Origin: Promethearchaeota archaeon
GTDB taxonomy: Archaea > Asgardarchaeota > Lokiarchaeia > Sigyniarchaeales > SOKP01
Length of the DNA: 64,000 nucleotides
Assembly (NCBI GenBank): GCA_030599585.1
Contig: JAUVNS010000007.1
Span: 128,001-192,000, forward strand
Reading direction: 5' to 3'
Both the position numbers and the translations under genes were made by a program. How positions within the stretch are numbered: position 1 is the first letter of the stretch; every line of letters begins with the position of its first letter. The notes under the pieces were generated by a model, which was not told where the DNA came from, ran no database searches, and saw only the letters and a program-made list of their open reading frames with translations. Shown here in pieces: positions 1 through 64,000 of this stretch.

Positions 1-68
1 AAAAATTTAACCAAGATATTTTAAATAAATTCTAATTGCTTTCATAACACAAAAAATGCGTAATCTGC

Positions 69-899
69 TTAGTCTATAATAACATAAGCGTTACTTAAAA
101 CAACGGCTCTATCGGTTTTAACTTGAATTACATAGCGCCCATTATCCTTCCACCCTTCTGTTGTTAACGATTCCCCGGGATACACTACATTAGTAAATCG
201 TACTTTAAATTCTTTAAAGCGCGAAATGTCTCCATCACATAGACTATATAGGATTGCTCTTGTCGTAAAACCATATGTGCATAACCCATGTAAAATAGGT
301 TTTTCTTGACCTCCAAAACGAGCGAGGTCAGGATCAATGTGAAGAGGATTTAAATCTCCACTAAGTCGAAATAAAGCTGCCTGGTTCTCAGTTGTATTAT
401 AAGTAACGCTAAAATCTGGCTCAATTCCCTCTGGTGGTGTAATTTTTTCTGTTTTCGGGCCCCGATCTCCACCAAATCCTCCTGCACCTAAATAAAAAAA
501 TGCAGATTCGATTTCGAATAACGGATTCCTATCTTTAGAGAGGCCTGTAGTTTTAACATTTATGACTGCTGCTTTACCTTTATCGTATATACTAGTTACC
601 TCACTAAAGCAGATTATTTCTCCTTGTGACGGAATAGGCTGATGCAATCTTATTAATTCTTCACCGTGGATAAATTTAGGAAAATCGATTTTCCCTAATT
701 TAGGGAATGCTATATATCTTGGAGCTGCTACAAAACTGGGAAATACTTTTAACCCTCCTGAAACTCCCTCGTAGATAAATTGAAGTTCAGAAGTTTGAGC
801 TCCAATCCCTAAAGCATATAGAATTACATCTTTACTGGTATATTTATAGCTTTTTTCAGGATTTTTTTTTCCAACTACATTTAAATCTAAGCCAGACAT
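69..899 (-). CDS. MaoC-family double hot-dog (R)-specific enoyl-CoA hydratase 2 (MFE-2 hydratase-like)
   Basis: Hydratase-2 motif 'FRLSGDLNPLHIDP...ILHGLCTYG' and N-terminal 'LYALGIGA'. Confidence 0.9.
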   Translation of the reverse strand: MSGLDLNVVGKKNPEKSYKYTSKDVILYALGIGAQTSELQFIYEGVSGGLKVFPSFVAAPRYIAFPKLGKIDFPKFIHGEELIRLHQPIPSQGEIICFSEVTSIYDKGKAAVINVKTTGLSKDRNPLFEIESAFFYLGAGGFGGDRGPKTEKITPPEGIEPDFSVTYNTTENQAALFRLSGDLNPLHIDPDLARFGGQEKPILHGLCTYGFTTRAILYSLCDGDISRFKEFKVRFTNVVYPGESLTTEGWKDNGRYVIQVKTDRAVVLSNAYVIID

Positions 900-963
900 T
901 GTATATCATTTCTTTAGTGTATTTCAAGGCTTTAAAGTTTTTCTCGATCTCATGATGAGTGTA

Positions 964-2466
964 TTATGTTCTTACCAAAACATCATGAGCATTCAAAAAT
1001 TCCTTCAAATCCTGGATTCTCAAAAGATTAAAATGAAATAAGGAAGCAGCTAATACGGCTTCAGCTCCGTTATTGATTGCTTCTTTAAAGTGCTCTTTAT
1101 TTCCAGCTCCCCCTGATGCGATCACAGGTACGGACACAATATCTGTAATACATCGGATCAAATCAAGATCATATCCCGAATTAGTACCATCTCTATCCAT
1201 GCTTGTAACTAATAGTTCTCCTGCCCCCTTATCAACAACTTTTTTTACCCATTCTAATACATCGAGTCCAGTAGGTTTTGTTCCGCTATGTGAATACACT
1301 TCCCATGATTCACCTTTTTTTTTTGCATCGATAGCGACAACGATTGATTGAGATCCGAATTTAATAGCACCTTTAGTAATTAGGTTTGGATCATTTATAG
1401 CTGCTGAATTTATACTTACTTTTTCTGCTCCTGCCTTGATAATTACCGTCATGTCCTCAATGGTTTTAATTCCGCCACCTACAGTTAATGGGATGAAGAT
1501 TTCTTCTGCTACAGATCGAATTGTATTAAGCATGCTTTTCCGTCCTTCTAGGGTTGCCGAAATGTCTAAGAAAACTAATTCGTCAGCACCATTTTCGTTA
1601 TAATATCGTGCTAAATCAACTGGATCTCCACTATCTCGTAGATTTTTGAATTTGACTCCCTTTACTACTCTTCCATTCTTTACATCTAGACAAGGGATAA
1701 TGCGTTTTACTAGTCGAGATTTGTGAAGATCGTCAAGGAAGGAGCTTAAAAGTTTGAGAGGAATATTTCGATTATATAATGCTTTTCCTACTATAACTCC
1801 ATCAGCATACTCTAGTGCTTTAACTACATCACCTATGCTTGAAATTCCGCCTGAGGCAATAATTCTGGTGTTAGGCTTTTTCTCTTTTTTCAATTCCACA
1901 TAGAGATTTGTATTTAAACCGGTTGAAGTCCCATCTTTCATTATGTCAGTGACAATAAAATCTTGAATTCCCAAATTCTCCAATTTAGAAAAAACTTTAA
2001 ATATATCTAAATTTGTATCAAATTGCCATCCCTTCGTACGGATCGTTTTATTGGAAGAATCTAATGCAATTGCAATCTTGCTTCTATACTGTTTAGATAA
2101 AATCTCTAAAAGTTTGTCATCATCAAACGCTATGGTACCTAAGATTATACGGTCAGTTCCCTGATCTATTAATTCTTCTATCGTTTCAATACTCCGTATT
2201 CCCCCCCCAATCTGAACTTTAATCCCAGCTTGTTTTGAAAGTTTAATCAGATTCAAAATAACGCGATAACTAAGATTATTCCGAAAATCTCCTTTTAATG
2301 CACCATCTAAATTAATAATATGCATCCACCAGGCACCAGCTTTGATGAATTGTCTTAGAATAGCTACGGGGTCATTAGAATATGTGATTTGTTTAGAAAA
2401 GTCACCCTGAGTAAGTCTGACTACTTTTCCCTCTCTTATATCCATGGCAGGAATTATAGTTTTTAT
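964..2466 (-). CDS. hisAF: Fused HisA (ProFAR isomerase) - HisF (IGP synthase cyclase subunit); start probably ATA at 2466 rather than ATG at 2445
   Basis: N-half has '[19 protein letters not shown]', 'QIGGGIRS', 'ASGGI'. C-half has '[17 protein letters not shown]', '[10 protein letters not shown]', 'TSMDRDGT'. No stop at the junction (~1715). The conserved IIPA lies upstream of the ATG. Confidence 0.93.
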
Positions 2467-3071
2467 GTTTGGTTCACCCGTTTTTCTAAAGAATTAACCC
2501 AATATTTCAATATATTTTCTCCAATTGTTTTACTTTTTTCTGGATGAAATTGTATTGCCAAAATTGTCCCATGCTTAAAAATAACTCCAAATTTTACTCC
2601 ATGTAAAGTAAAAGCAGTTATTATATTCTCATCTACCGCATCACAATAATATGTGTGGTTAAAATATGCAAAACCAGAGAAATACGGCTCTTTAAATGCA
2701 ATTACTCTGTTCCATCCCGTATGTGGAATACGAATAGAATTGCTGGGCTTTAACTTCTTCACTTTTCCAGAAAAAATGCCTAATCCCTCAATACCTGGAC
2801 TTTCTTCCGAATTATTGAATAATAATTGTAATCCTAAACATATTCCTAATGTTGGTTTTATTGGTATAATTTGTTTTAATAGAGTAAAGAGCCCTTTTCG
2901 CTTGAGCTCTCCCACAGCATCTCCAAAAGCTCCCACACCGGGTAGAACAATACCATTTGCTTTTTCTATCTCTTCTCTTTCATTAGTTATTATTACATCT
3001 GAATAATATCGTTGTAACGATCGTTGAACAGAGCGTAAATTTCCAATCCCATAGTCAATTATTGTAATCAT
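2463..3071 (-). CDS. hisH: Imidazole glycerol phosphate synthase glutaminase subunit HisH
   Basis: '[12 protein letters not shown]', 'LPGVGAF', 'GICLGLQ', 'QFHPEKS'. Confidence 0.97.
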
Positions 3072-3111
3072 AAATAACTCCTCGAATATTTAAAAAGCAT
3101 ACCTTATTGTT

Positions 3112-3717
3112 TCATAATATTCCCTTGGTAGATGGGATATTGCCTCTTCGTTTAGGATCTAACCGAGAAGCTTTATCCAGTGAAGATCCGAGAGCTTTAA
3201 AAACCGACTCTGCCATGTGGTGATCATCTTTTCCATAAAGCACTTTCACATGTAGCGTTATACTAGCGTGAATCGCAAATGTCTGTAAAAAATGTTCTAT
3301 TAACGTGAGAGGTATCAATTCGTCTTGATTCTTTCCAAAATATTTACCCGTCCAAGGGATATTAATACTCGAATAGGGGCGATTAGAAAAATCAACAACA
3401 ACTAATGCTAGGGCTTCATCCATAGGAACGTAAGAGTGTCCAATGCGGCAAATTCCTGATTTGTTTCCAATTGCTTGTTTAAACGCTTTTCCTAACACTA
3501 TACCTACATCCTCCATGGTATGATGAGTATCGACATGCAGATCCCCAGTAGCTTTCACCTCAATGTCAAAAATTCCATGAACTGCGATGTGATTTAACAT
3601 ATGATCGAAAAATCCTATACCTGTATTTATGTTTGCTTTTCCAGAGCCATCTAAGTTAAGCGAAATATTAATAGTGGATTCTTTCGTTTTTCTTTCTTGT
3701 TCTGATTGCCGATTCAT
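3112..3717 (-). CDS. hisB: Imidazoleglycerol-phosphate dehydratase (monofunctional)
   Basis: 'TGIGFFDHML', 'DTHHTMED', 'PMDEAL', 'DDHHMAE', 'PSTKG'. Confidence 0.97.
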   Translation of the reverse strand: MNRQSEQERKTKESTINISLNLDGSGKANINTGIGFFDHMLNHIAVHGIFDIEVKATGDLHVDTHHTMEDVGIVLGKAFKQAIGNKSGICRIGHSYVPMDEALALVVVDFSNRPYSSINIPWTGKYFGKNQDELIPLTLIEHFLQTFAIHASITLHVKVLYGKDDHHMAESVFKALGSSLDKASRLDPKRRGNIPSTKGIL

Positions 3718-3718
3718 T

Positions 3719-4843
3719 TTAATTTCCTCCTTTTAAAAATAATTTGATTTCATCAATAACTTTTACCATATTTTCTTGGAGTCCGATACTGATTCTTAGG
3801 TTGTTAATCATGTCTGATGACGAATAATACCTTACAAGAATGCCTTTTGAATAGAGATATTCGTAAAGGGTTTTTGGAATCTCTGGAGATTCGAAAGTGA
3901 GTAACACATAACACGCTTCACTTTGATGGATCCAAAAGTTTTTGTACTGATTTTGAACTATTATAAGTTGATTAATGAACCATTCTCTTATTTTTTTCAT
4001 TTCTGTAATTCTCTGATCAACTAGTGGGCTAGATAATGCCGCAAAAGCAGCTTTTTGACCAGCAATGTTAACATTATAAGGTTGTTTAATTGATACTATA
4101 ACTTTTCGAATCTCGTCTGGCATAATTCCATATCCCACTCGGAGCCCTCCTAAACCATAAGCCTTACTAAAAGTTCGAAGAACAACGAGATTCTCGTAAT
4201 TAGGAACCCACTTAGCAAGAGATTGAGAATCTGAGAACTCTATGTAAGCTTCATCAATGACCACTAAGACTGGTAGAGAGACTAGACGTTCAATGAAGCT
4301 TTCTGATACAACGCTTCCGTCTGGATTATTTGGTCGGGCTATAAAAATGATTTTAGACCTTAGCGCTTCTTCTAAAAATTGGTCTTCGTTAAGTACATAT
4401 TTAGCAAACGACTCTTTTTTGACTAATTTTTGAGAGACGGCTAAATTTTTAATTCCATTTACTTGAGCTAAGAACGAAATCATCCCAAATGTAGGGGATA
4501 CAGAGAGAATTTTGTCAGAAGGGTTAGCGTATGCTTTCATTATAAGTTCTATGAGCTCATCCGAACCTGAACTAATTATAAAATTTTTGGAGTCTATTTT
4601 TTCTTTTTTCCCTAAGACTTGTATTAAATTTGAACACAGCATGTCTGGATAATTACCAATATTTGTGAGGGACCTTAATGCTCCCAGAACTTCTGGAAGT
4701 GGATCGAAAGGATTTTCATTGCCATCAAGTTTTATTATTTTTTCAAGTGGGATATTGAGTTCTTCTGCTATGGTTTCTAAAGGTTTAACTCCACTATAAG
4801 TTTTTATTGAAGCAAGATGATCTGCAGTTTTGATTTTAGGGAT
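3719..4843 (-). CDS. hisC: Histidinol-phosphate aminotransferase; true start lies upstream of the ORF-track ATG (4642), probably ATC at 4843
   Basis: 'GSDELI', 'PNNPDG', 'IDEAYIEF', 'LRTFSKAYGLGGLRVGY'. The frame stays open for 67 codons upstream of 4642 and contains the conserved 'IIKLDGNENPF' and 'NYPD' motifs. Confidence 0.93.
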   Translation of the reverse strand: MPKIKTADHLASIKTYSGVKPLETIAEELNIPLEKIIKLDGNENPFDPLPEVLGALRSLTNIGNYPDMLCSNLIQVLGKKEKIDSKNFIISSGSDELIELIMKAYANPSDKILSVSPTFGMISFLAQVNGIKNLAVSQKLVKKESFAKYVLNEDQFLEEALRSKIIFIARPNNPDGSVVSESFIERLVSLPVLVVIDEAYIEFSDSQSLAKWVPNYENLVVLRTFSKAYGLGGLRVGYGIMPDEIRKVIVSIKQPYNVNIAGQKAAFAALSSPLVDQRITEMKKIREWFINQLIIVQNQYKNFWIHQSEACYVLLTFESPEIPKTLYEYLYSKGILVRYYSSSDMINNLRISIGLQENMVKVIDEIKLFLKGGN

Positions 4844-6168
4844 TAGTATCTCCTCCTAGCCGCTTCTGAGTGAGCAGTAAGTTCTTCGCTAATAGCTAAT
4901 TTCTCAGCTAAAGGAGCTATAGATTTAACTGTTTTAGTATCTAAAGCTATAAGACTAGTAATTTTGAGAAAATCTATTACTGACAATGGAGACGAAAATT
5001 TAGCGGCACCACCCGTTGGCATTACATGACTGGGACCAGCAACATAATCTCCCATCACTTCACAAGATGATTCTCCGAGGAAAATTCCTCCCGCATTTTT
5101 AATTCGGGGTAAGATTTTTTCTTGATCCTTCATAATGATAGATAAGTGCTCTGGGGCAAAATCGTTAATTGCTGATATAGCATCTTTAGTGTTAGTTACT
5201 AAAATTATTCCGCCATTATTTTCTATTGCATATCGAGCTTTTTCAGCGCGAGACAGTTTTTGTATTTGCTCTTCAACTGAATCTCTGACTATATTTGCGA
5301 TATCTTTACTTGTTGTAAGTAAAATTGGAATTGATAAAAAATCGTGTTCAGCTTGTGCGAGTAAATCAGAAGCAATTAAATGAGGATCCGCAGATTCATC
5401 GGCTAATATAACTGCCTCTGTAGGACCAGTGATACCATCAATTCCTACAATTCCATATACTTCCCGCTTAGCTAAGGTAACGAAGATATTACCGGGGCCA
5501 ACAATTTTATTAACTTTTGGAACTGTTTCAGTACCAAAAGCTAGTGCTGCAATTGCTTGAGCTCCTCCTATCTGGAAAACCCTAAGGTTAACTTTATAAT
5601 CACGCATTAAATTACAAGTAGCTAAAATTATAGGAGAAATTGGAGACGGACTTACAATTATTACTTCTTCAACTCCCGCTACAATTGCAGGGCAAACGCT
5701 ATGAATAACCGTAGATGGGAGCGGAGCGGATCCTCCAGGCACGTAAAATCCGACTCTTTGGATCGGAGTTATTATCTGCCCTAAAGTTCCTCCTAAATCA
5801 CTTGTAGTCCAAGAAGAAGTAGGTTGTTTTTTGTGAAACGCTAATATTCTATGTATCGTTTTATCTAAAACCTCTTTAATTTTAGTGTCGATAGAATTTA
5901 ACGCTGCTTCCATTTGCTCTACTTCTATTTCAATTGAATTAGTTATATCATTTTTTTCTAATTTTTTAGTCCATTCAATTAGAGCTAGATCGCCTTTTTT
6001 TATAACATCGTCAATTATACTTTTAACAACTTCTTGTGGTGTTAAGGGTTTACCGAAAATCTTAATAATCTGCTCGTTAATTTGGGGTGATGCTGGAGTA
6101 TTAACAATTGATTTGCGTATTAGTATAGATTTTTGTGCTTCCTCTAAGGAATATATTGGGATCATCAA
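4843..6168 (-). CDS. hisD: Histidinol dehydrogenase
   Basis: 'YVPGG', '[14 protein letters not shown]', 'GPGNIFV', 'DLLAQAEHD', 'APEHL', '[15 protein letters not shown]'. Confidence 0.97.
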
Positions 6169-7172
6169 TTTTCCTCCAAATTCTTAAGTAAATTTTTGTA
6201 GCGTTTAGGTTCCTCTTCAAAGATATAAAGAGTTGGAGCTACCACTACACCACTACCACCTATTTCGCGTAAACCTTTTATGGCATCTTGTAATTTTTCT
6301 TTTTCGACGATAATGTGAATCGCATACATTTTCTCTCCTTTTTTAGTATAAACCGATGATACCGTTGGTCCATCAAGTCCTTCTAAACTTTTTTTAGAAA
6401 AAATCGATTCAGCGATATCTTTACCATTTTCTCCCCTCATATTTACAAAGACAGACACGAATCTCTTTGCTCTGAGTGTTGCTTCAAAATATTCAATCAA
6501 TCCACGAGTGACCTTCATAACAGCTTCATTTCCTAAAGCAGTTCGATTCCCAATCAACACTGCCTCAGAAGTCATTATTTTCCCTCCACTAATTCTTTTT
6601 AATCTATTATCTTTTAGAGTCTTTCCCGTAGAGACAAGATCAACGATTATTTCGCTATAGCCAAGCTCAGGATAAACCTCTAAGGATCCATTTCCGCTCA
6701 CTATCTCATAAGAAATTCCACACGAAGTTAAAAATTGCTTAGTAAGTTTTGGAAACTTAGTTGCAACTCTAATATGTGAATTTTTTCCTTTTTGTTTTAT
6801 TTCTTCAATTGAATATTCCAACCAATCTTCAGGAACAGCAATTTCAAGACTGCATTTTCCAAAACCTAATGCATCATGTACAACTACTACATCTTTTTTC
6901 GTATCAGGCAAATACTCACGAACTAAGTCATATCCAACTATTCCAAGCTCTATCGACCCATTAAGGACACCTCTGACAATATCCACTTGGCGTTGATACA
7001 CCAATTGGAGATCAATGGGACCATTTATAGAGCCAATATACTGTCTGTTATTCCTTTGCACGTTAAACCCACATTCTTTCAAGAAATCTTGGGTTTCTTT
7101 TTCCATTCTCCCTTTTGAAGGTATGGCTAGTCTCACTTGCCGTGATTTATAATAAAACTCTTCTTCTTTCAC
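6165..7172 (-). CDS. hisG: ATP phosphoribosyltransferase, long form with C-terminal regulatory domain
   Basis: '[10 protein letters not shown]', 'RVATKFP', '[17 protein letters not shown]'; GTG start behind GGAGG. Confidence 0.95.
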
Positions 7173-8080
7173 TTGTTTCGCCTCCCTAATTCATTTATAA
7201 TTTCACTTAGAGTAATTTTTTGTGTTGCCATTAAGACTAGGACAAAATATGTTAAGTCAGCAATTTCCCAGATAAGGTTATCTCTGTCAGTAAAATTTAT
7301 CACTTCTAAGCATTCTTCTTTGATTTTTGAAAGTAATAAATTATTGTCCTCAGCTAATCTTTTAGTGTATGATTCTTCCACTGAAGAATCCTCTATTCGG
7401 TTATTTATTAGATCATAGAGAACATTTAATGAAAAATCCTTATCAAAAAAACAGGAATATGTCCCGGTGTGGCAAGCATATCCAGTTTGTTGGACTTTAA
7501 ACAGGAGAGAGTCGTTATCACAGTCATAATGGATTTTTTTTACTGCTTGACTGTTTCCTGATTCCTCTCCTTTTATCCATAGTTTATTTCTCGATCTACT
7601 GAAATAGGTTGCCTTCCGGGTGAGTACTGTATTTTTCAACGATTCTTTAGAAGAATATGCGAGCATTAGTACAGTATTGTTCTGATCTTGTACTATTGTC
7701 GGAATAAGTCCTGATCCTTTCTCGAAATCGAGAAGATTTAACAGGCTATTATCTATTAGTGAGTAATTCATTTTTGACTTAAAATTAAAGGTTTCATATC
7801 GGTTTGGTAATGATAGAGAAATAGGTTTATAGCCTTTTTTGTATAGCTGCTTTTTCATTTCATTCTGAGCTTCTTTTATCTCAAACCTTAGATCTATATT
7901 TTGAGAAATTTCTTTCAAATTTTTATTGTTCCCAATCAGTGTATCGAAATCTTGCTCATTAATTTTTAAAACTAAAGTAAAGATAACATCCCAATTCCTT
8001 TTTAAAAATACCTCTTTAATAAACTGAGTAATTCCCCCTACTGGTTCCAAGTCCTTTTTTTCCACCTTTAATATTAACAT
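7169..8080 (-). CDS. hisIE: Bifunctional PR-AMP cyclohydrolase / PR-ATP pyrophosphatase with a ~110-aa N-terminal extension
   Basis: 'GLIPTIVQD', '[16 protein letters not shown]', 'DCDNDSLL', '[10 protein letters not shown]', then HisE 'SYTKRL...KIKEE...EIADLTY'. Confidence 0.93.
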
Positions 8081-8093
8081 AAAATACCCTCAA

Positions 8094-8196
8094 AACTGAA
8101 TTAGATTTCAGTTCAATTAAATTCCAATGAATACATGATAAAAAAATTATCTTAATTCATCGGAATTATTTATAATGTAGATGATGATGTTCCGAT
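8094..8196 (-). promoter_or_regulatory. Candidate his attenuator: alternative RNA helices between the leader ORF and hisIE
   Basis: On the minus-strand RNA, AUCGGAA (8196-8190) is complementary to UUCCGAU (8165-8159). AAUUCCGAUGAAU (8167-8155) pairs with AUUCAUUGGAAUU (8132-8120), 13 bp with one G-U, enclosing GAUAA-UUUUU-UUAUC. Hairpin AACUGAA-AUCUAA-UUCAGUU (8113-8094) abuts the GAGGG SD of hisIE. Confidence 0.65.
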
Positions 8197-8276
8197 CTGA
8201 TAACATTAAAGCTATTCGATCCATCAACAAAGACTAAACTCAATAGATTAACACCCTTAGTTTTTAGAAATATCAT
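8166..8276 (-). CDS. Putative his operon leader peptide MIFLKTKGVNLLSLVFVDGSNSFNVIRSEHHHLHYK (alternative TTG start at 8243 behind GGGTG)
   Basis: Translated by hand: ATG at 8276, CAT CAT CAT CTA CAT cluster at 8189-8175, TAA at 8168-8166. Same strand as hisIE and 85 nt upstream of it. Confidence 0.75.
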   Translation of the reverse strand: MIFLKTKGVNLLSLVFVDGSNSFNVIRSEHHHLHYK

Positions 8277-8457
8277 ATTAATTCACTATTGAGTCCTTAT
8301 TTTAGAGATAACTATACTTGTATTAACTATTTTATGCACCGTAGCCTAAAAAAGTTAACTATATTTGGTGTATTGAAAAAATTATAATTTTAACAATTAT
8401 TATGTTAGTTTAGATTCAATAATAATATTTTTAGAAAATATAGATGGAGAAAGTCTT

Positions 8458-9498
8458 ATGGTAAAAGGAAATAAGTATGGAACGCATAGAGTTATTGAAC
8501 CTAAGGGGACACTTCCTCAACCTGCGTTTAAAATTTCAAATAATGTGACGATTTATGACAACGAGATATTAATCGATGTCGATTATTTGAACATCGACTC
8601 TGCAAGTTTCACTCAATTAAAAGAAGAAGCGGAAGGAAATCTAGATAAGATTAAGAATAAGATTATGGAAATCGTTCAAGAAAGAGGAAAAATGCAAAAC
8701 CCAGTTACGGGTTCGGGAGGGATGTTAATAGGGAAGGTAGAAATGATAGGTGATAACTTAATTGATAAAATAGAATTACAGGTAGGAGATAAAATAGCAT
8801 CATTAGTATCTCTTTCATTAACTCCTCTCAAAATTGAAAAAATCTTAGACATTAATCCAGATATAGATCGAGTTAAGATTGAGGGAAAAGCTATCCTTTT
8901 TGAAAGCGGAATTTACGCAAAATTGCCTGGAGATATGGAAGCAACTCTAGCGTTAGCAGCACTCGATGTTGCTGGAGCTCCCGCACAAGTAAAGAATCTG
9001 GTGAAGGAAGGCGATAATGTTCTAATTCTTGGTGCTACGGGCAAATCTGGACTCATGTGTTCATATATGGCTAAAAAAATGGCTGGTAATAAAGGAAAAA
9101 TCATAGGACAGGCTAGAAACGAGACTCGAGCCGAATTTCTTAGAGAAACCGAGTTTTGCCATGAAGTTATTGTCGCAGATGTATTAAATCCGATAAATAT
9201 CTTAGAAGAAACCCTACAAGCTAATGGTGGGAATGAAGTAGATATAACCATTAATTGTTTGAGCATCCCCAATTCAGAATTATCTTCCATCCTTCCCGTG
9301 AGAGATGAAGGTATTGTATATTTCTTTTCAATGGCCACCAGTTTCACTAAAGCAGCTTTGGGAGCTGAGGGTATAGGAAAAGATGTGACCATGATAATAG
9401 GTAATGGATATACTAAAAATCATGCGCAAATTACCTTAGATTTATTACGAGAATCTGGAACTCTTAGAAGAATTTTTGAGGAAAAATATATAAAATAA
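8458..9498 (+). CDS. kdd: L-erythro-3,5-diaminohexanoate dehydrogenase
   Basis: 'KYGTHRVIEPKGTLPQPA', 'NIDSASF', 'QNPVTGSGGML', 'ALDVAGAPAQ'; located near the kam genes. Confidence 0.95.
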   Translation: MVKGNKYGTHRVIEPKGTLPQPAFKISNNVTIYDNEILIDVDYLNIDSASFTQLKEEAEGNLDKIKNKIMEIVQERGKMQNPVTGSGGMLIGKVEMIGDNLIDKIELQVGDKIASLVSLSLTPLKIEKILDINPDIDRVKIEGKAILFESGIYAKLPGDMEATLALAALDVAGAPAQVKNLVKEGDNVLILGATGKSGLMCSYMAKKMAGNKGKIIGQARNETRAEFLRETEFCHEVIVADVLNPINILEETLQANGGNEVDITINCLSIPNSELSSILPVRDEGIVYFFSMATSFTKAALGAEGIGKDVTMIIGNGYTKNHAQITLDLLRESGTLRRIFEEKYIK

Positions 9499-9545
9499 AA
9501 GTTAAATCAATATCTAAAAAAAAAAGAAATTTTAATATTAGTTTA

Positions 9546-9869
9546 TTATCCGGGTGGAGTTTGTCCAATTGATGAATAGGCTTCTTCTATAGTGGCCCAA
9601 GTCTCTATTGAATATTTAAATCCAGGGACTGTTAAATACATGTTTAACATAGCCATAGCGCGTCTTCTAATTGCTTCTAATTTCCCTTCCTTTACCAGCG
9701 TTACATTAAGTGATTTTATACCATCCATATCGGCATTTATAGCATTAGGCACAAGAGTTTCCCCAAGACTATCATCTGGTGGAAATTTTTTATTAACTTC
9801 AATACCTTTTTTTATCATCTCTGCTGTAGACTCACCAGGCCAACGAATAAAGGTAACTATATAAGGCAT
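9546..9869 (-). CDS. Hypothetical small protein
   Basis: 107-aa ORF with GAGG upstream; 'KFPPDDSLGETLVP'; U-tract after the stop. Confidence 0.7.
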   Translation of the reverse strand: MPYIVTFIRWPGESTAEMIKKGIEVNKKFPPDDSLGETLVPNAINADMDGIKSLNVTLVKEGKLEAIRRRAMAMLNMYLTVPGFKYSIETWATIEEAYSSIGQTPPG

Positions 9870-10106
9870 TTATATTTCCTCTTTTGATTATTAAATTTTT
9901 ATACGGATTTTAAAAAACTCGCAATTAAAATTAATTCAGATCTCTTATTTAAATATTTACATTTTTGTCAATGGTATCTAATTTAGCCTATAATTTTAAA
10001 AATTGTAGAAAATAAACTAAGAATAGTGGAGTTAGAGATTAATCAATATATTTTTATTGGCTTCCTAGGAATATAATCTAAAAATTATGCAAAATAATTA
10101 AAATAG

Positions 10107-11231
10107 CTACTTTTCAATCAATCTTCCAATAGGATAAGATCCATACTTCTTAACAGTATCAATCATTGCTTTAACATTTTCATATTTACAGGTACTCAAA
10201 ATATCTGAACCCGCGCCTAAGATGAATCCCCCACCTTTAGCGGCATCCTGAAGAGCTTGTTTGGTTGCTTCTATTGTGGCCTCTATAGAGCCGTATGTTA
10301 AAACATAAGTGGCAGAAATATTACCGATAAGACAGATGTCTGCTCCGTATTCTTCTTTGAGAGGCTTTAACCTCATCCCCGATTCGTACTCTAAAGGATC
10401 AATCCCATCTACCCCAGAATTAATAAGATATGGCATAGTTTCCGTAACGTCTCCATCTGAATGAATAAGTAATTTAGCACCGTGCTTATGTGCATTCTTT
10501 GCTAGTTCTTTGTAAACTGGAGTTACAATTTCATTCCAATACTTAGGATTAAAAATGGTGCTTCCCTTTAGCGCCCAATCATCGCAAATAAATACCAAAT
10601 CAATTTCTTTTTCAAAAAAACAGTTCTGTAATTCTTTTGTAATTCGCCCTAAAGCTTTAGCGAGTTCTTTAACTAAATTAAAGTGTTTCCGGATCATATA
10701 TGCAAACTTGTTTATCCCTATCATTGACCAAGACGCGAACGCAACGGAACCTCCAGTCGGAATTGTAACCAAACCTTTTTGAAGATAACTGTCCCAAATT
10801 TTTTTAAATGATTTAAAGTGAATATCTCCAGCAGGTTCCCATGTATTGATATAAGCGATCCATTCTTTCAGTAATTCTGGTGTCTTTAAAACCCCATCCC
10901 GATACCAATCGCCTTCGTAATAGCTAGCCCATTCTGTGACACCGGAGGACTTTATATTATATTCTTTTAAAATTTCTTCTGGAACTTCAGGCTTTTTATG
11001 AGAGTGCGTTCTAATTCTATCGTAATGATACCAAATTGAATCAAATCCCATATGAATTGCTGCCTCATACATGATATGCTTAGAAAGATGTTTACTTTCA
11101 TCAATTCCCATTTTTTCTACCACTTTTTTTGTGAATGGGTAATCGAAGAATTGTGCCAATGTGGGGACACGGTCAGGTTCTTCGTGCTCTAAGGTTTTAA
11201 TTATTCTTTCATGTACGTTCATGTCAATCAT
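10107..11231 (-). CDS. Uroporphyrinogen decarboxylase / MtaA-CmuA superfamily protein
   Basis: 'HERIIKTLEHEEPDRVP', 'ICDDWA', 'IHSDGDV', 'LIGNIS', 'GGGFILGAG'. Confidence 0.85.
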   Translation of the reverse strand: MIDMNVHERIIKTLEHEEPDRVPTLAQFFDYPFTKKVVEKMGIDESKHLSKHIMYEAAIHMGFDSIWYHYDRIRTHSHKKPEVPEEILKEYNIKSSGVTEWASYYEGDWYRDGVLKTPELLKEWIAYINTWEPAGDIHFKSFKKIWDSYLQKGLVTIPTGGSVAFASWSMIGINKFAYMIRKHFNLVKELAKALGRITKELQNCFFEKEIDLVFICDDWALKGSTIFNPKYWNEIVTPVYKELAKNAHKHGAKLLIHSDGDVTETMPYLINSGVDGIDPLEYESGMRLKPLKEEYGADICLIGNISATYVLTYGSIEATIEATKQALQDAAKGGGFILGAGSDILSTCKYENVKAMIDTVKKYGSYPIGRLIEK

Positions 11232-11404
11232 TACAAGTATTTTTCAGTGAGAGATAATAAATACATTAAATTTTATTTTCAAATAAATTTTGTGAGGTAT
11301 AAGACGAACATGAACCTTTAGAATATTTCTCCCTCAAACTCCTAAAACTTTAACAAATAAAAAAAATTAATTACAATAATAAATTAAGATTTCTGGAATT
11401 TATT

Positions 11405-12643
11405 ATGAAAGTAAATAGGCGAATGGAACTATTTGGGAAAGTAAGCGACGAAGATTGGAATAACTGGCGATGGCAATTTAGAAATAGGATTACTACTCTC
11501 GAGGATCTCAAAGAATTCATTCCGCTAACAAAGGAGGAAGATGATCCTAGTATCTTGGAAAAGATGAGAATGGCTATCACCCCCTATTATTTATCATTAA
11601 TCGATCCTCATGATCCATACGATCCCATTCGCAAACAAGCAATCCCTACAATCCATGAACTCCATAAATCTTCTGCTGATTTAGTAGATCCGCTTCACGA
11701 AGATGTTGACTCTCCCACTCCTGGGTTAACTCATAGATATCCAGATCGAGTATTATTTTTAATTACGGAAAACTGTTCTATGTACTGTAGACACTGCACT
11801 CGAAGGAGATTTGCAGGCCATCACGATAAAGCACCTCCAAAGGATCAGATAGATAAATGTATAGATTATATTCAGGAAACACCCGCAATTAGAGATGTCT
11901 TATTATCAGGAGGCGATGCGATGCTTATCTCAGATAAATTATTAGAGGACATCTTGATAAAGTTAAAAGAAATCTCGCATGTAGAAATCGTTCGGTTAGG
12001 TTCTAGAAGTCCGGTTGTTATGCCACAACGTATTACTCCTGATTTATGCGAGATGCTTGAACAATATCATCCCATATGGTTTAATACTCACTTCAACCAT
12101 CCGAATGAAATTACTGAAGACTCTAAGAGAGCATGTGAAATGTTAGCCGATGCCGGTATCCCTCTCGGAAACCAATCAGTCCTATTAAGAGGTGTAAATG
12201 ATTGTATCCATGTTATGAAAAAATTAGTCCAAGAACTAGTAAAAATTAGAGTTCGACCGTATTACATTTACCAATGCGATTTATCCGTAGGATTAGGGCA
12301 TTTTAGAACAAGTGTTGCTCAAGGAATTGAAATTATTGAGGGTCTAAGAGGACATACATCTGGTTTATGTGTCCCAACATTTGTTGTAGATGCTCCGGGT
12401 GGCGGAGGGAAAATTCCTGTAATGCCTGATTACACAATCTCTCAAGGAAATTCGAGAGTTGTTTTAAGAAATTTTGAGGGAGTTATTACGACGTACGAGG
12501 AACCAACTAATTACATACCAGATTGTCATTGCGAAGATTGCGAAAAACAAATAGGGGTTTCAGCATTATTAAGTGGTCAAAAGATGACTATTGAACCCGA
12601 TGATTTAGAAAGAAACTTAAGAAAAAAAAAACTAAGTAAATAG
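11405..12643 (+). CDS. kamA: Lysine 2,3-aminomutase (radical SAM/PLP)
   Basis: 'WNNWRWQ', 'THRYPDR', CxxxCxxC 'CSMYCRHCTRRR', 'DAPGGGGKIP'. Confidence 0.97.
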   Translation: MKVNRRMELFGKVSDEDWNNWRWQFRNRITTLEDLKEFIPLTKEEDDPSILEKMRMAITPYYLSLIDPHDPYDPIRKQAIPTIHELHKSSADLVDPLHEDVDSPTPGLTHRYPDRVLFLITENCSMYCRHCTRRRFAGHHDKAPPKDQIDKCIDYIQETPAIRDVLLSGGDAMLISDKLLEDILIKLKEISHVEIVRLGSRSPVVMPQRITPDLCEMLEQYHPIWFNTHFNHPNEITEDSKRACEMLADAGIPLGNQSVLLRGVNDCIHVMKKLVQELVKIRVRPYYIYQCDLSVGLGHFRTSVAQGIEIIEGLRGHTSGLCVPTFVVDAPGGGGKIPVMPDYTISQGNSRVVLRNFEGVITTYEEPTNYIPDCHCEDCEKQIGVSALLSGQKMTIEPDDLERNLRKKKLSK

Positions 12644-12748
12644 TAACTTCTAGTATAGTATCTTTGAACATCGGCAATTTTAAAATTTTGGCTCAGTTAT
12701 TTTAGCATATTTTAAAATCATACCCTCTTTTAATTATTTGAAGCACAG

Positions 12749-13801
12749 ATGTTGTCTGGTAATGAGGACTTTCCTACTCTTCTAATCAACGCCATAAAGA
12801 AGAATAAAGTCATATCAATAATTGGTTTATCTAAAAATGTAAGTAAAACTACCACATTAAATCACATAATTAATTTACTAAAGGATAAGCAAACAATTGG
12901 AGTCACATCCATAGGTCGAGACGGAGAACCCTACGATGCGATTACAGAACTCCCAAAACCTAAGATTATAGTTGAAAAAGGAACAATCTTTGCTACAGCA
13001 GAAGATTCTTTAAAGAATAGCGATATAGAGACCGTACTTATTGAAAGCACTAATTTCACTACGCCACTCGGGATCATCAATGTTTACAAAGCAAAAAATA
13101 AAGGTTATGTTGAATTAGCTGGCCCTTCAATGAATAAGCAATTAAAGCACCTCTGTAATGACATGTTAAAGATAGGTTGTGATGTGATTTTTATTGATGG
13201 TGCATTTGATAGGAGATCATTTGCAACACCCCTTATTTCTGATGCAACAATATTATCCACGGGAGCGTCTGTATCCAGAAACATGGAGAAAGTTGTTGAT
13301 CAAACTTCCCATATTTATGATTTATTTACCTTAGATGTAATTAAAGACGATAAAATCAGGAAAATCAGCAAAGATATCTTACTCACTGCTCAAGTAGGAA
13401 TTATAAATGATGACTATTCGACTAAGAAATTAGAAGAATCTACTGCTTTGGGATCGTCTAAAGTAATCTTTGACCAAATAACGAAAAACGCTAAATATCT
13501 GGTAATAAAGGGAGCGATAACCGATAACATTTTAGATGAATATGTAACTAATAAAAAAGTAAAAGACTTTAATGTAATTGCCACAGATCCTACTAAATTA
13601 TTTATTAGTAAGCAAGTTTTCTATAAATTTATAAAAAAGGGGGGTCGCTTAAAGGTGCTAGATCGAATTAATTTAATTGCAATTACGGTTAATCATACAT
13701 CTCCACTAGGGTATGAATTTGAAAATAACCAGTTCATGAGGTTATTACAAGAGAGAATTAACGTTCCTATATTCAATCTTGGTCCTTGTGACAACTTATA
13801 A
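12749..13801 (+). CDS. kamB: KamB-like protein (lysine 5,6-aminomutase accessory/reactivase subunit)
   Basis: 'ISIIGLSKNVSKTTTLN', 'TSIGRDGE', 'IDGAFDR', 'ILSTGA'; sits between kamA and kamD as in clostridial clusters. Confidence 0.75.
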   Translation: MLSGNEDFPTLLINAIKKNKVISIIGLSKNVSKTTTLNHIINLLKDKQTIGVTSIGRDGEPYDAITELPKPKIIVEKGTIFATAEDSLKNSDIETVLIESTNFTTPLGIINVYKAKNKGYVELAGPSMNKQLKHLCNDMLKIGCDVIFIDGAFDRRSFATPLISDATILSTGASVSRNMEKVVDQTSHIYDLFTLDVIKDDKIRKISKDILLTAQVGIINDDYSTKKLEESTALGSSKVIFDQITKNAKYLVIKGAITDNILDEYVTNKKVKDFNVIATDPTKLFISKQVFYKFIKKGGRLKVLDRINLIAITVNHTSPLGYEFENNQFMRLLQERINVPIFNLGPCDNL

Positions 13802-13846
13802 TTTAAACTTTAGATTATTAAAATTATCTTTAGAGATGAAACTTAC

Positions 13847-15415
13847 ATGAATAAATTAAATTTGGATTTTTCATTCGTTGAAACTGCGAGGAAATTAGCT
13901 CGGAATATTGCTAATGATACTCAAAAGTTCATTGATAAACACACTACTACTTCAATTGAAAGAACGATTTGTAGATTATTAGGGATCGATGGGGTTGATG
14001 AATTTGGAGTTCCATTACCTAACTTAGTAGTAGATCACATTCAACAAAAAGAACATATCAATAATGGCATTGCCATGTACCTTGGGAATACCATTTTACA
14101 TACTAACTTATCTCCTCAAAATATTGCAGAAAAAATATCTAAAAACCAATTAAACATGACAGAATTTCCCTTGAACGACATATCTGAGATAAAAAATGTA
14201 TTATCATCTATAGTCCAGAAAAACTTGGATATAATTAAGCGAAACAAGCAAGATAGAGAAGAATTAATTAATAGATATGGAGAAAAAACGGAACCACTAA
14301 TATATTTGATAGTTGCTACTGGAAATATTTTTGAAGACATGGTTCAAGCACAAGCAGCAGCAAGACAAGGTGCCGATGTTATCGCAGTAATACGCTCTAC
14401 GGGGCAAAGTTTATTAGATTATGTTCCTTATGGTGCCACAACAGAAGGTTTTGGAGGCACTTATGCAACGCAAGAAAATTTCCGTCTTATGAGGTCAGCC
14501 TTAGATAAGGTTAGCGAAGAAGAAGGTAGATATATTAGGCTCACTAACTACTGTTCGGGACTTTGTATGCCAGAAATTGCTGCTATGGGAGCATTTGAAA
14601 GATTAGATATGATGTTAAATGATGCGTTATATGGAATTTTATTTAGGGATATAAACATGCAAAGAACGATAATCGATCAATATTTTTCAAGGATGATAAA
14701 TGCATATGCTGGAGTAATCATCAATACAGGGGAGGACAATTATCTTACCACTGATGACGCTTATGATGCTGCTCATACAGTGTTGGCATCACAATTCATT
14801 AACGAACAATTTGCGAAATTAGCCGGTTTAAGTGAAGAGCAAATGGGATTAGGACATGCGTTTGAAATGAACCCTGAGATGGAAAATGGATTTGTTTACG
14901 AACTTGCACAAGCGCAAATGGCAAGAGAAATATTTCCAAGTGCTCCTTTGAAATACATGCCTCCAACAAAATATATGACGGGAAACATTTTTAAGGGTCA
15001 CGTTCAAGATGCGTTATTCAATATCATTACAATTCTCACAAATCAGAGAATTCACTTACTCGGAATGTTAACCGAAGCAATTCACACGCCATTTATGTCA
15101 GATCGGGCTTTATCCATTGAAAATGCGAAATATATTTTTAAAAATATGAAAAATTTAGGAGAAGAAATTACGTTTAAAGAAGGCGGGATAATACAACAAC
15201 GCGCAAACGAAGTATTGAAGAAAGCTCTTGTACTTCTAATAAAAATAGAAAGGGAGGGTTTATTCAAGACAATTGAAAAAGGGATTTTCGCGCAGATAAA
15301 AAGGCCAATTGATGGTGGGAAAGGATTAGATGGTGTAATTCCTAAAAGCAAAGAATATTTTAATCCTTTCTTGGAAATCATGTCAAAAGAACTACACTTA
15401 GGAGGCGAAAAATAA
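13847..15415 (+). CDS. kamD: D-lysine/beta-lysine 5,6-aminomutase alpha subunit
   Basis: 'IVATGNIFED', 'GQSLLDYVPYGATTEGFGGT', 'NYCSGLCMPEIA', 'KYMPPTK'. Confidence 0.97.
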   Translation: MNKLNLDFSFVETARKLARNIANDTQKFIDKHTTTSIERTICRLLGIDGVDEFGVPLPNLVVDHIQQKEHINNGIAMYLGNTILHTNLSPQNIAEKISKNQLNMTEFPLNDISEIKNVLSSIVQKNLDIIKRNKQDREELINRYGEKTEPLIYLIVATGNIFEDMVQAQAAARQGADVIAVIRSTGQSLLDYVPYGATTEGFGGTYATQENFRLMRSALDKVSEEEGRYIRLTNYCSGLCMPEIAAMGAFERLDMMLNDALYGILFRDINMQRTIIDQYFSRMINAYAGVIINTGEDNYLTTDDAYDAAHTVLASQFINEQFAKLAGLSEEQMGLGHAFEMNPEMENGFVYELAQAQMAREIFPSAPLKYMPPTKYMTGNIFKGHVQDALFNIITILTNQRIHLLGMLTEAIHTPFMSDRALSIENAKYIFKNMKNLGEEITFKEGGIIQQRANEVLKKALVLLIKIEREGLFKTIEKGIFAQIKRPIDGGKGLDGVIPKSKEYFNPFLEIMSKELHLGGEK

Positions 15416-16204
15416 ATGGGTGGTGGACTCTATTCTACAAAAAAAAAAGAATATGACAAGAATTTAGATCTAACTAATATCAGACCGTATGGAGATACAA
15501 TGAACGATGGAAAAATGCAGGTTAGTTTTACTCTTCCTGTAGATGATGGAGAAAAAGCTATATTTGCAGCATTAGAATTGGGTAGAAAGATGGGGATAGA
15601 AGAACCTTCAGTAGCATATCATATATCTTTAGATAAGGGATTCACTTATTTTGTGTTATATGGACGTCTTAAACATTCGATTGATTATACTAAAATAAAA
15701 GTAGAATCTGTAGAAGTTGAAGCGATGACGATTAAAGAAATAAATGATTTTATTAAAGCCGAAATAAAACGTAAATTAGTAGTTATTGGCGCTACAACCG
15801 GGACTGATGCACACACGGTAGGAATCGATGCTATTATGAACATGAAGGGATTTGCTGGTCATTATGGACTAGAGCGATATGAGATGATTGAAGCCTATAA
15901 TTTTGGAAGCCAGGTAACAAATGAAGAATTCGTAAAAAAAGCAATAGATCTTGACGCTGACGTACTTCTTGTTTCTCAAACTGTAACGCAGAAAGATATC
16001 CATGTGAGAAATTTAACTAATCTAGTCGATCTACTGGAAGCTGAAGAGTTAAGAGACAAAATCATTTTAGTCTGTGGTGGTCCAAGAATTTCGAACGAAC
16101 TTGCGAAAGAATTAGGATTTGATGCTGGTTTTGGCCCTAACACTTTTTCTGAGAATGTAGCAAGTTATTTTGTGAAAGAAATTTATAATAGAAAATATAA
16201 ATGA
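15416..16204 (+). CDS. kamE: Lysine 5,6-aminomutase beta subunit (B12/PLP-binding)
   Basis: 'PYGDTMNDGK', DxHxxG 'GTDAHTVGIDAIMNMKG'. Confidence 0.97.
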   Translation: MGGGLYSTKKKEYDKNLDLTNIRPYGDTMNDGKMQVSFTLPVDDGEKAIFAALELGRKMGIEEPSVAYHISLDKGFTYFVLYGRLKHSIDYTKIKVESVEVEAMTIKEINDFIKAEIKRKLVVIGATTGTDAHTVGIDAIMNMKGFAGHYGLERYEMIEAYNFGSQVTNEEFVKKAIDLDADVLLVSQTVTQKDIHVRNLTNLVDLLEAEELRDKIILVCGGPRISNELAKELGFDAGFGPNTFSENVASYFVKEIYNRKYK

Positions 16205-16219
16205 AAGACAAACACGATT

Positions 16220-16993
16220 ATGCCTCGATCAAGCGCTTATTCTGATGATGATTGGAAAAACATTAAATCTCATGTACCCCCAGTATATGATAAAAACGCT
16301 TATAATTTGATTTACGACCATCATTCTCACACATACTTCAGTGATGGAGTACTTACAATTAAACAAAATGTTGAATGGCATATAACTATGGGGTTCAACG
16401 CATTAACAATAACTGATCATAACAATATGCGGCATTTAGAAAAAGTTGATAAAGTTAAAGAAGAATATATTAAAAAGGGCATTCTTATAACAAGCGGGAT
16501 TGAATGGACAACTAAAAGGATTCATTTAAATTTCTTAGGTGTATCAAAGTGGGATACAAGAATCTCTTATAAACCCAAAGACGAAAAAATTACTGCCGCA
16601 ATTAACAAGGTTCACGATCAAGGGGGAATAGTTGTCTGTAATCATATTCCATGGAGTATAAAAGAAGCTAAATATGAAAATCATCCAACCCGAGAAACCC
16701 TAGTAGAATGGGGAATTGATTACATCGAGATTGTTAACGATGATTGTCAACCAGAAAATGTTTTCGATCAAGAATCCTATGATTTTTGTATGGCGCATAA
16801 GGGAGAAATTGGAATGCTTACTGGTACAGATATGCATAAGCCAGATGGATTATTAAGTGGGGGTGTTCATGGCTGGACGCTTTTAAACCTTAAAGAATTT
16901 ACCGAAGAAGCGTTATTAGAAGAATTAAGAAAGAAAAGAACCAAAATTCTTTATTCTGAAAAAACCTATTTTGATCTAGGTATTCATAAATAA
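16220..16993 (+). CDS. PHP-domain metal-dependent phosphoesterase
   Basis: 'DHHSHTYFSDG', 'ITDHN', 'GIEWT', 'NH', 'GTDMH'. Confidence 0.85.
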   Translation: MPRSSAYSDDDWKNIKSHVPPVYDKNAYNLIYDHHSHTYFSDGVLTIKQNVEWHITMGFNALTITDHNNMRHLEKVDKVKEEYIKKGILITSGIEWTTKRIHLNFLGVSKWDTRISYKPKDEKITAAINKVHDQGGIVVCNHIPWSIKEAKYENHPTRETLVEWGIDYIEIVNDDCQPENVFDQESYDFCMAHKGEIGMLTGTDMHKPDGLLSGGVHGWTLLNLKEFTEEALLEELRKKRTKILYSEKTYFDLGIHK

Positions 16994-17035
16994 ATAACTA
17001 AACAAAATTTAAAAATATAATAGAGGTTAGAATAA

Positions 17036-17950
17036 ATGTCTAAAAATATAATTATTCAAACCAAAAATTTAACTAAATATTACGGTAAATCAAGAGGTAT
17101 TGAAAACTTCGAACTTGATATATATCAGGGAGAAATTTTTGGCTTACTTGGACCTAATGGAGCGGGGAAAACTACTGTAGTTAGAACTCTTCTCGACTTA
17201 ATTCGAAAAACTTCAGGTGAAGCACAGATTTTTAATCTTGATGTTCACAATCATTCAACTGAAATTCGTCAACGCATTGCTTACCTACCAGGGGATCTAG
17301 GTTTATTTCAAGACAAAACTGCGAGGCGAAACCTACGATATCTTCTAGGACTTTATAAAAATCATATCCCTATCAGGAGAATTGAAGAGTTAGCAGAGAT
17401 ATTTGGATTAGAACTCGACAGAAAAGTTAAGGAACTAAGTAAAGGGAATAAACAAAAAGTTGGAATAGTACTCGCTTTAGCCCCCGAGGTGGATCTTCTA
17501 ATCTTAGACGAACCAACTTCTGGATTGGATCCTTTAATAACCGCTAAATTCTACAAGATTCTTCGTCAACAACAAAAAGAAACAGGTTCAACCGTACTTC
17601 TTAGCTCCCACTTGCTTGGAGAAGTTGAAAAAGTCGCTCATCGTGTGGGTATCATACGAGAAGGAACATTAGTTGAGGTAGCTACTATTCACCAACTAAA
17701 GAGCATGGCAATGAAAGAGATTAAAGTTGAATTTGCTACTAAAGAAGCACTTAAGAAATTCTCTGATCAACTACCGTCACAAACTGTAGAATCTGTTATA
17801 TTTAATGAAACCCATGCTTCATTCATGATTACTCGAGAACAACTATCTAATGTAATCGACTTACTTTCGAAATTTGAGATCTTCGATATAGAAATTACAA
17901 GTCCTGCGCTTGAGGATATATTTTTGAAATATTATGAGGTGGTGTCTTAA
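17036..17950 (+). CDS. ABC exporter ATP-binding subunit
   Basis: Walker A 'GPNGAGKT', signature 'LSKGNKQ', Walker B 'LILDEPT', 'SSH'. Confidence 0.95.
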   Translation: MSKNIIIQTKNLTKYYGKSRGIENFELDIYQGEIFGLLGPNGAGKTTVVRTLLDLIRKTSGEAQIFNLDVHNHSTEIRQRIAYLPGDLGLFQDKTARRNLRYLLGLYKNHIPIRRIEELAEIFGLELDRKVKELSKGNKQKVGIVLALAPEVDLLILDEPTSGLDPLITAKFYKILRQQQKETGSTVLLSSHLLGEVEKVAHRVGIIREGTLVEVATIHQLKSMAMKEIKVEFATKEALKKFSDQLPSQTVESVIFNETHASFMITREQLSNVIDLLSKFEIFDIEITSPALEDIFLKYYEVVS

Positions 17951-18778
17951 ATGAAACGATTTTTTAGCGCAGTTAAGGAGCTAATTTTAGAAAAGAAATT
18001 CATGATTCTAATATTAGGCAGTGTAATTGGCTTGTTAAGCTTTTTTATAATAACAATGCTGGAAAATCTGGATTTACAATCATTAGACGATATTCTTAGC
18101 ATGATGGGTGGATTTGAGGAAATATTGGATTTTTTTGGAGGCTTAGCGGTAATGTCTAACCCTTATGGATTTTGGTCTTTGGAAATTTTAAGCTTCATTT
18201 GGCTATATGCAGGGATCTATCTTATCTTTATAGCTAGTTCTCTCCTCTCCCAAGAAGTAGAAAATAAGACCATTGATCTATCCCTTTCTAAACCAATTTC
18301 TCGGTATAATTTCCTAGGAAGTAAAATTACATTCCTATATGTATTTATAATGACGACCGTTGGTATTTTCTTTCTAATAACTCTTGGAAGTATGGCAGGT
18401 TCACCAACTTTTAGAACGGAAGGAATTTACATTGACAGGTTATTTGCAACTTATTTTTCTGTTGTTCTCTTCCTTGGAGCGCTTGCAATGGTGGCTAAAT
18501 TCAGTTCAACAATATTCTTAAGTACGAAAAAATCGTTGGCAGTGGGAGTAATGGTTTTATTTATAATGTTTTTTCTCGGCGAATTTTACATTTATATGGA
18601 TGAAGCTATCCAGGGTATCAAATATATATCAATTTTCTATTACTATAATCCTATTGATTATTTGATACATGCAGATTTAGACTTATTTACACGAGATATT
18701 ATTGTCTTAGGAATTATCAACGGAGTTCTCATCGCAGGGAGTTTATTTGTTTTCAGTAGAAAGGATATCCCAAATTGA
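17951..18778 (+). CDS. ABC-2 type permease
   Basis: Six hydrophobic segments, 'EVENKTIDLSLSKPISR'; abuts the ATPase gene. Confidence 0.88.
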   Translation: MKRFFSAVKELILEKKFMILILGSVIGLLSFFIITMLENLDLQSLDDILSMMGGFEEILDFFGGLAVMSNPYGFWSLEILSFIWLYAGIYLIFIASSLLSQEVENKTIDLSLSKPISRYNFLGSKITFLYVFIMTTVGIFFLITLGSMAGSPTFRTEGIYIDRLFATYFSVVLFLGALAMVAKFSSTIFLSTKKSLAVGVMVLFIMFFLGEFYIYMDEAIQGIKYISIFYYYNPIDYLIHADLDLFTRDIIVLGIINGVLIAGSLFVFSRKDIPN

Positions 18779-18900
18779 ACTATATAAATTTTTTATTTTT
18801 ATTCTCAGAAGTATTTCGATAAGATTTTAAAAACACCTTATCTGGACCCAAGAACTACTAAAGTATTATAGTCTATTAGGCTACTAGTTACTTTTTAAAT

Positions 18901-20058
18901 TTAAGTTCTACCAAATTCTTGGATCGCTTTATACATAGCAACTATATTTTCAGGAGGTTGATCCAGTAGGAAGTTCGTTGGACCCGGAATGTATCCTCCT
19001 TTTAGCCCTAATTTTTTAATATAATTTTTAACTTCTTCTCTAACTTGTGTAGGAGACTCCTTATTAAGCATCTCAGTATCATCTATCGTGCCGAGTAGTG
19101 TTATACTAGGATATTTCTTGCGGTACATTTCAAGGTCGTTAATTTGAGGTTGTAAAGAATCTACTCCGTCAATACCCAATTCAACAAAATCGGGAAATAG
19201 TTCATGAATATCTCCACAGCTATGTATGATAAATTTCACTCCTTTATCATGAACGATATCTACATATCTCTTAAGGTAAGGTTTTATGAACTCACGCCAT
19301 TGCCTTAAAGGTATTTGTAATCCAAAATTATATCCATAATCATCCCCACACATTACCACCGATGGTTTCGTATTCATTAACATTTTTAAGGAAGGTTCTT
19401 CAATGACATCCCACTGAAAATCCATGTGTTTACGTAGGAATGTGGGTTTTTTCCGTGCGAATCTTGCAAAATTTGCAAATCCAATCCCCAGTATACAATT
19501 TTCGAATGGACCACTAATTCCTTGTGAAACCACAACATCATATTTTTTTAGCATATTTTTCCTCGATTTAGCGAGATGCCTAAATTGCATCTTCTGGGGA
19601 CTTATCCTATCTTCTGCTTCCCAATAGCCTTTAAAATCATTTTCATCTACAAGCGATGGACCTGTATACCATAAGAATGGTAATCCATTTTTACGAACGC
19701 TGAACTTATTTACCATTCCATTAGCAAAAATAAAACCATCGTTATTTCGTGCTTTTTTCATAGTTCCAGGAATAACTGTCTCCCAACACATATCGATTTT
19801 AGCGTCCAATCCCGCTGGGAGAATATTTGTTGGAGAAAATTTAGCAATTAGATACTGGATGTTTGGAACTTTATAGGACAAATTGTCTGTTTCGAATTGT
19901 AATAAATCTTCTTCTGTAAATGTAAATGGAGAATTCATAAATTTATGAAGAAAATCATAATCTGCTCCTAAACATAAACTTGCCAGCCTGTCGGGTTTTT
20001 CTCCGTCCAGAATCGTTAAAATTCGTTCTAATGAGTTCATGCTATCTCCGTTTACCAT
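18901..20058 (-). CDS. Uroporphyrinogen decarboxylase / MtaA-CmuA superfamily protein
   Basis: 'MNSLERILTILDGEKPDR', 'CGDDYG', 'IHSCGDI', 'GGYIPGP'. Confidence 0.85.
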   Translation of the reverse strand: MVNGDSMNSLERILTILDGEKPDRLASLCLGADYDFLHKFMNSPFTFTEEDLLQFETDNLSYKVPNIQYLIAKFSPTNILPAGLDAKIDMCWETVIPGTMKKARNNDGFIFANGMVNKFSVRKNGLPFLWYTGPSLVDENDFKGYWEAEDRISPQKMQFRHLAKSRKNMLKKYDVVVSQGISGPFENCILGIGFANFARFARKKPTFLRKHMDFQWDVIEEPSLKMLMNTKPSVVMCGDDYGYNFGLQIPLRQWREFIKPYLKRYVDIVHDKGVKFIIHSCGDIHELFPDFVELGIDGVDSLQPQINDLEMYRKKYPSITLLGTIDDTEMLNKESPTQVREEVKNYIKKLGLKGGYIPGPTNFLLDQPPENIVAMYKAIQEFGRT

Positions 20059-20059
20059 T

Positions 20060-20422
20060 TTAAAACGCAGCCCCTACCTTTCCTAAAAAATTTAATATCT
20101 CGTTACTACTTACGATAACTGTTTTATTGGCCAATCCCTCAGCAATACCTTTCACTCCGCCGAGAAATACATTAGATGGTAAACTGATATAACCATCGCA
20201 CTCAATCTCATTTAATTCTTCTACACTTCTAACATCATCAAGTATTTCTACTTGAAAATCCCCTTTTGTGATTCGTACCATGAATGCGGGTGGTACATCA
20301 GTAATCAGTACCAAAAATTGCAGATCTAAAGTCCCAAAATCTTTTTTTAATAACCCAATAGTCTTTAAGAGCCACAATCCCGAATAGATGATTGCAGGGA
20401 AGTTGGATAACTTCTCAGCCAT
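20060..20422 (-). CDS. Small SCP2 (sterol carrier protein 2)-like protein
   Basis: Pattern 'LQFLVLITD..AFMVRITKGDFQV....ECDGYISLPSNVF' resembles the SCP2 fold; 1 nt upstream of the UroD-family gene. Confidence 0.55.
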   Translation of the reverse strand: MAEKLSNFPAIIYSGLWLLKTIGLLKKDFGTLDLQFLVLITDVPPAFMVRITKGDFQVEILDDVRSVEELNEIECDGYISLPSNVFLGGVKGIAEGLANKTVIVSSNEILNFLGKVGAAF

Positions 20423-20505
20423 GTTAATTCCTTCCTAATATATTTATTTTTGTAAAGTTAGAAATATAAAATACTTTATTCTACTTATCAGAAATAAGAA
20501 GTTTA

Positions 20506-20751
20506 ATGAAAAATCCAATTATAGCTTTTGTTCATTCCTTCAGTAACCTTACGAATGACATCTCAAAATTTGCTAATAAGATTGATGCTATCAAAGACGA
20601 TATTGAAAAAGAGAAGGATTTGATTGAAAACTTGCATGGTTTTGACAAAATTTATCAGTTAGTCAATGTTCTGGCGAATTCCATCCCTTTTTCTCTCGAA
20701 TTGATAAAATCGATCGAAAAAGAATTAGCCGTTTATCAAGACGAATATTAA
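20506..20751 (+). CDS. Small hypothetical helical protein
   Basis: 81-aa acidic, heptad-like ORF with a TATA-like element ~25 nt upstream. Confidence 0.55.
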   Translation: MKNPIIAFVHSFSNLTNDISKFANKIDAIKDDIEKEKDLIENLHGFDKIYQLVNVLANSIPFSLELIKSIEKELAVYQDEY

Positions 20752-21019
20752 AGTTATAAACAAGTGTAGAAATTTAATCACTAAAAATATTCATAATTAA
20801 AAGTGTAAACTAAATTTTGGAAAAAATTTTTCGATGGGTTTCCCCATACCCTTCTATTAGTATACCCTTTTTTTAGAAATTTATACTGCATTGTAAAGAA
20901 AAGTAAATTCTTATAAAGAAAAGTAACATAACTTTTCATAAGTAAAAATGTAATAATTTTTACTAATATTTGGAAATCCAATCCAATATACAAACATTTA
21001 CAAAATATGTGATGAAAAG

Positions 21020-22375
21020 TTGGAATTTAATGAAAGAATCACAAAACTAATCGTTTCAACTGTATTAGTTCTTTTATTGTTTGGACCGTTAAATTTGGTC
21101 TTGACTCAAGAATCAAACACTATTATAGAAGAATCACCCGTATCAGCGGGAATAGTAGATATTAACATAATTGATTTAGGTACTTTACCTTATGGTGTAT
21201 TTAGTGAAGCTCGTGATATTAATAATCTCGGTGAGATTATTGGAGAAAGTGATGGATATCCTTGCTATTGGTCAATTGAGGGAGTAATTCAAAAAATAGT
21301 GTGGCCTATTAAAGCGGATAGCATAACACTTTCAGAAATAAACGATTTAAGTCAGGCTGTGGGGTGGTATGATCCATACATTATTCCTGCTCCAACATTA
21401 GGTGAGTCGCGTCCACTTATCTGGACTTCTGCGGATGGAATGACATATTTGGGAGAATTAGATGGACATGAAGGAGAAATAACTGATATTAATGATCTGG
21501 GACAAGTAGTTGGTTGGACTCATGCATTCTCCGACACTACCGATAAACATGCTTTTCTTTGGACTTCAGAAGACGAATATATAGATCTAGGAGCCCTTGG
21601 CGGGGATTATGCTTACCCTGTTGATATAAATAATCTCGGTCAGGTTGTAGGTTGGGCTGAAACATCAACTGGAGACATTCATATTTTTCTTTGGACCCCA
21701 GAAAATGGCATGACAGATCTCGGGACACTAGGATACGGTTATTGTTTTGTGAATGGTATCAATGATCAAGGGTATATTATAGGTGGTGTTGCTGACGCTC
21801 CAAAAGATCCATATCACGCTTTTTTATGGACCCAAGAAAATGGTATAGAACTCCTTGCACCATTAACTTCTTATTCTAGTGAAGCAACAGACATTAACAA
21901 CCTTGGACAAATTGTTGGTTATTATTATATCAATGAATATATGAAGACACATTGTTACGCTTTTCTTTGGACTCCAGAAAGTGGATTCATAGATCTTGGA
22001 ACGCTAGGGGGAGATTATAGTGTAGCTTGGGCGATAAATGATGTTGGACAAATTGTAGGGTATAGTTCTATTGATAATTTTTTCCCTTACGCCGTTTTAT
22101 GGGAGTTTCAGCATCCAACAGGAACCATGATTAGTGTAATTGAAGATTTGGTAGAAGCGGGCGAAATAAATGCTGGACAAGCCACAGCGTTAACGGCAAA
22201 ATTGGAATCTGCAATAGCGTTGATTGAAAAAGGTAAATTAACCCCTGCTGGTAACTTACTTCAAGCTTTTATCAATCAAATAAATAGTCTAATCGCCACG
22301 GGTGCGCTTTCTCAGGAAGAAGGAGAACCACTAATCAATTATGCACTTGAATTATTAAATATAATCTCTGAATAG
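21020..22375 (+). CDS. Secreted HAF-repeat (beta-propeller-like) protein with a C-terminal helical FIMAH-like domain
   Basis: N-terminal hydrophobic signal; ~7 repeats of 'DINNLGQVVG...HAFLWT..G.IDLG.LGG'; C-terminal 'AGNLLQAFINQINSL'. Confidence 0.85.
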   Translation: MEFNERITKLIVSTVLVLLLFGPLNLVLTQESNTIIEESPVSAGIVDINIIDLGTLPYGVFSEARDINNLGEIIGESDGYPCYWSIEGVIQKIVWPIKADSITLSEINDLSQAVGWYDPYIIPAPTLGESRPLIWTSADGMTYLGELDGHEGEITDINDLGQVVGWTHAFSDTTDKHAFLWTSEDEYIDLGALGGDYAYPVDINNLGQVVGWAETSTGDIHIFLWTPENGMTDLGTLGYGYCFVNGINDQGYIIGGVADAPKDPYHAFLWTQENGIELLAPLTSYSSEATDINNLGQIVGYYYINEYMKTHCYAFLWTPESGFIDLGTLGGDYSVAWAINDVGQIVGYSSIDNFFPYAVLWEFQHPTGTMISVIEDLVEAGEINAGQATALTAKLESAIALIEKGKLTPAGNLLQAFINQINSLIATGALSQEEGEPLINYALELLNIISE

Positions 22376-22545
22376 ACATAGTGTTGTAAGATTTTCTCAA
22401 ATTTTAAATTATTTTTTTTTATTTTCTTTTTTAAGGTCTCTCTCTTTTATTATTTCAATTTAAATACCTTTTTCTTCCATACTATTATTGTCATGTCAGC
22501 TATTGATAGTTAAGATTACTCCTATTAAAAAGTCAAATAATATCA

Positions 22546-24165
22546 ATGAGCATGCATATAAATCGAATAACGATGCTAGGAAATTTTGGATGGAAGTTTG
22601 ATTATCCTTCTAGAAGAATACCAGTGTTAGCAAAAAATATTGTTTCTACATCCCAACCTCTTGCTTGCCAAGCCGGACTAAGTATGCTAAGAAAGGGAGG
22701 AAACGCTATAGATGCTGCCTTGGCAACTGCTATAACTCTTACGGTGGTCGAACCAGTTAATAATGGTATTGGAAGCGATGCATTTGCAATCGTTTTTGAT
22801 GGAAAGAAATTAAATGGTTTAAACGCTTCGGGTAAATCTCCTGCTGCGTGGACCGTAGACCATTTTTCTAAATACAAAACCATGCCCCTTTTAGGATGGG
22901 ATTCAGTGACAATTCCCGGGGCGGTATCAGCGTGGGTTGCTCTCTCTAAAAAATATGGGCAATTGAATTTCAAGGATTTATTTGAGCCAGCAATTCATTA
23001 CGCTGAGAATGGATTTTTAGTATCACCTATAACAGCAAAATTGTGGAACCAATTAGCTATAATGTATAAATCACAGAAATTTCCAGATTTTCACGAGATT
23101 TTTCTTCCTACTGGGAAGGCTCCAAAACCTGGAGAGTTGTTTAAAAATCCAAACCAAGCAGCGACCTTAAAAAAGATCGCAGAAACAGAAGGAGAATCTT
23201 TTTATAGCGGAGAGTTGGCAAAAAAACTCGTAGATCACGCTACTAACACTGGTGGATTGATAACACTTGAGGATTTAGAAAACCACGAAGCAACCTGGGA
23301 AAACACAATAACAATGGAATATAAAGGTTTAACTTTACATGAATTACCTCCTAACGGTCAAGGATTAGCTGCGCTTATAATGTTAGGGATATTAAAAAAC
23401 TTTGATCTAAGCCAATATAAACCTGATTCTCCCCAAGCAATACACTTACAAATGGAAGCAATGAAACTAGCTTTTTCCGACGTATATCGCTATATTTCTG
23501 ATCAAAGTCATTTAGAATTTGACCCTTCTCTGATGTTATCTTCTAATTATCTAGAGGAGAGAGCAAAATTAATTAACATAAATAGAGCTCAACAATTCAA
23601 TTTCGGGGTCCCTCAAACAGGGGATACCGTATATCTTACTACTGCTGATGCTGAGGGAATGATGGTATCTTTCATTCAATCCAATTACATGGGATTTGGG
23701 TCGGGAATAGTAATACCTGGTACTGGTATCAGTCTTCAAAATAGAGGTAATGGATTCAATTTAAGTGAAGGGCATCCTAACCAAGTTGGACCGGAAAAGC
23801 GTCCATATCACACAATTATCCCTGCATTTGTAACTAAAAGGGATGTCCCAGTAATGAGTTTCGGTGTTATGGGGGGATCAATGCAACCCCAAGGCCATGC
23901 TCAAATGATGATCAGAATTTTTGAGTATCAACAAAACCCTCAAACAGCAGTCGATGCACCAAGGTGGCGAATAATGCAAGGACTTAAAGTTAATCTTGAA
24001 ACTGGTTTTAATAAAGAAACACAAGAACATATTAAAAAAATGGGTCATCAAGTATATAAGGGACATTATTTCGAATTTGGTGGTGCTCAGATCATCTATA
24101 AGCTCGATGATGGATATCTAGCTGCCTCGGATCCTAGAAAGGATGGTCAAGCGGTAGGCTATTAA
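22546..24165 (+). CDS. ggt: Gamma-glutamyltransferase family protein (start may be 22573)
   Basis: 'GGNAIDAALA', 'NGIGSDAF', 'ELPPNGQG', nucleophile 'GDTVYLTTAD', 'KRPYHTIIP', 'SDPRKDG'. Confidence 0.95.
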   Translation: MSMHINRITMLGNFGWKFDYPSRRIPVLAKNIVSTSQPLACQAGLSMLRKGGNAIDAALATAITLTVVEPVNNGIGSDAFAIVFDGKKLNGLNASGKSPAAWTVDHFSKYKTMPLLGWDSVTIPGAVSAWVALSKKYGQLNFKDLFEPAIHYAENGFLVSPITAKLWNQLAIMYKSQKFPDFHEIFLPTGKAPKPGELFKNPNQAATLKKIAETEGESFYSGELAKKLVDHATNTGGLITLEDLENHEATWENTITMEYKGLTLHELPPNGQGLAALIMLGILKNFDLSQYKPDSPQAIHLQMEAMKLAFSDVYRYISDQSHLEFDPSLMLSSNYLEERAKLININRAQQFNFGVPQTGDTVYLTTADAEGMMVSFIQSNYMGFGSGIVIPGTGISLQNRGNGFNLSEGHPNQVGPEKRPYHTIIPAFVTKRDVPVMSFGVMGGSMQPQGHAQMMIRIFEYQQNPQTAVDAPRWRIMQGLKVNLETGFNKETQEHIKKMGHQVYKGHYFEFGGAQIIYKLDDGYLAASDPRKDGQAVGY

Positions 24166-24284
24166 ATTAAATTAATTTTTAACTTGTTCGTAATCGTGAT
24201 ATATACGTTATTGCTATTAGAGTTATTTTAAATAAGTAGAGTTTATTATATTGATATTATCCAAAATATTAAATTTGATTTTAC

Positions 24285-24833
24285 ATGTCTGGTAGAACTG
24301 AAAGAATTTTTAAATTAGCCGTTTTAGGTAATTCTGCTGTCGGAAAAACATCATTAATTAATCAATATATTCATCAGAAGTTTGAACAAGATTATCATCC
24401 TTCTCTGGGAGTTAATATTGTTATAAAAGAGATGGATGTTGAAGAAAAAAATGCTCATGTTAAAATGATACTCTGGGATATAGCAGGCCAGGAGAAATAT
24501 GATTTATCGCGAAAAGCGTTTTTTCAAGGTTGCGTTGGAGCCTTATTTGTGTATGATGTAACTCGACCAGTTACATTTAAGGATGTAGAATCCAAGTGGC
24601 TTAAAGAATTAACAGAATTTGGAAATAAGAATGTGGCGTATCTTTTAATTGGCAATAAAAATGATTTACTCGATGAAAAGATGGTTTCAACAAAAGATGG
24701 TGAAAAATTAGCAAATAAAATGAAGGCCAGCGAATTTATCGAGACGAGTGCTAAACATGGAGCTAATGTTGAAAAAGCCTTTAAAACTCTTGTTCTTAGC
24801 GTAATCTCTAATAAGGAAAAAGTAAAAGCTTGA
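24285..24833 (+). CDS. Rab-like small GTPase (Ras superfamily)
   Basis: G1 'GNSAVGKTS', G3 'WDIAGQE', G4 'NKND', G5 'ETSAK', 'LFVYDVT'. Confidence 0.93.
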   Translation: MSGRTERIFKLAVLGNSAVGKTSLINQYIHQKFEQDYHPSLGVNIVIKEMDVEEKNAHVKMILWDIAGQEKYDLSRKAFFQGCVGALFVYDVTRPVTFKDVESKWLKELTEFGNKNVAYLLIGNKNDLLDEKMVSTKDGEKLANKMKASEFIETSAKHGANVEKAFKTLVLSVISNKEKVKA

Positions 24834-24888
24834 TTTATAAAAATTAGTTATTTTTCCCATGTATTCATGATTACACAAGTATTTATCG

Positions 24889-25797
24889 TTATATATCTCG
24901 AAATTCAAAAGCAGAAAAAATTTTTTTTATTTTTTCTTTTTCGTGGACATCAAGCCACTTAGAATAAGTATATTGTAAGGTTTTTCCTATGGAATAAACT
25001 TTTGGATGCCATAATGGATTATAAGGCAACAATTCAATCTTCTTAATTCCTAAATTCTCTAAATAATTCGCCCATTGATTAAGATTTTTGTCATTGACGG
25101 TAATTTTAGGAATTAATGGAATGCGGGGCAATATCTCAACTGATTTTGATTCTAATAAAGCAGTAAAATTTTCGAAAATCTTTTTGTTTGAGATTCCGCA
25201 GTATTTCATGTGAAGCTTTTCATCAAAAATTTTCAAATCAAAATAAATTAGATCGATAAAGGGAAGGATACGCTCGAAAAAAATCTCTTTATTAAACAAA
25301 CCACATGTTTCTAAACATACGTGGATGTTATTAGATTTAACTTGTTTAAGGAATGAATGGAGAAATGGCATCTGATAGGTTGCTTCTCCACCTGAAAGAG
25401 TTATTCCTCCATTTGAATTTTCAAAAAATGGCTTGTCGATTAAAATTGTTTCAAGTAGTTCCTTAACTGTATATAAAGTCCCCACAAACTTCAGAGCTTT
25501 AGTCTTACATTGCGAGATACATTTTCCACAGTAAGTGCATTTTTCGATTACTAATGGAAAATTTAACGAAAAATTAATAGCATCTTCCGGACAAATCTCA
25601 ACACAATCGTAGCAGGCTAGGCAATCCTCAGGACTATAAGATATCTCTTGTTTTAATTGTATACATTCAGGATTTTGGCACCAAATGCAAGATAACGGGC
25701 ACCCTTTAAAGAATATAACTGTTCGAATGCCTGGACCATCATCTAATGAATTTCTTTTAAGATTAGTTATAAATCCTTTCATTCCTAGATCTAGCAT
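24889..25797 (-). CDS. Glycyl-radical enzyme activating protein with 2x[4Fe-4S] insertion
   Basis: 'DDGPGIRTVIFFKGCPLSCIWCQNPE', ferredoxin motifs 'CLACYDCVEIC' and 'CTYCGKCISQC', 'SGGE'. Confidence 0.95.
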   Translation of the reverse strand: MLDLGMKGFITNLKRNSLDDGPGIRTVIFFKGCPLSCIWCQNPECIQLKQEISYSPEDCLACYDCVEICPEDAINFSLNFPLVIEKCTYCGKCISQCKTKALKFVGTLYTVKELLETILIDKPFFENSNGGITLSGGEATYQMPFLHSFLKQVKSNNIHVCLETCGLFNKEIFFERILPFIDLIYFDLKIFDEKLHMKYCGISNKKIFENFTALLESKSVEILPRIPLIPKITVNDKNLNQWANYLENLGIKKIELLPYNPLWHPKVYSIGKTLQYTYSKWLDVHEKEKIKKIFSAFEFRDI

Positions 25798-25820
25798 GCT
25801 ATAAAGAGATTAGATATTAA

Positions 25821-28799
25821 TTAATGCGTGTGAAATTCCGTTCTATTAATTAGTTCAAGTTGGAGCTCTTTATTTAAATCGACAAAATAGGCGTTGTATC
25901 CAGAAATTCTGACCATTAACCAACGATAATTTTCAGGTTGAACCATCGCATCCTTTAAAGTATCGGATGATACTACGTTGAATTGCATCTGCATACCACC
26001 TAAATCAAAGTAGCTCTGAGTATATCCTCGAAAGTAGTTGATTGTTTCTTCATGAGTATCTTTAGGATCGGGTACTAATTTAACATTAAAAGCAAGATTA
26101 TTAGGCATTTTTTCGCTGTCTAATGCAGCCACCGCTCTTATATTCTCAATTAAAACATCTCTATCACTTGGAACAGGGGTTAATCCTGGCGTGAACGGTT
26201 TAAAGGCTTTTCTCCCATTGGGTAAAGCTCCAGAAACATTGCCAAAAGCAACATGATTACTCATACTCCAAAATCCTACTAGATATTTACCACCACGATA
26301 ATTATCAAACGAATAAAAATCGTCATACACGTAATCTATAACCTCTTGGCCTAATTGAATCGTTTGTGAGCCATCAGTTCCAAACTTTGGTATTGATTTG
26401 ATTCTTTTTAACAATAATTCCCCTTCTGGAGATGAAAAATTATTTTTTACATGATCATTGAAAACACTAAAATCAATTTCTTTTCTATCGTATACCAACG
26501 TTTTAACAACATTCAATGTATCAATAATATCAGCGAGTCCAATCATTGCTACACCTGAAGTGTTATAAATGGCACCTCCATCGACTAAATCAATCCCTTT
26601 TTCCATTGGTCCCTCAAATAACGAACTTAATAAGGGTGATGGATGTAAATCTTGATGTGCTCTTCCTAAGAGATTATTATATTCTACACTTTTTTCAATC
26701 ATAAAGTGAAGTTGTTGTTTGAAAGCGTTCAGAAAATCATTATTGTTTTTAAAATCACCAACTTCGCCAGTATTTGGGCCAAATCTCTTATGATTACTAA
26801 CAACAGGATGAAACCCATTATTAAGTGTCATTTCCATAGCAGCTATTGTATTAAACATCATGCAATTGGTATGACCAAAATGTTTTCCGCAAATTGTTGG
26901 CTCAACACAGCCAGTTGCAGCCCAAGTCCTTGCATCTTCCAGCTTTATACCAACTTTTGTCAGAGCATTAATCATTTGGATATCGTTATGAATTGAAGGC
27001 GTGGCATAAGTATTAATATTAACCTCAAGGATTCGATCCAAATATTCTTTCGAATTCACTCCCGGAAAATAACGAGCATTTAAATTTGGATCTCTCAAGG
27101 TTAGCATTTCTGTTACTTTTAAAATTATAAATGTCATATCACAAACTGCAGAATTACCCTCTTTATCAACACCACCAACTGTGAGAGCAAAATCTTGGCT
27201 ACTCCCCCCAAATAGATAATTTCCAACATCTGGAACTAAGGGAGCTTGATCTGAAACACGGAGAAAGAAACAACCCATTAATTCTATTGCTTTCTTAATA
27301 TACTCCTCTTTTTGCTTATCTGATGTGATTTTTTCCATATCACTTTCAAAATATGGTTGTAACCAATGATCTAAACGACCAAGTGACAACCCCATATGGG
27401 CATTCTCTTGAGTTAGGGCAATCCACATTATCCAAATTGAGATGATTGCTTCTTCAAGGGATTTAGGTGGTTCAGCAGGTACTTTCGACAATAGTTCTCC
27501 TAAGTGAAGTAATTCCTGTTTTCTCAATTTCAACATTTCTGAAGCATTTTGTTCCTCGATTGTATCTGCTTTATGTACTGCTTCATTTGCTAAATTTTTT
27601 GTATAATTTAAAACACCAATTAACGCTAATTGGATTCCTTTATAGAAATCTTCTTTTATTGAATCAGTTGTTTCTTTTTCTTTAGAAATTGCTTCATTCA
27701 ATAACTCAATTATCCCCTTTTTTAGAAAATCAGGAAATCCAGGAATGGTGTGGGAAATTGCTTGAGTTTTCCACATAAAATAAAATACAAAATGTTCATC
27801 CATTTGTTGAGATAAGGGATTACCACTTTTGGTTCTAACGTATTCTCTAATATTTCTATCCATCCAAAAAGGAAAAACTTCATTATCTAAAATATCAATC
27901 GCTTCTTGATCTATTAGATGGGGGTTTAATTCGCGATTATCAATTGAATAAAGTTCAGGCCAGAAAAACATAGCCCCAAATTCGGGATATATCATTGTAC
28001 CTAATCGTTTAGTTGTTGAAGTACCTGGTAAATAATCCCAATCTTGAATTAAAGGCTTTTTTCTAGAAAGAATATAGTTGACTATTTTCCCCATTTTCAA
28101 GCCAGGATGATCAGTATTTCCATCTTCTGGCGTATAACCTTCTTTTTTACAAATTTCGGTAATTAATTTAGATCTTTCTGGGCAAACTTCAAGTTTAGAG
28201 ACTGAACGTACATATTTCAAATAGTTTAATCTTTCAAAATCTTTTAGCTTGTATTTTCCTAAGTAAAGATCGTCTAAGTATTTCACATTATCAGTTTTAT
28301 AATTTAGTATGGTATTTTTCATATGTTCTGTTCCAGAAGAGAAATCTTCAAATTGTTCAAATGGGATAATATCTTCTTTTTGGATATTCTGAATTCGTTC
28401 ATCGTAGGCGTCTTTATGTTTTAACAAAACATATGTCATTAAAAAGAAGAATTTAGTCATGTGACTCATGTTTCCAATCGTATGGATTTTATTTTTCAAA
28501 AGCATATTTACAATTTCTTCTGGTTTGCTTCGAGGAAGCTTCCCCAAATCTTTTACTTTTTTATATTTTAAGGTGAGCGTTGGGTTTTCGATAGTTTCTT
28601 CAATAATTTCGATATTTCCATTATTGAAAATTATTGAGACACTTTGATTCTCATCTTCTTCAGCTGTAAAGAGTAATCTTGCGTTGAAAACAAAATTTGT
28701 CTCTTGATTATAAATTTCTTTGTTATATTCCGGATTTTCATCAATCATCTGTTTAAGTAATCTAAAAACATTCGCAATTTTACTTCTTACTTTCGGCAT
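25821..28799 (-). CDS. Glycyl radical enzyme (PFL2/dehydratase-lyase type) with an N-terminal SCP2-like domain
   Basis: Cys loop 'ATGCVEP', Gly loop 'MVRISGYNAYF', 'SLGRLD', 'LPNGRKA'; ~170 extra N-terminal residues. Confidence 0.9.
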   Translation of the reverse strand: MPKVRSKIANVFRLLKQMIDENPEYNKEIYNQETNFVFNARLLFTAEEDENQSVSIIFNNGNIEIIEETIENPTLTLKYKKVKDLGKLPRSKPEEIVNMLLKNKIHTIGNMSHMTKFFFLMTYVLLKHKDAYDERIQNIQKEDIIPFEQFEDFSSGTEHMKNTILNYKTDNVKYLDDLYLGKYKLKDFERLNYLKYVRSVSKLEVCPERSKLITEICKKEGYTPEDGNTDHPGLKMGKIVNYILSRKKPLIQDWDYLPGTSTTKRLGTMIYPEFGAMFFWPELYSIDNRELNPHLIDQEAIDILDNEVFPFWMDRNIREYVRTKSGNPLSQQMDEHFVFYFMWKTQAISHTIPGFPDFLKKGIIELLNEAISKEKETTDSIKEDFYKGIQLALIGVLNYTKNLANEAVHKADTIEEQNASEMLKLRKQELLHLGELLSKVPAEPPKSLEEAIISIWIMWIALTQENAHMGLSLGRLDHWLQPYFESDMEKITSDKQKEEYIKKAIELMGCFFLRVSDQAPLVPDVGNYLFGGSSQDFALTVGGVDKEGNSAVCDMTFIILKVTEMLTLRDPNLNARYFPGVNSKEYLDRILEVNINTYATPSIHNDIQMINALTKVGIKLEDARTWAATGCVEPTICGKHFGHTNCMMFNTIAAMEMTLNNGFHPVVSNHKRFGPNTGEVGDFKNNNDFLNAFKQQLHFMIEKSVEYNNLLGRAHQDLHPSPLLSSLFEGPMEKGIDLVDGGAIYNTSGVAMIGLADIIDTLNVVKTLVYDRKEIDFSVFNDHVKNNFSSPEGELLLKRIKSIPKFGTDGSQTIQLGQEVIDYVYDDFYSFDNYRGGKYLVGFWSMSNHVAFGNVSGALPNGRKAFKPFTPGLTPVPSDRDVLIENIRAVAALDSEKMPNNLAFNVKLVPDPKDTHEETINYFRGYTQSYFDLGGMQMQFNVVSSDTLKDAMVQPENYRWLMVRISGYNAYFVDLNKELQLELINRTEFHTH

Positions 28800-28885
28800 G
28801 TAATTTTACACCTAACTTTTTTGTATTTATTTTTATATAAATTTTTTAATCTAATAAAATTGACTTTATAAATTCAGCTTCTTAA

Positions 28886-29125
28886 TTATTTCTCCCACGA
28901 CTTCATAATAACGTGGGTATTTGAAACTGTTATTCCCTGAATTAAATCGATCTTCTCAGAAAAAATGTCGAATAATTGTTCCGATGTTTCTACTTCAATT
29001 TCAGCCATTAGATCGTAATCTCCAGTTAAAGACATGACTTTCTTAATTTCTGGTATGGCTTTCAGCTCCTCTATTACTTTCTTGATTACATTAATGCCTA
29101 ATTTACACAATATTATTGCTCTCAT
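28886..29125 (-). CDS. Stand-alone Lrp/AsnC ligand-binding (RAM) domain protein
   Basis: 'LKAIPEIKKVMSLTGDYDLMAEI...ITVSNTHVI'; no HTH. Confidence 0.88.
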   Translation of the reverse strand: MRAIILCKLGINVIKKVIEELKAIPEIKKVMSLTGDYDLMAEIEVETSEQLFDIFSEKIDLIQGITVSNTHVIMKSWEK

Positions 29126-29158
29126 TAATATGCTCTCACCTCTTTTTCATTAATTATC

Positions 29159-30469
29159 TTATTTTTCAATTTTATCAACAAATTGTACCTCTATAGCTAC
29201 AATGTCATCAATAAGTTTTAATTTCCTATTAATTAAATAATGAAAATCTTTAAACGAATTAACTTTAACATGGAGCATAAGATCATACCTACCTATTAGA
29301 GATTCAATTTTCCTTACCCCATAATATTTTAAAATTTTAATGGGCATTAATTTTAAGCTACCAATCTTAATTTTTAACAAAATCTTTGCTTGGACAATGT
29401 TTCTTACTTCATGTGCGTAGCGGAGGATAATAGTTATAACTAAAAACACAATGACTATAATTAAATATCCATGAGGGAAAAATTCCTTTACAAGAATTAC
29501 TGAAAATATTAACGTACTCATTGGATCAATTAAACCCAATATACTACTCCATTGACTATATGTTAAGATCGTAGTTTTCCAATTTACTTTTGCTAAAAAG
29601 ATTAACAAGTAGGGAAGAATGGTAGCAAAAATAATCAAATAAATTATTTCCCAACGTCCCAATATCACAAAAATAAATTGAAGTTCATTAAAGAACGCAT
29701 GAGCCTCTTGAGTAATGTCTGTCTCAAAGGGCAATAATGTGATTAATATTGATGCTAAAATAAGCAAAATTACACCAGAAATAAACGCGATAGCCATCTT
29801 AATAAGAGCACGAGGAATTTTGTAATATTTGTTGATGTTAATATCTATCAATTCCTTCTTTGAGAAAGAATCTCTATCTATACTAATGTAAAGAAAAGAG
29901 CCAGTTATTGAATATAACACTAAGTAGATGAATCCAAGTAATTCAATCGGATCACCTTTTATCTCTGCACCTTGGAGTGAAACGAATGTAATGATGAGAA
30001 TTGAAAAAGAAAGCATCACAATAAATAAAACTCGAAAAGTATCGAATTTCTCGTAATTGACTCCTTTTTCATAGATGCTAATTAAAATAATTGTCATTAA
30101 CATCCCAATCATAACGAAAGGGATTGAAGTTTTCTTAAGAGCGAGAAAGAAAAATAAAATATGGAGAATAATTCCAAAGAAGCCGATAAGAAAGTAATAA
30201 TTGTATTGCCGAATTCTATAAAACCGTTTATTTTTGTGCCTTAAATTTAAAAATAACTCCTTTAGGCTAATTTTGTTTTCTTTGTTCAGGTAATTGTTTA
30301 CGAACACTAGCAGAATTGCTATGACAAATAATACCACCCCAGAAATAAAAAAACGAAGAAAAATTATAGTCAGAATTGAAATTTCAGAAAACAATCCCAT
30401 TACAACTATAGGTATAAAACTCCATAGCAAATTTGCTACTATGAGATTAATAATGATTTTATTCTGCAT
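29159..30469 (-). CDS. DMT/EamA-like membrane protein fused to a C-terminal Lrp/AsnC (RAM) domain
   Basis: 'ANLLWSF', 'IIFLRFFISG', ~10 TM segments; C-terminal 'GVRKIESLIGRYDLMLHV'. Confidence 0.75.
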   Translation of the reverse strand: MQNKIIINLIVANLLWSFIPIVVMGLFSEISILTIIFLRFFISGVVLFVIAILLVFVNNYLNKENKISLKELFLNLRHKNKRFYRIRQYNYYFLIGFFGIILHILFFFLALKKTSIPFVMIGMLMTIILISIYEKGVNYEKFDTFRVLFIVMLSFSILIITFVSLQGAEIKGDPIELLGFIYLVLYSITGSFLYISIDRDSFSKKELIDININKYYKIPRALIKMAIAFISGVILLILASILITLLPFETDITQEAHAFFNELQFIFVILGRWEIIYLIIFATILPYLLIFLAKVNWKTTILTYSQWSSILGLIDPMSTLIFSVILVKEFFPHGYLIIVIVFLVITIILRYAHEVRNIVQAKILLKIKIGSLKLMPIKILKYYGVRKIESLIGRYDLMLHVKVNSFKDFHYLINRKLKLIDDIVAIEVQFVDKIEK

Positions 30470-30614
30470 ATTAATAATTATTACTTTAAATTGTTTAAAT
30501 CAAGGTTTTCGATTACGAAATATAAAATCATTGATTATTTGAATAGTTTTCCTTAAAAAACTCCTTGATATTTGGTTCATTTACCACAGCTTTCCCAAAA
30601 GATTTGCGGTACCG

Positions 30615-32015
30615 CTAGGTGGATTTAACTTTGATATAAGTCACTACTCCAATTAGTGCCACTATTGTGAAAAATGCTAAATGAAAAAAGTTGAAACCTG
30701 GAATTTTTTTGATTCTTAAATTATTTTCTTCTATATAGACGAAAAATTGAAATATTTTTTCGCTAGCATAGTCATCCGACCATATAATATCAAAATAATG
30801 TAAAAACCCTTCAGAATTATATTCTACATAACCATGTATTGATGAGTTATTAACAGAATCAAATAATATTTCAATAGGTGCCCAATTATATGTGGAATAA
30901 TAATAAATATTCGATAAATCCGATCTCGTAAGATATGGTATTATCGGTGTAGGTATAAAATACGGAATTATATGTGGCAGTAAGTTACTTCCATTACTTT
31001 CGGAAGGATTCATAAGAAATGCCATACTCTCGGTTTTATTAGGATTTAAATCAAAATCGGCGTTATCTTCAACCCAATCCCAAATATCATAGGTAACTGT
31101 TGTGTGCGTTGTATTTTCCAGAATCGATTTAATTTTAATCTTAATTTTATCATCATTATTAAATCCAGGAAGTAATCCAAAATCATATTCCCAATTGTTT
31201 CCAAAAATTGTCTGCATCGCACTATTATTTATTTTATTTATTTTCCAAACATATTCATCATTTACTTCGCAGTTGAAATCCCATGAACCAGAAGTCATTT
31301 CATTATACTCAAAAGTAATCGCTAGATTTGAAATCGGTAAAATAGGATCAAATCTATTATAATTGGCTAAGTCTCCATAGTCAATCCCGATTAAAGGGGA
31401 AAAATAATCAAGATGATATACATTTTTATATTGAAATGTTATATCTCCATTTTCTTTTAAAATAACTTCAAAATCACCAATATTCTGCCAATTATAATAA
31501 TCATAAACATGATAATATTCAATAACAAGGTAACGATTCGGGGATGTTCCAAAGAATTCATAATAGATATCTCCCTCATATGAGGGGTCCAAATCCTCTG
31601 CTAACAAAGCAATGCAAGCGAAATTTTCAATGTTATAACTCGGAATAAAGCCTGGGAACCAGCTAGTTCCTCCTAGATTTGTCAAACTCATCCAGCCGTT
31701 TGAGCTTACGTAAATGCTTGAGAAATTCTTTTTATAAAATTCAAAATTCCAAGATGTTAAGTGTATTACATCATAAGAATCGTCAGTATTACTTATACTC
31801 ATGCGAATACCAGATTCCTTAATTTCAATCCAAGAATAATTATCATTAAACATATCATATCCGCCTCCACTCACTGAAGCAGGCTTAGTTTGAGGTTTTG
31901 TATTGTTATTTTGATCACCATATTTATAATACATTGAACAAACGGGATATAGTAATTGAAGGGCTAAAATAAGTATAATTAGTAAGTTAACTTTGGATCG
32001 CTTCTTCTTCATCAT
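30615..32015 (-). CDS. Cell-surface protein with an N-terminal nidogen-like region and a C-terminal IPGF-TM-basic sorting tail
   Basis: Signal peptide; 'FEFYKKNFSSIYVSSNGWMS', 'FEVILKENGDITFQY'; C-terminal 'IPGFNFFHLAFFTIVALIGVVTYIKVK'. Confidence 0.75.
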   Translation of the reverse strand: MMKKKRSKVNLLIILILALQLLYPVCSMYYKYGDQNNNTKPQTKPASVSGGGYDMFNDNYSWIEIKESGIRMSISNTDDSYDVIHLTSWNFEFYKKNFSSIYVSSNGWMSLTNLGGTSWFPGFIPSYNIENFACIALLAEDLDPSYEGDIYYEFFGTSPNRYLVIEYYHVYDYYNWQNIGDFEVILKENGDITFQYKNVYHLDYFSPLIGIDYGDLANYNRFDPILPISNLAITFEYNEMTSGSWDFNCEVNDEYVWKINKINNSAMQTIFGNNWEYDFGLLPGFNNDDKIKIKIKSILENTTHTTVTYDIWDWVEDNADFDLNPNKTESMAFLMNPSESNGSNLLPHIIPYFIPTPIIPYLTRSDLSNIYYYSTYNWAPIEILFDSVNNSSIHGYVEYNSEGFLHYFDIIWSDDYASEKIFQFFVYIEENNLRIKKIPGFNFFHLAFFTIVALIGVVTYIKVKST

Positions 32016-32019
32016 TTTT

Positions 32020-32805
32020 TTATCCTTTTCTATTTATTATTTTTATAATTCCTACTACACTTAAAACAACAATCCCTACAATTATAGGTGGGGCAAATAT
32101 AGGTTGAATTCCCTGTAATTCCTTAACGATGCAAAAATCTCCCCCGTATTTGATTAAATAAGATTCTAGTACTCCCGTCATAGTATATTTAATCGTTAAT
32201 GTAAAAATTTCTAAGGTAGGATAATCCAACGTAAGGGTTATCCCTTTCCCATTTACCACCGCATTAATATTTATTTCTGAATATGGATATGGATATGGAT
32301 ATTCAAAAAAGTAGTTCTGCTCTAAATAATAAATAAAAGAATCCCAATCCAAATCAGCAGGAATAAAGTATGGACCATAATAAATAGAGTTAAGATAGAG
32401 GTTTGGTTCTAAATCTTGATTATAATCCTCTCTATAAGTATAAATCGAAATACTCTCTATAGACTCGCTCTTAGTCCATTCTCCTCCGCTATATTCTGTA
32501 GTTTGAAAAAAGTTAACTTCAAATTCCACCTCTGAATAACTCGAATCATAAAGATCTGGAATTTTTTCAATATCGTTAACGATAATCTTAACACCCTCAA
32601 TGTCAATATCATCCATAAAAATCTGATTTGTATCAGCTACTAATTTTTGATAATTTAACATGTCCACGCCTATTCTCCATGTAAATTCATCTCCTTCTTG
32701 AATCTTGATATAATCATTATAATCTCTTGAAGCTATACTAAAATTTATAATTGAAATAAAAAAGAGGAGTAAAACAAAGCAAGTAAGGTTATTTTTATGT
32801 TTCAT
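32020..32805 (-). CDS. Secreted, C-terminally anchored hypothetical protein
   Basis: Signal peptide, 'EGDEFTWRI', C-terminal TM followed by 'NRKG'. Confidence 0.7.
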   Translation of the reverse strand: MKHKNNLTCFVLLLFFISIINFSIASRDYNDYIKIQEGDEFTWRIGVDMLNYQKLVADTNQIFMDDIDIEGVKIIVNDIEKIPDLYDSSYSEVEFEVNFFQTTEYSGGEWTKSESIESISIYTYREDYNQDLEPNLYLNSIYYGPYFIPADLDWDSFIYYLEQNYFFEYPYPYPYSEININAVVNGKGITLTLDYPTLEIFTLTIKYTMTGVLESYLIKYGGDFCIVKELQGIQPIFAPPIIVGIVVLSVVGIIKIINRKG

Positions 32806-33718
32806 TATAAAATCCTCGTTTTTTAATTTTTATTTTATAAATAATGTAGCCTATGACAAGACCCGCAAGATCAGAAAGGTTGAAAACTATATATGGCATA
32901 TAAAGGAAAGTATAAATTGCCCATAAACCAAACTTGAATAAAATAATAAACCCTAATAATATTTTCCCATTAATTCTAATAGGATAGATAATTCTCCAAT
33001 TTTTAGAGGGATATACAAAAACAGTATAAGAAATAATTCCTATTATCCCACTTGAGGCAAATCCCGTACAAAAAATTACCATACCATTAATAGGATATTG
33101 TTGAATTATTGAAACTCTTAGTAAAATATATAAAAATGCGGAAAGAAGAACACTTAAGAGGAAAATACTTATAAATAATTTCTTTCCAAATACATTCTCA
33201 GCTTTTCTTATAATATCATAATATACAAAGAGGATGATGATGGTAAATGCTAAACCAATATAATCACGGATAAAGAAAAAATCAAAAAGGATTATAGAAG
33301 AAGAGGAAATAAATGGAGAAGTTAAAATTGTAATTAATGAAAAAGGCAAATTAGAAATGCTAAAAGACAATTCCTGCGGAAAAAATATGAATGCAAAAGA
33401 AAGTACTGTTATTAATATGATTAATGAGTTTGTTAATAAGGCTTTCTCGGACTTACTTGGTATTTCTCTTTGGAATTTTTTTTGATTATTATATCTTTTT
33501 TGGTAGCTTCTTCTTTCACGCAATTGATAATTGGATCGACTAGATGAAGGATATTTTATAGAAGGTCTAACTTTTGGAACTACTGGTGTTTGGATTATTA
33601 TAAAAGTACACTCGTGGTTCTCTGGTAAGCGGTGTTCCAAACAATGTTTTCCACCGCAATACTTGCATTTAAATGGGAATTTATCTATTTTAACTCCACA
33701 AAACTCACAATAAGTCAA
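32795..33718 (-). CDS. AN1-type zinc finger plus rhomboid-fold membrane protein (probably catalytically inactive)
   Basis: 'CEFC...PFKCKYCGGKHCLEHRLPENHEC'; rhomboid-like 'AENVFGKKLF', 'GFASSGIIG', 'LSDLAGLVIGYI'. Confidence 0.8.
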   Translation of the reverse strand: MTYCEFCGVKIDKFPFKCKYCGGKHCLEHRLPENHECTFIIIQTPVVPKVRPSIKYPSSSRSNYQLRERRSYQKRYNNQKKFQREIPSKSEKALLTNSLIILITVLSFAFIFFPQELSFSISNLPFSLITILTSPFISSSSIILFDFFFIRDYIGLAFTIIILFVYYDIIRKAENVFGKKLFISIFLLSVLLSAFLYILLRVSIIQQYPINGMVIFCTGFASSGIIGIISYTVFVYPSKNWRIIYPIRINGKILLGFIILFKFGLWAIYTFLYMPYIVFNLSDLAGLVIGYIIYKIKIKKRGFYNET

Positions 33719-33939
33719 ACTTTTTCACTATGTAAATTTTTGACTTTTATCTTTTTAAGTATATTATCTATTTATATTCAATTCATTTATAAATCTTTTT
33801 CTTGAATTTAATTTTCTATCTCTAAGCTTATTTACCCCTTCTAATCCCATAATAAATAAGCAGAACGTCTAACATTTTAAAGAATCGAAACTTTCTAATA
33901 AATAATCATAAAAATATTTGAAAGAAATAGTGTAATAGT

Positions 33940-35199
33940 TTGCCCGACTCAAAATTTTATATAGATTTGGATAGTGAATATTGTGCTCATAATTATCATC
34001 CTATACCTGTTGTGATTTCTAAAGCAGAAGGCGTGTGGGTTTACGATCCAGAAGGAAATAAATATTTAGATTGCTTATCTGCCTATTCCTCTCAAAATGC
34101 GGGTCATTGTCATCCAGAAATTGTAAAAGCGTTAAAAGAACAAGCCGATAAAGTTACTTTAACGTCTCGTGCTTTTTATAACGATGTGATGGGTCCTTTT
34201 TTAAAAAAACTATGTGAAATAGTAGGACCGCATATCAACGATCCAAAAAATTCAGGAATAATGGCTCTGCCAATGAACACTGGAACCGAAGCAGTGTCAA
34301 CTGGTCTGAAAGTTGCTAGAGCTTGGGGTTATATTAAGAAGAAAATTCCTAAAAACGAAGCAAAAATAATTATCTGTAGAGATAATTTTCACGGGAGATC
34401 AATCACTATTGTGGGTTTTAGTACGGATATTGAGGCTGTAAGATACTACGGTAATTTTGGTCCTTACACTCCCGGTTTTGTTACGATCCCTTATGGGGAT
34501 GCTGATGAATTAGAAAATACTATTTTAGAAATCGGTGCTGAAAATGTAGCGGCGTTTCTATTCGAACCTATTCAAGGAGAAGCAGGGGTTAATGTACCTC
34601 CAGAAGGTTTCCTTAGAAAAGTTAGAGAAATATGCACAAAATACAATGTTCTAATGATCGCTGACGAGATTCAAACGGGTTTCGGAAGAACAGGAGAATT
34701 ATTTGCTTGTGATCACGAAAGTGTAAAACCTGACGCGATTCTACTTGGTAAAGCGTTAGGTGGAGGCGTTTACCCTGTTTCTGCCGTAGTTACTACAAGA
34801 GACATTATTGGTCCTGACGTAATTAAACCAGGAACTCACGGAAGCACATTTGGTGGAAATCCTTTAGCTTCGGCTGTCGCTCTGAAATCCTTAGAAATTC
34901 ATATTGACGATCATTTAGCGCAGCGGTCAAAAGAATTTGGAGCCTATTTCTTGGATGGTCTTAGTAAAATAGCAGAAAAGAAAACTATCGTACCTATTAA
35001 AGAAGTTAGAGGGAAAGGATTGTTGATGGCGATTGAGTTTGAATCCGACGCAAGACACATAGTAGAATTATTTAAAGATAATGGAGTTTTAGCAAAACAT
35101 ACTCATTCTACAACTATTCGTTTTGCACCTCCGCTAATAATTACTAAGGATCAAATCGATTGGGCTCTTAAAATTATCGAAGATGTTCTAATAGTTTAA
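33940..35199 (+). CDS. rocD: Ornithine--oxo-acid aminotransferase
   Basis: 'AHNYHPIPVV', 'LSAYSSQNAGHCHP', 'EPIQGEAGV', 'ADEIQTG', 'LGKALGGG', 'HGSTFGGNP'. Confidence 0.95.
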   Translation: MPDSKFYIDLDSEYCAHNYHPIPVVISKAEGVWVYDPEGNKYLDCLSAYSSQNAGHCHPEIVKALKEQADKVTLTSRAFYNDVMGPFLKKLCEIVGPHINDPKNSGIMALPMNTGTEAVSTGLKVARAWGYIKKKIPKNEAKIIICRDNFHGRSITIVGFSTDIEAVRYYGNFGPYTPGFVTIPYGDADELENTILEIGAENVAAFLFEPIQGEAGVNVPPEGFLRKVREICTKYNVLMIADEIQTGFGRTGELFACDHESVKPDAILLGKALGGGVYPVSAVVTTRDIIGPDVIKPGTHGSTFGGNPLASAVALKSLEIHIDDHLAQRSKEFGAYFLDGLSKIAEKKTIVPIKEVRGKGLLMAIEFESDARHIVELFKDNGVLAKHTHSTTIRFAPPLIITKDQIDWALKIIEDVLIV

Positions 35200-35222
35200 A
35201 AGTTCTGCCGTTTAATTATGCT

Positions 35223-36146
35223 TTACATCTTTTTATTATCTTCTATAAAAAAATGAGTACCTGCTTTACCTTCGAGTGCTTTAGTTATTTTTTCTATTGA
35301 TGTAATAATAGCTTGTTCACCACCAGATTCAAGGAAATTTATTACGGCTTGTATCTTAGGACCCATACTTCCCGGAGGAAAATGTCCTTGCTTTAGATAA
35401 TCTTTAGCATCTGCAGTTGAAACCTTATCGAGGTATTTATAATCGACTCTACCGTAGTTCAAGGCTACTTTTTCGACATCTGTAGCAATTATTAAGATAT
35501 CTGCGCCTATCTGTTCTCCTAATTTTGCACTAGCTAAATCTTTGTCTATAACAGCTTCAACGCCTTGAAAGCGAGGACCTTCAGCAATAACGGGAACGCC
35601 ACCGCCACCACATGAAATAACGATAAAATTCTCCTGCATTAACTTTTTAATTTCTCGAGATTGAACTATCCTTATTGGTTTTGGTGAAGGAACTACGCGT
35701 CTCCATCCTTTTGACGTTTTCACGTATCCAGGGCGCTTTCTTTTGTATGCCGGCCCAATTGGTTTTGTAGGGTGAGTAAACGCTTTATCATTAGGGTCAA
35801 CTTCAACATAAGTTAAAACAGTTAAGAAATATTTTTCCAGATCAGTACCAAGTCGCGTGAGTTCTTCATCTAGGGTAGATTCAATTAAAAAACCTATTTG
35901 TCCTTGAGTTTCAGCGACTAATATCTGCAAAGGCATTCTTGTGATTTCATCAGACGCTTCTTGTTGAAGAAGTAGCGCACCTACTTGAGGGCCATTACCA
36001 TGTACAATAATAATATTATAATTTTCTGATAATTTAGCAATTTGCTTTATAGGTGCTTGCAAGTTATTAATCATCTGCTCGGGCGTTCCTCTTTCTCCCG
36101 GTTTTATGAGAGCATTTCCTCCAAGCGCAACAATTAGCGTTTTCAT
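35223..36146 (-). CDS. arcC: Carbamate kinase
   Basis: 'ALGGNAL', 'HGNGPQVG', 'PTKPIG', 'RRVVPSPKP', 'VIDKD', 'GSMGPK'. Confidence 0.97.
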   Translation of the reverse strand: MKTLIVALGGNALIKPGERGTPEQMINNLQAPIKQIAKLSENYNIIIVHGNGPQVGALLLQQEASDEITRMPLQILVAETQGQIGFLIESTLDEELTRLGTDLEKYFLTVLTYVEVDPNDKAFTHPTKPIGPAYKRKRPGYVKTSKGWRRVVPSPKPIRIVQSREIKKLMQENFIVISCGGGGVPVIAEGPRFQGVEAVIDKDLASAKLGEQIGADILIIATDVEKVALNYGRVDYKYLDKVSTADAKDYLKQGHFPPGSMGPKIQAVINFLESGGEQAIITSIEKITKALEGKAGTHFFIEDNKKM

Positions 36147-36269
36147 TCAAGAGAACCTTTACGACAAACGATATAAAAGCAAATGAAAAATAATAATATT
36201 TTACTTTTTATTTAAAGCTTTTCTCTTCAATATGGTACAATATTATTCATCAAATGAAAAGAAAAAATT

Positions 36270-37202
36270 TTAAAATTTATCTCGTAAGAAGAGCATAATT
36301 GCTTTTTGGCTATGCAATCTGTTTTCTGCCTGATCGAATACATACGATTGAGGACCATCTATAACTTCAGCAGTTTGTTCATAACCTCTTTTAGCTGGCA
36401 AACAGTTCATAAAAATTGCGTCTGGTTTAGCAGCTTCCATTATCTGTGAGTTGACTTGGAATGGTGCGAAAATTTTCCGTCGTTCTTCTTCTTTATCAAC
36501 TGGGATACCATATGACATCCAGGAGTCGGTATAGATTACATCAGAATCTCTCGCAGCATTATAGGCATCATGAATAATATTTACATATGCCCCAGTTTCT
36601 TTTGATATTTGAGAGACTTCATCAAGAACTTCTTGTTCAGGCGTATATTCTGATCCTACGGGACAGGCAACATCTAATTCTAAACCAAAAATTGCAGCAA
36701 TCCGCATTAAATCGTATGTTACGTTATTATACGCATCTCCGAAATAACTTATTTTAAGATTTTCCAAACTTCCTAATTTCTCTTTTATAGTTAAGAAATC
36801 TCCCATCATTTGGCACGGATGCGCGAAATCATCCAGCATGTTGATAACCGGCACTTCAGCGTGTTGAGCTAAATCTAACATGTCGTGTCTTTTAAACAAT
36901 CTTGCTGCTATTATATTTACGAACCTTGAGGCCGTTTTTGCTGTATCGTGGATATTTTCTTTTTTACCGAGTGGAGAATCCTTAATTGAATAAAAAATAG
37001 CATGACCTCCTAATTGCTGCATCCCTACTTCAAAAGATATTCTTGTCCTTAAGGAGGGTTTCTCAAATATCATTAAAAGTGTTTCTCCTTTAAGTGCGGA
37101 GTCAAAAAGATGAGGATTTAGTTTAATCTCTGAAGCTTTATTAATTATTTTCTCGATTTCCGCCTTCGAAAGGTCAGAAATTTTTAATAAATGTCGAACC
37201 AT
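36270..37202 (-). CDS. arcB: Ornithine carbamoyltransferase (likely catabolic in this context)
   Basis: 'KPSLRTRISFE', 'HPCQ', 'YTDSWMS', 'CLPA', 'QAENRLH'. Confidence 0.92.
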   Translation of the reverse strand: MVRHLLKISDLSKAEIEKIINKASEIKLNPHLFDSALKGETLLMIFEKPSLRTRISFEVGMQQLGGHAIFYSIKDSPLGKKENIHDTAKTASRFVNIIAARLFKRHDMLDLAQHAEVPVINMLDDFAHPCQMMGDFLTIKEKLGSLENLKISYFGDAYNNVTYDLMRIAAIFGLELDVACPVGSEYTPEQEVLDEVSQISKETGAYVNIIHDAYNAARDSDVIYTDSWMSYGIPVDKEEERRKIFAPFQVNSQIMEAAKPDAIFMNCLPAKRGYEQTAEVIDGPQSYVFDQAENRLHSQKAIMLFLRDKF

Positions 37203-37242
37203 TTTAACATCAATGAATCTATCAGATAATACTTTATATTTT

Positions 37243-38409
37243 TTACTTTAAATCTTCTATTTTATGATTATCGCGACCGTGAGCAAGTTCTTTTAACATC
37301 TCTTGATCTTTTAAACTTAATTTTTCTGTAATTACACGGCTTAGGAGTTCACCGAGTCCAGGTCCAAGCATGAAACCTTGGCCGCACATACCCACTGCGT
37401 TAATGTATCCTTCAATATTGTCGATTTTTCCAATTATAGGATTTCCGTCTGGAGTCATGGGATACAATCCTCTCCATGTTCTTCTAATTTTAATGTTTTT
37501 TAATCGCGGCAGTAAATTAACCATTCTTTTTGTAATTTGTGGCAAGAACGAGCTAGTTTCGCGACGATCTATACCGGGAATGTTAGGTTCTGGTGTAAGA
37601 CAAAAAATAATTTTACCTTCTTTATTTTGATAGAAATAATAATTTTTTGAGTTTCCAAACTTCTCATCTGTAGCAGGTTTGATGTCAATAACCATCGTAG
37701 AAAAGAATTTTTTAACGGGCTCCGTAATTCCGGCTTCATGGCTTTCTGGAAAAACAGGTAAATCAATATTTATCATATTACCAATGTCTTTAGCGTGAGC
37801 TCCTGTTGCGTTAATTATTGTCTGAGCTTTATATTCCGCTTTATTGGTTTTTACGCCAGTGATTTTTTTATCTTTTGTAGTGATGTCAATTACTTCTTCG
37901 CTAAAGTTATACTCTGCTCCAAATTCCCTTGATTTACGATAAAAAGCATGAAGTGCTAACAAAGGAGAGGAATTTCCATCTTCAGGACTATACGTACCGC
38001 CCAATAAATTGTCGTTATTTATTCCAGGAACTAATTCTTTGATTTTATCAGCATTTACATAATCTATATTTAACCCATATTCTTTTTGTTGTCGAACCGT
38101 ATTTTTTAATATTTGTTCGTGTTCGTTAGTAAACGCGAGAAAACAATAACCACCTTGTTCCCACCATATATCGTCTTCATACAATTCTTTCCAAGAAGCA
38201 AAAATTTCTATTGATCTTTGACATAACCAAATCTTGCTTTTAAGCGAATGAGTTGCCCTAATCCCTCCAATAGCGTGCTTATTATCTCCCTGAGCCACAG
38301 AAGGCAAACTATCAAGAACTAGCGTTTTAAGCCCAGTTTTTGCCGTAGCTAAAGCAGTTGGGACGCCTACACTACCAGCCCCTATGATGATAACATCGAA
38401 TTCCGTCAA
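37243..38409 (-). CDS. FAD-dependent amine/amino acid oxidoreductase (proline dehydrogenase beta / sarcosine oxidase beta-like)
   Basis: 'IIGAGSVG', 'GGIRA', 'WRGLYPMTPDGNPIIG', 'GQGFMLGPG'. Confidence 0.85.
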   Translation of the reverse strand: MTEFDVIIIGAGSVGVPTALATAKTGLKTLVLDSLPSVAQGDNKHAIGGIRATHSLKSKIWLCQRSIEIFASWKELYEDDIWWEQGGYCFLAFTNEHEQILKNTVRQQKEYGLNIDYVNADKIKELVPGINNDNLLGGTYSPEDGNSSPLLALHAFYRKSREFGAEYNFSEEVIDITTKDKKITGVKTNKAEYKAQTIINATGAHAKDIGNMINIDLPVFPESHEAGITEPVKKFFSTMVIDIKPATDEKFGNSKNYYFYQNKEGKIIFCLTPEPNIPGIDRRETSSFLPQITKRMVNLLPRLKNIKIRRTWRGLYPMTPDGNPIIGKIDNIEGYINAVGMCGQGFMLGPGLGELLSRVITEKLSLKDQEMLKELAHGRDNHKIEDLK

Positions 38410-38411
38410 GA

Positions 38412-40496
38412 CTATTTACCTCCTTTCTTTGTTTTTATTCCCGCGAAAGCGCCCATAGGAACTTCTACAAATAACGGTCGTTTTGTTCCTGGAATAATCT
38501 TTTCTTGTTTTATTCCTTCTTCTCGGAAAATTCTATTAATTAGCGAGGTACAAGTTTTTCCACCACATGCCCCCATCCCAGCCTTAGTTAATGCTTTTAA
38601 TTCGTTAAAATCACGCACTCCATAGCGAATCCATTTTCGTATCTCTCCTACCGAAACTCTTTCGCATCTACACACGATAATATCATCATCGGTGTATGGT
38701 TGCTGATAGAAGTCCATTTCCTCAGTATAACCTGATTTTATAAGTTTAATACCAACAGCAATCTTAGCAATTTCTGAAGGCAACCTAACTGAAACTAGTT
38801 GGGTTTTAGGAAATTCTTTTAGAAATCGTGCTCGAGTAACTTCATACTCCCCTAATTCCCCATCGTTACTAACAACCATGACAGTTCGACCAACTTCAAT
38901 TTTTTCTGAAGTTAATTCTAAAGGAAAAGTAACTACTGGAGAATCTTTGTCTTTTCTATAATCCACTAAAGTGATAGCTAATCCCGGACAGACCGATACA
39001 CATTTTCCACAGCCAATACAATCTTGGTCGTCGGTAAAATACGGCAATTGAGTAATTAAATCGTCAATCGTTTTGATTTGTTCTTGAGGACACACGCTCG
39101 TACAAGGATTGCACGGTATTTCTTGATTACAATGAAATAATGGAAAGATACCTTCTTTCTTATCTATTACTTCCGTCTGAACAGGATCTGGAGGTTTTGC
39201 TTTCATTAAATTAGCGAAATCTTCTAACTCTTCAAGATTCTCCGAAATAGATATTCCCATTTCTTTTAAGATTTTTAACGCTTCAATTTTCCCGGTAAAG
39301 ATTGCTGCAGAAGCTTCAGCTATTTCTTGAGCGTCACCCGCAATCCATACTTTCATATCATACTGCTGCGCTTTATGGTAAAACTCATCGACAGGATCTA
39401 ATCCGACTGCGATTAAAAGAGTATCACACGCAAATGTTTTTTCGGAGCCGGGTTCAATTTCCCAGCTATCCGTTAGCTTTCCAATAGTAATGGATTCGAG
39501 TTCATCTTGACCGTTTGCAGATATAACCGTATGATTCGTATAGATTGGAACACCTAACCGTTTTAATTTGTCTTCGTGAACTCTGTATCCACCACATTGG
39601 GACATAGCTTCAACTAAACCCACAACATTTATCCCAGCTTGTATCGCGTGGTATCCTGCTATTAACCCGACATTACCTCCACCAACAATAAACACATTTT
39701 CCGCTGCTTTTATCAAATCTCGATTGACTAAAGTTTGAAAAGCACCAGCGCCATACACTCCAGGAAGCGTGTTGCCGGGAAAGACGAGCATCTTTTCTCT
39801 TGCTCCAGTTGCGATTAATAAATACTTAGGATTAATTAAAACATATTCGTCCATGTCCTTAATAAGCCCAACTAAGCCATCACTAAAAATCGCTATAACT
39901 ATACTGTTGACCCAAATCTTTACTGATTTAAGATTGGATACTATTTCTCCGAGTATATTTCCTATATCTATACCGCGTGTACCCGCATAAACATCTTCTT
40001 GAGAACCAAAAAATTTATGAGTTTGAAGGACTAATTTACCGCCTAATCTTGATTTATCGTCCACTAAAATAACATCAATATTATTTTCTCCTAAAATTTT
40101 TGTAGCAGAAAGTCCTGCGGGACCTCCTCCTATTACGAGAATGTCGGTATTTATTATTTGTATATCTCTAACTTCAACATGATCATCTTCCGAAGGTAAT
40201 TCTGGTAAATCATTACAACTTTCAATCGTCATACCTTCAGATAATGGAGTCATACATGCTTTAACTGGAACTCCATCGGCGATTACATTACACTGGGAAC
40301 ACTGGCCATTCGCGCAAAAAAGTCCCTGCGGACTGCGATCTTTTACATGATGACCAAAAATTTTAATTTTATTTAAAAATAGAGCGGAAGATATAACCAT
40401 CCCCTCGAATCCGTATAGAAGGTTCCCGTCAAATCTGAATTTTATTTTCTTCTTATCGGGAATTTCCAGAATGGGGTGCTTAGTTATGTTTTCCAT
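38412..40496 (-). CDS. PDH/Sox alpha-like subunit: [2Fe-2S] + FAD/NAD(P) + 2x[4Fe-4S] + BFD-like [2Fe-2S]
   Basis: 'CANGQCSQC', 'GGGPAG', 'GGGNVG', 'CNPCTSVC', 'CIGCGKCVSVCP', 'CRCE...GACGGKTC'. Confidence 0.85.
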   Translation of the reverse strand: MENITKHPILEIPDKKKIKFRFDGNLLYGFEGMVISSALFLNKIKIFGHHVKDRSPQGLFCANGQCSQCNVIADGVPVKACMTPLSEGMTIESCNDLPELPSEDDHVEVRDIQIINTDILVIGGGPAGLSATKILGENNIDVILVDDKSRLGGKLVLQTHKFFGSQEDVYAGTRGIDIGNILGEIVSNLKSVKIWVNSIVIAIFSDGLVGLIKDMDEYVLINPKYLLIATGAREKMLVFPGNTLPGVYGAGAFQTLVNRDLIKAAENVFIVGGGNVGLIAGYHAIQAGINVVGLVEAMSQCGGYRVHEDKLKRLGVPIYTNHTVISANGQDELESITIGKLTDSWEIEPGSEKTFACDTLLIAVGLDPVDEFYHKAQQYDMKVWIAGDAQEIAEASAAIFTGKIEALKILKEMGISISENLEELEDFANLMKAKPPDPVQTEVIDKKEGIFPLFHCNQEIPCNPCTSVCPQEQIKTIDDLITQLPYFTDDQDCIGCGKCVSVCPGLAITLVDYRKDKDSPVVTFPLELTSEKIEVGRTVMVVSNDGELGEYEVTRARFLKEFPKTQLVSVRLPSEIAKIAVGIKLIKSGYTEEMDFYQQPYTDDDIIVCRCERVSVGEIRKWIRYGVRDFNELKALTKAGMGACGGKTCTSLINRIFREEGIKQEKIIPGTKRPLFVEVPMGAFAGIKTKKGGK

Positions 40497-40531
40497 CTAG
40501 AATCAAGTTGAATAATTAATTATTATTGATA

Positions 40532-42712
40532 TTACTGATAAGGAGTTATAATATCAATTATTTTATGAAAATCGATTCCTAACTTTTTCACAGTCTCTAT
40601 AGTGGGACAACCGTTTTTACTCCAGCCTCGTTCAATGTAAACCGCATCTTGGAGCTTGGTATACTGTTCTTCTCTGTGTTTACGAAGAATTTTGATTTTT
40701 TCTTCTGTAGATTTACCTTCAATATCATTCTTCATCTCCTTTAACTGAGTATCGTATCTTTCTGCTCGACTTTCGTATTCAAGTGGCGTGACAGGTCCAA
40801 CAGCCCTATATGGTAAATTAGAATCGTGTTCTCGAAGACCTTTACCCTGTCTGATGTTAAATATTCTTTGAAAGTTATACACTCGTTCTGACATTAAAAG
40901 AAGATCGTCTATTGTCGATTCTCGCCCTGTAACTGCTGAGAAATATTCTGTATACCATTTTACGTGATCAGGAATTTTAGCGCGGACTAGTTCCCCCGTT
41001 TTAGGGTCTTTGATAGGGTAATCTGCTTGACTTGTTGGTTGGATATCGTTCCAAGGTAGTTTACATAAACCGCATAATCCAAACCAAGTTCTCCATATTG
41101 GGAAATACTGTAGAGCTTTAGCTTTATCCTGAAATGTTGGAATCGAATTTCGAATAACATCATCAAATATAAGCCATGCTTCGTCGTGTTGTGGACCCTT
41201 ATTTGCTAATCCATACCCACCTTGTTGTGCCAACGATTCTTTGGTTACATACTCAGAAAATTCTAATCCCTTGTGTTCCATACCGATATCTTGAACAAAT
41301 TGCGGATCTGCCCCATAGTTTTCGACAAAATATTGTTTCATCTGTTTAATGCCCTTACCAACGATAACTCCAAAGCCTTCCCCTTTAGCCATTTGATGAA
41401 TTAACTCAACTGCAGCTTCAACACTTCCAAAGTTTAATTCCAAACCTCCGGTTTTTTCTTTGTTTAAAATACCCGCCTCAAAACACTCCATTACGAACGC
41501 TATCCCTGTACCAACTGATATAGTATCTAAACCGTAAGTATCGCAATAGAAATTTACTTCTAAAACCCATTGTGGGTCCCATACGCCCCAATTTGAGCCA
41601 CAACCCGCTATTGTCTCGTATTCTGGACCATCAACAATTAATTTTTGCCCTTTAAAAGGACCTGTGCGAACTTCGTATCCCTCTGAATAGTGGGAACAAC
41701 TTACAGTGCATCCAATCCAACATCCATCTCCTCCTTCTTTTCCAGAGTAAATACCCCTCATAATTTCTCTATTGTAGGGAATGTCTTTCCCTCGAATTTC
41801 TCGATGAGCTCCGAAACGAAAGTTTTCGGTTGGTAAAAGATCTGTAACATTCATAATATCAGGAAGATGCCCCGTTCCAACTCTGCGCATTTCGTTCTGC
41901 ACAGGATCAAGTTTAATTATTTCTTGAGTGTGTGCTCTCCCTATTTTTCTAGCTTCTTCTAAATTAGCGGGATTATTCGATCCGACTGAAACTTTTGGAG
42001 AACGACACACCAAAGCTTTAATATTTTTATCAGCAAAAACGGTACCGATTCCCCCTCTTCCAGCTTGTTTGTTTGACGCCCATTTACGACCTGGAACATA
42101 CCACGAAAAGTTTAACAAGCCCCAATTGGTATATTTAGCTGCAGGGCCAGTACTTACAATGGAAACTCGTTGTTTATCACGATCATCTTCTGCGTAATGT
42201 TCTGTGAGCTGCTGGGTCAATTCATGAGAGAAATTTGATAATTCTTCAGATTCTTCAATGCTTTTGATTTGAATAAGACCCTTAACGCCATCAATAAGCA
42301 CAATAACTTCTTGTTGAGACTTCCCTTGAATTTCAAGCGCATCGAACCCTGAGAATTTTAAATACGGTCCGAAATAACCGCCCACATTAGAGTCAACTAT
42401 CATATCTGTCAAGGGAGATATTGTCGTAACTATTGATTTTCCCGATCCTGGATAAAAGATATTTCCTCCTAACGGTCCTGAAGAAATACATATTTCGTTT
42501 TCAGGATCGTTCCATTTTACTATTTTATCTTGCGGGAGTCCATTCCACATAAGCCAAAGGTCGAAACCTTTCCCTCCAATAAAATTCTCTTTCATCCCAT
42601 CGGTAACTGGCTTTATCTGAATCTCGTTATTAGTGAGATTAATATAGAGAGTTCTGTTAGTATACCCTCTTTGGACTTCGTGAATACCATATTTCATTTC
42701 TGCCAAAATCAT
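40532..42712 (-). CDS. Tungsten-type aldehyde:ferredoxin oxidoreductase family protein
   Basis: 'FIGGKG', 'TISPLT', 'SNVGG', 'QAGRGGIG', 'GCWIGCTVSCSH', 'DGPEYET', 'CDTYGLDTIS'. Confidence 0.9.
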   Translation of the reverse strand: MILAEMKYGIHEVQRGYTNRTLYINLTNNEIQIKPVTDGMKENFIGGKGFDLWLMWNGLPQDKIVKWNDPENEICISSGPLGGNIFYPGSGKSIVTTISPLTDMIVDSNVGGYFGPYLKFSGFDALEIQGKSQQEVIVLIDGVKGLIQIKSIEESEELSNFSHELTQQLTEHYAEDDRDKQRVSIVSTGPAAKYTNWGLLNFSWYVPGRKWASNKQAGRGGIGTVFADKNIKALVCRSPKVSVGSNNPANLEEARKIGRAHTQEIIKLDPVQNEMRRVGTGHLPDIMNVTDLLPTENFRFGAHREIRGKDIPYNREIMRGIYSGKEGGDGCWIGCTVSCSHYSEGYEVRTGPFKGQKLIVDGPEYETIAGCGSNWGVWDPQWVLEVNFYCDTYGLDTISVGTGIAFVMECFEAGILNKEKTGGLELNFGSVEAAVELIHQMAKGEGFGVIVGKGIKQMKQYFVENYGADPQFVQDIGMEHKGLEFSEYVTKESLAQQGGYGLANKGPQHDEAWLIFDDVIRNSIPTFQDKAKALQYFPIWRTWFGLCGLCKLPWNDIQPTSQADYPIKDPKTGELVRAKIPDHVKWYTEYFSAVTGRESTIDDLLLMSERVYNFQRIFNIRQGKGLREHDSNLPYRAVGPVTPLEYESRAERYDTQLKEMKNDIEGKSTEEKIKILRKHREEQYTKLQDAVYIERGWSKNGCPTIETVKKLGIDFHKIIDIITPYQ

Positions 42713-42845
42713 AGATTTTCACTCAATTTATTTAAGATTATAATATTAAAAACATGACTTTAAACTATGGTTGATTTAATGAGACTTTAGAATTAAATAT
42801 TATTTAACTAAGTTTAAAAAAGGATTGTAAAAAATAGAAATAATT

Positions 42846-43409
42846 TTAAATCATTCTAGCTAACTCATTAGCCCAATTACGAATCTCATCCCAATTTCTT
42901 GAATCGTAAACTCCTGGCTCTGTTTCTTTAATTCCTGCCGGGAGGAAATTGTCTTTTTCTGACTCTAAGAATTTTTGATAAATTTTACCTATCTGATTAT
43001 AATCCCAGATACCACCAAACATAGTCATCGAGATTGGATTCAAATTATATTTAGAAGCTTTATCCTCAAGATATTTTTTGGAAATTCTAATAATTTCATC
43101 ATGTTCTCCTTTATATTCCATGAGCGCTCGCGCTCCTGAAGACACGAAGATTGCTACTTTCATTTTCTTGAGCTCACCGCTAAACTTGTTTAAAAATGCT
43201 TTAGCTTTACTCGTCCACATTTCCATTTTCATTCCACTCCCAATTATAACAAGTTCAAATTTTGAGATATCTTTGATCTTCTCTTCTTTGAGATTTACAA
43301 CTCTTACCTCAAATCCTTTACCTTGAAGAACTTTAGCAATTTCTTCCGAGGTACTAGTTGTCGCTCCATAACGAGTACCATATGCAATTAATATATTGGT
43401 TTTTTCCAT
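42846..43409 (-). CDS. Flavodoxin-domain protein (HemG-like)
   Basis: 'IAYGTRYGATTSTSEEIA', 'VIIGSG', 'DSRNWDEIRNWA'. Confidence 0.88.
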   Translation of the reverse strand: MEKTNILIAYGTRYGATTSTSEEIAKVLQGKGFEVRVVNLKEEKIKDISKFELVIIGSGMKMEMWTSKAKAFLNKFSGELKKMKVAIFVSSGARALMEYKGEHDEIIRISKKYLEDKASKYNLNPISMTMFGGIWDYNQIGKIYQKFLESEKDNFLPAGIKETEPGVYDSRNWDEIRNWANELARMI

Positions 43410-43524
43410 TTTTTTTCCCTCTTTAAAAATTAGGACAATTGGACTATGATTAAATAATCAAACAAAGCTTCTTAATCTTACAACAAAAATTTATAATTAA
43501 AAAATTAGGTAGAATAAAAAATTA

Positions 43525-44865
43525 TTATTTAAGATATTTTGTTATAAATTTATCTAAAGTTTCTTCAATTGTTGGGCTGTTAACGGCTTCTATATCGTAC
43601 GAAACTCTAATAATAGGCTTATTGCTATTAATTAATTTTTCAAGATCGATCGGGCTACCATCAATTATAAATTCACATTCTGCTTTATTGAGTGTTTCTT
43701 CCATGTCTTTAATCTGTTGGTCGTTGTATCCCATAGCTGGAACAATCTGTGTGATCTGTGGAAACTCTTCAAAGACTTTTTTCATTGTACCTACAATGTA
43801 CGGTTTAGGATCAACGATAATAGCACCACTATTGGTTGCTGCGACAAAACCGGCACCGTAAGACATGCTTCCGTGAGTCAAAGTTGGACCATCTTCTACA
43901 ACGATCACTTTCTTACCCTTCAAATCGTGGTTTCCTTCAATAGTTACGACCGAATTAGTATAAATTTTCGCCGCAAGAGGGTTTAATTCTTTTAGATTAG
44001 CTTCAACAATTTTAACATCTTCAGGTTTAGCATTATTCATTTTATTAATTACAAATGCGTCAGCAGATCGAGCGTTCACTTCACCGGGATGGTATTTCAT
44101 TTCGTGACCGGGTCTCAATGGATCCACTACGATAAAGAGTAAATCTGGAACGTAAAACGATAGCTCGTTGTTTCCACCATCAAAAATAATTACATCCGCT
44201 TCTTTTTCTGCCTCTCTAACAATTTTTTCGTAATCTACTCCGGAGTAAATCACAAGTCCCTGCTCGATATATGGTTCATATTCCTCTCGTTCTTCAATTG
44301 TACAGTTGTATTTATCTAAATCTTCATACTTCTCAAAACGCATGACATTTTGCTTTATTAAATCCCCATAAGGCATAGGTTCTCGTACTGCTACAACTTT
44401 ATACCCCTTACTCATTAAATACCTGTAAGTTGCTCGAGAGACCTGACTTTTACCACATCCAGTTCTAACTGCACATATAGCTACAACAGGCTTATTAGAT
44501 TTAATTTGTGTAAACTTTCCCGAAATTAATCGATAATTCGCCCCAGCAGATAGCACCCGAGAACCCTTATGCATTAATTCTTCGTGCGAAACATCAGAAT
44601 AGGCAAACACCACTTCATCTATCTGATGATGTTTAATTATTTCTTCAAGGTGTTCTTCGGGAAGCATTGGGATGCCTTTTGGATATAAATTACCTGCTAA
44701 TTCCGCAGGGTATTTCCTTTCCGCCCCCTCAATTGTTCCTACATTCTGTTCTCCAGCGATAGTGAATGCGATAACCTCGTATTCTTCGTTGTCTCGAAAA
44801 ACAGTGTTAAACACGTGGAAGTCCATTCCTAAAGCTCCAATAATAACAACTTTCTTTTTCTGCAT
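43525..44865 (-). CDS. arcE: Arginine synthetase ArcE-like P-loop protein (cyclic 2,3-DPG synthetase superfamily)
   Basis: 'GALGMDFHVFN', 'AYSDV', 'VRTGCGKSQ', 'PMPYGDL', 'TIEEREEYE', 'DGGNN', 'YHPGEVN', 'VEDGPTLTHG'; near OTC and carbamate kinase; ATG at 44865 preferred to TTG at 44874. Confidence 0.78.
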   Translation of the reverse strand: MQKKKVVIIGALGMDFHVFNTVFRDNEEYEVIAFTIAGEQNVGTIEGAERKYPAELAGNLYPKGIPMLPEEHLEEIIKHHQIDEVVFAYSDVSHEELMHKGSRVLSAGANYRLISGKFTQIKSNKPVVAICAVRTGCGKSQVSRATYRYLMSKGYKVVAVREPMPYGDLIKQNVMRFEKYEDLDKYNCTIEEREEYEPYIEQGLVIYSGVDYEKIVREAEKEADVIIFDGGNNELSFYVPDLLFIVVDPLRPGHEMKYHPGEVNARSADAFVINKMNNAKPEDVKIVEANLKELNPLAAKIYTNSVVTIEGNHDLKGKKVIVVEDGPTLTHGSMSYGAGFVAATNSGAIIVDPKPYIVGTMKKVFEEFPQITQIVPAMGYNDQQIKDMEETLNKAECEFIIDGSPIDLEKLINSNKPIIRVSYDIEAVNSPTIEETLDKFITKYLK

Positions 44866-44998
44866 ATGATACAAACCATTCTAATAGTATTCTTTACTTT
44901 CTTATGTTAATTAATTTGGGATATGTAATAATAGTTATTGAAAGTATTACGGGAATGACAACCCATTCATTAATTTTTGTAAACCTATTGTAGGAATG

Positions 44999-46099
44999 CT
45001 AATCATTAATTACCAGAGGTGGGAGATATATTTCTCTTAGCTCTGTTTGTTCTAATATTCTAGCATTTTCGGAACAATGGTGAACACAGACTCCACAACC
45101 TATACATTTATTTTTATCATCATATGCAATCCCATCAATCAATGAAACTGCCTCGATCGGGCATTTATCGACACAGATTCCGCAACCAACACACTTGTTT
45201 TCATCTACTTTCGCAATGTAGGATGTCAAAGTATGAAATGATAAAATTCCTCTATAATAAGTCTGAAAAAGAATGCAACAACACTTACAACAATTACATA
45301 TAGCGTTTTCTTTTTGATCGAGACTAAATTCATCATGAAAAGTCTTATGAACAAGCCCTTCTTCTTCGGCTTCTAATAATATTCTCTTAGCTTCATCTTT
45401 AGACACAGGTTTACCCAAACCATGATCTATAAAATATCGACCCATATTTCCAAAATGAAAGCATCTAAATCTATCACTTGCTGTTTTACAAGTTTCACCT
45501 AATAAACTCTTTTGAAGCTTACATGGACACTCCGAAAGAGATATAATTTCTTGTTCATCTATGATCCTCGAAGCTTCATGTAAAGGTAATACTGTTTCCT
45601 GTGGAACAGATATTTCCTTTTCAATCGGAATAATTCGTGCAAAAATTGGCAATCTCTCTTTGAAAATTGGTAATAATCCCTCATAATTCGCTTGAACCAT
45701 TTCAGTCGTTTCCTTAAACATTTTTTCAAAAATTTTAGCCAATTTTTGCTTCTGTTCAAATGGTCGGTCTCCGATGAGGGAATATTCAAATATATCTGCA
45801 ACCGGCGGCAATAGACGATATTCCATCATATTACTACCTTCAATTGGCTTATCCATAATGATTCCATTATCCATTAAGGAATCTAATATTTCTTTTAATC
45901 TGGTATCATTTAATTCAGTTTTTTCTTTTAACTCTTGAAAAGTCAATATGGGTTTTCTAAAATTAAGCAAAAATTTGACTTCTTCTTCATTCAAAAGAGT
46001 TTTTAAGATTTCAACTAATGTCTCGTTAGCTTGAAAGAGAGGATTCCCGCTTGCCCTTACAATTAATTTAGCAGCTTTATACCAAACCTTTTCTGACAT
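44999..46099 (-). CDS. Fe-S protein: N-terminal wHTH-like region, Cys-rich core, C-terminal 2x[4Fe-4S] ferredoxin
   Basis: 'CPC', 'ICNCCKCCC', 'CVGCGICVDKCP', 'CIGCGVCVHHC'; ATG at 46099 preferred. Confidence 0.85.
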   Translation of the reverse strand: MSEKVWYKAAKLIVRASGNPLFQANETLVEILKTLLNEEEVKFLLNFRKPILTFQELKEKTELNDTRLKEILDSLMDNGIIMDKPIEGSNMMEYRLLPPVADIFEYSLIGDRPFEQKQKLAKIFEKMFKETTEMVQANYEGLLPIFKERLPIFARIIPIEKEISVPQETVLPLHEASRIIDEQEIISLSECPCKLQKSLLGETCKTASDRFRCFHFGNMGRYFIDHGLGKPVSKDEAKRILLEAEEEGLVHKTFHDEFSLDQKENAICNCCKCCCILFQTYYRGILSFHTLTSYIAKVDENKCVGCGICVDKCPIEAVSLIDGIAYDDKNKCIGCGVCVHHCSENARILEQTELREIYLPPLVIND

Positions 46100-46259
46100 A
46101 ATTAACTCTATCCACAAGAGATTAATAATATATCTATCTCTTTTTAATTAATATTTATAGCTATAGTTTCTTTAACTCTTCCCATTTTTAAAAATTAAAA
46201 CCATTTTTCGCTATTACATCTCGATACCAAAGAGAGCTAAAGAGAGATTTATAATGATT

Positions 46260-46667
46260 TTAGTATTGTATAATTGCTAGATCTTTAATTCTTTCAAAAT
46301 GATTTACATTTTTAGTTATTATTTTCTTTATCCCATTTGATAACATAATACCCGCAATAAGGATGTCGTTGTCATCAATTCTCTGACCTTGGGATTCTAA
46401 ATTATCGTAGATTTCAGCTGCCATTTCAGCTTCCTTATATCCTAAAGGGAAGATTTCCATGCTGCTAATAAAGTCTGTCCATATTTTATAAAGCTGATTG
46501 TATCTATTTGTGGATAATTTTCTTTTGGTGCGCTCTAAGCCAATATTGATTTCATACACCGTAATTGCTGTAATATGAATTAAATCTTCTTGTTTAGAGA
46601 TACTTTTTTTAATTTCTTTATTACCATTAAGGTAATCAACACATGCAGATGTATCTAATATGATCAT
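46260..46667 (-). CDS. vapC: PIN-domain toxin VapC
   Basis: 'IILDTS', 'ITVYE', 'DILIAG', 'ITKNVNHF'. Confidence 0.92.
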   Translation of the reverse strand: MIILDTSACVDYLNGNKEIKKSISKQEDLIHITAITVYEINIGLERTKRKLSTNRYNQLYKIWTDFISSMEIFPLGYKEAEMAAEIYDNLESQGQRIDDNDILIAGIMLSNGIKKIITKNVNHFERIKDLAIIQY

Positions 46668-46903
46668 TTAATCTCACCGATTTCGGAGTTTTTCCACCTA
46701 CGACCGGGACGATTCGTAATATCATTCCAAATTTCACTTTTTTCTTTTGCCGAAAGGTTCCATGTTCCGAAGGTCTTTTCCATCTTCAGTTTTTGAATTT
46801 TTAGCAATCGTAAGAAAAGTTCAGAAAAGCTTTCGTTCTCCCTTTTAATTTTCATTAATTTCTTATATACGTCTTCAGTAATACTAATATTTTTGGATGT
46901 CAT
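46664..46903 (-). CDS. vapB: Archaeal-type VapB antitoxin
   Basis: 'KNISITEDVYKKLMKIKRENESFSELFLRLL'; ATGA overlap with vapC; ATG at 46903. Confidence 0.88.
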   Translation of the reverse strand: MTSKNISITEDVYKKLMKIKRENESFSELFLRLLKIQKLKMEKTFGTWNLSAKEKSEIWNDITNRPGRRWKNSEIGEIK

Positions 46904-46934
46904 ATGTATATATGTATACATACACATATTTAAG
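46904..46934 (-). promoter_or_regulatory. vapBC promoter: TATA-like CTTAAATA plus palindromic candidate operator TATGTATACATA (46911-46922)
   Basis: Perfect 12-bp palindrome between the TATA-like box (46934-46927) and the ATG ~24 nt downstream. Confidence 0.55.
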
Positions 46935-47008
46935 GATTTATTATAAACAATTCTTTATCCTTACCGATTCAAATATAGAGAAATAGAATAGAAAAAAGAA
47001 AAAGGATA

Positions 47009-49243
47009 TTATAATGCATCGAGCGCAGTATTAAAAGTCTCGCTCGGACGCATCATTTTCTCGGTAATTTCATCATCAGGTTTATAATAACCTTTCAAAT
47101 CTACCGGTGTCCCTTGAACAGCGAGTAACTCTTCGGTAATTTTGGCTTCATTTTCTGTCAATACTTGGGCAAGAAGTGCAAATCGGGCTTTCATATCAGC
47201 ATCCTTATCTTGAGTAGCGAGAGCTTGAGCCCAATACATTGTTAAATAGAACTGGCTGCCGCGATTGTCTATTTCATTGACTTTTCGGGAGGGAGATTTA
47301 TTTTCATTCAAATATTTCTCAACCGCCTGATCTAATGTTTCCGCCAGCAATATAGCTTTAGAATTATTTAATCGTCGACCAAAGTGTGTGAATGAATTTG
47401 CTAATGCAAGAAATTCACCCAATGAATCCCATCGCAAGTGATTTTCGCTTATAAATTGTTTAACGTGTTTTGGCGCACTTCCACCGGCTCCAGTCTCGAA
47501 TAATCCTCCTCCTGCCATTAATGGAACAGTTGAGAGCATTTTTGCACTGGTGCCAACTTCAAGGATTGGAAACAGATCAGTAAGATAATCTCGTAATACA
47601 TTACCAGTAACTGCGATAATATTCTTTCCTTCACTAATTGATTCACATGCATTTCGGGTAGCATCTTCCAGGTTCATTATTTTTATATCTAAACCGGCAG
47701 TGTCATGGTCTTTCAGATAAAGATTCACTTTCTTTATCAATTCAGCATCGTGGGCTCGGTTTTCATTCAACCAGAATATAGTTGGGTAACTGGTGAGTTT
47801 AGCTCGCTTTACCGCCAATCCAACCCAATCTTGGATCGGTAAGTCTTTAGTTTGGCACATGCGGAAGAAATCTCCTTCTTCAACAGGGCGTTCCAATAAA
47901 ATTTCACCATTTTCTGCCACTACACGAACATTTCCTTTGCTTTTTAATTCAAAAGTTTTGTTATGAGATCCATATTCTTCAGCTTTTTCAGCCATTAAGC
48001 CTATGTTTTGTACGGTTCCCATTGTTGTAACATCAAAGGCTCCATGCTCTTTACAATAATCAATGGTGATTTGGAAAACACTGGCATAGCTCGAATCGGG
48101 AATGACAAATTTAGTATCATACGCTTTTCCATCGGGACCCCACATTTGACCGCCGTTCCGAATTGCTGCCGGCATTGATGCATCGATAATCACATCGGAG
48201 GGGACATGTAAATTGGTTATCCCTTTATCAGAATCTACCATCGCTAATTTTGGCCGAGTCGCATAGCAAGCCTCGATATCATCTGCAATTTCCTTTTGCT
48301 TCTCAGAGGATAATTCTTTAATTTTAGCGTATAGTTCACCCAGACCATTTCGGGGGCTAATTGCAAGCTGTTTGAAGGTTTCTGCATATTTTTCATATAT
48401 TTCTTTGAAATAGATCGATACAACGTGGCCGAATATGATTGGATCGGAGACCTTCATCATGGTTGCCTTAAGATGAACTGAGAATAAGATATCCTGTTCT
48501 TTAGCATCTTTGACCTGTTCTTCCAAGAAAAATCTAAGCAATTTCTTGCTCATTATGGAAGCATCTATGATTTCACCTGGAATTAAAGCCAATTTGTCCT
48601 TCAAAACTGTTTTTTTATCCGTAGTGTCGATAAATTCAATTGTTGAATCTCCTGCCGTTTGTTCCGTAATGGTAGCTGAGATTTCGGTTGATCGTAAGTC
48701 GCCTTCCTGCATGGTGGTTACATGAGATTTGGAGTCTTTTGTCCAAATACCCATGGAATGTGGATTTTTTTTCGCAAAATTTTTGACCGGTCCTGGAACT
48801 CTCCTATCTGAATTTCCCATACGGGTTACTGGGTTTACAGCACTTCCCTTCACAATATTAAATTTCTTCAAGATCGCCTTTTCTTCATCGGTTTCCGGAT
48901 CAATTGGATAATTGGGGACATTATATCCCTTTTCTTGGAGTTCTTTAACAGCTGCATTAATTTGTGGGATTGAAGCACTAATATTTGGAAGTTTAATGAT
49001 ATTAGCTTCGGGTTTTTTGACCAATTCTCCAATCTCATTCAAATCATTGGATTGTTTTTGTTCTTCTGTCAAATATTCCGGGAAATTTGCAAGAATTCGA
49101 CCCGCTAGAGAAATATTCCTTGTTTCTACGGGGATTCCTGCTACACTAGCGAATTTTTTCACAATTGGGAGGAAAGAGTAGGTGGCTAACCGTGGGGCTT
49201 CATCCACAATTGTGTAGATTATTTTTTCATTCGATTGACTCAT
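47009..49243 (-). CDS. icd: Monomeric NADP-dependent isocitrate dehydrogenase
   Basis: '[16 protein letters not shown]', '[10 protein letters not shown]', '[12 protein letters not shown]', '[15 protein letters not shown]', '[12 protein letters not shown]'; ~745 aa. Confidence 0.97.
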
Positions 49244-49569
49244 GAGTTTCATCACATTTTGAATAAATTAATAGTTGTTTTTAATCCTAATAAGGTTATT
49301 TTATCGTTCATACATATTGCCTTTTTTTTGTAATTTTAAAAAAATTATTTTCTATGTATGTGAATTTCTAATCTCTTAAAAAGTGAACTGATTAATTTAC
49401 TCCCACAAATATCCCCTAACTGAATTAGGAACTATAAGCAATTTCTATTTAATCCCCAAAAAAGAGCTTGGAATTATGTATATTGATGAATACCGATGTT
49501 TAAAATTAAGTAATTATTATAAAATCTTAACCTATAAAATCGTCTAGCTTTTCATTAGGAAAATATAAG

Positions 49570-50343
49570 ATGTTGATACTCATATTAATTACCTGTTTTG
49601 CCATATTTGGCGGAATAATGATTGGAATTTATTTGATCAAATATAGAAGGCTCCCTATTGACGATTGGAAACCGGGTGCCGCATGGACACGAGCACTAAT
49701 CTATTTTTCCTTCTGTAATATTTTTACTGCTGCTTCTGGAACGCTTGAACAAATATTTAGTAGACCCTTATTCACTGCAGAACAAATCTCAAACCTCTTT
49801 TGGATATTTTATTTAATATTTTGCTTTATATTTGTTTTTATTGCATATGCGATCATTTGGCCCCGCAGTACTCTTACTTTTGACCGAAAATATTATCTTG
49901 GCTCAGAAATTGTGTTTGGTGTTATTTGGGGTTTTAGTACTGGGGGAATTCTTCTTTCGTTTTATCACCTTTGGAGTATGACAGGTATTCCTCCATGGGT
50001 TTCTTACATTTTAAGCCTTAGTTGCATTAGCGCGTGGCAGTATTTCATACACGCTTATTTCTGGGATATTTATGTTAGTCCCGAGCATGACACGCCTAAA
50101 TCGATTCTAATTAAAACTTTTGCCTGCCACATTCCCAATACAATAATTAGTTTTAGTTTTCTCACTATTTGGGGTAATTATGCTATATTTATCTTTCTCT
50201 TCATTATAGCATTGCTCTCATCAACTATTGCCCAAAGATTTCCCGCTCCATGGGCTAAAGGTAACTTTCACGCTCCTATGTTCAAACCTGGAATCTTTGG
50301 TTTACCTTTAGGTTCAGGGTATGAAGTGAAAAAGGAAACTTGA
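49570..50343 (+). CDS. Hypothetical multi-pass membrane protein
   Basis: ~7 hydrophobic segments; 'WDIYVSPEHD' polar motif. Confidence 0.7.
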   Translation: MLILILITCFAIFGGIMIGIYLIKYRRLPIDDWKPGAAWTRALIYFSFCNIFTAASGTLEQIFSRPLFTAEQISNLFWIFYLIFCFIFVFIAYAIIWPRSTLTFDRKYYLGSEIVFGVIWGFSTGGILLSFYHLWSMTGIPPWVSYILSLSCISAWQYFIHAYFWDIYVSPEHDTPKSILIKTFACHIPNTIISFSFLTIWGNYAIFIFLFIIALLSSTIAQRFPAPWAKGNFHAPMFKPGIFGLPLGSGYEVKKET

Positions 50344-50415
50344 TCGAATTGCTCAACCTATAAATTTTTTATATTAAAAAGAAAAAAGTAAAAAATATTT
50401 TAGATATTATCTAAA

Positions 50416-52251
50416 CTAATCTGTGAATAGAATTTCATCCCACGGTTGACGATATAAACCTGCTCTTTGGCGTTTTTGGTCGAACACATGTCCCATCATT
50501 CCAATTGACCTTCCAAGCACGAAAAGACCGTTCAATGCTTCACTATGGATGACATCTTCAATTTCTTCTTGAGTGAAATCTAGATTTTCGAGTAAGTCTA
50601 AAAACGTAATTCCGACACATCCATCAACATTTAGTATAAGATTATTTCTTTTAGACGTAGTAAGTTTCTCAACTTCAAGAGCGTAATCAAGATGAGGATG
50701 TTTTTCAAAGTTTTTAAGCACAAACTCCTTTAACAATTGAACGCGTACATCAGGATTTTGAACTGATTTTATTCTGTGTCCAATTCCAGGGATGTTAATT
50801 TGCACTACATTCTTCATGTAACCCATAAATTCTAATGGATTCATTCCTTTTTGTAAAGCTTCCCTGAAATATTTAGCTGCGTTCGAAATTGCTCCACCGA
50901 ATCTCGGACCGATTGTGAGGATACCTGAAGCAAGAGACGACATAAGATCTTTGCCTGCACGTGCGGTGATTATTGCGTTATGAGCTCCTGAAACTGCTGG
51001 ACCGTGGTCGGCCGTTAACTTGATGACAATTTCAATAAACTCTTGGGCAAACTCAGGTAATTCTTTCTTAAACCACAATAAACCGATTACATATCCTATC
51101 GATTTTTTATCTTTAATTATTGTGTCTAATCCGATTCCAGCAAATGTAGGAACATCTCCTCTGTCATCTGAAATGGTAACCACTACATCAGTGGGCCTCC
51201 TAACTTTTCCCAATCGAACAGCTGTGTTATAATCCATTGGAATTGCTGGGGGTTCAAAGTCTTCAATAGGTTGAATTATCCCTTCTTGTTTTAGTTTATC
51301 GAATGTTTTCCTAATTTCTTTGTCAAAGTCTTCGTAAGATTCTGGCACGATAGCTCCTGCCTCTTTTAAAGCTCGATTTTTTGCGTCAGCAGTCTCCATC
51401 GAACTGTCAGCCATAGCGCCCGCGTGCCCAAATTGTAATCCCTTTGGCAAAATTTTGGCCGCTGTCCCGGTTACCCATACAACAATTGGCTTTGTTATTT
51501 TCCCGTCTTTCAAAGCGTCCACTATCGCATATTCGTCAGTTCCACCAATTTCACCTAAAGCTACCAACATTTTTATTTTAGGATTAGCTTCGTATCTCAT
51601 AAGATGATTGATTAATCTCGAACCAGGATATCTATCACCGCCGATAGCTATGCCTTCATACACACCATCGGTTGTTTGACTTATCATAAAATTCATTTCG
51701 TTACTTAAGCCACCTGATTTTGAAACGAAACCAACTGAACCTGGCCGATATAATTTAGAAAGTGTAATATTTTCCAAGGTTCCCGCTGTATTTCCAATTT
51801 TAAAAGCCCCTGCCATTATTCCTCCTACAGTAGCTGGACCAATAATATTCTTCTTCTTCTCTTCTGCGATTTTTATCAATTCTCGACTCTGTCTTTCAGG
51901 GATACCTTCAGCTATAATAACTACTGTGCGAATTGTATCAGATTCAAGAGCTTCTTTACTAGTTTCGTACGAAGATCTAAAAGAAGCAAAGTTTATCATT
52001 ACATCAGCGTTAGGGTGTTTTTTCATTGCTAGATTAAGCGTTTTATAAATAGGTATTACAATTTCTTTATACCCGTAAAAAACCTTGTGATAACTAATGG
52101 CAGCAGTTTGAGTAGGTCTAATTATTGCGGCTACTGATTGTTTTTCTCTTTTACTTACAAAATCAAAATCAAGCATTCTCTGAATAGGGTTCCTCTGAAA
52201 TCCGTAGATAATCGCTTGTGTATTCCTATTAAAAAGTTCATAGTCTTCCAT
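50416..52251 (-). CDS. aclA: ATP-citrate lyase large subunit (CoA-binding + citryl-CoA lyase domains)
   Basis: 'QRMLDFDF', 'INFASFRS', 'IGPATVGG', phospho-His 'QFGHAGA', 'ADHGPAVSGAHN', 'IPGIGHRIKS', 'LNVDG'. Confidence 0.95.
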   Translation of the reverse strand: MEDYELFNRNTQAIIYGFQRNPIQRMLDFDFVSKREKQSVAAIIRPTQTAAISYHKVFYGYKEIVIPIYKTLNLAMKKHPNADVMINFASFRSSYETSKEALESDTIRTVVIIAEGIPERQSRELIKIAEEKKKNIIGPATVGGIMAGAFKIGNTAGTLENITLSKLYRPGSVGFVSKSGGLSNEMNFMISQTTDGVYEGIAIGGDRYPGSRLINHLMRYEANPKIKMLVALGEIGGTDEYAIVDALKDGKITKPIVVWVTGTAAKILPKGLQFGHAGAMADSSMETADAKNRALKEAGAIVPESYEDFDKEIRKTFDKLKQEGIIQPIEDFEPPAIPMDYNTAVRLGKVRRPTDVVVTISDDRGDVPTFAGIGLDTIIKDKKSIGYVIGLLWFKKELPEFAQEFIEIVIKLTADHGPAVSGAHNAIITARAGKDLMSSLASGILTIGPRFGGAISNAAKYFREALQKGMNPLEFMGYMKNVVQINIPGIGHRIKSVQNPDVRVQLLKEFVLKNFEKHPHLDYALEVEKLTTSKRNNLILNVDGCVGITFLDLLENLDFTQEEIEDVIHSEALNGLFVLGRSIGMMGHVFDQKRQRAGLYRQPWDEILFTD

Positions 52252-52252
52252 T

Positions 52253-53548
52253 TTAAATCCCTCCCGCTTCTTCTGCTTGTTTAATTAAATCTACAACTCT
52301 CGTCATGTGTGTGTATCGATCATACACTTCAATTGGAATACCAGTCTCCTCTCCAACTTGCTTCATGAGTTCTAAACCTTGTTTTTCGTTAGGTCCACCT
52401 CTTCGAACATATATTTTGACTTTTGCCTTTTTCAGTTTTTCAACAGAATTCCTGATTGCGCTGACAATTCCCTCAAATGTGGCTCTCACATTTGTAAAAT
52501 TAGCAATTCCCCCACCAATTATGAGGTACTTTGATCTCCCTGCGGGATCAGGAGTTTCTGTTATGAGATCTATGATGGTTTGAGCGTATATTTCGGTGTA
52601 TTCTCGTGATGGATTCCCCGAATATTCTCCATAATTCCCTAACTCTTTTCCAAATCCTAAGTCTACGATCGTATCCGTGTAGATAACTGAAGCCCCTCCA
52701 CCAGCAACCATAGTCCAAACTCGACCAACTGGATTCAAAATCTTTAATTTAAGAGACGCACCTGTTTTCTCGTCTAATTCCCGAATATACGCTTCTTTTT
52801 CTGACATAGTTTGTCCAAAAGCAGCTGGAAATTCAATCGGGTTATTAGAATTTCCCCATGTATCAGCGTGAAGAAACATAGCAGTATCATCTAATCTAGC
52901 TTTAACATCTAATGGAACAACTTGGTTATCTTGAGTAATTGCGAAGGGATTGATTTCAAGAAAAGTAAAATCTTGATCGACAAAAACTTGATAAAGCCCT
53001 TTCATGAAAGGAATTAAAACTCCTTTAAAATCTCCTAAATCCGGCAGTTTACTCTCTAAATCAAAAGTTTTAATATCAGTTCCAATCGGTATTGTTATGT
53101 GAATAACCTTATCCCAGTTTTCCTCAACGAAAATTCCTCCTTCAAAACTGAAATGAATGACATCGCCATCCCGTTCGGTTGTAATTGAAACATAATATTC
53201 CTTTTCGTGAGGAATGAAAGGTTCTACAAGTAAACGCTTCAATGCGCCCCTAACATTTCCAATTTCGCAGACTCTGTCTAAATTGCTATAACAGAAATCT
53301 TTCATTTCATCGCAACTTGCATCTAGTAAGAGTAGGTTTGCTTTCCCTCTTTTTCCAAAAAGTTGATCGGGTTTAACAACTACTTTTTCTGTATTTATCC
53401 ATGGATTTTCTGAGATTGCTTTCTCTAAGTCAGTCTCGCAGTCAATGACGACTAATTTGTTATGATATTTAAAATCCGGATAATATTTTGGTAATTCGCT
53501 CGCTATGAGCTTTTTAGCATCATACTCATAAATATTTTTTTGAGCCAA
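52253..53548 (-). CDS. aclB: ATP-citrate lyase small subunit (ATP-grasp + citrate-binding)
   Basis: 'VVKPDQLFGKRGK', 'WTMVAGGGASVIY', 'NYGEYSGNP', 'GGGIANFT', 'VRRGGPN'. Confidence 0.95.
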   Translation of the reverse strand: MAQKNIYEYDAKKLIASELPKYYPDFKYHNKLVVIDCETDLEKAISENPWINTEKVVVKPDQLFGKRGKANLLLLDASCDEMKDFCYSNLDRVCEIGNVRGALKRLLVEPFIPHEKEYYVSITTERDGDVIHFSFEGGIFVEENWDKVIHITIPIGTDIKTFDLESKLPDLGDFKGVLIPFMKGLYQVFVDQDFTFLEINPFAITQDNQVVPLDVKARLDDTAMFLHADTWGNSNNPIEFPAAFGQTMSEKEAYIRELDEKTGASLKLKILNPVGRVWTMVAGGGASVIYTDTIVDLGFGKELGNYGEYSGNPSREYTEIYAQTIIDLITETPDPAGRSKYLIIGGGIANFTNVRATFEGIVSAIRNSVEKLKKAKVKIYVRRGGPNEKQGLELMKQVGEETGIPIEVYDRYTHMTRVVDLIKQAEEAGGI

Positions 53549-53837
53549 TTTTCTCTCTTTCTCTTATTTTATTTTTAATATTATGTCAAAGATTTATAAT
53601 AATGTTTAAACTCATTATAATAAAAATTTTACTTACTTGATTAATATGGGATTCTTTTCCCTTTTGTAGGGCAATTGCATCAAATTTTTCAATGATTTAT
53701 ATGATGTGAATTATAGCGGATTTGATTTTGAGCTCAACTGGGCACTTTATAGATAATAAGCAAATAATTTATATGAACAACATGATAATAATATCCTAAA
53801 TACTTAGAACAATAAAACTAAAAGAGGGATTGCAACA

Positions 53838-55193
53838 TTGCATTACGATTTAATAATTATTGGCGCAGGTACATCTGGTTTTCCGTCAGCTAAAATCGCT
53901 GCTGGGTATGGAAAGAAAGTTCTTTTGTTAGGCGATGGTGCCTTAGGGGGAAAATGTATAGAAAACGGTTGTATCCCGGCTAAAGCGATGATATATGCTG
54001 CTCATCTGTATAAACTCGCACTTAAAGCGAAGAATTTTGGTGTCGAAGTAAAAGATGTAACATTGAATCTTAAGAAAGTGCTAGAATACACCAATAAATT
54101 GGTACGTGATGCAATAGAAGATAATGAAAAACAAATAGCGGAATTCAAGAGTGTTAACTACATAAAGGAAAGGGGCCATTGCATAAGCGACTCCTCTGTA
54201 GAAGTAGGAAATGAAGTTCATACAACAACCAATATCTTAATTTCTACTGGAACTAAACCATTTATCCCTCCCATTGAAGGCATTGATGATGTTGATTATT
54301 TAACTCACGAAACTATATTCAATATCGAGAAGATTCCGAAATCAATAGTGTTTGTAGGAGGCGGATTTATATCTTTGGAATTTGCGAATGTATTCAACAA
54401 TTTTGGCAGTAAAGTCTACATAATTGATACAAACCCACTCCCTATTTTTGCAGCGGATGAAGCTATATCATCAGCAATAAAAACATATTATGAAGAGGAT
54501 GGTATAATCTTTTATTGTAACTCGCGCACCTCAAAAGTATCAAAAATATCAGATAAAATTCTCGTGGAAACAAACAAGGGAGATAAAATCGAAGTAGAAA
54601 AAGTCATGCTATCAACGGGTTTTTTAGCCCATACAGAAGGGCTTAATTTAGAAGCAGCCGGTGTTGAAACAGATGCGAGGGGAAATATCATCGTTAATGA
54701 ATTTCTTCAGACTTCTAAACCTAGCATCTACGCGATTGGAGATATTTTAGGTAAAACGCAATTTACACATATGGCTTTACGGGAATCTAAAATTGTTATT
54801 CATAATATGTTCAATGAAGATAAGATTCCGGTTACTTTTAAAAATATACCCTACGCCGTGTTTACAGATCCTCCTATTGGTTCTGTAGGAAAAACGGAGC
54901 AACAATTAAGAAAGGAGGGTGTTGATTACAATGTTGTTCAAACCGTTTTTCCAAAAAATTCTCGTGCACATTTAATGAGACTTAAGCGTGGCATTATGAA
55001 ATTACTTTATAATAACGAGGACCAAATACTTGGATGCCATATTATTGGGGAAGGAGCAGATATTTTAATCCATGAAATTGTCCCTCTTATTCATTTACCG
55101 AAAGGAATGCAGACTTTTCGAAAGTTAATACATGCACACCCAACTCTATCTGAGTTGTATAGAAATCTGCAGGAGCAAATCGGTTTTTTCTAA
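53838..55193 (+). CDS. Class I pyridine nucleotide-disulfide oxidoreductase (dihydrolipoyl dehydrogenase-like)
   Basis: 'GGKCIENGCIPAK', 'GGGFISLE', 'IYAIGD', 'HAHPTLSE'; no C-terminal Cys pair. Confidence 0.88.
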   Translation: MHYDLIIIGAGTSGFPSAKIAAGYGKKVLLLGDGALGGKCIENGCIPAKAMIYAAHLYKLALKAKNFGVEVKDVTLNLKKVLEYTNKLVRDAIEDNEKQIAEFKSVNYIKERGHCISDSSVEVGNEVHTTTNILISTGTKPFIPPIEGIDDVDYLTHETIFNIEKIPKSIVFVGGGFISLEFANVFNNFGSKVYIIDTNPLPIFAADEAISSAIKTYYEEDGIIFYCNSRTSKVSKISDKILVETNKGDKIEVEKVMLSTGFLAHTEGLNLEAAGVETDARGNIIVNEFLQTSKPSIYAIGDILGKTQFTHMALRESKIVIHNMFNEDKIPVTFKNIPYAVFTDPPIGSVGKTEQQLRKEGVDYNVVQTVFPKNSRAHLMRLKRGIMKLLYNNEDQILGCHIIGEGADILIHEIVPLIHLPKGMQTFRKLIHAHPTLSELYRNLQEQIGFF

Positions 55194-55194
55194 T

Positions 55195-55542
55195 TTATTC
55201 TTCGAGATTTTCTAATGGAATCCAACCTATTTTTCCACTTTCATTTTCAATCTTTGCCCATCCACTTTCTCTTTCTTTAATTTTGACAAATTCTCCCTTT
55301 GATACTGAGATTTCAAAAGAATTATAAGCACGGATAAACTGAAACTCTTCAAATGAATCCTTTACTGGAGTAACGAAGGCTTTAGGGACCCAACCGAAAA
55401 TTCCATCCTTATTTTTGCAATAAAGCCATCCTTCCCATTGAGTAGGTTTTTCTTTACCATTGACTATTTCACCCTTTTCAGCTTGAAAAGGAATTAATAC
55501 ATCTGAGTGATGAGATTTGATCACTTTTACTTTTTTTATCAT
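55195..55542 (-). CDS. Tandem SH3-domain protein
   Basis: Two repeats ending 'GWLYCKNKDGIFGWVPKAFV' and 'GWAKIENESGKIGWIPLENL'. Confidence 0.8.
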   Translation of the reverse strand: MIKKVKVIKSHHSDVLIPFQAEKGEIVNGKEKPTQWEGWLYCKNKDGIFGWVPKAFVTPVKDSFEEFQFIRAYNSFEISVSKGEFVKIKERESGWAKIENESGKIGWIPLENLEE

Positions 55543-55555
55543 TGTAATTCTTAAT

Positions 55556-56416
55556 TCAATAGAGTTCTTTAATCATTTTTGGAACATCCCAAGGAGTATC
55601 AGCAATTAAGGCACCTGCTTTTTGAAGAGCTTTTATCTTACCTTGAGCCGTACCAAAATCTCCTGAGATAATTGCTCCCGCATGTCCCATTCTTTTTCCT
55701 TCTGGAGCGCTTTTTCCAGCAATATATGCTATTATGGGTTTAGAGACGTGCTCTTTGATATATTCTGCAGTTTTTTCTTCTTCGTCACTTCCAATTTCAC
55801 CTATAAGAACAATCGCTTTAGTTTTTGAATCGTCTGAGTAATATGCTACAGCTTCTTGCATAGGTGTTCCTCTCACAGGGTCTCCACCTATCCCTATATA
55901 TGCTGAAACACCGATATTTTCGTCTCCAACTGCTTTTGTTATCTCATAAGATAAAGTTCCACTTTTTGAAATTATTGCCACATCCCCATAATGACACATA
56001 TTACCTGGCATTATTCCTAATTTAATCTTATCCGGAATCAGCATCCCTGGACAATTCGGACCGATTAAATTTAAATCTTTTTCCTTGGCTTTCTCAACAA
56101 GCTTAATCATATCAAACACGGGAACATTCTCGGTTATAATAACAGTCATGGTGATTCCAGCATTTAAGCTTTCCATGGCTGCTGCTAATGTAAATCTAGC
56201 GGGAACAAAAATAATACTTGTATCTGCACCTGTTTCTTTTCTTACTTCTTTCATTTCGTTAAAAACGGGTATGCCGTATACCTCTTGGCCACCCTTTCCA
56301 GGTGTCACACCTGCGACAATACTAGTTCCATATTCAACCATCAATTTTGTGTGAAACATCCCTTGCGTTCCAGTGATACCTTGCACAACAACTTTTGAAT
56401 TTTCGCTAATATACAT
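55556..56416 (-). CDS. sucD: Succinate--CoA ligase alpha subunit
   Basis: 'VQGITG', 'AGVTPGKGG', 'IGPNCPG', 'GIGGDP', 'RMGHAGAI'. Confidence 0.93.
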   Translation of the reverse strand: MYISENSKVVVQGITGTQGMFHTKLMVEYGTSIVAGVTPGKGGQEVYGIPVFNEMKEVRKETGADTSIIFVPARFTLAAAMESLNAGITMTVIITENVPVFDMIKLVEKAKEKDLNLIGPNCPGMLIPDKIKLGIMPGNMCHYGDVAIISKSGTLSYEITKAVGDENIGVSAYIGIGGDPVRGTPMQEAVAYYSDDSKTKAIVLIGEIGSDEEEKTAEYIKEHVSKPIIAYIAGKSAPEGKRMGHAGAIISGDFGTAQGKIKALQKAGALIADTPWDVPKMIKELY

Positions 56417-56420
56417 TTTA

Positions 56421-57542
56421 TTAACTTAACACCTCCTCCAATTTTTCTACAGCTTCCATAACGTCTTGAAACGCTTCGATACCCGCTTCCTTAAGTAGAG
56501 TAATTCCTTCTTTCTCTTTGGTTCCTGTTAATCGTATAACCATCGGTGGAGCGTCTGAGAAATTGTTTAAAGCTTCAATAATTGCTTGAGCTACTATATC
56601 ACAACGCGTTATACCTCCGAAAATATTAACTAAAACCGCTTTTGGGTTTAATTTAAAGATTAATTCCAAAGCCTTATACACTCTTTCTTTACTAGCACCA
56701 CCTCCAACATCTAAGAAGTTCGAAGGGTGTAATCCTAATTCAGATAGTACATCTAATAAAGCCATTGTGAGCCCGGCTCCATTTGCTAAGATACCAATAT
56801 TCCCCGATAATTCAACAAAGGAAAATCCAGCTTGTTTCGAAAGTTTTTCTAGTACGGATAATTTTTTTTCCTCCAATTTTTGAACGATTGGCTGCCTAAA
56901 CGCAGCGTCGTCGTCCAAAATCATCTTTCCATCTACTGCAAATAGCCCAGAGGGTGTTAATACAAGAGGATTAATTTCTACCAGTTGTGCCTCTAACTTC
57001 AAAGTTATTTCCCATAATTTCATAAATATTTGTGAAGCCGTATCAATCTGTTTGCCATTAAATCCCAATTGCCGCGCCACTTTACCTGCTAATTCTTCAG
57101 AAATCCCTTCTTGAAGGGAGAAGCTCTCCTTTAATATTGCATCTGGAATTGTTTTCGCAACTTCTTCAATATCAATCCCCCCTTCTTTGCTAGCAATTAG
57201 GTAAAATTGTCTCCCAGAGGTATCTAAGGCTATAGAGCAATAATACTCGTGTTCTATTGTTACGAGTTCTTCAATAAGGATTGCTTCAACCTGAAACCCA
57301 GCAATATTTCTGTTAAAGTATTCTTTACAGAGAGAAATAGCCTCTTCCTTTGTTTGAGCAATTTTTATTAAACCCGCTTTTTTTCTACTTCCAATAGCGA
57401 TTTGTGATTTAACAATTGCAGGGAATGAAAAACTTTTAACTTTTTCTTCAACATTTTCTCCCCTTACAATTAACACGTTCTTAACTATAGGAATATTAAA
57501 CATGCTAAAAATTTCCTTGCTTTCGTATTCGAGCAATCTTAT
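56421..57542 (-). CDS. sucC: Succinate--CoA ligase beta subunit; start probably ATA at 57542
   Basis: '(M)RLLEYESK', 'GSRKKAG', 'EINPL', 'NGAGL', 'NFLDVGGG', 'NIFGGITRCD', 'RLTGT'. Confidence 0.9.
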   Translation of the reverse strand: MRLLEYESKEIFSMFNIPIVKNVLIVRGENVEEKVKSFSFPAIVKSQIAIGSRKKAGLIKIAQTKEEAISLCKEYFNRNIAGFQVEAILIEELVTIEHEYYCSIALDTSGRQFYLIASKEGGIDIEEVAKTIPDAILKESFSLQEGISEELAGKVARQLGFNGKQIDTASQIFMKLWEITLKLEAQLVEINPLVLTPSGLFAVDGKMILDDDAAFRQPIVQKLEEKKLSVLEKLSKQAGFSFVELSGNIGILANGAGLTMALLDVLSELGLHPSNFLDVGGGASKERVYKALELIFKLNPKAVLVNIFGGITRCDIVAQAIIEALNNFSDAPPMVIRLTGTKEKEGITLLKEAGIEAFQDVMEAVEKLEEVLS

Positions 57543-57752
57543 GATAATGACCTCCTTGAAAGAAAATTTGGTTGAATCTCATAGAGAAAAAGATTCAAAT
57601 TAGACTCAAATTAAAAATCGCTTAGTAATTAATAAAACTTATTCTAATATTATATAATTTAAATCGATCCCTTATTTTGTGTTTTTGGGAGAATATCTTA
57701 ATAAATAATAGAATGGATAAAATAATATCAAAAACGAACTCTGAAAAAAAAG

Positions 57753-59177
57753 ATGAAAACCTCAAATAATGATGTGAATCCGGCACAATCTGAAGAACCA
57801 AGTCTGATAAAGATGATTTTGTTTTCATCCGGATATTTTTTAAATACATTTTTAATGATAGCTTTTAATAGTTATGTCTGGACATTCTATGAAGGAGAGC
57901 TTGGTTTAATCGGCATAACCGCTTTATGGCCAATATATATGGCAATCGCAAATGCTATATACATAATATTTAGTATGTTAATTAACCCCGTTATAGGGTA
58001 TCTTACAGATAAACCCTTCAAATGGACAATGAAGCGAGGGTTTCACACACCATGGATCATTATTGGAGGGATTCTTACTATTATCTTATTTTTCTTCCTA
58101 TTTACACCCCCTCAAGTATCAGGGATTGAAAGTGCGTTGCCCATTCTAATATATTATATTATAATCGTACTCTTATACGATACATCGTATTCTCTTCTTC
58201 AAACCCATTCTTTTGGAGCTTTCGCTGCACACTTTAGGGGAGACGCAACACGGCGAAAAGGAGGGATTTTGACTCAAATTTTTACCTTTCTAGCAAATTT
58301 CGCAGCAATTACGGTCTGGTCTTTAGTTATTATTCCTGGAAATCCGACATCGTTCACAATCGCTGCATTTTTCAGTATTATTATACTTTTATGCTCATTC
58401 TTGGTATTTATACCTGGATCCAAGGAATCTAAAGCGATAAAAGATAGATTTATTGTAGGATATGACAACCTTGATAAAATTTCTTTTTTAAAAATATTGA
58501 AGATAGCTATAAAGCAGAAAAATTTTATGTTGGCTATATTTTCTTATCTCACATTTATGATTTCGTTTGGACTTATGAGCATGAATACAGTCAACTATAT
58601 TGACGACGTTCTACAAGAGGGACAATACATAAGAAGTATAGGTTCTATTTTAATGCTTTTATCTTCATTTGTAACAATGCCTATTTGGGCTCGCTTAGCT
58701 AAAAGAATAGGCCATCCGAATACTTACGCAATAGGTTTAGCTTCCTACGGAGTAAGTCTATTATTGAACCTTTTTATTGTGAATGCATTTCAATTCTATT
58801 TAATTAGCATCCTAAGTGGAGTATCAGGATCATTGTTCTTGATTATGTTATCGCCCGTTTTTGCAGATTGTTACGATGAAATCGCTGTGAAAACAAAAAA
58901 ACATCACCAGGCTACTTTGATTGGGATTAGAAATTTATTTGTTCGTCTTTCTGTAATGGTTCAGAGTTTTGTTATAGCAATTATTCATGCACTTACATTT
59001 TATAATCCGATAGATGTTTCTCACCAAGACAATGCCTTAGTAGGTCTTCGAATTATTCAGGGATTAATTCCGTTCTCTGTTTGTATTCTGGGTGCGCTAA
59101 TCTTTTATAAATGGTATGATCTGAAAGATATCAAAAAACAAGAAGTTACTCGTAAATTACGGGAATTGGGTTTGTGA
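57753..59177 (+). CDS. MFS transporter, glycoside-pentoside-hexuronide (GPH/MelB) family
   Basis: 12 TM segments, 'NPVIGYLTDK', 'FADCYDE', C-terminal 'WYDL'. Confidence 0.88.
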   Translation: MKTSNNDVNPAQSEEPSLIKMILFSSGYFLNTFLMIAFNSYVWTFYEGELGLIGITALWPIYMAIANAIYIIFSMLINPVIGYLTDKPFKWTMKRGFHTPWIIIGGILTIILFFFLFTPPQVSGIESALPILIYYIIIVLLYDTSYSLLQTHSFGAFAAHFRGDATRRKGGILTQIFTFLANFAAITVWSLVIIPGNPTSFTIAAFFSIIILLCSFLVFIPGSKESKAIKDRFIVGYDNLDKISFLKILKIAIKQKNFMLAIFSYLTFMISFGLMSMNTVNYIDDVLQEGQYIRSIGSILMLLSSFVTMPIWARLAKRIGHPNTYAIGLASYGVSLLLNLFIVNAFQFYLISILSGVSGSLFLIMLSPVFADCYDEIAVKTKKHHQATLIGIRNLFVRLSVMVQSFVIAIIHALTFYNPIDVSHQDNALVGLRIIQGLIPFSVCILGALIFYKWYDLKDIKKQEVTRKLRELGL

Positions 59178-59222
59178 TTTCTCTTAATATTGATAATTTC
59201 TCAGAGGGCATTTTTAAGTAAA

Positions 59223-60662
59223 CTAGTTGAATAAAAATGCAAGTAAAAATAGACCAATGGAAAGAATACTAGAGATTAGAAGATTATGATTATAAGTTCT
59301 ATATTTTTCACAATCGAAACAAACTCGTTTTGTTCGTACATTATCTATTCGAATTTTATGATTTTTTGTTCTCCGCCATTCCATCTTACCTATAACTAGC
59401 TTATCTTCACATCCTTCTAAAGGACCAATTTCGCACTTCATCACAATACCAGAAATGTGCTTCTTTTTACGGATTATATTAGCCCCAGAGGTAAAATTGC
59501 CAGCTGAAAACACTGCTAATTTGTTGAAATCAATTTCATTACCTTTTTTATTCTCAACAACATCTGGAACCTTTATTATTGGTTGAAGAACATGGGAATG
59601 GTGAGCAAAAATGATATCCCATTTATGTTCAGTATTAGGTAAAATAAGCCTATTAAATCGTCTTCTTACCCATTGTTGAAAACATGTATAATCTTGTATA
59701 TTTCCAGTTAGAAGTGCTCTTGCATCTAATTGGACTCTCCTCCTCACATATTTCTCGTTTTCGAAGCCCCAATGGGGGAAAAGGATGTTAAATTTATTGT
59801 TATCATGAGGATTAGGTGCAAGATTGGGAGTATTATATTTTAAGGTGTATTTCCATGTTTTTTGATTACTCCATTCTGTAGCACTAAATATATTTATATC
59901 ATTATTTTGACTATGGATAAAAGATACATCCCCCCGACCAAATACGTCAAATTTAGATCGACTTTGTATCCTATGTAAGGAATGGTTATATGGTACACTT
60001 CCAAAATCTTCGCTGTGATTATTGCTTGAACACAGCAACCATTTGGCATTAGGGTTTAACAAGCTTGCTAATTTTTTGAGAATACTTCCTGGATGAGCTT
60101 GTTTTGTAATTGGGCAGGATTTATCAGAAATTATCCCTTCCAAATTACCAATTATTAAATTAACATCGTTAAAGAAGCAATAAATGTCAGGATGAAATTT
60201 TAGGTCAAATTTTTTCATTTTCATTATATCTCCAACGAATCCTATTTTGCATTTTGTTCTAGTTATATTATTTATAGTATGGGTATAAATCTCTGATTTA
60301 CGATTTAAGATGTATGGACCTGGTAAAAATATTACATCATCCCTAATTTTGTATTTCCATGCTCTTATAAGCTCTCTTCCAACACTTAGAAAAAGGAGTA
60401 TTGCTAGAATTAAAAAGATGATGCGAACATATCTAATCATGAAATTACTAAAAAGACGTAAAAATATTATTATAAGAATACCCACTGCCGCAAATCCCGG
60501 TAATGCCAGATGTTTAAAAAAGTAATACACTGTCTCGTCTATCTCATAAGGACTAAGCCCGCAATTATCTGGTCTTATAATTTTATTATCACCACCGCAT
60601 AATCCTACCGGTTGTCTATAATAATCGCCTAAAAGATCACCATTGGAAGTAAATAACTGCAT
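59223..60662 (-). CDS. Membrane-anchored CapA/PgsA-like metallophosphoesterase
   Basis: 'FVGDIM', 'GNLEG', 'NNHSEDFG', 'PHWG', 'HHSHVLQP', 'FSAGNF'. Confidence 0.8.
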   Translation of the reverse strand: MQLFTSNGDLLGDYYRQPVGLCGGDNKIIRPDNCGLSPYEIDETVYYFFKHLALPGFAAVGILIIIFLRLFSNFMIRYVRIIFLILAILLFLSVGRELIRAWKYKIRDDVIFLPGPYILNRKSEIYTHTINNITRTKCKIGFVGDIMKMKKFDLKFHPDIYCFFNDVNLIIGNLEGIISDKSCPITKQAHPGSILKKLASLLNPNAKWLLCSSNNHSEDFGSVPYNHSLHRIQSRSKFDVFGRGDVSFIHSQNNDINIFSATEWSNQKTWKYTLKYNTPNLAPNPHDNNKFNILFPHWGFENEKYVRRRVQLDARALLTGNIQDYTCFQQWVRRRFNRLILPNTEHKWDIIFAHHSHVLQPIIKVPDVVENKKGNEIDFNKLAVFSAGNFTSGANIIRKKKHISGIVMKCEIGPLEGCEDKLVIGKMEWRRTKNHKIRIDNVRTKRVCFDCEKYRTYNHNLLISSILSIGLFLLAFLFN

Positions 60663-60726
60663 TTTGTTTCCACTTCTTTTTTTTTTGTATTAATATTTAA
60701 GATTTTAAAATTGTTTTTAAGAAATA

Positions 60727-62106
60727 TTACCCGAATAGTTCTAGGAAAATTACCGTAACTAGCAATAGGATTCCAAGAATTACATAATAAAATCTTGACC
60801 TACCGGATATGCCATCACCAATTTTAACAATTTTAGTTTTTTGTTGACTATTTGGGACTTTTTCATTAAAAGTATTCTGCAAATTAACTACACCTACAGC
60901 AAACTCTTTAGGATAATTAGTTAAACGACCAATTTCGCACCTCATGATTATGCCATGGATGTGTTTTTTCTTCCGTAGAAAATTAACTCCCGAAGTAAAA
61001 TTACCACCAGAGAAGGCTACTAATTTCTTTATTACGAGGTTATTACCATCGAGTCCTTTTAAGGGTCTTCCATCTGGTTTCATCAATTTATCCTTTACTA
61101 CCATTACTGGCTGACGCACGTGAGGATGATGACCGAATATTAGACCCCATTTTTTATCCCCAGCAGTTAAGAGCTCTCTTCCCTTATCTTGAATGCTTGT
61201 CCTCACATATCGCTCGTTTTCGTATCCCCAATGAGGATAGAGAATATTAAATTTGCTTTTACTATAATTACGCTCTGGCTCAGAATCAATAAATCTAGAG
61301 ATGCATTTCCAATTTTTTTGGTTACTCCATTTTGTCCCAGTAGATATACAATAATCGCTATCAAAAAAAACCTTGGGTACGTCAAAACGACCGAAATTAT
61401 TGAATTTTTTCTGATTCTGTGGGTCATTAGGCTCTTGTATTATTTTAATTGAATCATTAAATTTACTATTGCCAAAATCTATGCTGTGGTTATTGCTTAC
61501 ACACATAAGCCATTTGGATTTATTTTGTAATAAGCTCGCTAATGGAGTTAGAATTTCTTCTGGGTGTGCTTGCTGAGTTAAGTGTGGTTTTTTATCAATT
61601 ACAATTCCTTCGAGATTACCAACAATGAAATCAACATCTCTGAAAAATTTTTTAATAAGACTATCAAATGTAAGTTTATATTTCCTCATCATCATCATAT
61701 CTCCCACAAATCCTATTGAAAGAGAAGGTTTTATTATTGGATTTAAAGTGAATATTCCGGGTTTCAAAACTTTACTTTCAGGAATGGCAAATCTATTTGC
61801 TCTTCTCTTTTCCCAATAAAAAATAATAATTAATAAATTTCCGACATACATTAAACCAAAACTTATTAGTTGAGTTATTAAATTTACATATAACTCGAAT
61901 AAAACAACAAAAATGATAATGGCAGCGATCCCTCCTGGTAATACCAACATCCTAAAGATATAATATAAAGTTTCTTTTGCATCGTAAGGACTTATACAAA
62001 GCCAATCAATTTTATCTGAGGGCTCGCAAGGAGGAACTAGATCAGAATTATTTCTATAATATGTATCTAAATCATTCGTACCTTCCTTATCATGAGTAAT
62101 TTTCAT
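60727..62106 (-). CDS. Membrane-anchored CapA/PgsA-like metallophosphoesterase (paralog of the neighbour); start likely 62106
   Basis: 'FVGDMM', 'GNLEG', 'NNHSIDFG', 'PHWG', 'GHHPHVRQP', 'FSGGNF'; aligns with the neighbour from 'YYR...SPY..ET.YY.F..L.LPG'. Confidence 0.8.
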   Translation of the reverse strand: MKITHDKEGTNDLDTYYRNNSDLVPPCEPSDKIDWLCISPYDAKETLYYIFRMLVLPGGIAAIIIFVVLFELYVNLITQLISFGLMYVGNLLIIIFYWEKRRANRFAIPESKVLKPGIFTLNPIIKPSLSIGFVGDMMMMRKYKLTFDSLIKKFFRDVDFIVGNLEGIVIDKKPHLTQQAHPEEILTPLASLLQNKSKWLMCVSNNHSIDFGNSKFNDSIKIIQEPNDPQNQKKFNNFGRFDVPKVFFDSDYCISTGTKWSNQKNWKCISRFIDSEPERNYSKSKFNILYPHWGYENERYVRTSIQDKGRELLTAGDKKWGLIFGHHPHVRQPVMVVKDKLMKPDGRPLKGLDGNNLVIKKLVAFSGGNFTSGVNFLRKKKHIHGIIMRCEIGRLTNYPKEFAVGVVNLQNTFNEKVPNSQQKTKIVKIGDGISGRSRFYYVILGILLLVTVIFLELFG

Positions 62107-62316
62107 TATTTTCTTCCTGATATTGTGATTATTGATGAATATTCGATAATTATGTATACTGCCAGCTTGTTTTATATATCTTACTTTTTTGTATATGATT
62201 TTAAATCTAACATTCAATCTATTTCTATTGGAAAATAGGCATGATATCAAAAATTATAAAAAATCTTAACCTATTTTTAAAGTATACAGTTCTAATTTTT
62301 TAGGTATGAAGCTCTC

Positions 62317-62784
62317 ATGAATGTTACTGTGATATATGAGGAAACACTTCAAATTTCTCTTAGTCAAGCTTTCAAACTCTCAATGCAGTGGTTAAGCAGC
62401 CAACATAAAGCAAAAATTAAAAAATCTACACCTCCTACTTTCATCGAAGCTAAACAGGGGACTATGATGACGAATACTGGTCACGATCCAAATTGGAAAA
62501 AACGTATTCGGATTAATCTATACGATTTAAATAATGGTAAAACACTGATACGAGTAGAAGCAAGTCCTCTCTCACGAAATATCTTGAGGGTTGAAAAACT
62601 AAAAAAGTCTTGGTTTGACGGTCTTTTTTCCCATCTGTTTACATTGCTTAGAACAATAGAAGAAACTACACCTCTAGAGGTTCTTTCAACAAATAAAGAC
62701 GCTAAATTATTATGTTATAATTGTGGAAATAAGATTGATAAAGAAACCAAAATTTGTCCGAATTGTGGAATTGATGTAGCTTAA
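62317..62784 (+). CDS. Hypothetical protein with a C-terminal zinc ribbon
   Basis: 'CYNCG...ICPNCG'. Confidence 0.75.
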   Translation: MNVTVIYEETLQISLSQAFKLSMQWLSSQHKAKIKKSTPPTFIEAKQGTMMTNTGHDPNWKKRIRINLYDLNNGKTLIRVEASPLSRNILRVEKLKKSWFDGLFSHLFTLLRTIEETTPLEVLSTNKDAKLLCYNCGNKIDKETKICPNCGIDVA

Positions 62785-63009
62785 AGAGAATATAACTGCT
62801 TGTTGTTAACAAACTTTTCTTATTCAAATCGCTATTTAGAAATAACTGATCCCTCAATGATGAATGGAGATTTAATCTAATATATTTATAAACTATAAAA
62901 AAAGTCTTTTTAATTATGAAATTCCGTCCTAAATATAACCTCATTATAAAATTATTTAGTGTACTTTAAAATAGAAATCTAGACCAATTAATTTCAGCTG
63001 TGAAAATTA

Positions 63010-64000
63010 ATGGAAAATAAAAATCATATTGATAACATCTCAATTGTCCTCTGTGGTGCAGCGGGTCAAGGGATTCAGACGGTAGAGGCTTTACTTACAA
63101 AAACATTGAAAAAATCAGGATTTTACGTGTTTGCAACAAGGGAATATATGAGTCGCGTCAGAGGTGGCGTTAATTCCACAACTATTCGTGTTGCATCTAA
63201 ACCTGTGCGAGCTTTTATTGATCGAATTGATATCTTAATTCCGCTAAACGAAGAAGCAGTCCCTCATCTCAAAGAGAGAATATCCTCTCACACACTAATT
63301 ATAGGCGAGAAACGATATATTGATGTCATACCGGACCTTAATAGCGAAAAGGTTGAAATCCCTTTTGAAGAATTATCAAACAATATTGGTGGAAGAATTT
63401 ACGCTAATATTATTGCTCTTGGAGTTATAATATGTATGCTTAAAGCAAACATTAACATTTTACATACCTTAATTACTAAAAACTTTAAGATAAAAGGAGA
63501 ACCCGTTATTGAGAATAATATTAAAGCTGCAAACAAAGGATATGAAACAGCGGAAGTGTTGATAAATAATCGCACACTTAAGGGAGAATTTGAAATCGAA
63601 AGGGTTCCTGAAGTAGTGAATGATTACATTATAGATGGAAAACAAGCTATTGGTTTAGGTGCGATTGCTGGCGGTTGTAATTTCGCTTGTTTTTACCCCA
63701 TGGCGCCATCTACTGGTATAGCGACATTTCTTGCGCAACACGCGCTTGAGTTCGATATGATTGTGGATCAGTCGGAAGACGAACTAAGCGTGATTAATAA
63801 AGCGTTAGGGGCGTCTTATGCTGGTGCTCGAGCGTTTGTATCAACTGCTGGAGGGGGTTTCTCTTTAATGTCTGAAGGAGTCAGTTTAGCCGGTATGACG
63901 GAGTTACCGATTGTTATTGTAGTAGGAATGCGTCCTGGACCTGCGACCGGAATGCCAACAAGAACTTGCCAAGAAGATGTTGAACTTGTTTTGTATGCCG
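63010..64000 (+). CDS. 2-oxoacid:ferredoxin oxidoreductase alpha subunit (gamma-alpha fused type), truncated by the window end
   Basis: Translated by hand: '[24 protein letters not shown]', 'EYMSRVRGG', 'FYPMAPST', 'QSEDE', 'GGGFSLMSE', '[10 protein letters not shown]'; absent from the ORF track because it has no stop. Confidence 0.93.

Follow-up and report, generated by a model that had tools for sequence, protein, structure and literature searches.

A conserved histidine-rich leader ORF upstream of an Asgard archaeal his operon has the layout of a bacterial ribosome-read amino-acid gauge

We analysed a 64,000-nt stretch of DNA (the window; positions 128,001-192,000 of contig JAUVNS010000007.1, assembly GCA_030599585.1) from a Promethearchaeota archaeon. 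On its minus strand lies a histidine biosynthesis operon with the gene order hisIE-G-D-C-B-H-AF. The hisIE and hisG products match NF002747 and TIGR00070, respectively, above the NCBIfam cut-offs, while the names hisD, hisC, hisB, hisH and hisA/F are our reading of the translations. A kdd gene (lysine fermentation, by NCBIfam) is divergent from the operon and starts at 8458. The space upstream of hisIE holds a small upstream ORF (uORF) and several helices of its RNA, as follows.

7169-8080, minus strand: hisIE, first gene of the operon, ATG at 8080.
8087-8091, minus strand: hisIE Shine-Dalgarno (SD) sequence, GAGGG (GGGGG in most relatives).
8093-8114, minus strand: hairpin P2, AACUGAA with UUCAGUU, directly before the hisIE SD.
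8120-8132, minus strand: 3' arm (D) of helix P1, segment 3.
8133-8154, minus strand: variable interior of P1, holding a lineage-specific U7 run (8146-8140) and an inner GAUAA/UUAUC hairpin.
8155-8167, minus strand: 5' arm (C) of P1, the segment 2 region, beginning inside the uORF stop codon.
8166-8276, minus strand: His leader uORF of 36 codons, C-terminal H-H-H-L-H-Y-K-stop; His codons at 8189-8181 and 8177-8175, stop TAA at 8168-8166.
8181-8228, minus strand: hairpin of the His codons with an upstream GAUG, the window's stand-in for helix A:B of its relatives.
8190-8196, minus strand: segment 1 (AUCGGAA), whose pairing with segment 2 is not conserved.
8236-8254, minus strand: 3' arm of helix P0 (8246-8236) and its upper-stem arm (8254-8247, partner 8282-8275), from prediction and conservation; the upper stem would bury the start codon of the uORF.
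8283-8287, minus strand: AGUGA, putative SD of the uORF.
8286-8296, minus strand: 5' arm of P0 (core ACUCAAU) from the predicted whole-leader fold, closely preceding the uORF start.

Several features of the surrounding genes were also observed. The window's HisIE carries a 110-residue N-terminal extension that matches no NCBIfam model, and hisA and hisF appear to be fused, as one 493-aa ORF (964-2445, minus strand), judging from the translation and the tblastn pattern. The hisC start in the window is apparently an ATA at the hisD/hisC junction (4843-4847, minus strand), the first hisC ATG lying about 66 codons in; in a close relative, L064, a hisC ATG overlaps the hisD stop. The ATA could be a near-cognate start, a mutation or an assembly error. 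On the plus strand, 8458-16204 holds a lysine-fermentation cluster that adjoins the his operon divergently in many relatives, and we read KamA-like and lysine 5,6-aminomutase-like genes from its translations.

The uORF stop lies 85 nt upstream of the hisIE ATG. Among 5821 small ORFs located no more than 200 nt upstream of a long ORF in the host genome, this uORF is the only one with at least four His among its last ten codons. We collected 25 related loci with the same type of hisIE, which represent 23 distinct leaders from 15 species genomes in two genera and from metagenome contigs. Every one of the 25 loci (23 of 23 distinct leaders) has a uORF of 34-54 codons whose stop is 75-87 nt before hisIE, with 4-7 His within the last ten codons and 0-2 elsewhere; these leaders are related, so such counts overstate independence and are not independent trials. 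The front half of the peptide diverges freely, and what is kept is the start codon, the SD-like motif, the frame and the His cluster. All leaders begin with ATG or TTG, preceded in 22 of 23 by a GUGA-, GGGA- or GGUG-like motif at 5-9 nt, and their length variants stay in frame. The His frame is open across the last 25 codons in 23 of 23 leaders, compared with 6 of 23 for the +1 frame and none of 23 for the +2 frame, although the His frame had been picked by its last 12 codons. An Ile-rich ORF in the +1 frame was considered as the true leader and rejected, being open in only those six. The His codons of all leaders together are CAT in 111 cases and CAC in 5, against 65% CAT genome-wide; RNA pairing therefore does constrain them, and the preference may reflect pairing with AUGAUG or a higher sensitivity of the wobble-read codon.

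Within the same genus, seven genomes have a different version of hisIE (about 400 residues), mostly at the same site beside kdd, and no His uORF. The leader thus goes with a particular version of the operon head. In the seven loci with the long hisIE (L046-L052) we noticed a common motif, TCCAC(G/A)AGAAT, about 40-50 nt before the hisIE ATG, which is a possible alternative regulatory site. Searches for related loci with HisIE and HisG returned distant his operons without the uORF layout, or one known relative. The operon body itself is a mosaic when window positions 4843-8080 are compared with relatives: hisD is 97% and hisG 52% identical to the window in L021; hisIE and hisG are 78% and hisD 49% identical in L009; the values for L017 are 77% (hisIE), 54% (hisG) and 86% (hisD); and L014 likewise belongs to this comparison. 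This pattern suggests recombination between two operon versions.

The RNA of the leader folds better than expected. A preliminary description of this DNA had proposed a switch between mutually exclusive helices, and the segments it named are present: AUCGGAA at 8196-8190, UUCCGAU at 8165-8159, and a 13-bp helix of 8167-8155 with 8132-8120 that contains one G-U pair. Dinucleotide shuffles did not reach the folding energy of 8196-8078 (z -2.9) or of 8300-8078 (z -3.7) in any of 200 cases each. The 13-bp helix, called 2:3 in that description and P1 here, is the fold it assigned to the stalled (ON) state, and this assignment is supported. In the alignment of 23 sequences, 97% of P1 cells are paired and 5 of 13 pairs show two-sided changes (for example, G-C to A-U in L097); the conserved helix measures 13-16 bp across leaders. 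The hairpin said to abut the SD is also real at 8114-8093 and conserved (P2; 95% of cells paired, two-sided changes in 2 of 8 pairs), three relatives having CUAAA/UUUAG in place of CUGAA/UUCAG. P2 is AU-rich, is followed by at most two unpaired U, and is retained in both modelled states in most leaders. A third helix, A:B, joins AUGAUGU about 14 codons upstream to ACAUCAU in the His codons (89% paired, 2 of 9 pairs two-sided). Its A arm has been deleted in the window's lineage, where the His codons can pair with another GAUG. Covariation of P1, P2 and A:B taken as one structure scored higher than in any of 500 shuffles, and pairing fell to 25-47% in slid controls; the three helices were read from the same sequences on which they were tested, which favours them over their slid versions. 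Finally, the P0 core ACUCAAU/AUUGAGU is predicted in 17 of 20 leaders, including one clade in which the 3' arm lies 12 nt (four codons) further out, and P0 is predicted to bury the uORF start region. Neither P0 nor the pairing of the His codons with upstream codons figured in the preliminary description, whose helices make up the 3' half of this larger element.

The stop codon and P1 are interlocked, as the last two bases of the stop codon are the first two bases of the helix. Archaeal (Haloferax) ribosomes protect 27 nt, 12 nt of it upstream of the P site (PMC7261190), from which we calculated about 9 nt of protection 3' of the A-site codon. In this computation, P1 starts within the footprint of a ribosome at the stop. 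Masking the stop to +9 costs 14.6 kcal/mol in the window's leader and a median of 13.0 kcal/mol among leaders, compared with a median of 1.2, a 99th percentile of 6.9 and a maximum of 10.7 kcal/mol at 600 ordinary stops of the genome; the window and 20 of 23 leaders lie beyond all 600. Together with the footprint of about 9 nt, this cost means that a ribosome at the stop must break P1. In the same model, the helix would be left intact by a ribosome stalled at the first His codons. That a ribosome at the stop melts segment 2, anticipated in the preliminary description as part of its OFF state, is supported as the trigger, and the idea of a ribosome-position switch tied to the His codons gains support from the conserved His uORF and its stop overlapping P1.

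Our proposal is a ribosome-read histidine gauge that controls the his operon. What the sequence comparison shows is a uORF whose final stretch carries 4-7 His codons and whose stop coincides with the beginning of P1. We propose that a ribosome loads on the uORF during transcription, after which P0 would close over the start; this closure would allow roughly one ribosome per transcript, so that there is a single decision. Under a shortage of His-tRNA, the ribosome would, from the footprint geometry, stall 2-8 codons before the stop, P1 and P2 would fold, little RNA would be left single-stranded, and the operon would be ON. When His is plentiful, the ribosome would reach the stop and cover the 5' arm of P1, leaving about 40 nt of nascent RNA open. 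Ribosome position at the time segment 3 is made would decide the fold. As a last and least certain step, the open RNA may let the termination factor FttA/aCPSF1 load, cut and end transcription before hisIE. The His-sensing ribosome switch made up of the first four steps is likely to be correct; for the whole chain, sensor together with FttA/aCPSF1 termination output, we put the chances slightly below even.

Several results bear on the termination output. The genome encodes a protein of the aCPSF1/FttA family, which exceeds the TIGR03675 cut-off with 885 bits. The U-rich nascent RNA to which FttA binds lies no more than 36 nt from the 3' end (PMC11616081), a lokiarchaeal aCPSF1 acts on U-tract terminators (PMC8716108), and aCPSF1 has been linked to premature termination near promoters (PMC8448881). 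With the polymerase 60-70 nt past the stop, the modelled number of unpaired U in the FttA window rises from about 2.5 to about 5, partly by construction of the masking. The U content of the freed segment hardly exceeds background (0.42 vs. 0.36), and UUUU occurs in it in 9 of 23 leaders, compared with 48% of comparable upstream regions; P2 has a U-rich, conserved 3' arm, but this arm is paired. The aCPSF1 of M. maripaludis binds best to two U4 tracts, and many aCPSF1-dependent sites are without any U4 tract (PMC8716108). The ON fold is clear, and no conserved strong alternative (OFF-state) helix was found among the leaders; P1 could therefore refold once the ribosome leaves. The public RNA runs yielded only sparse contigs, containing 5-17% of words or fewer, and none of them spanned the leader.

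Other outputs and other readings of the locus were weighed against this proposal. The same His sensor could act on translation, with segment 3 and the freed interior, or else segment 2 once released, covering the hisIE SD and start, and the lost hisIE translation may then trigger polarity. P2 abuts the SD, UUCCGA can pair with UUGGGG in 14 of 21 leaders, mycobacterial poly-Cys uORFs offer a precedent (10.1101/834739), and opening the SD-to-AUG region costs a mean of 1.7 kcal/mol more with segment 2 masked (4.2 to 5.9), the rise exceeding 0.5 in 14 of 21 leaders. However, shuffled sequences show the same rise (mean z -0.2), a result that also goes against the suggestion in the preliminary description that segment 3 occludes the SD; furthermore, the opening energy of the whole leader is flat across ribosome positions (9.3-10.1), and segment 2 forced onto the SD costs 6-11 kcal/mol. 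We consider a translational output unlikely, if worth keeping in mind. A post-transcriptional output, in which melted P1 exposes the finished mRNA to an endonuclease so that the operon mRNA is degraded, or P1 and P2 protect a processed end, appears rather improbable. It requires only the melting of P1, the best-supported step, and FttA is itself a ribonuclease (PMC11616081), but the burial of the uORF start by P0 would better fit a one-time co-transcriptional decision. Re-initiation, or a frame slip at starved His codons, would draw on P1 and P2 bringing the stop spatially near the SD and on a +1 frame that continues to the end of segment 2 in many leaders. We judge it very improbable: re-initiation would turn the operon on at plentiful His, the wrong sign for a biosynthetic operon, while a slip would have to contend with the +1 frame being closed in most leaders (see above) and with CAU-CAU, which gives no re-pairing for a +1 slip. 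Some other pairings were tried and set aside. Segment 2 can pair with the SD or the P2 3' arm in 14-15 of 21 leaders, yet such folds are 6-11 kcal/mol less favourable than P1. A cascade like that of the His attenuator, with segment 3 joined to the P2 5' arm, is not conserved in the CUAAA/UUUAG clade. Several 5-8 bp matches of the SD to segment 3 or to the P1 interior are persuasive by eye and no better than shuffles.

The exact model of the preliminary description, in which helix 1:2 competes with 2:3 and exposure of U7 terminates transcription, is highly improbable. The 7-bp match of segments 1 and 2 is perfect in the window, and 1:2 would form with a probability of 0.91-0.94 in an RNA that stops at 8150, provided that the sequence upstream of 8215 is unavailable. 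However, once segment 3 exists, 2:3 wins with a probability of 1.0 whether segment 1 is free or not, so that the covering of segment 1 assumed in that model is not needed, and in the whole-leader fold the predicted probability of 1:2 is 0.000. Covariation was found for 2:3 and the SD-adjacent hairpin and not for 1:2, which is paired in 80% of cells, the same as in shuffles, and whose score lies below the shuffled mean and was reached by 484 of 500 shuffles. In most relatives segment 1 lies about 14 codons upstream of the His tract; it sits next to the His codons in the window because the window's lineage lost about 14 codons. The U7 run likewise fails as the signal, as it is present in only 3 of 23 leaders, all near-identical to the window, and masking segment 2 leaves five of its seven U in the same small loop in the transcription window tested. 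A further alternative is that no His sensing takes place, the hairpins being constitutive and tuning stability or translation, with CAU kept only for its pairing with AUGAUG, or the peptide binding metal. The strong CAT excess would fit such a reading, which we nevertheless hold to be quite improbable: although the front half of the peptide varies, its open frame, start and SD persist; no other uORF of the genome is as His-rich near its end, and this one lies before the his operon; and other leaders match their own amino acid.

These other leaders are uORFs of the same genome (contigs by our own handles):

C24:120101-120202, plus strand: before leuA, 11 Leu in the last 12 codons.
C40:259556-259374, minus strand: before cimA, Ile/Leu-rich.
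C21:128885-128778, minus strand: before an archaeal-type leuS, Leu-rich.
C28:118556-118639, plus strand: before ileS, Ile-rich.
C11:165048-165122, plus strand: before a TrpB-like gene, 3 Trp.

The stop-masking cost is 7.2 for leuA, 11.1 for leuS and 8.1 for cimA, each exceeding the 99th background percentile (6.9). No stop-overlapping helix is present in the ileS and TrpB-like leaders, whose masking cost does not exceed that percentile. In the ileS leader (L104, C28:118540-118700, plus strand) the interior of the post-stop hairpin, AUCCACAUCC, is by eye complementary to the uORF start region, GGAUGUGGAU. This alternative pairing is much stronger than any in the His leader, and the ileS leader is perhaps the best place to study the OFF fold. 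Thr-rich small ORFs also lie before thrS (C9:231546-231472, minus strand) and before a gene that we read as Sua5/TsaC-like (C4:43241-43110, minus strand); the one before thrS has no strong post-stop helix and may be due to chance.

The layout invites comparison with the enterobacterial hisL attenuator (His_leader), in which a short ORF with His clustered near its end likewise precedes the his operon and sits in a chain of hairpins. The hosts differ, and so do the lengths, 34-54 codons for the Asgard leader vs. 16 codons for hisL. Whereas hisL has an intrinsic terminator, the Asgard leader lacks a GC-rich hairpin followed by a U run (0 terminator-like sites), as the preliminary description had stated, and no antiterminator takes its last hairpin apart during stalling. 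Its strong conserved helix is instead that of the stalled state, broken by a ribosome at the stop. When the window was searched against Rfam at E up to 1, only a miRNA model came up, below its threshold, and six relatives gave no match at the gathering score. In hisL, stalling at the His codons is the signal (PMC9291695). From its sequence, the Asgard leader would work like the hisL attenuator but is not a member of that family. The short-ORF poly-Cys attenuators of mycobacteria (10.1101/834739) resemble the Asgard set in that several independent amino-acid-rich uORFs per genome precede matching genes, and both are without an intrinsic terminator. However, the poly-Cys uORFs are leaderless and a duplex sequesters the downstream RBS (10.1101/834739). 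The Asgard uORF has an SD-like site, and none of its specific anti-SD pairings passed the shuffle control. Leader control can also depend on a termination factor, as with Rho in E. coli tnaC. In Rho-dependent control of Salmonella corA (PMC13675443), structure or ribosome position gates access of the factor, analogous to what we propose for FttA, although both factor and signal are different. In archaea, TrpY and Tar also give product-responsive control of amino-acid biosynthesis operons, but they are DNA-binding proteins acting at promoters rather than an RNA leader (PMC6737238).

A 2021 paper stated that no attenuation was known in archaea, and the literature we searched gave no later report of it and none of leader-peptide gauges there. 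We conclude that the element upstream of hisIE is real and conserved, and that, as far as sequence can tell, it has the layout of bacterial ribosome-read amino-acid gauges in an Asgard archaeon. It is possible, if somewhat doubtful, that it belongs to a genome-wide Asgard set of ribosome-read attenuators. In these, a protective hairpin would melt as a ribosome arrives at the leader stop codon, and the nascent RNA would pass to FttA, a CPSF73-type nuclease. Such a mechanism, if true, would follow a logic opposite to that of bacterial terminator hairpins, and it would be the first case of transcription attenuation shown in archaea. It would also tie together bacterial attenuation, eukaryotic uORF control and CPSF73-type premature termination.

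Follow-up and report, generated by a model that had tools for sequence, protein, structure and literature searches.

The window (the whole 64,000-nt stretch of DNA analyzed) was found to carry a histidine biosynthesis operon on its minus strand. Its first gene is hisIE (7169–8080, minus strand; over the cut-off of NF002747), with the Shine-Dalgarno (SD) sequence GAGGGT at 8086–8091 (minus strand), where a G-rich word is present at the same place in all aligned relatives. This gene is followed by hisG, hisD, hisC, hisB, hisH and a fused hisA-hisF (964–7172, minus strand), an order shared with same-genus genomes. The N-terminal extension of HisIE, of ~115 amino acids (7736–8080, minus strand), had no confident Pfam match and is linked by a weak BLAST chain to the HisA of HisA-HisIE fusions in relatives; judged by these comparisons it is probably a decayed HisA domain. 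Versions of 100–210 amino acids in relatives suggest progressive decay. The frame of hisC is open upstream of its first ATG (4642), and translation probably begins at the non-canonical codon ATA at 4849 (4847–4849, minus strand), behind GGAGG and overlapping the end of hisD.

Divergent from the operon, kdd begins at 8458 and opens a lysine-fermentation cluster (8458–16204, plus strand) with a lysine 2,3-aminomutase-like gene and lysine 5,6-aminomutase-like genes. Synteny of the his operon with kdd extends to genomes of the same genus. In several of these (L031, L036, L039, and L043) the operon is a mosaic, with identities to the window of 45–97% across hisIE, hisG, and hisD-hisAF, which suggests recombination of alleles; in such operons the leader described below goes with the hisIE allele.

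The taxonomy of the contig, which the first-pass annotation had left to be confirmed, was found to be archaeal and Asgard. The 16S of the genome scored 1458 bits against the archaeal model, the tetranucleotide profile of the contig correlates with those of the contigs carrying 16S, aCPSF1 and ribosomal proteins (r 0.95–0.98), and the closest named homologs among the best 120 HisG matches bear Promethearchaeota/Lokiarchaeota and other Asgard labels. In the whole genome, ARAGORN called tRNAs with the anticodons CTA (labelled Pyl) and TCA (labelled SeC) as well as unusual AAA and TAT anticodons; intron handling may lie behind some of these odd calls.

Upstream of hisIE is an ORF of 36 codons followed by TAA (8166–8276, minus strand; ATG at 8276, stop at 8168–8166), the translation of which was checked. 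An SD-like AGTGA (8283–8287, minus strand) lies 6 nt before the ATG and matches the 3' end of the genome's 16S (GATCACCTCC). A TTG at 8243, behind GGGTG at 8256–8252, is an in-frame alternative start and cannot be excluded. The putative sensor tract consists of four His codons in five (8175–8189, minus strand), all of them CAT (8189–8181 and 8177–8175), and ends two codons before the stop, which is separated by 85 nt from the hisIE ATG at 8080 (minus strand). The first-pass annotation had described this ORF with both of its starts, its His cluster and its distance from the first his gene, and all of this holds exactly. A candidate BRE/TATA-like element, AACTTTTTTAG (8346–8360, minus strand), is situated ~70 nt upstream of the leader ATG and could be aligned in ~11 relatives; no start site has been mapped and its role as a promoter is inferred. 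The leader peptide had no match in Pfam.

The likelihood of such a tract arising by chance was gauged by scoring terminal clusters of any amino acid in 4191 short ORFs ending 20–250 nt upstream of 2427 genes (3850 genes were called in the genome). At least four His in five codons near the ORF end were found in only one of the 4191, namely the window leader. The top score of the scan, in which no prior knowledge was used, went to an ORF with 11 Leu in its last 12 codons, ending 91 nt before leuA.

Conservation of the His leader and cognate leaders at other genes

Within the class Lokiarchaeia, an upstream ORF with a His tract (3–8 His near the stop) was found at hisIE of the window type in 16 species in three genera and on eight metagenome contigs. 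The distance from its stop to the hisIE start is 75–92 nt, and 85–87 nt in 12 of the 16. The 16 aligned leaders are 36–54 codons long and differ in length by whole codons (the window leader is 12 codons shorter, in frame, than its nearest kin). All 16 have stops in both other frames, and in all 16 the start codon lies behind an AGTGA/GGTGA-like word. The related species are not independent, and the leader tallies given here are counts, not statistical tests.

The pooled pN/pS of the leaders is 0.64. Frame and tract are conserved while the peptide drifts, which is the pattern expected if the frame and the tract matter and the peptide does not. In close relatives CAT accounts for 78 of the 80 His codons, compared with 65% genome-wide, and this near uniformity indicates that a constraint on RNA structure contributes; CAC is mixed in among the His codons of distant leaders. 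It had been predicted that related genomes would show conserved His clusters with synonymous changes, and the clusters are indeed conserved in the 16 species, but synonymous variation is scarce.

Three other genomes carry a separate His-tract ORF, unrelated in its flanks, before operons that open with hisC, and His leaders were also found at hisIE in two genomes of Asgard families outside the class (L289 and L294). No leader is present in ten close relatives with another hisIE allele (~53% identical), in which the intergenic region is short. His leaders were likewise absent from 20 stand-alone hisI loci, ~30 archaeal-type hisG-hisD loci, the archaeal-type hisG-hisD-hisC loci examined and three long-HisG operons. 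In genome G055, another SD with an ATG that is not in the hisC frame occurs ~25 nt upstream of the hisC start (L044:3463–3490, plus strand).

Comparable ORFs, rich in the cognate amino acid, precede other amino acid genes. A poly-Leu ORF ends 87–125 nt upstream of leuA in 30/30 loci of the family and also occurs before leuA in several genomes of the neighboring family, with all six Leu codons used; no Leu leader was found at leuA in families f3–f7. The archaeal-type leuS has a Leu-rich leader 102–192 nt upstream of the match in 13/13 loci (L356–L368), located at G000:C21:128621 (minus strand) in the window genome. Ile-rich ORFs precede cimA (citramalate synthase) in 22 of 23 cases, ending IIGII, and ileS in five of six, where they belong to one of the genome's two ileS-like genes (G000:C40:259305, minus strand, and G000:C28:118769, plus strand, respectively; loci L325–L355). 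Arg-rich ORFs were identified upstream of argJ in 7/8 loci. Both the Leu and the Arg tracts use 5–6 synonymous codons.

A Trp-rich ORF lies upstream of trpD in 15 of the 18 loci of the class and in three Asgard families outside it (L213, L216, and L217); taken together, His and Trp leaders extend to five Asgard families that do not belong to Lokiarchaeia. The trpD SD can become part of the post-stop hairpin in L213; with translational control, this would reverse the polarity. An ORF-like insert of ~80–90 codons directly upstream of trpD was observed in L155, L156, L160, L163, L164, and L169, and in the last three of these the Trp leader lies upstream of the insert.

These loci bear out in part the proposal that other amino acid operons would carry cognate leaders: leaders were found for leu, arg, cimA, ileS and leuS in the window genome and for trp in relatives, but no Thr leader was found before hom (17 loci) and none before pheA in the window genome. 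No trpA or ilvC was found in that genome with the queries used. Short ORFs ending 72–115 nt before the hom unit in L271, L272, and L247 have three Met codons near their end, a possible Met leader or chance. When the upstream regions of his, leu, arg, trp and thr genes were scored against all 20 amino acids at a strict threshold, the diagonal of the matrix was His 16/16, Leu 28/29, Trp 10/17 and Arg 3/8. The his, leu, arg and trp regions were each enriched for their own amino acid, His being the only enriched residue at his loci. The Leu/Ile background is high in AT-rich DNA; nonetheless, the Leu/Ile tracts end at or near the stop, fall within a narrow distance range and have common terminal motifs.

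It could be argued that the ORF is not a sensor at all, being instead a small His-rich metal-binding peptide, or that the CAT repeat is kept only as an RNA structure or a protein-binding DNA site. The CAT bias (78/80 against 65%), the pN/pS of only 0.64 and the pairing of His codons with upstream or post-stop RNA in some leaders are compatible with this. Such explanations do not account for an enriched residue that varies by pathway (His, Leu, Ile, Arg, Trp), for Leu and Arg tracts written in 5–6 synonymous codons, for a frame that stays open through length changes of 3–54 nt while both others are closed, or for the reappearance of His tracts, amid unrelated flanks, in front of operons that start with different genes (hisIE, hisC), and they are regarded as very improbable.

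Predicted RNA structure and the proposed sensing step

The window leader folds better than shuffled sequences (z = −3.5). A helix of 19 bp, P1 (8236–8296, minus strand), appears in both the MFE and the centroid structure and pairs codons 8–14 with the SD flank of the leader and the AU of its AUG start codon. Both strands of P1 are retained in 14 aligned relatives, despite a loop 12 nt longer in some. Its role as a helix that shuts off the leader is inferred from this predicted fold. A helix closing the SD is found in His, Leu (30/34 above control) and Arg leaders, and in the Leu and Arg leaders its partner strand lies just 5' of the cognate tract.

Beyond the tract, a 13-bp hairpin, P3 (8120–8167, minus strand), begins inside the stop codon and has a U7 tract (8146–8140) in its loop or inner stem, while an 8-bp hairpin, P4 (8093–8114, minus strand), is directly 5' of the hisIE SD. 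In P3, 96.8% of cells pair and four pairs are changed on both sides; the values for P4 are 93.4% and two. The resulting six pairs changed on both sides were not reached in any of 500 shuffles (0/500), and slid controls were far weaker. The post-stop helix starts at a median of ~4 nt (His) or ~5 nt (Leu) past the last cognate codon. With a ribosome footprint assumed from established values, the 5' arm of P3 is free when the ribosome stalls on a cognate codon and covered when it is at the stop. There is no overlap between P4 and P3, and P4 is retained whether the ribosome stalls or reaches the stop.

Other elements of the classical design were not recovered. The scan for terminators of the bacterial type found none and did not score P4 as an intrinsic terminator, no overlapping 2:3/3:4 helix pair was detected, and Rfam showed no leader family at any score in the window and ten related loci. 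A 1:2 hairpin between the cognate codons and the post-stop RNA is clear in 5/11 Trp leaders and in three hisC-type His leaders, weak in the window-type His leaders and absent in Leu and Arg leaders.

The His leader is a real, conserved feature, the function of which is inferred in the absence of translation or regulation data. That it acts in cis as a ribosome-read sensor of tRNA-His charging is considered very likely, a rating that rests on what is established about leader peptides together with the sequence and RNA evidence given above. The claim of leader-peptide control in an Asgard archaeon is supported by the conserved His cluster, the Asgard origin of the contig and the cognate leaders at other genes, and falls short in that no terminator hairpin with a U-run was found.

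Possible outputs of the leader

The model favored here would start from a promoter near 8350, from which a single transcript would carry leader and operon (inferred). A ribosome would load on the nascent leader, after which P1 would close the leader's SD; the helix is predicted and conserved, its role inferred. As P1 closes over the leader's own SD, mainly the first ribosome would count, which points to a co-transcriptional decision. When His-tRNA is scarce the ribosome would wait on the CAT codons (the geometry follows from the sequence, the stalling is inferred), with its leading edge at the start of P3, so that P3 and P4 could fold, cover most of the 85-nt untranslated spacer up to the hisIE SD and let transcription continue. 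In the least certain step, also inferred, a ribosome that reaches the stop when His is ample would block the 5' arm of P3 and leave naked U-rich RNA behind RNA polymerase, where aCPSF1/FttA would cleave it and transcription would end before or early in hisIE. The same layout would serve the Leu, Ile, Arg and Trp genes. As a whole, with premature termination of the aCPSF1 type as its output, the model is tentative and is given slightly less than an even chance of being right.

An aCPSF1 (TIGR03675) was identified in the genome at 885 bits, over the cut-off. Archaeal terminators are reported to be U-tracts read by aCPSF1 without hairpins, and the Lokiarchaeal aCPSF1 terminates at U4 tracts with no need for a hairpin (PMC8716108). 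FttA binds U-rich nascent RNA, and its competition with a coupled ribosome has been hypothesized (PMC11616081). Factor-dependent termination is favored, as an inference, because U-tract termination is hairpin-free, aCPSF1 is present and a leader RBS that closes itself suits a first-round decision. Exposure of U with the ribosome at the stop rises in 16/19 His leaders; exposed U4 tracts do not rise in these leaders, and the number of U4 tracts per spacer is 1.5 (His) and 1.3 (Leu) vs. 1.2 in ordinary upstream DNA. A general model of U-tract exposure was not supported, as exposure falls in 22/35 Leu leaders. These calculations concern equilibrium folding only, and kinetics are outside their scope.

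The same sensor could have a translational output. A ribosome at the stop would melt P3, and the freed strand would extend P4 over the hisIE SD and AUG and block initiation, with the downstream genes silenced by polarity, as in mycobacterial polycysteine leaders. P4 abuts the hisIE SD, the MFE folds predicted for several relatives mask both SD and AUG, and with the ribosome at the stop the energy needed to open the RBS goes up by ~2 kcal/mol on average and is raised in 16/18 His leaders. This occlusion is no greater than that by a shuffled freed strand (mean z −0.25 for His and Leu, equilibrium folding), so no selected anti-SD was found, and a specific RBS switch was rejected on the ground that the two states differ no more than in shuffled controls. 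By inference, P1 is also at odds with this output, since it closes the leader's own RBS, unlike translational attenuators, which are translated repeatedly. On balance a translational output is unlikely, though it remains a possibility to be reckoned with.

Very weak support for it comes from a leader-containing RNA contig that ends ~50 nt inside hisC in two contig sets of a relative (one study). The His leader is present in all of four metatranscriptome contig sets (one study) of a G055-like organism, each time on the deepest of the contigs compared in that run, and in two runs the leader-containing RNA contig spans ~3226–3540 of L044, one of the two being chimeric. RNA contigs cannot show ends, strand or level, and were therefore not counted as evidence.

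A third possible output of this sensor is mRNA stability, in which a stalled ribosome and intact P3/P4 would block 5'-to-3' decay or endonucleolytic entry. The erm mRNAs of Bacillus are stabilized by stalled ribosomes. The polarity of such an output is right, and it would need neither a terminator nor an anti-SD, which fits the negative terminator, anti-SD and U-exposure results; furthermore, aCPSF1 can act as a 5'-3' exonuclease (PMC11616081). Decay data are lacking, however, and stability alone does not explain the fixed start of the helix relative to the last cognate codon, and this output is considered more doubtful than the translational one.

Origin, significance and comparison with known systems

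The first-pass annotation had offered import with the operon or independent evolution as the origin of the leader. His leaders accompany only the long-HisG type of operon and none occurs at the archaeal-type hisG-hisD-hisC loci examined, a distribution that would fit import with the operon. No bacterial donor was identified, the best 120 HisG matches carrying only Asgard names or none. Import cannot be the whole account, since the archaeal-type leuS also carries a leader. The leader on that gene, and RNA folds that are not related from one pathway to the next, suggest a native capacity that was put to use repeatedly, an inference drawn without a tree.

Taken together, it is conceivable, if somewhat short of probable, that cognate-codon leaders (His, Leu, Ile, Arg, Trp) evolved repeatedly across Asgard genomes, at biosynthetic and synthetase genes alike, with premature termination by aCPSF1 as their output. 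The protein is the archaeal ortholog of eukaryotic CPSF73/INTS11, and Asgard is the archaeal phylum closest to eukaryotes. If true, attenuation in these archaea would be gated by the ribosome and rest on eukaryote-like transcription machinery, unlike bacterial terminator switches. Leaders at seven gene sets would show that Asgard archaea couple ribosome and RNA polymerase for regulation, would provide natural substrates for the competition of aCPSF1 and ribosome on nascent RNA, and would have implications for the evolutionary roots of eukaryotic uORF control.

The paradigm of leader-peptide attenuation comes from bacteria. With enterobacterial hisL, leuL, trpL and ilvL (the Rfam His_leader family among them), the Asgard leaders have in common a short ORF ahead of the gene in which cognate codons cluster near the stop, helices that start at the stop, a helix closing the RBS of the leader itself, and use at aminoacyl-tRNA synthetase genes as well as biosynthetic ones, pheST being the bacterial synthetase case. 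They differ in being archaeal and in lacking an Rfam match, a terminator hairpin with a U-run and an overlapping 2:3/3:4 pair; the Asgard His leaders are also longer (36–54 codons), with tracts that run up to the stop. The hisL-type layout ascribed to the window leader therefore applies to the sensing step (ORF, tract and post-stop helix) and not to a full attenuator, there being no terminator hairpin.

In methanogens, a single Trp codon in TrpY was reportedly once proposed as a sensor of tRNA charging, a design different from that of the Asgard leaders. Short translated ORFs are known from archaeal 5' UTRs through ribosome profiling of Haloferax and Methanosarcina, and none is described with cognate codon tracts or amino acid sensing in the passages considered here (PMC7261190, PMC10117724, PMC11456600). 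In the literature searched, which covers subscription journals poorly, archaeal uORFs were found but no archaeal cognate-codon leader or attenuation, in agreement with the earlier statement that ribosome-mediated attenuation is not established in archaea. The mycobacterial polycysteine sORFs resemble the Asgard ORFs in having the tract at the very 3' end and in recurring ahead of several genes in one pathway (a "ribulon"), but they differ in being leaderless and in having a codon tract that itself base-pairs with the SD downstream (bioRxiv 10.1101/834739), whereas the Asgard ORFs possess an SD and yielded no sign of a specific anti-SD.

At Salmonella mgtL/mgtA and E. coli tnaC, the position of a ribosome on a uORF sets the access of a termination factor, Rho, without an intrinsic terminator. 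The logic of the termination model is like that of these Rho-dependent systems, with aCPSF1/FttA, a nuclease of the CPSF73 family whose involvement has not been shown, as the factor. By this analogy, the nearest logic to that of the Asgard leaders may be found in Rho-dependent leaders such as mgtL.
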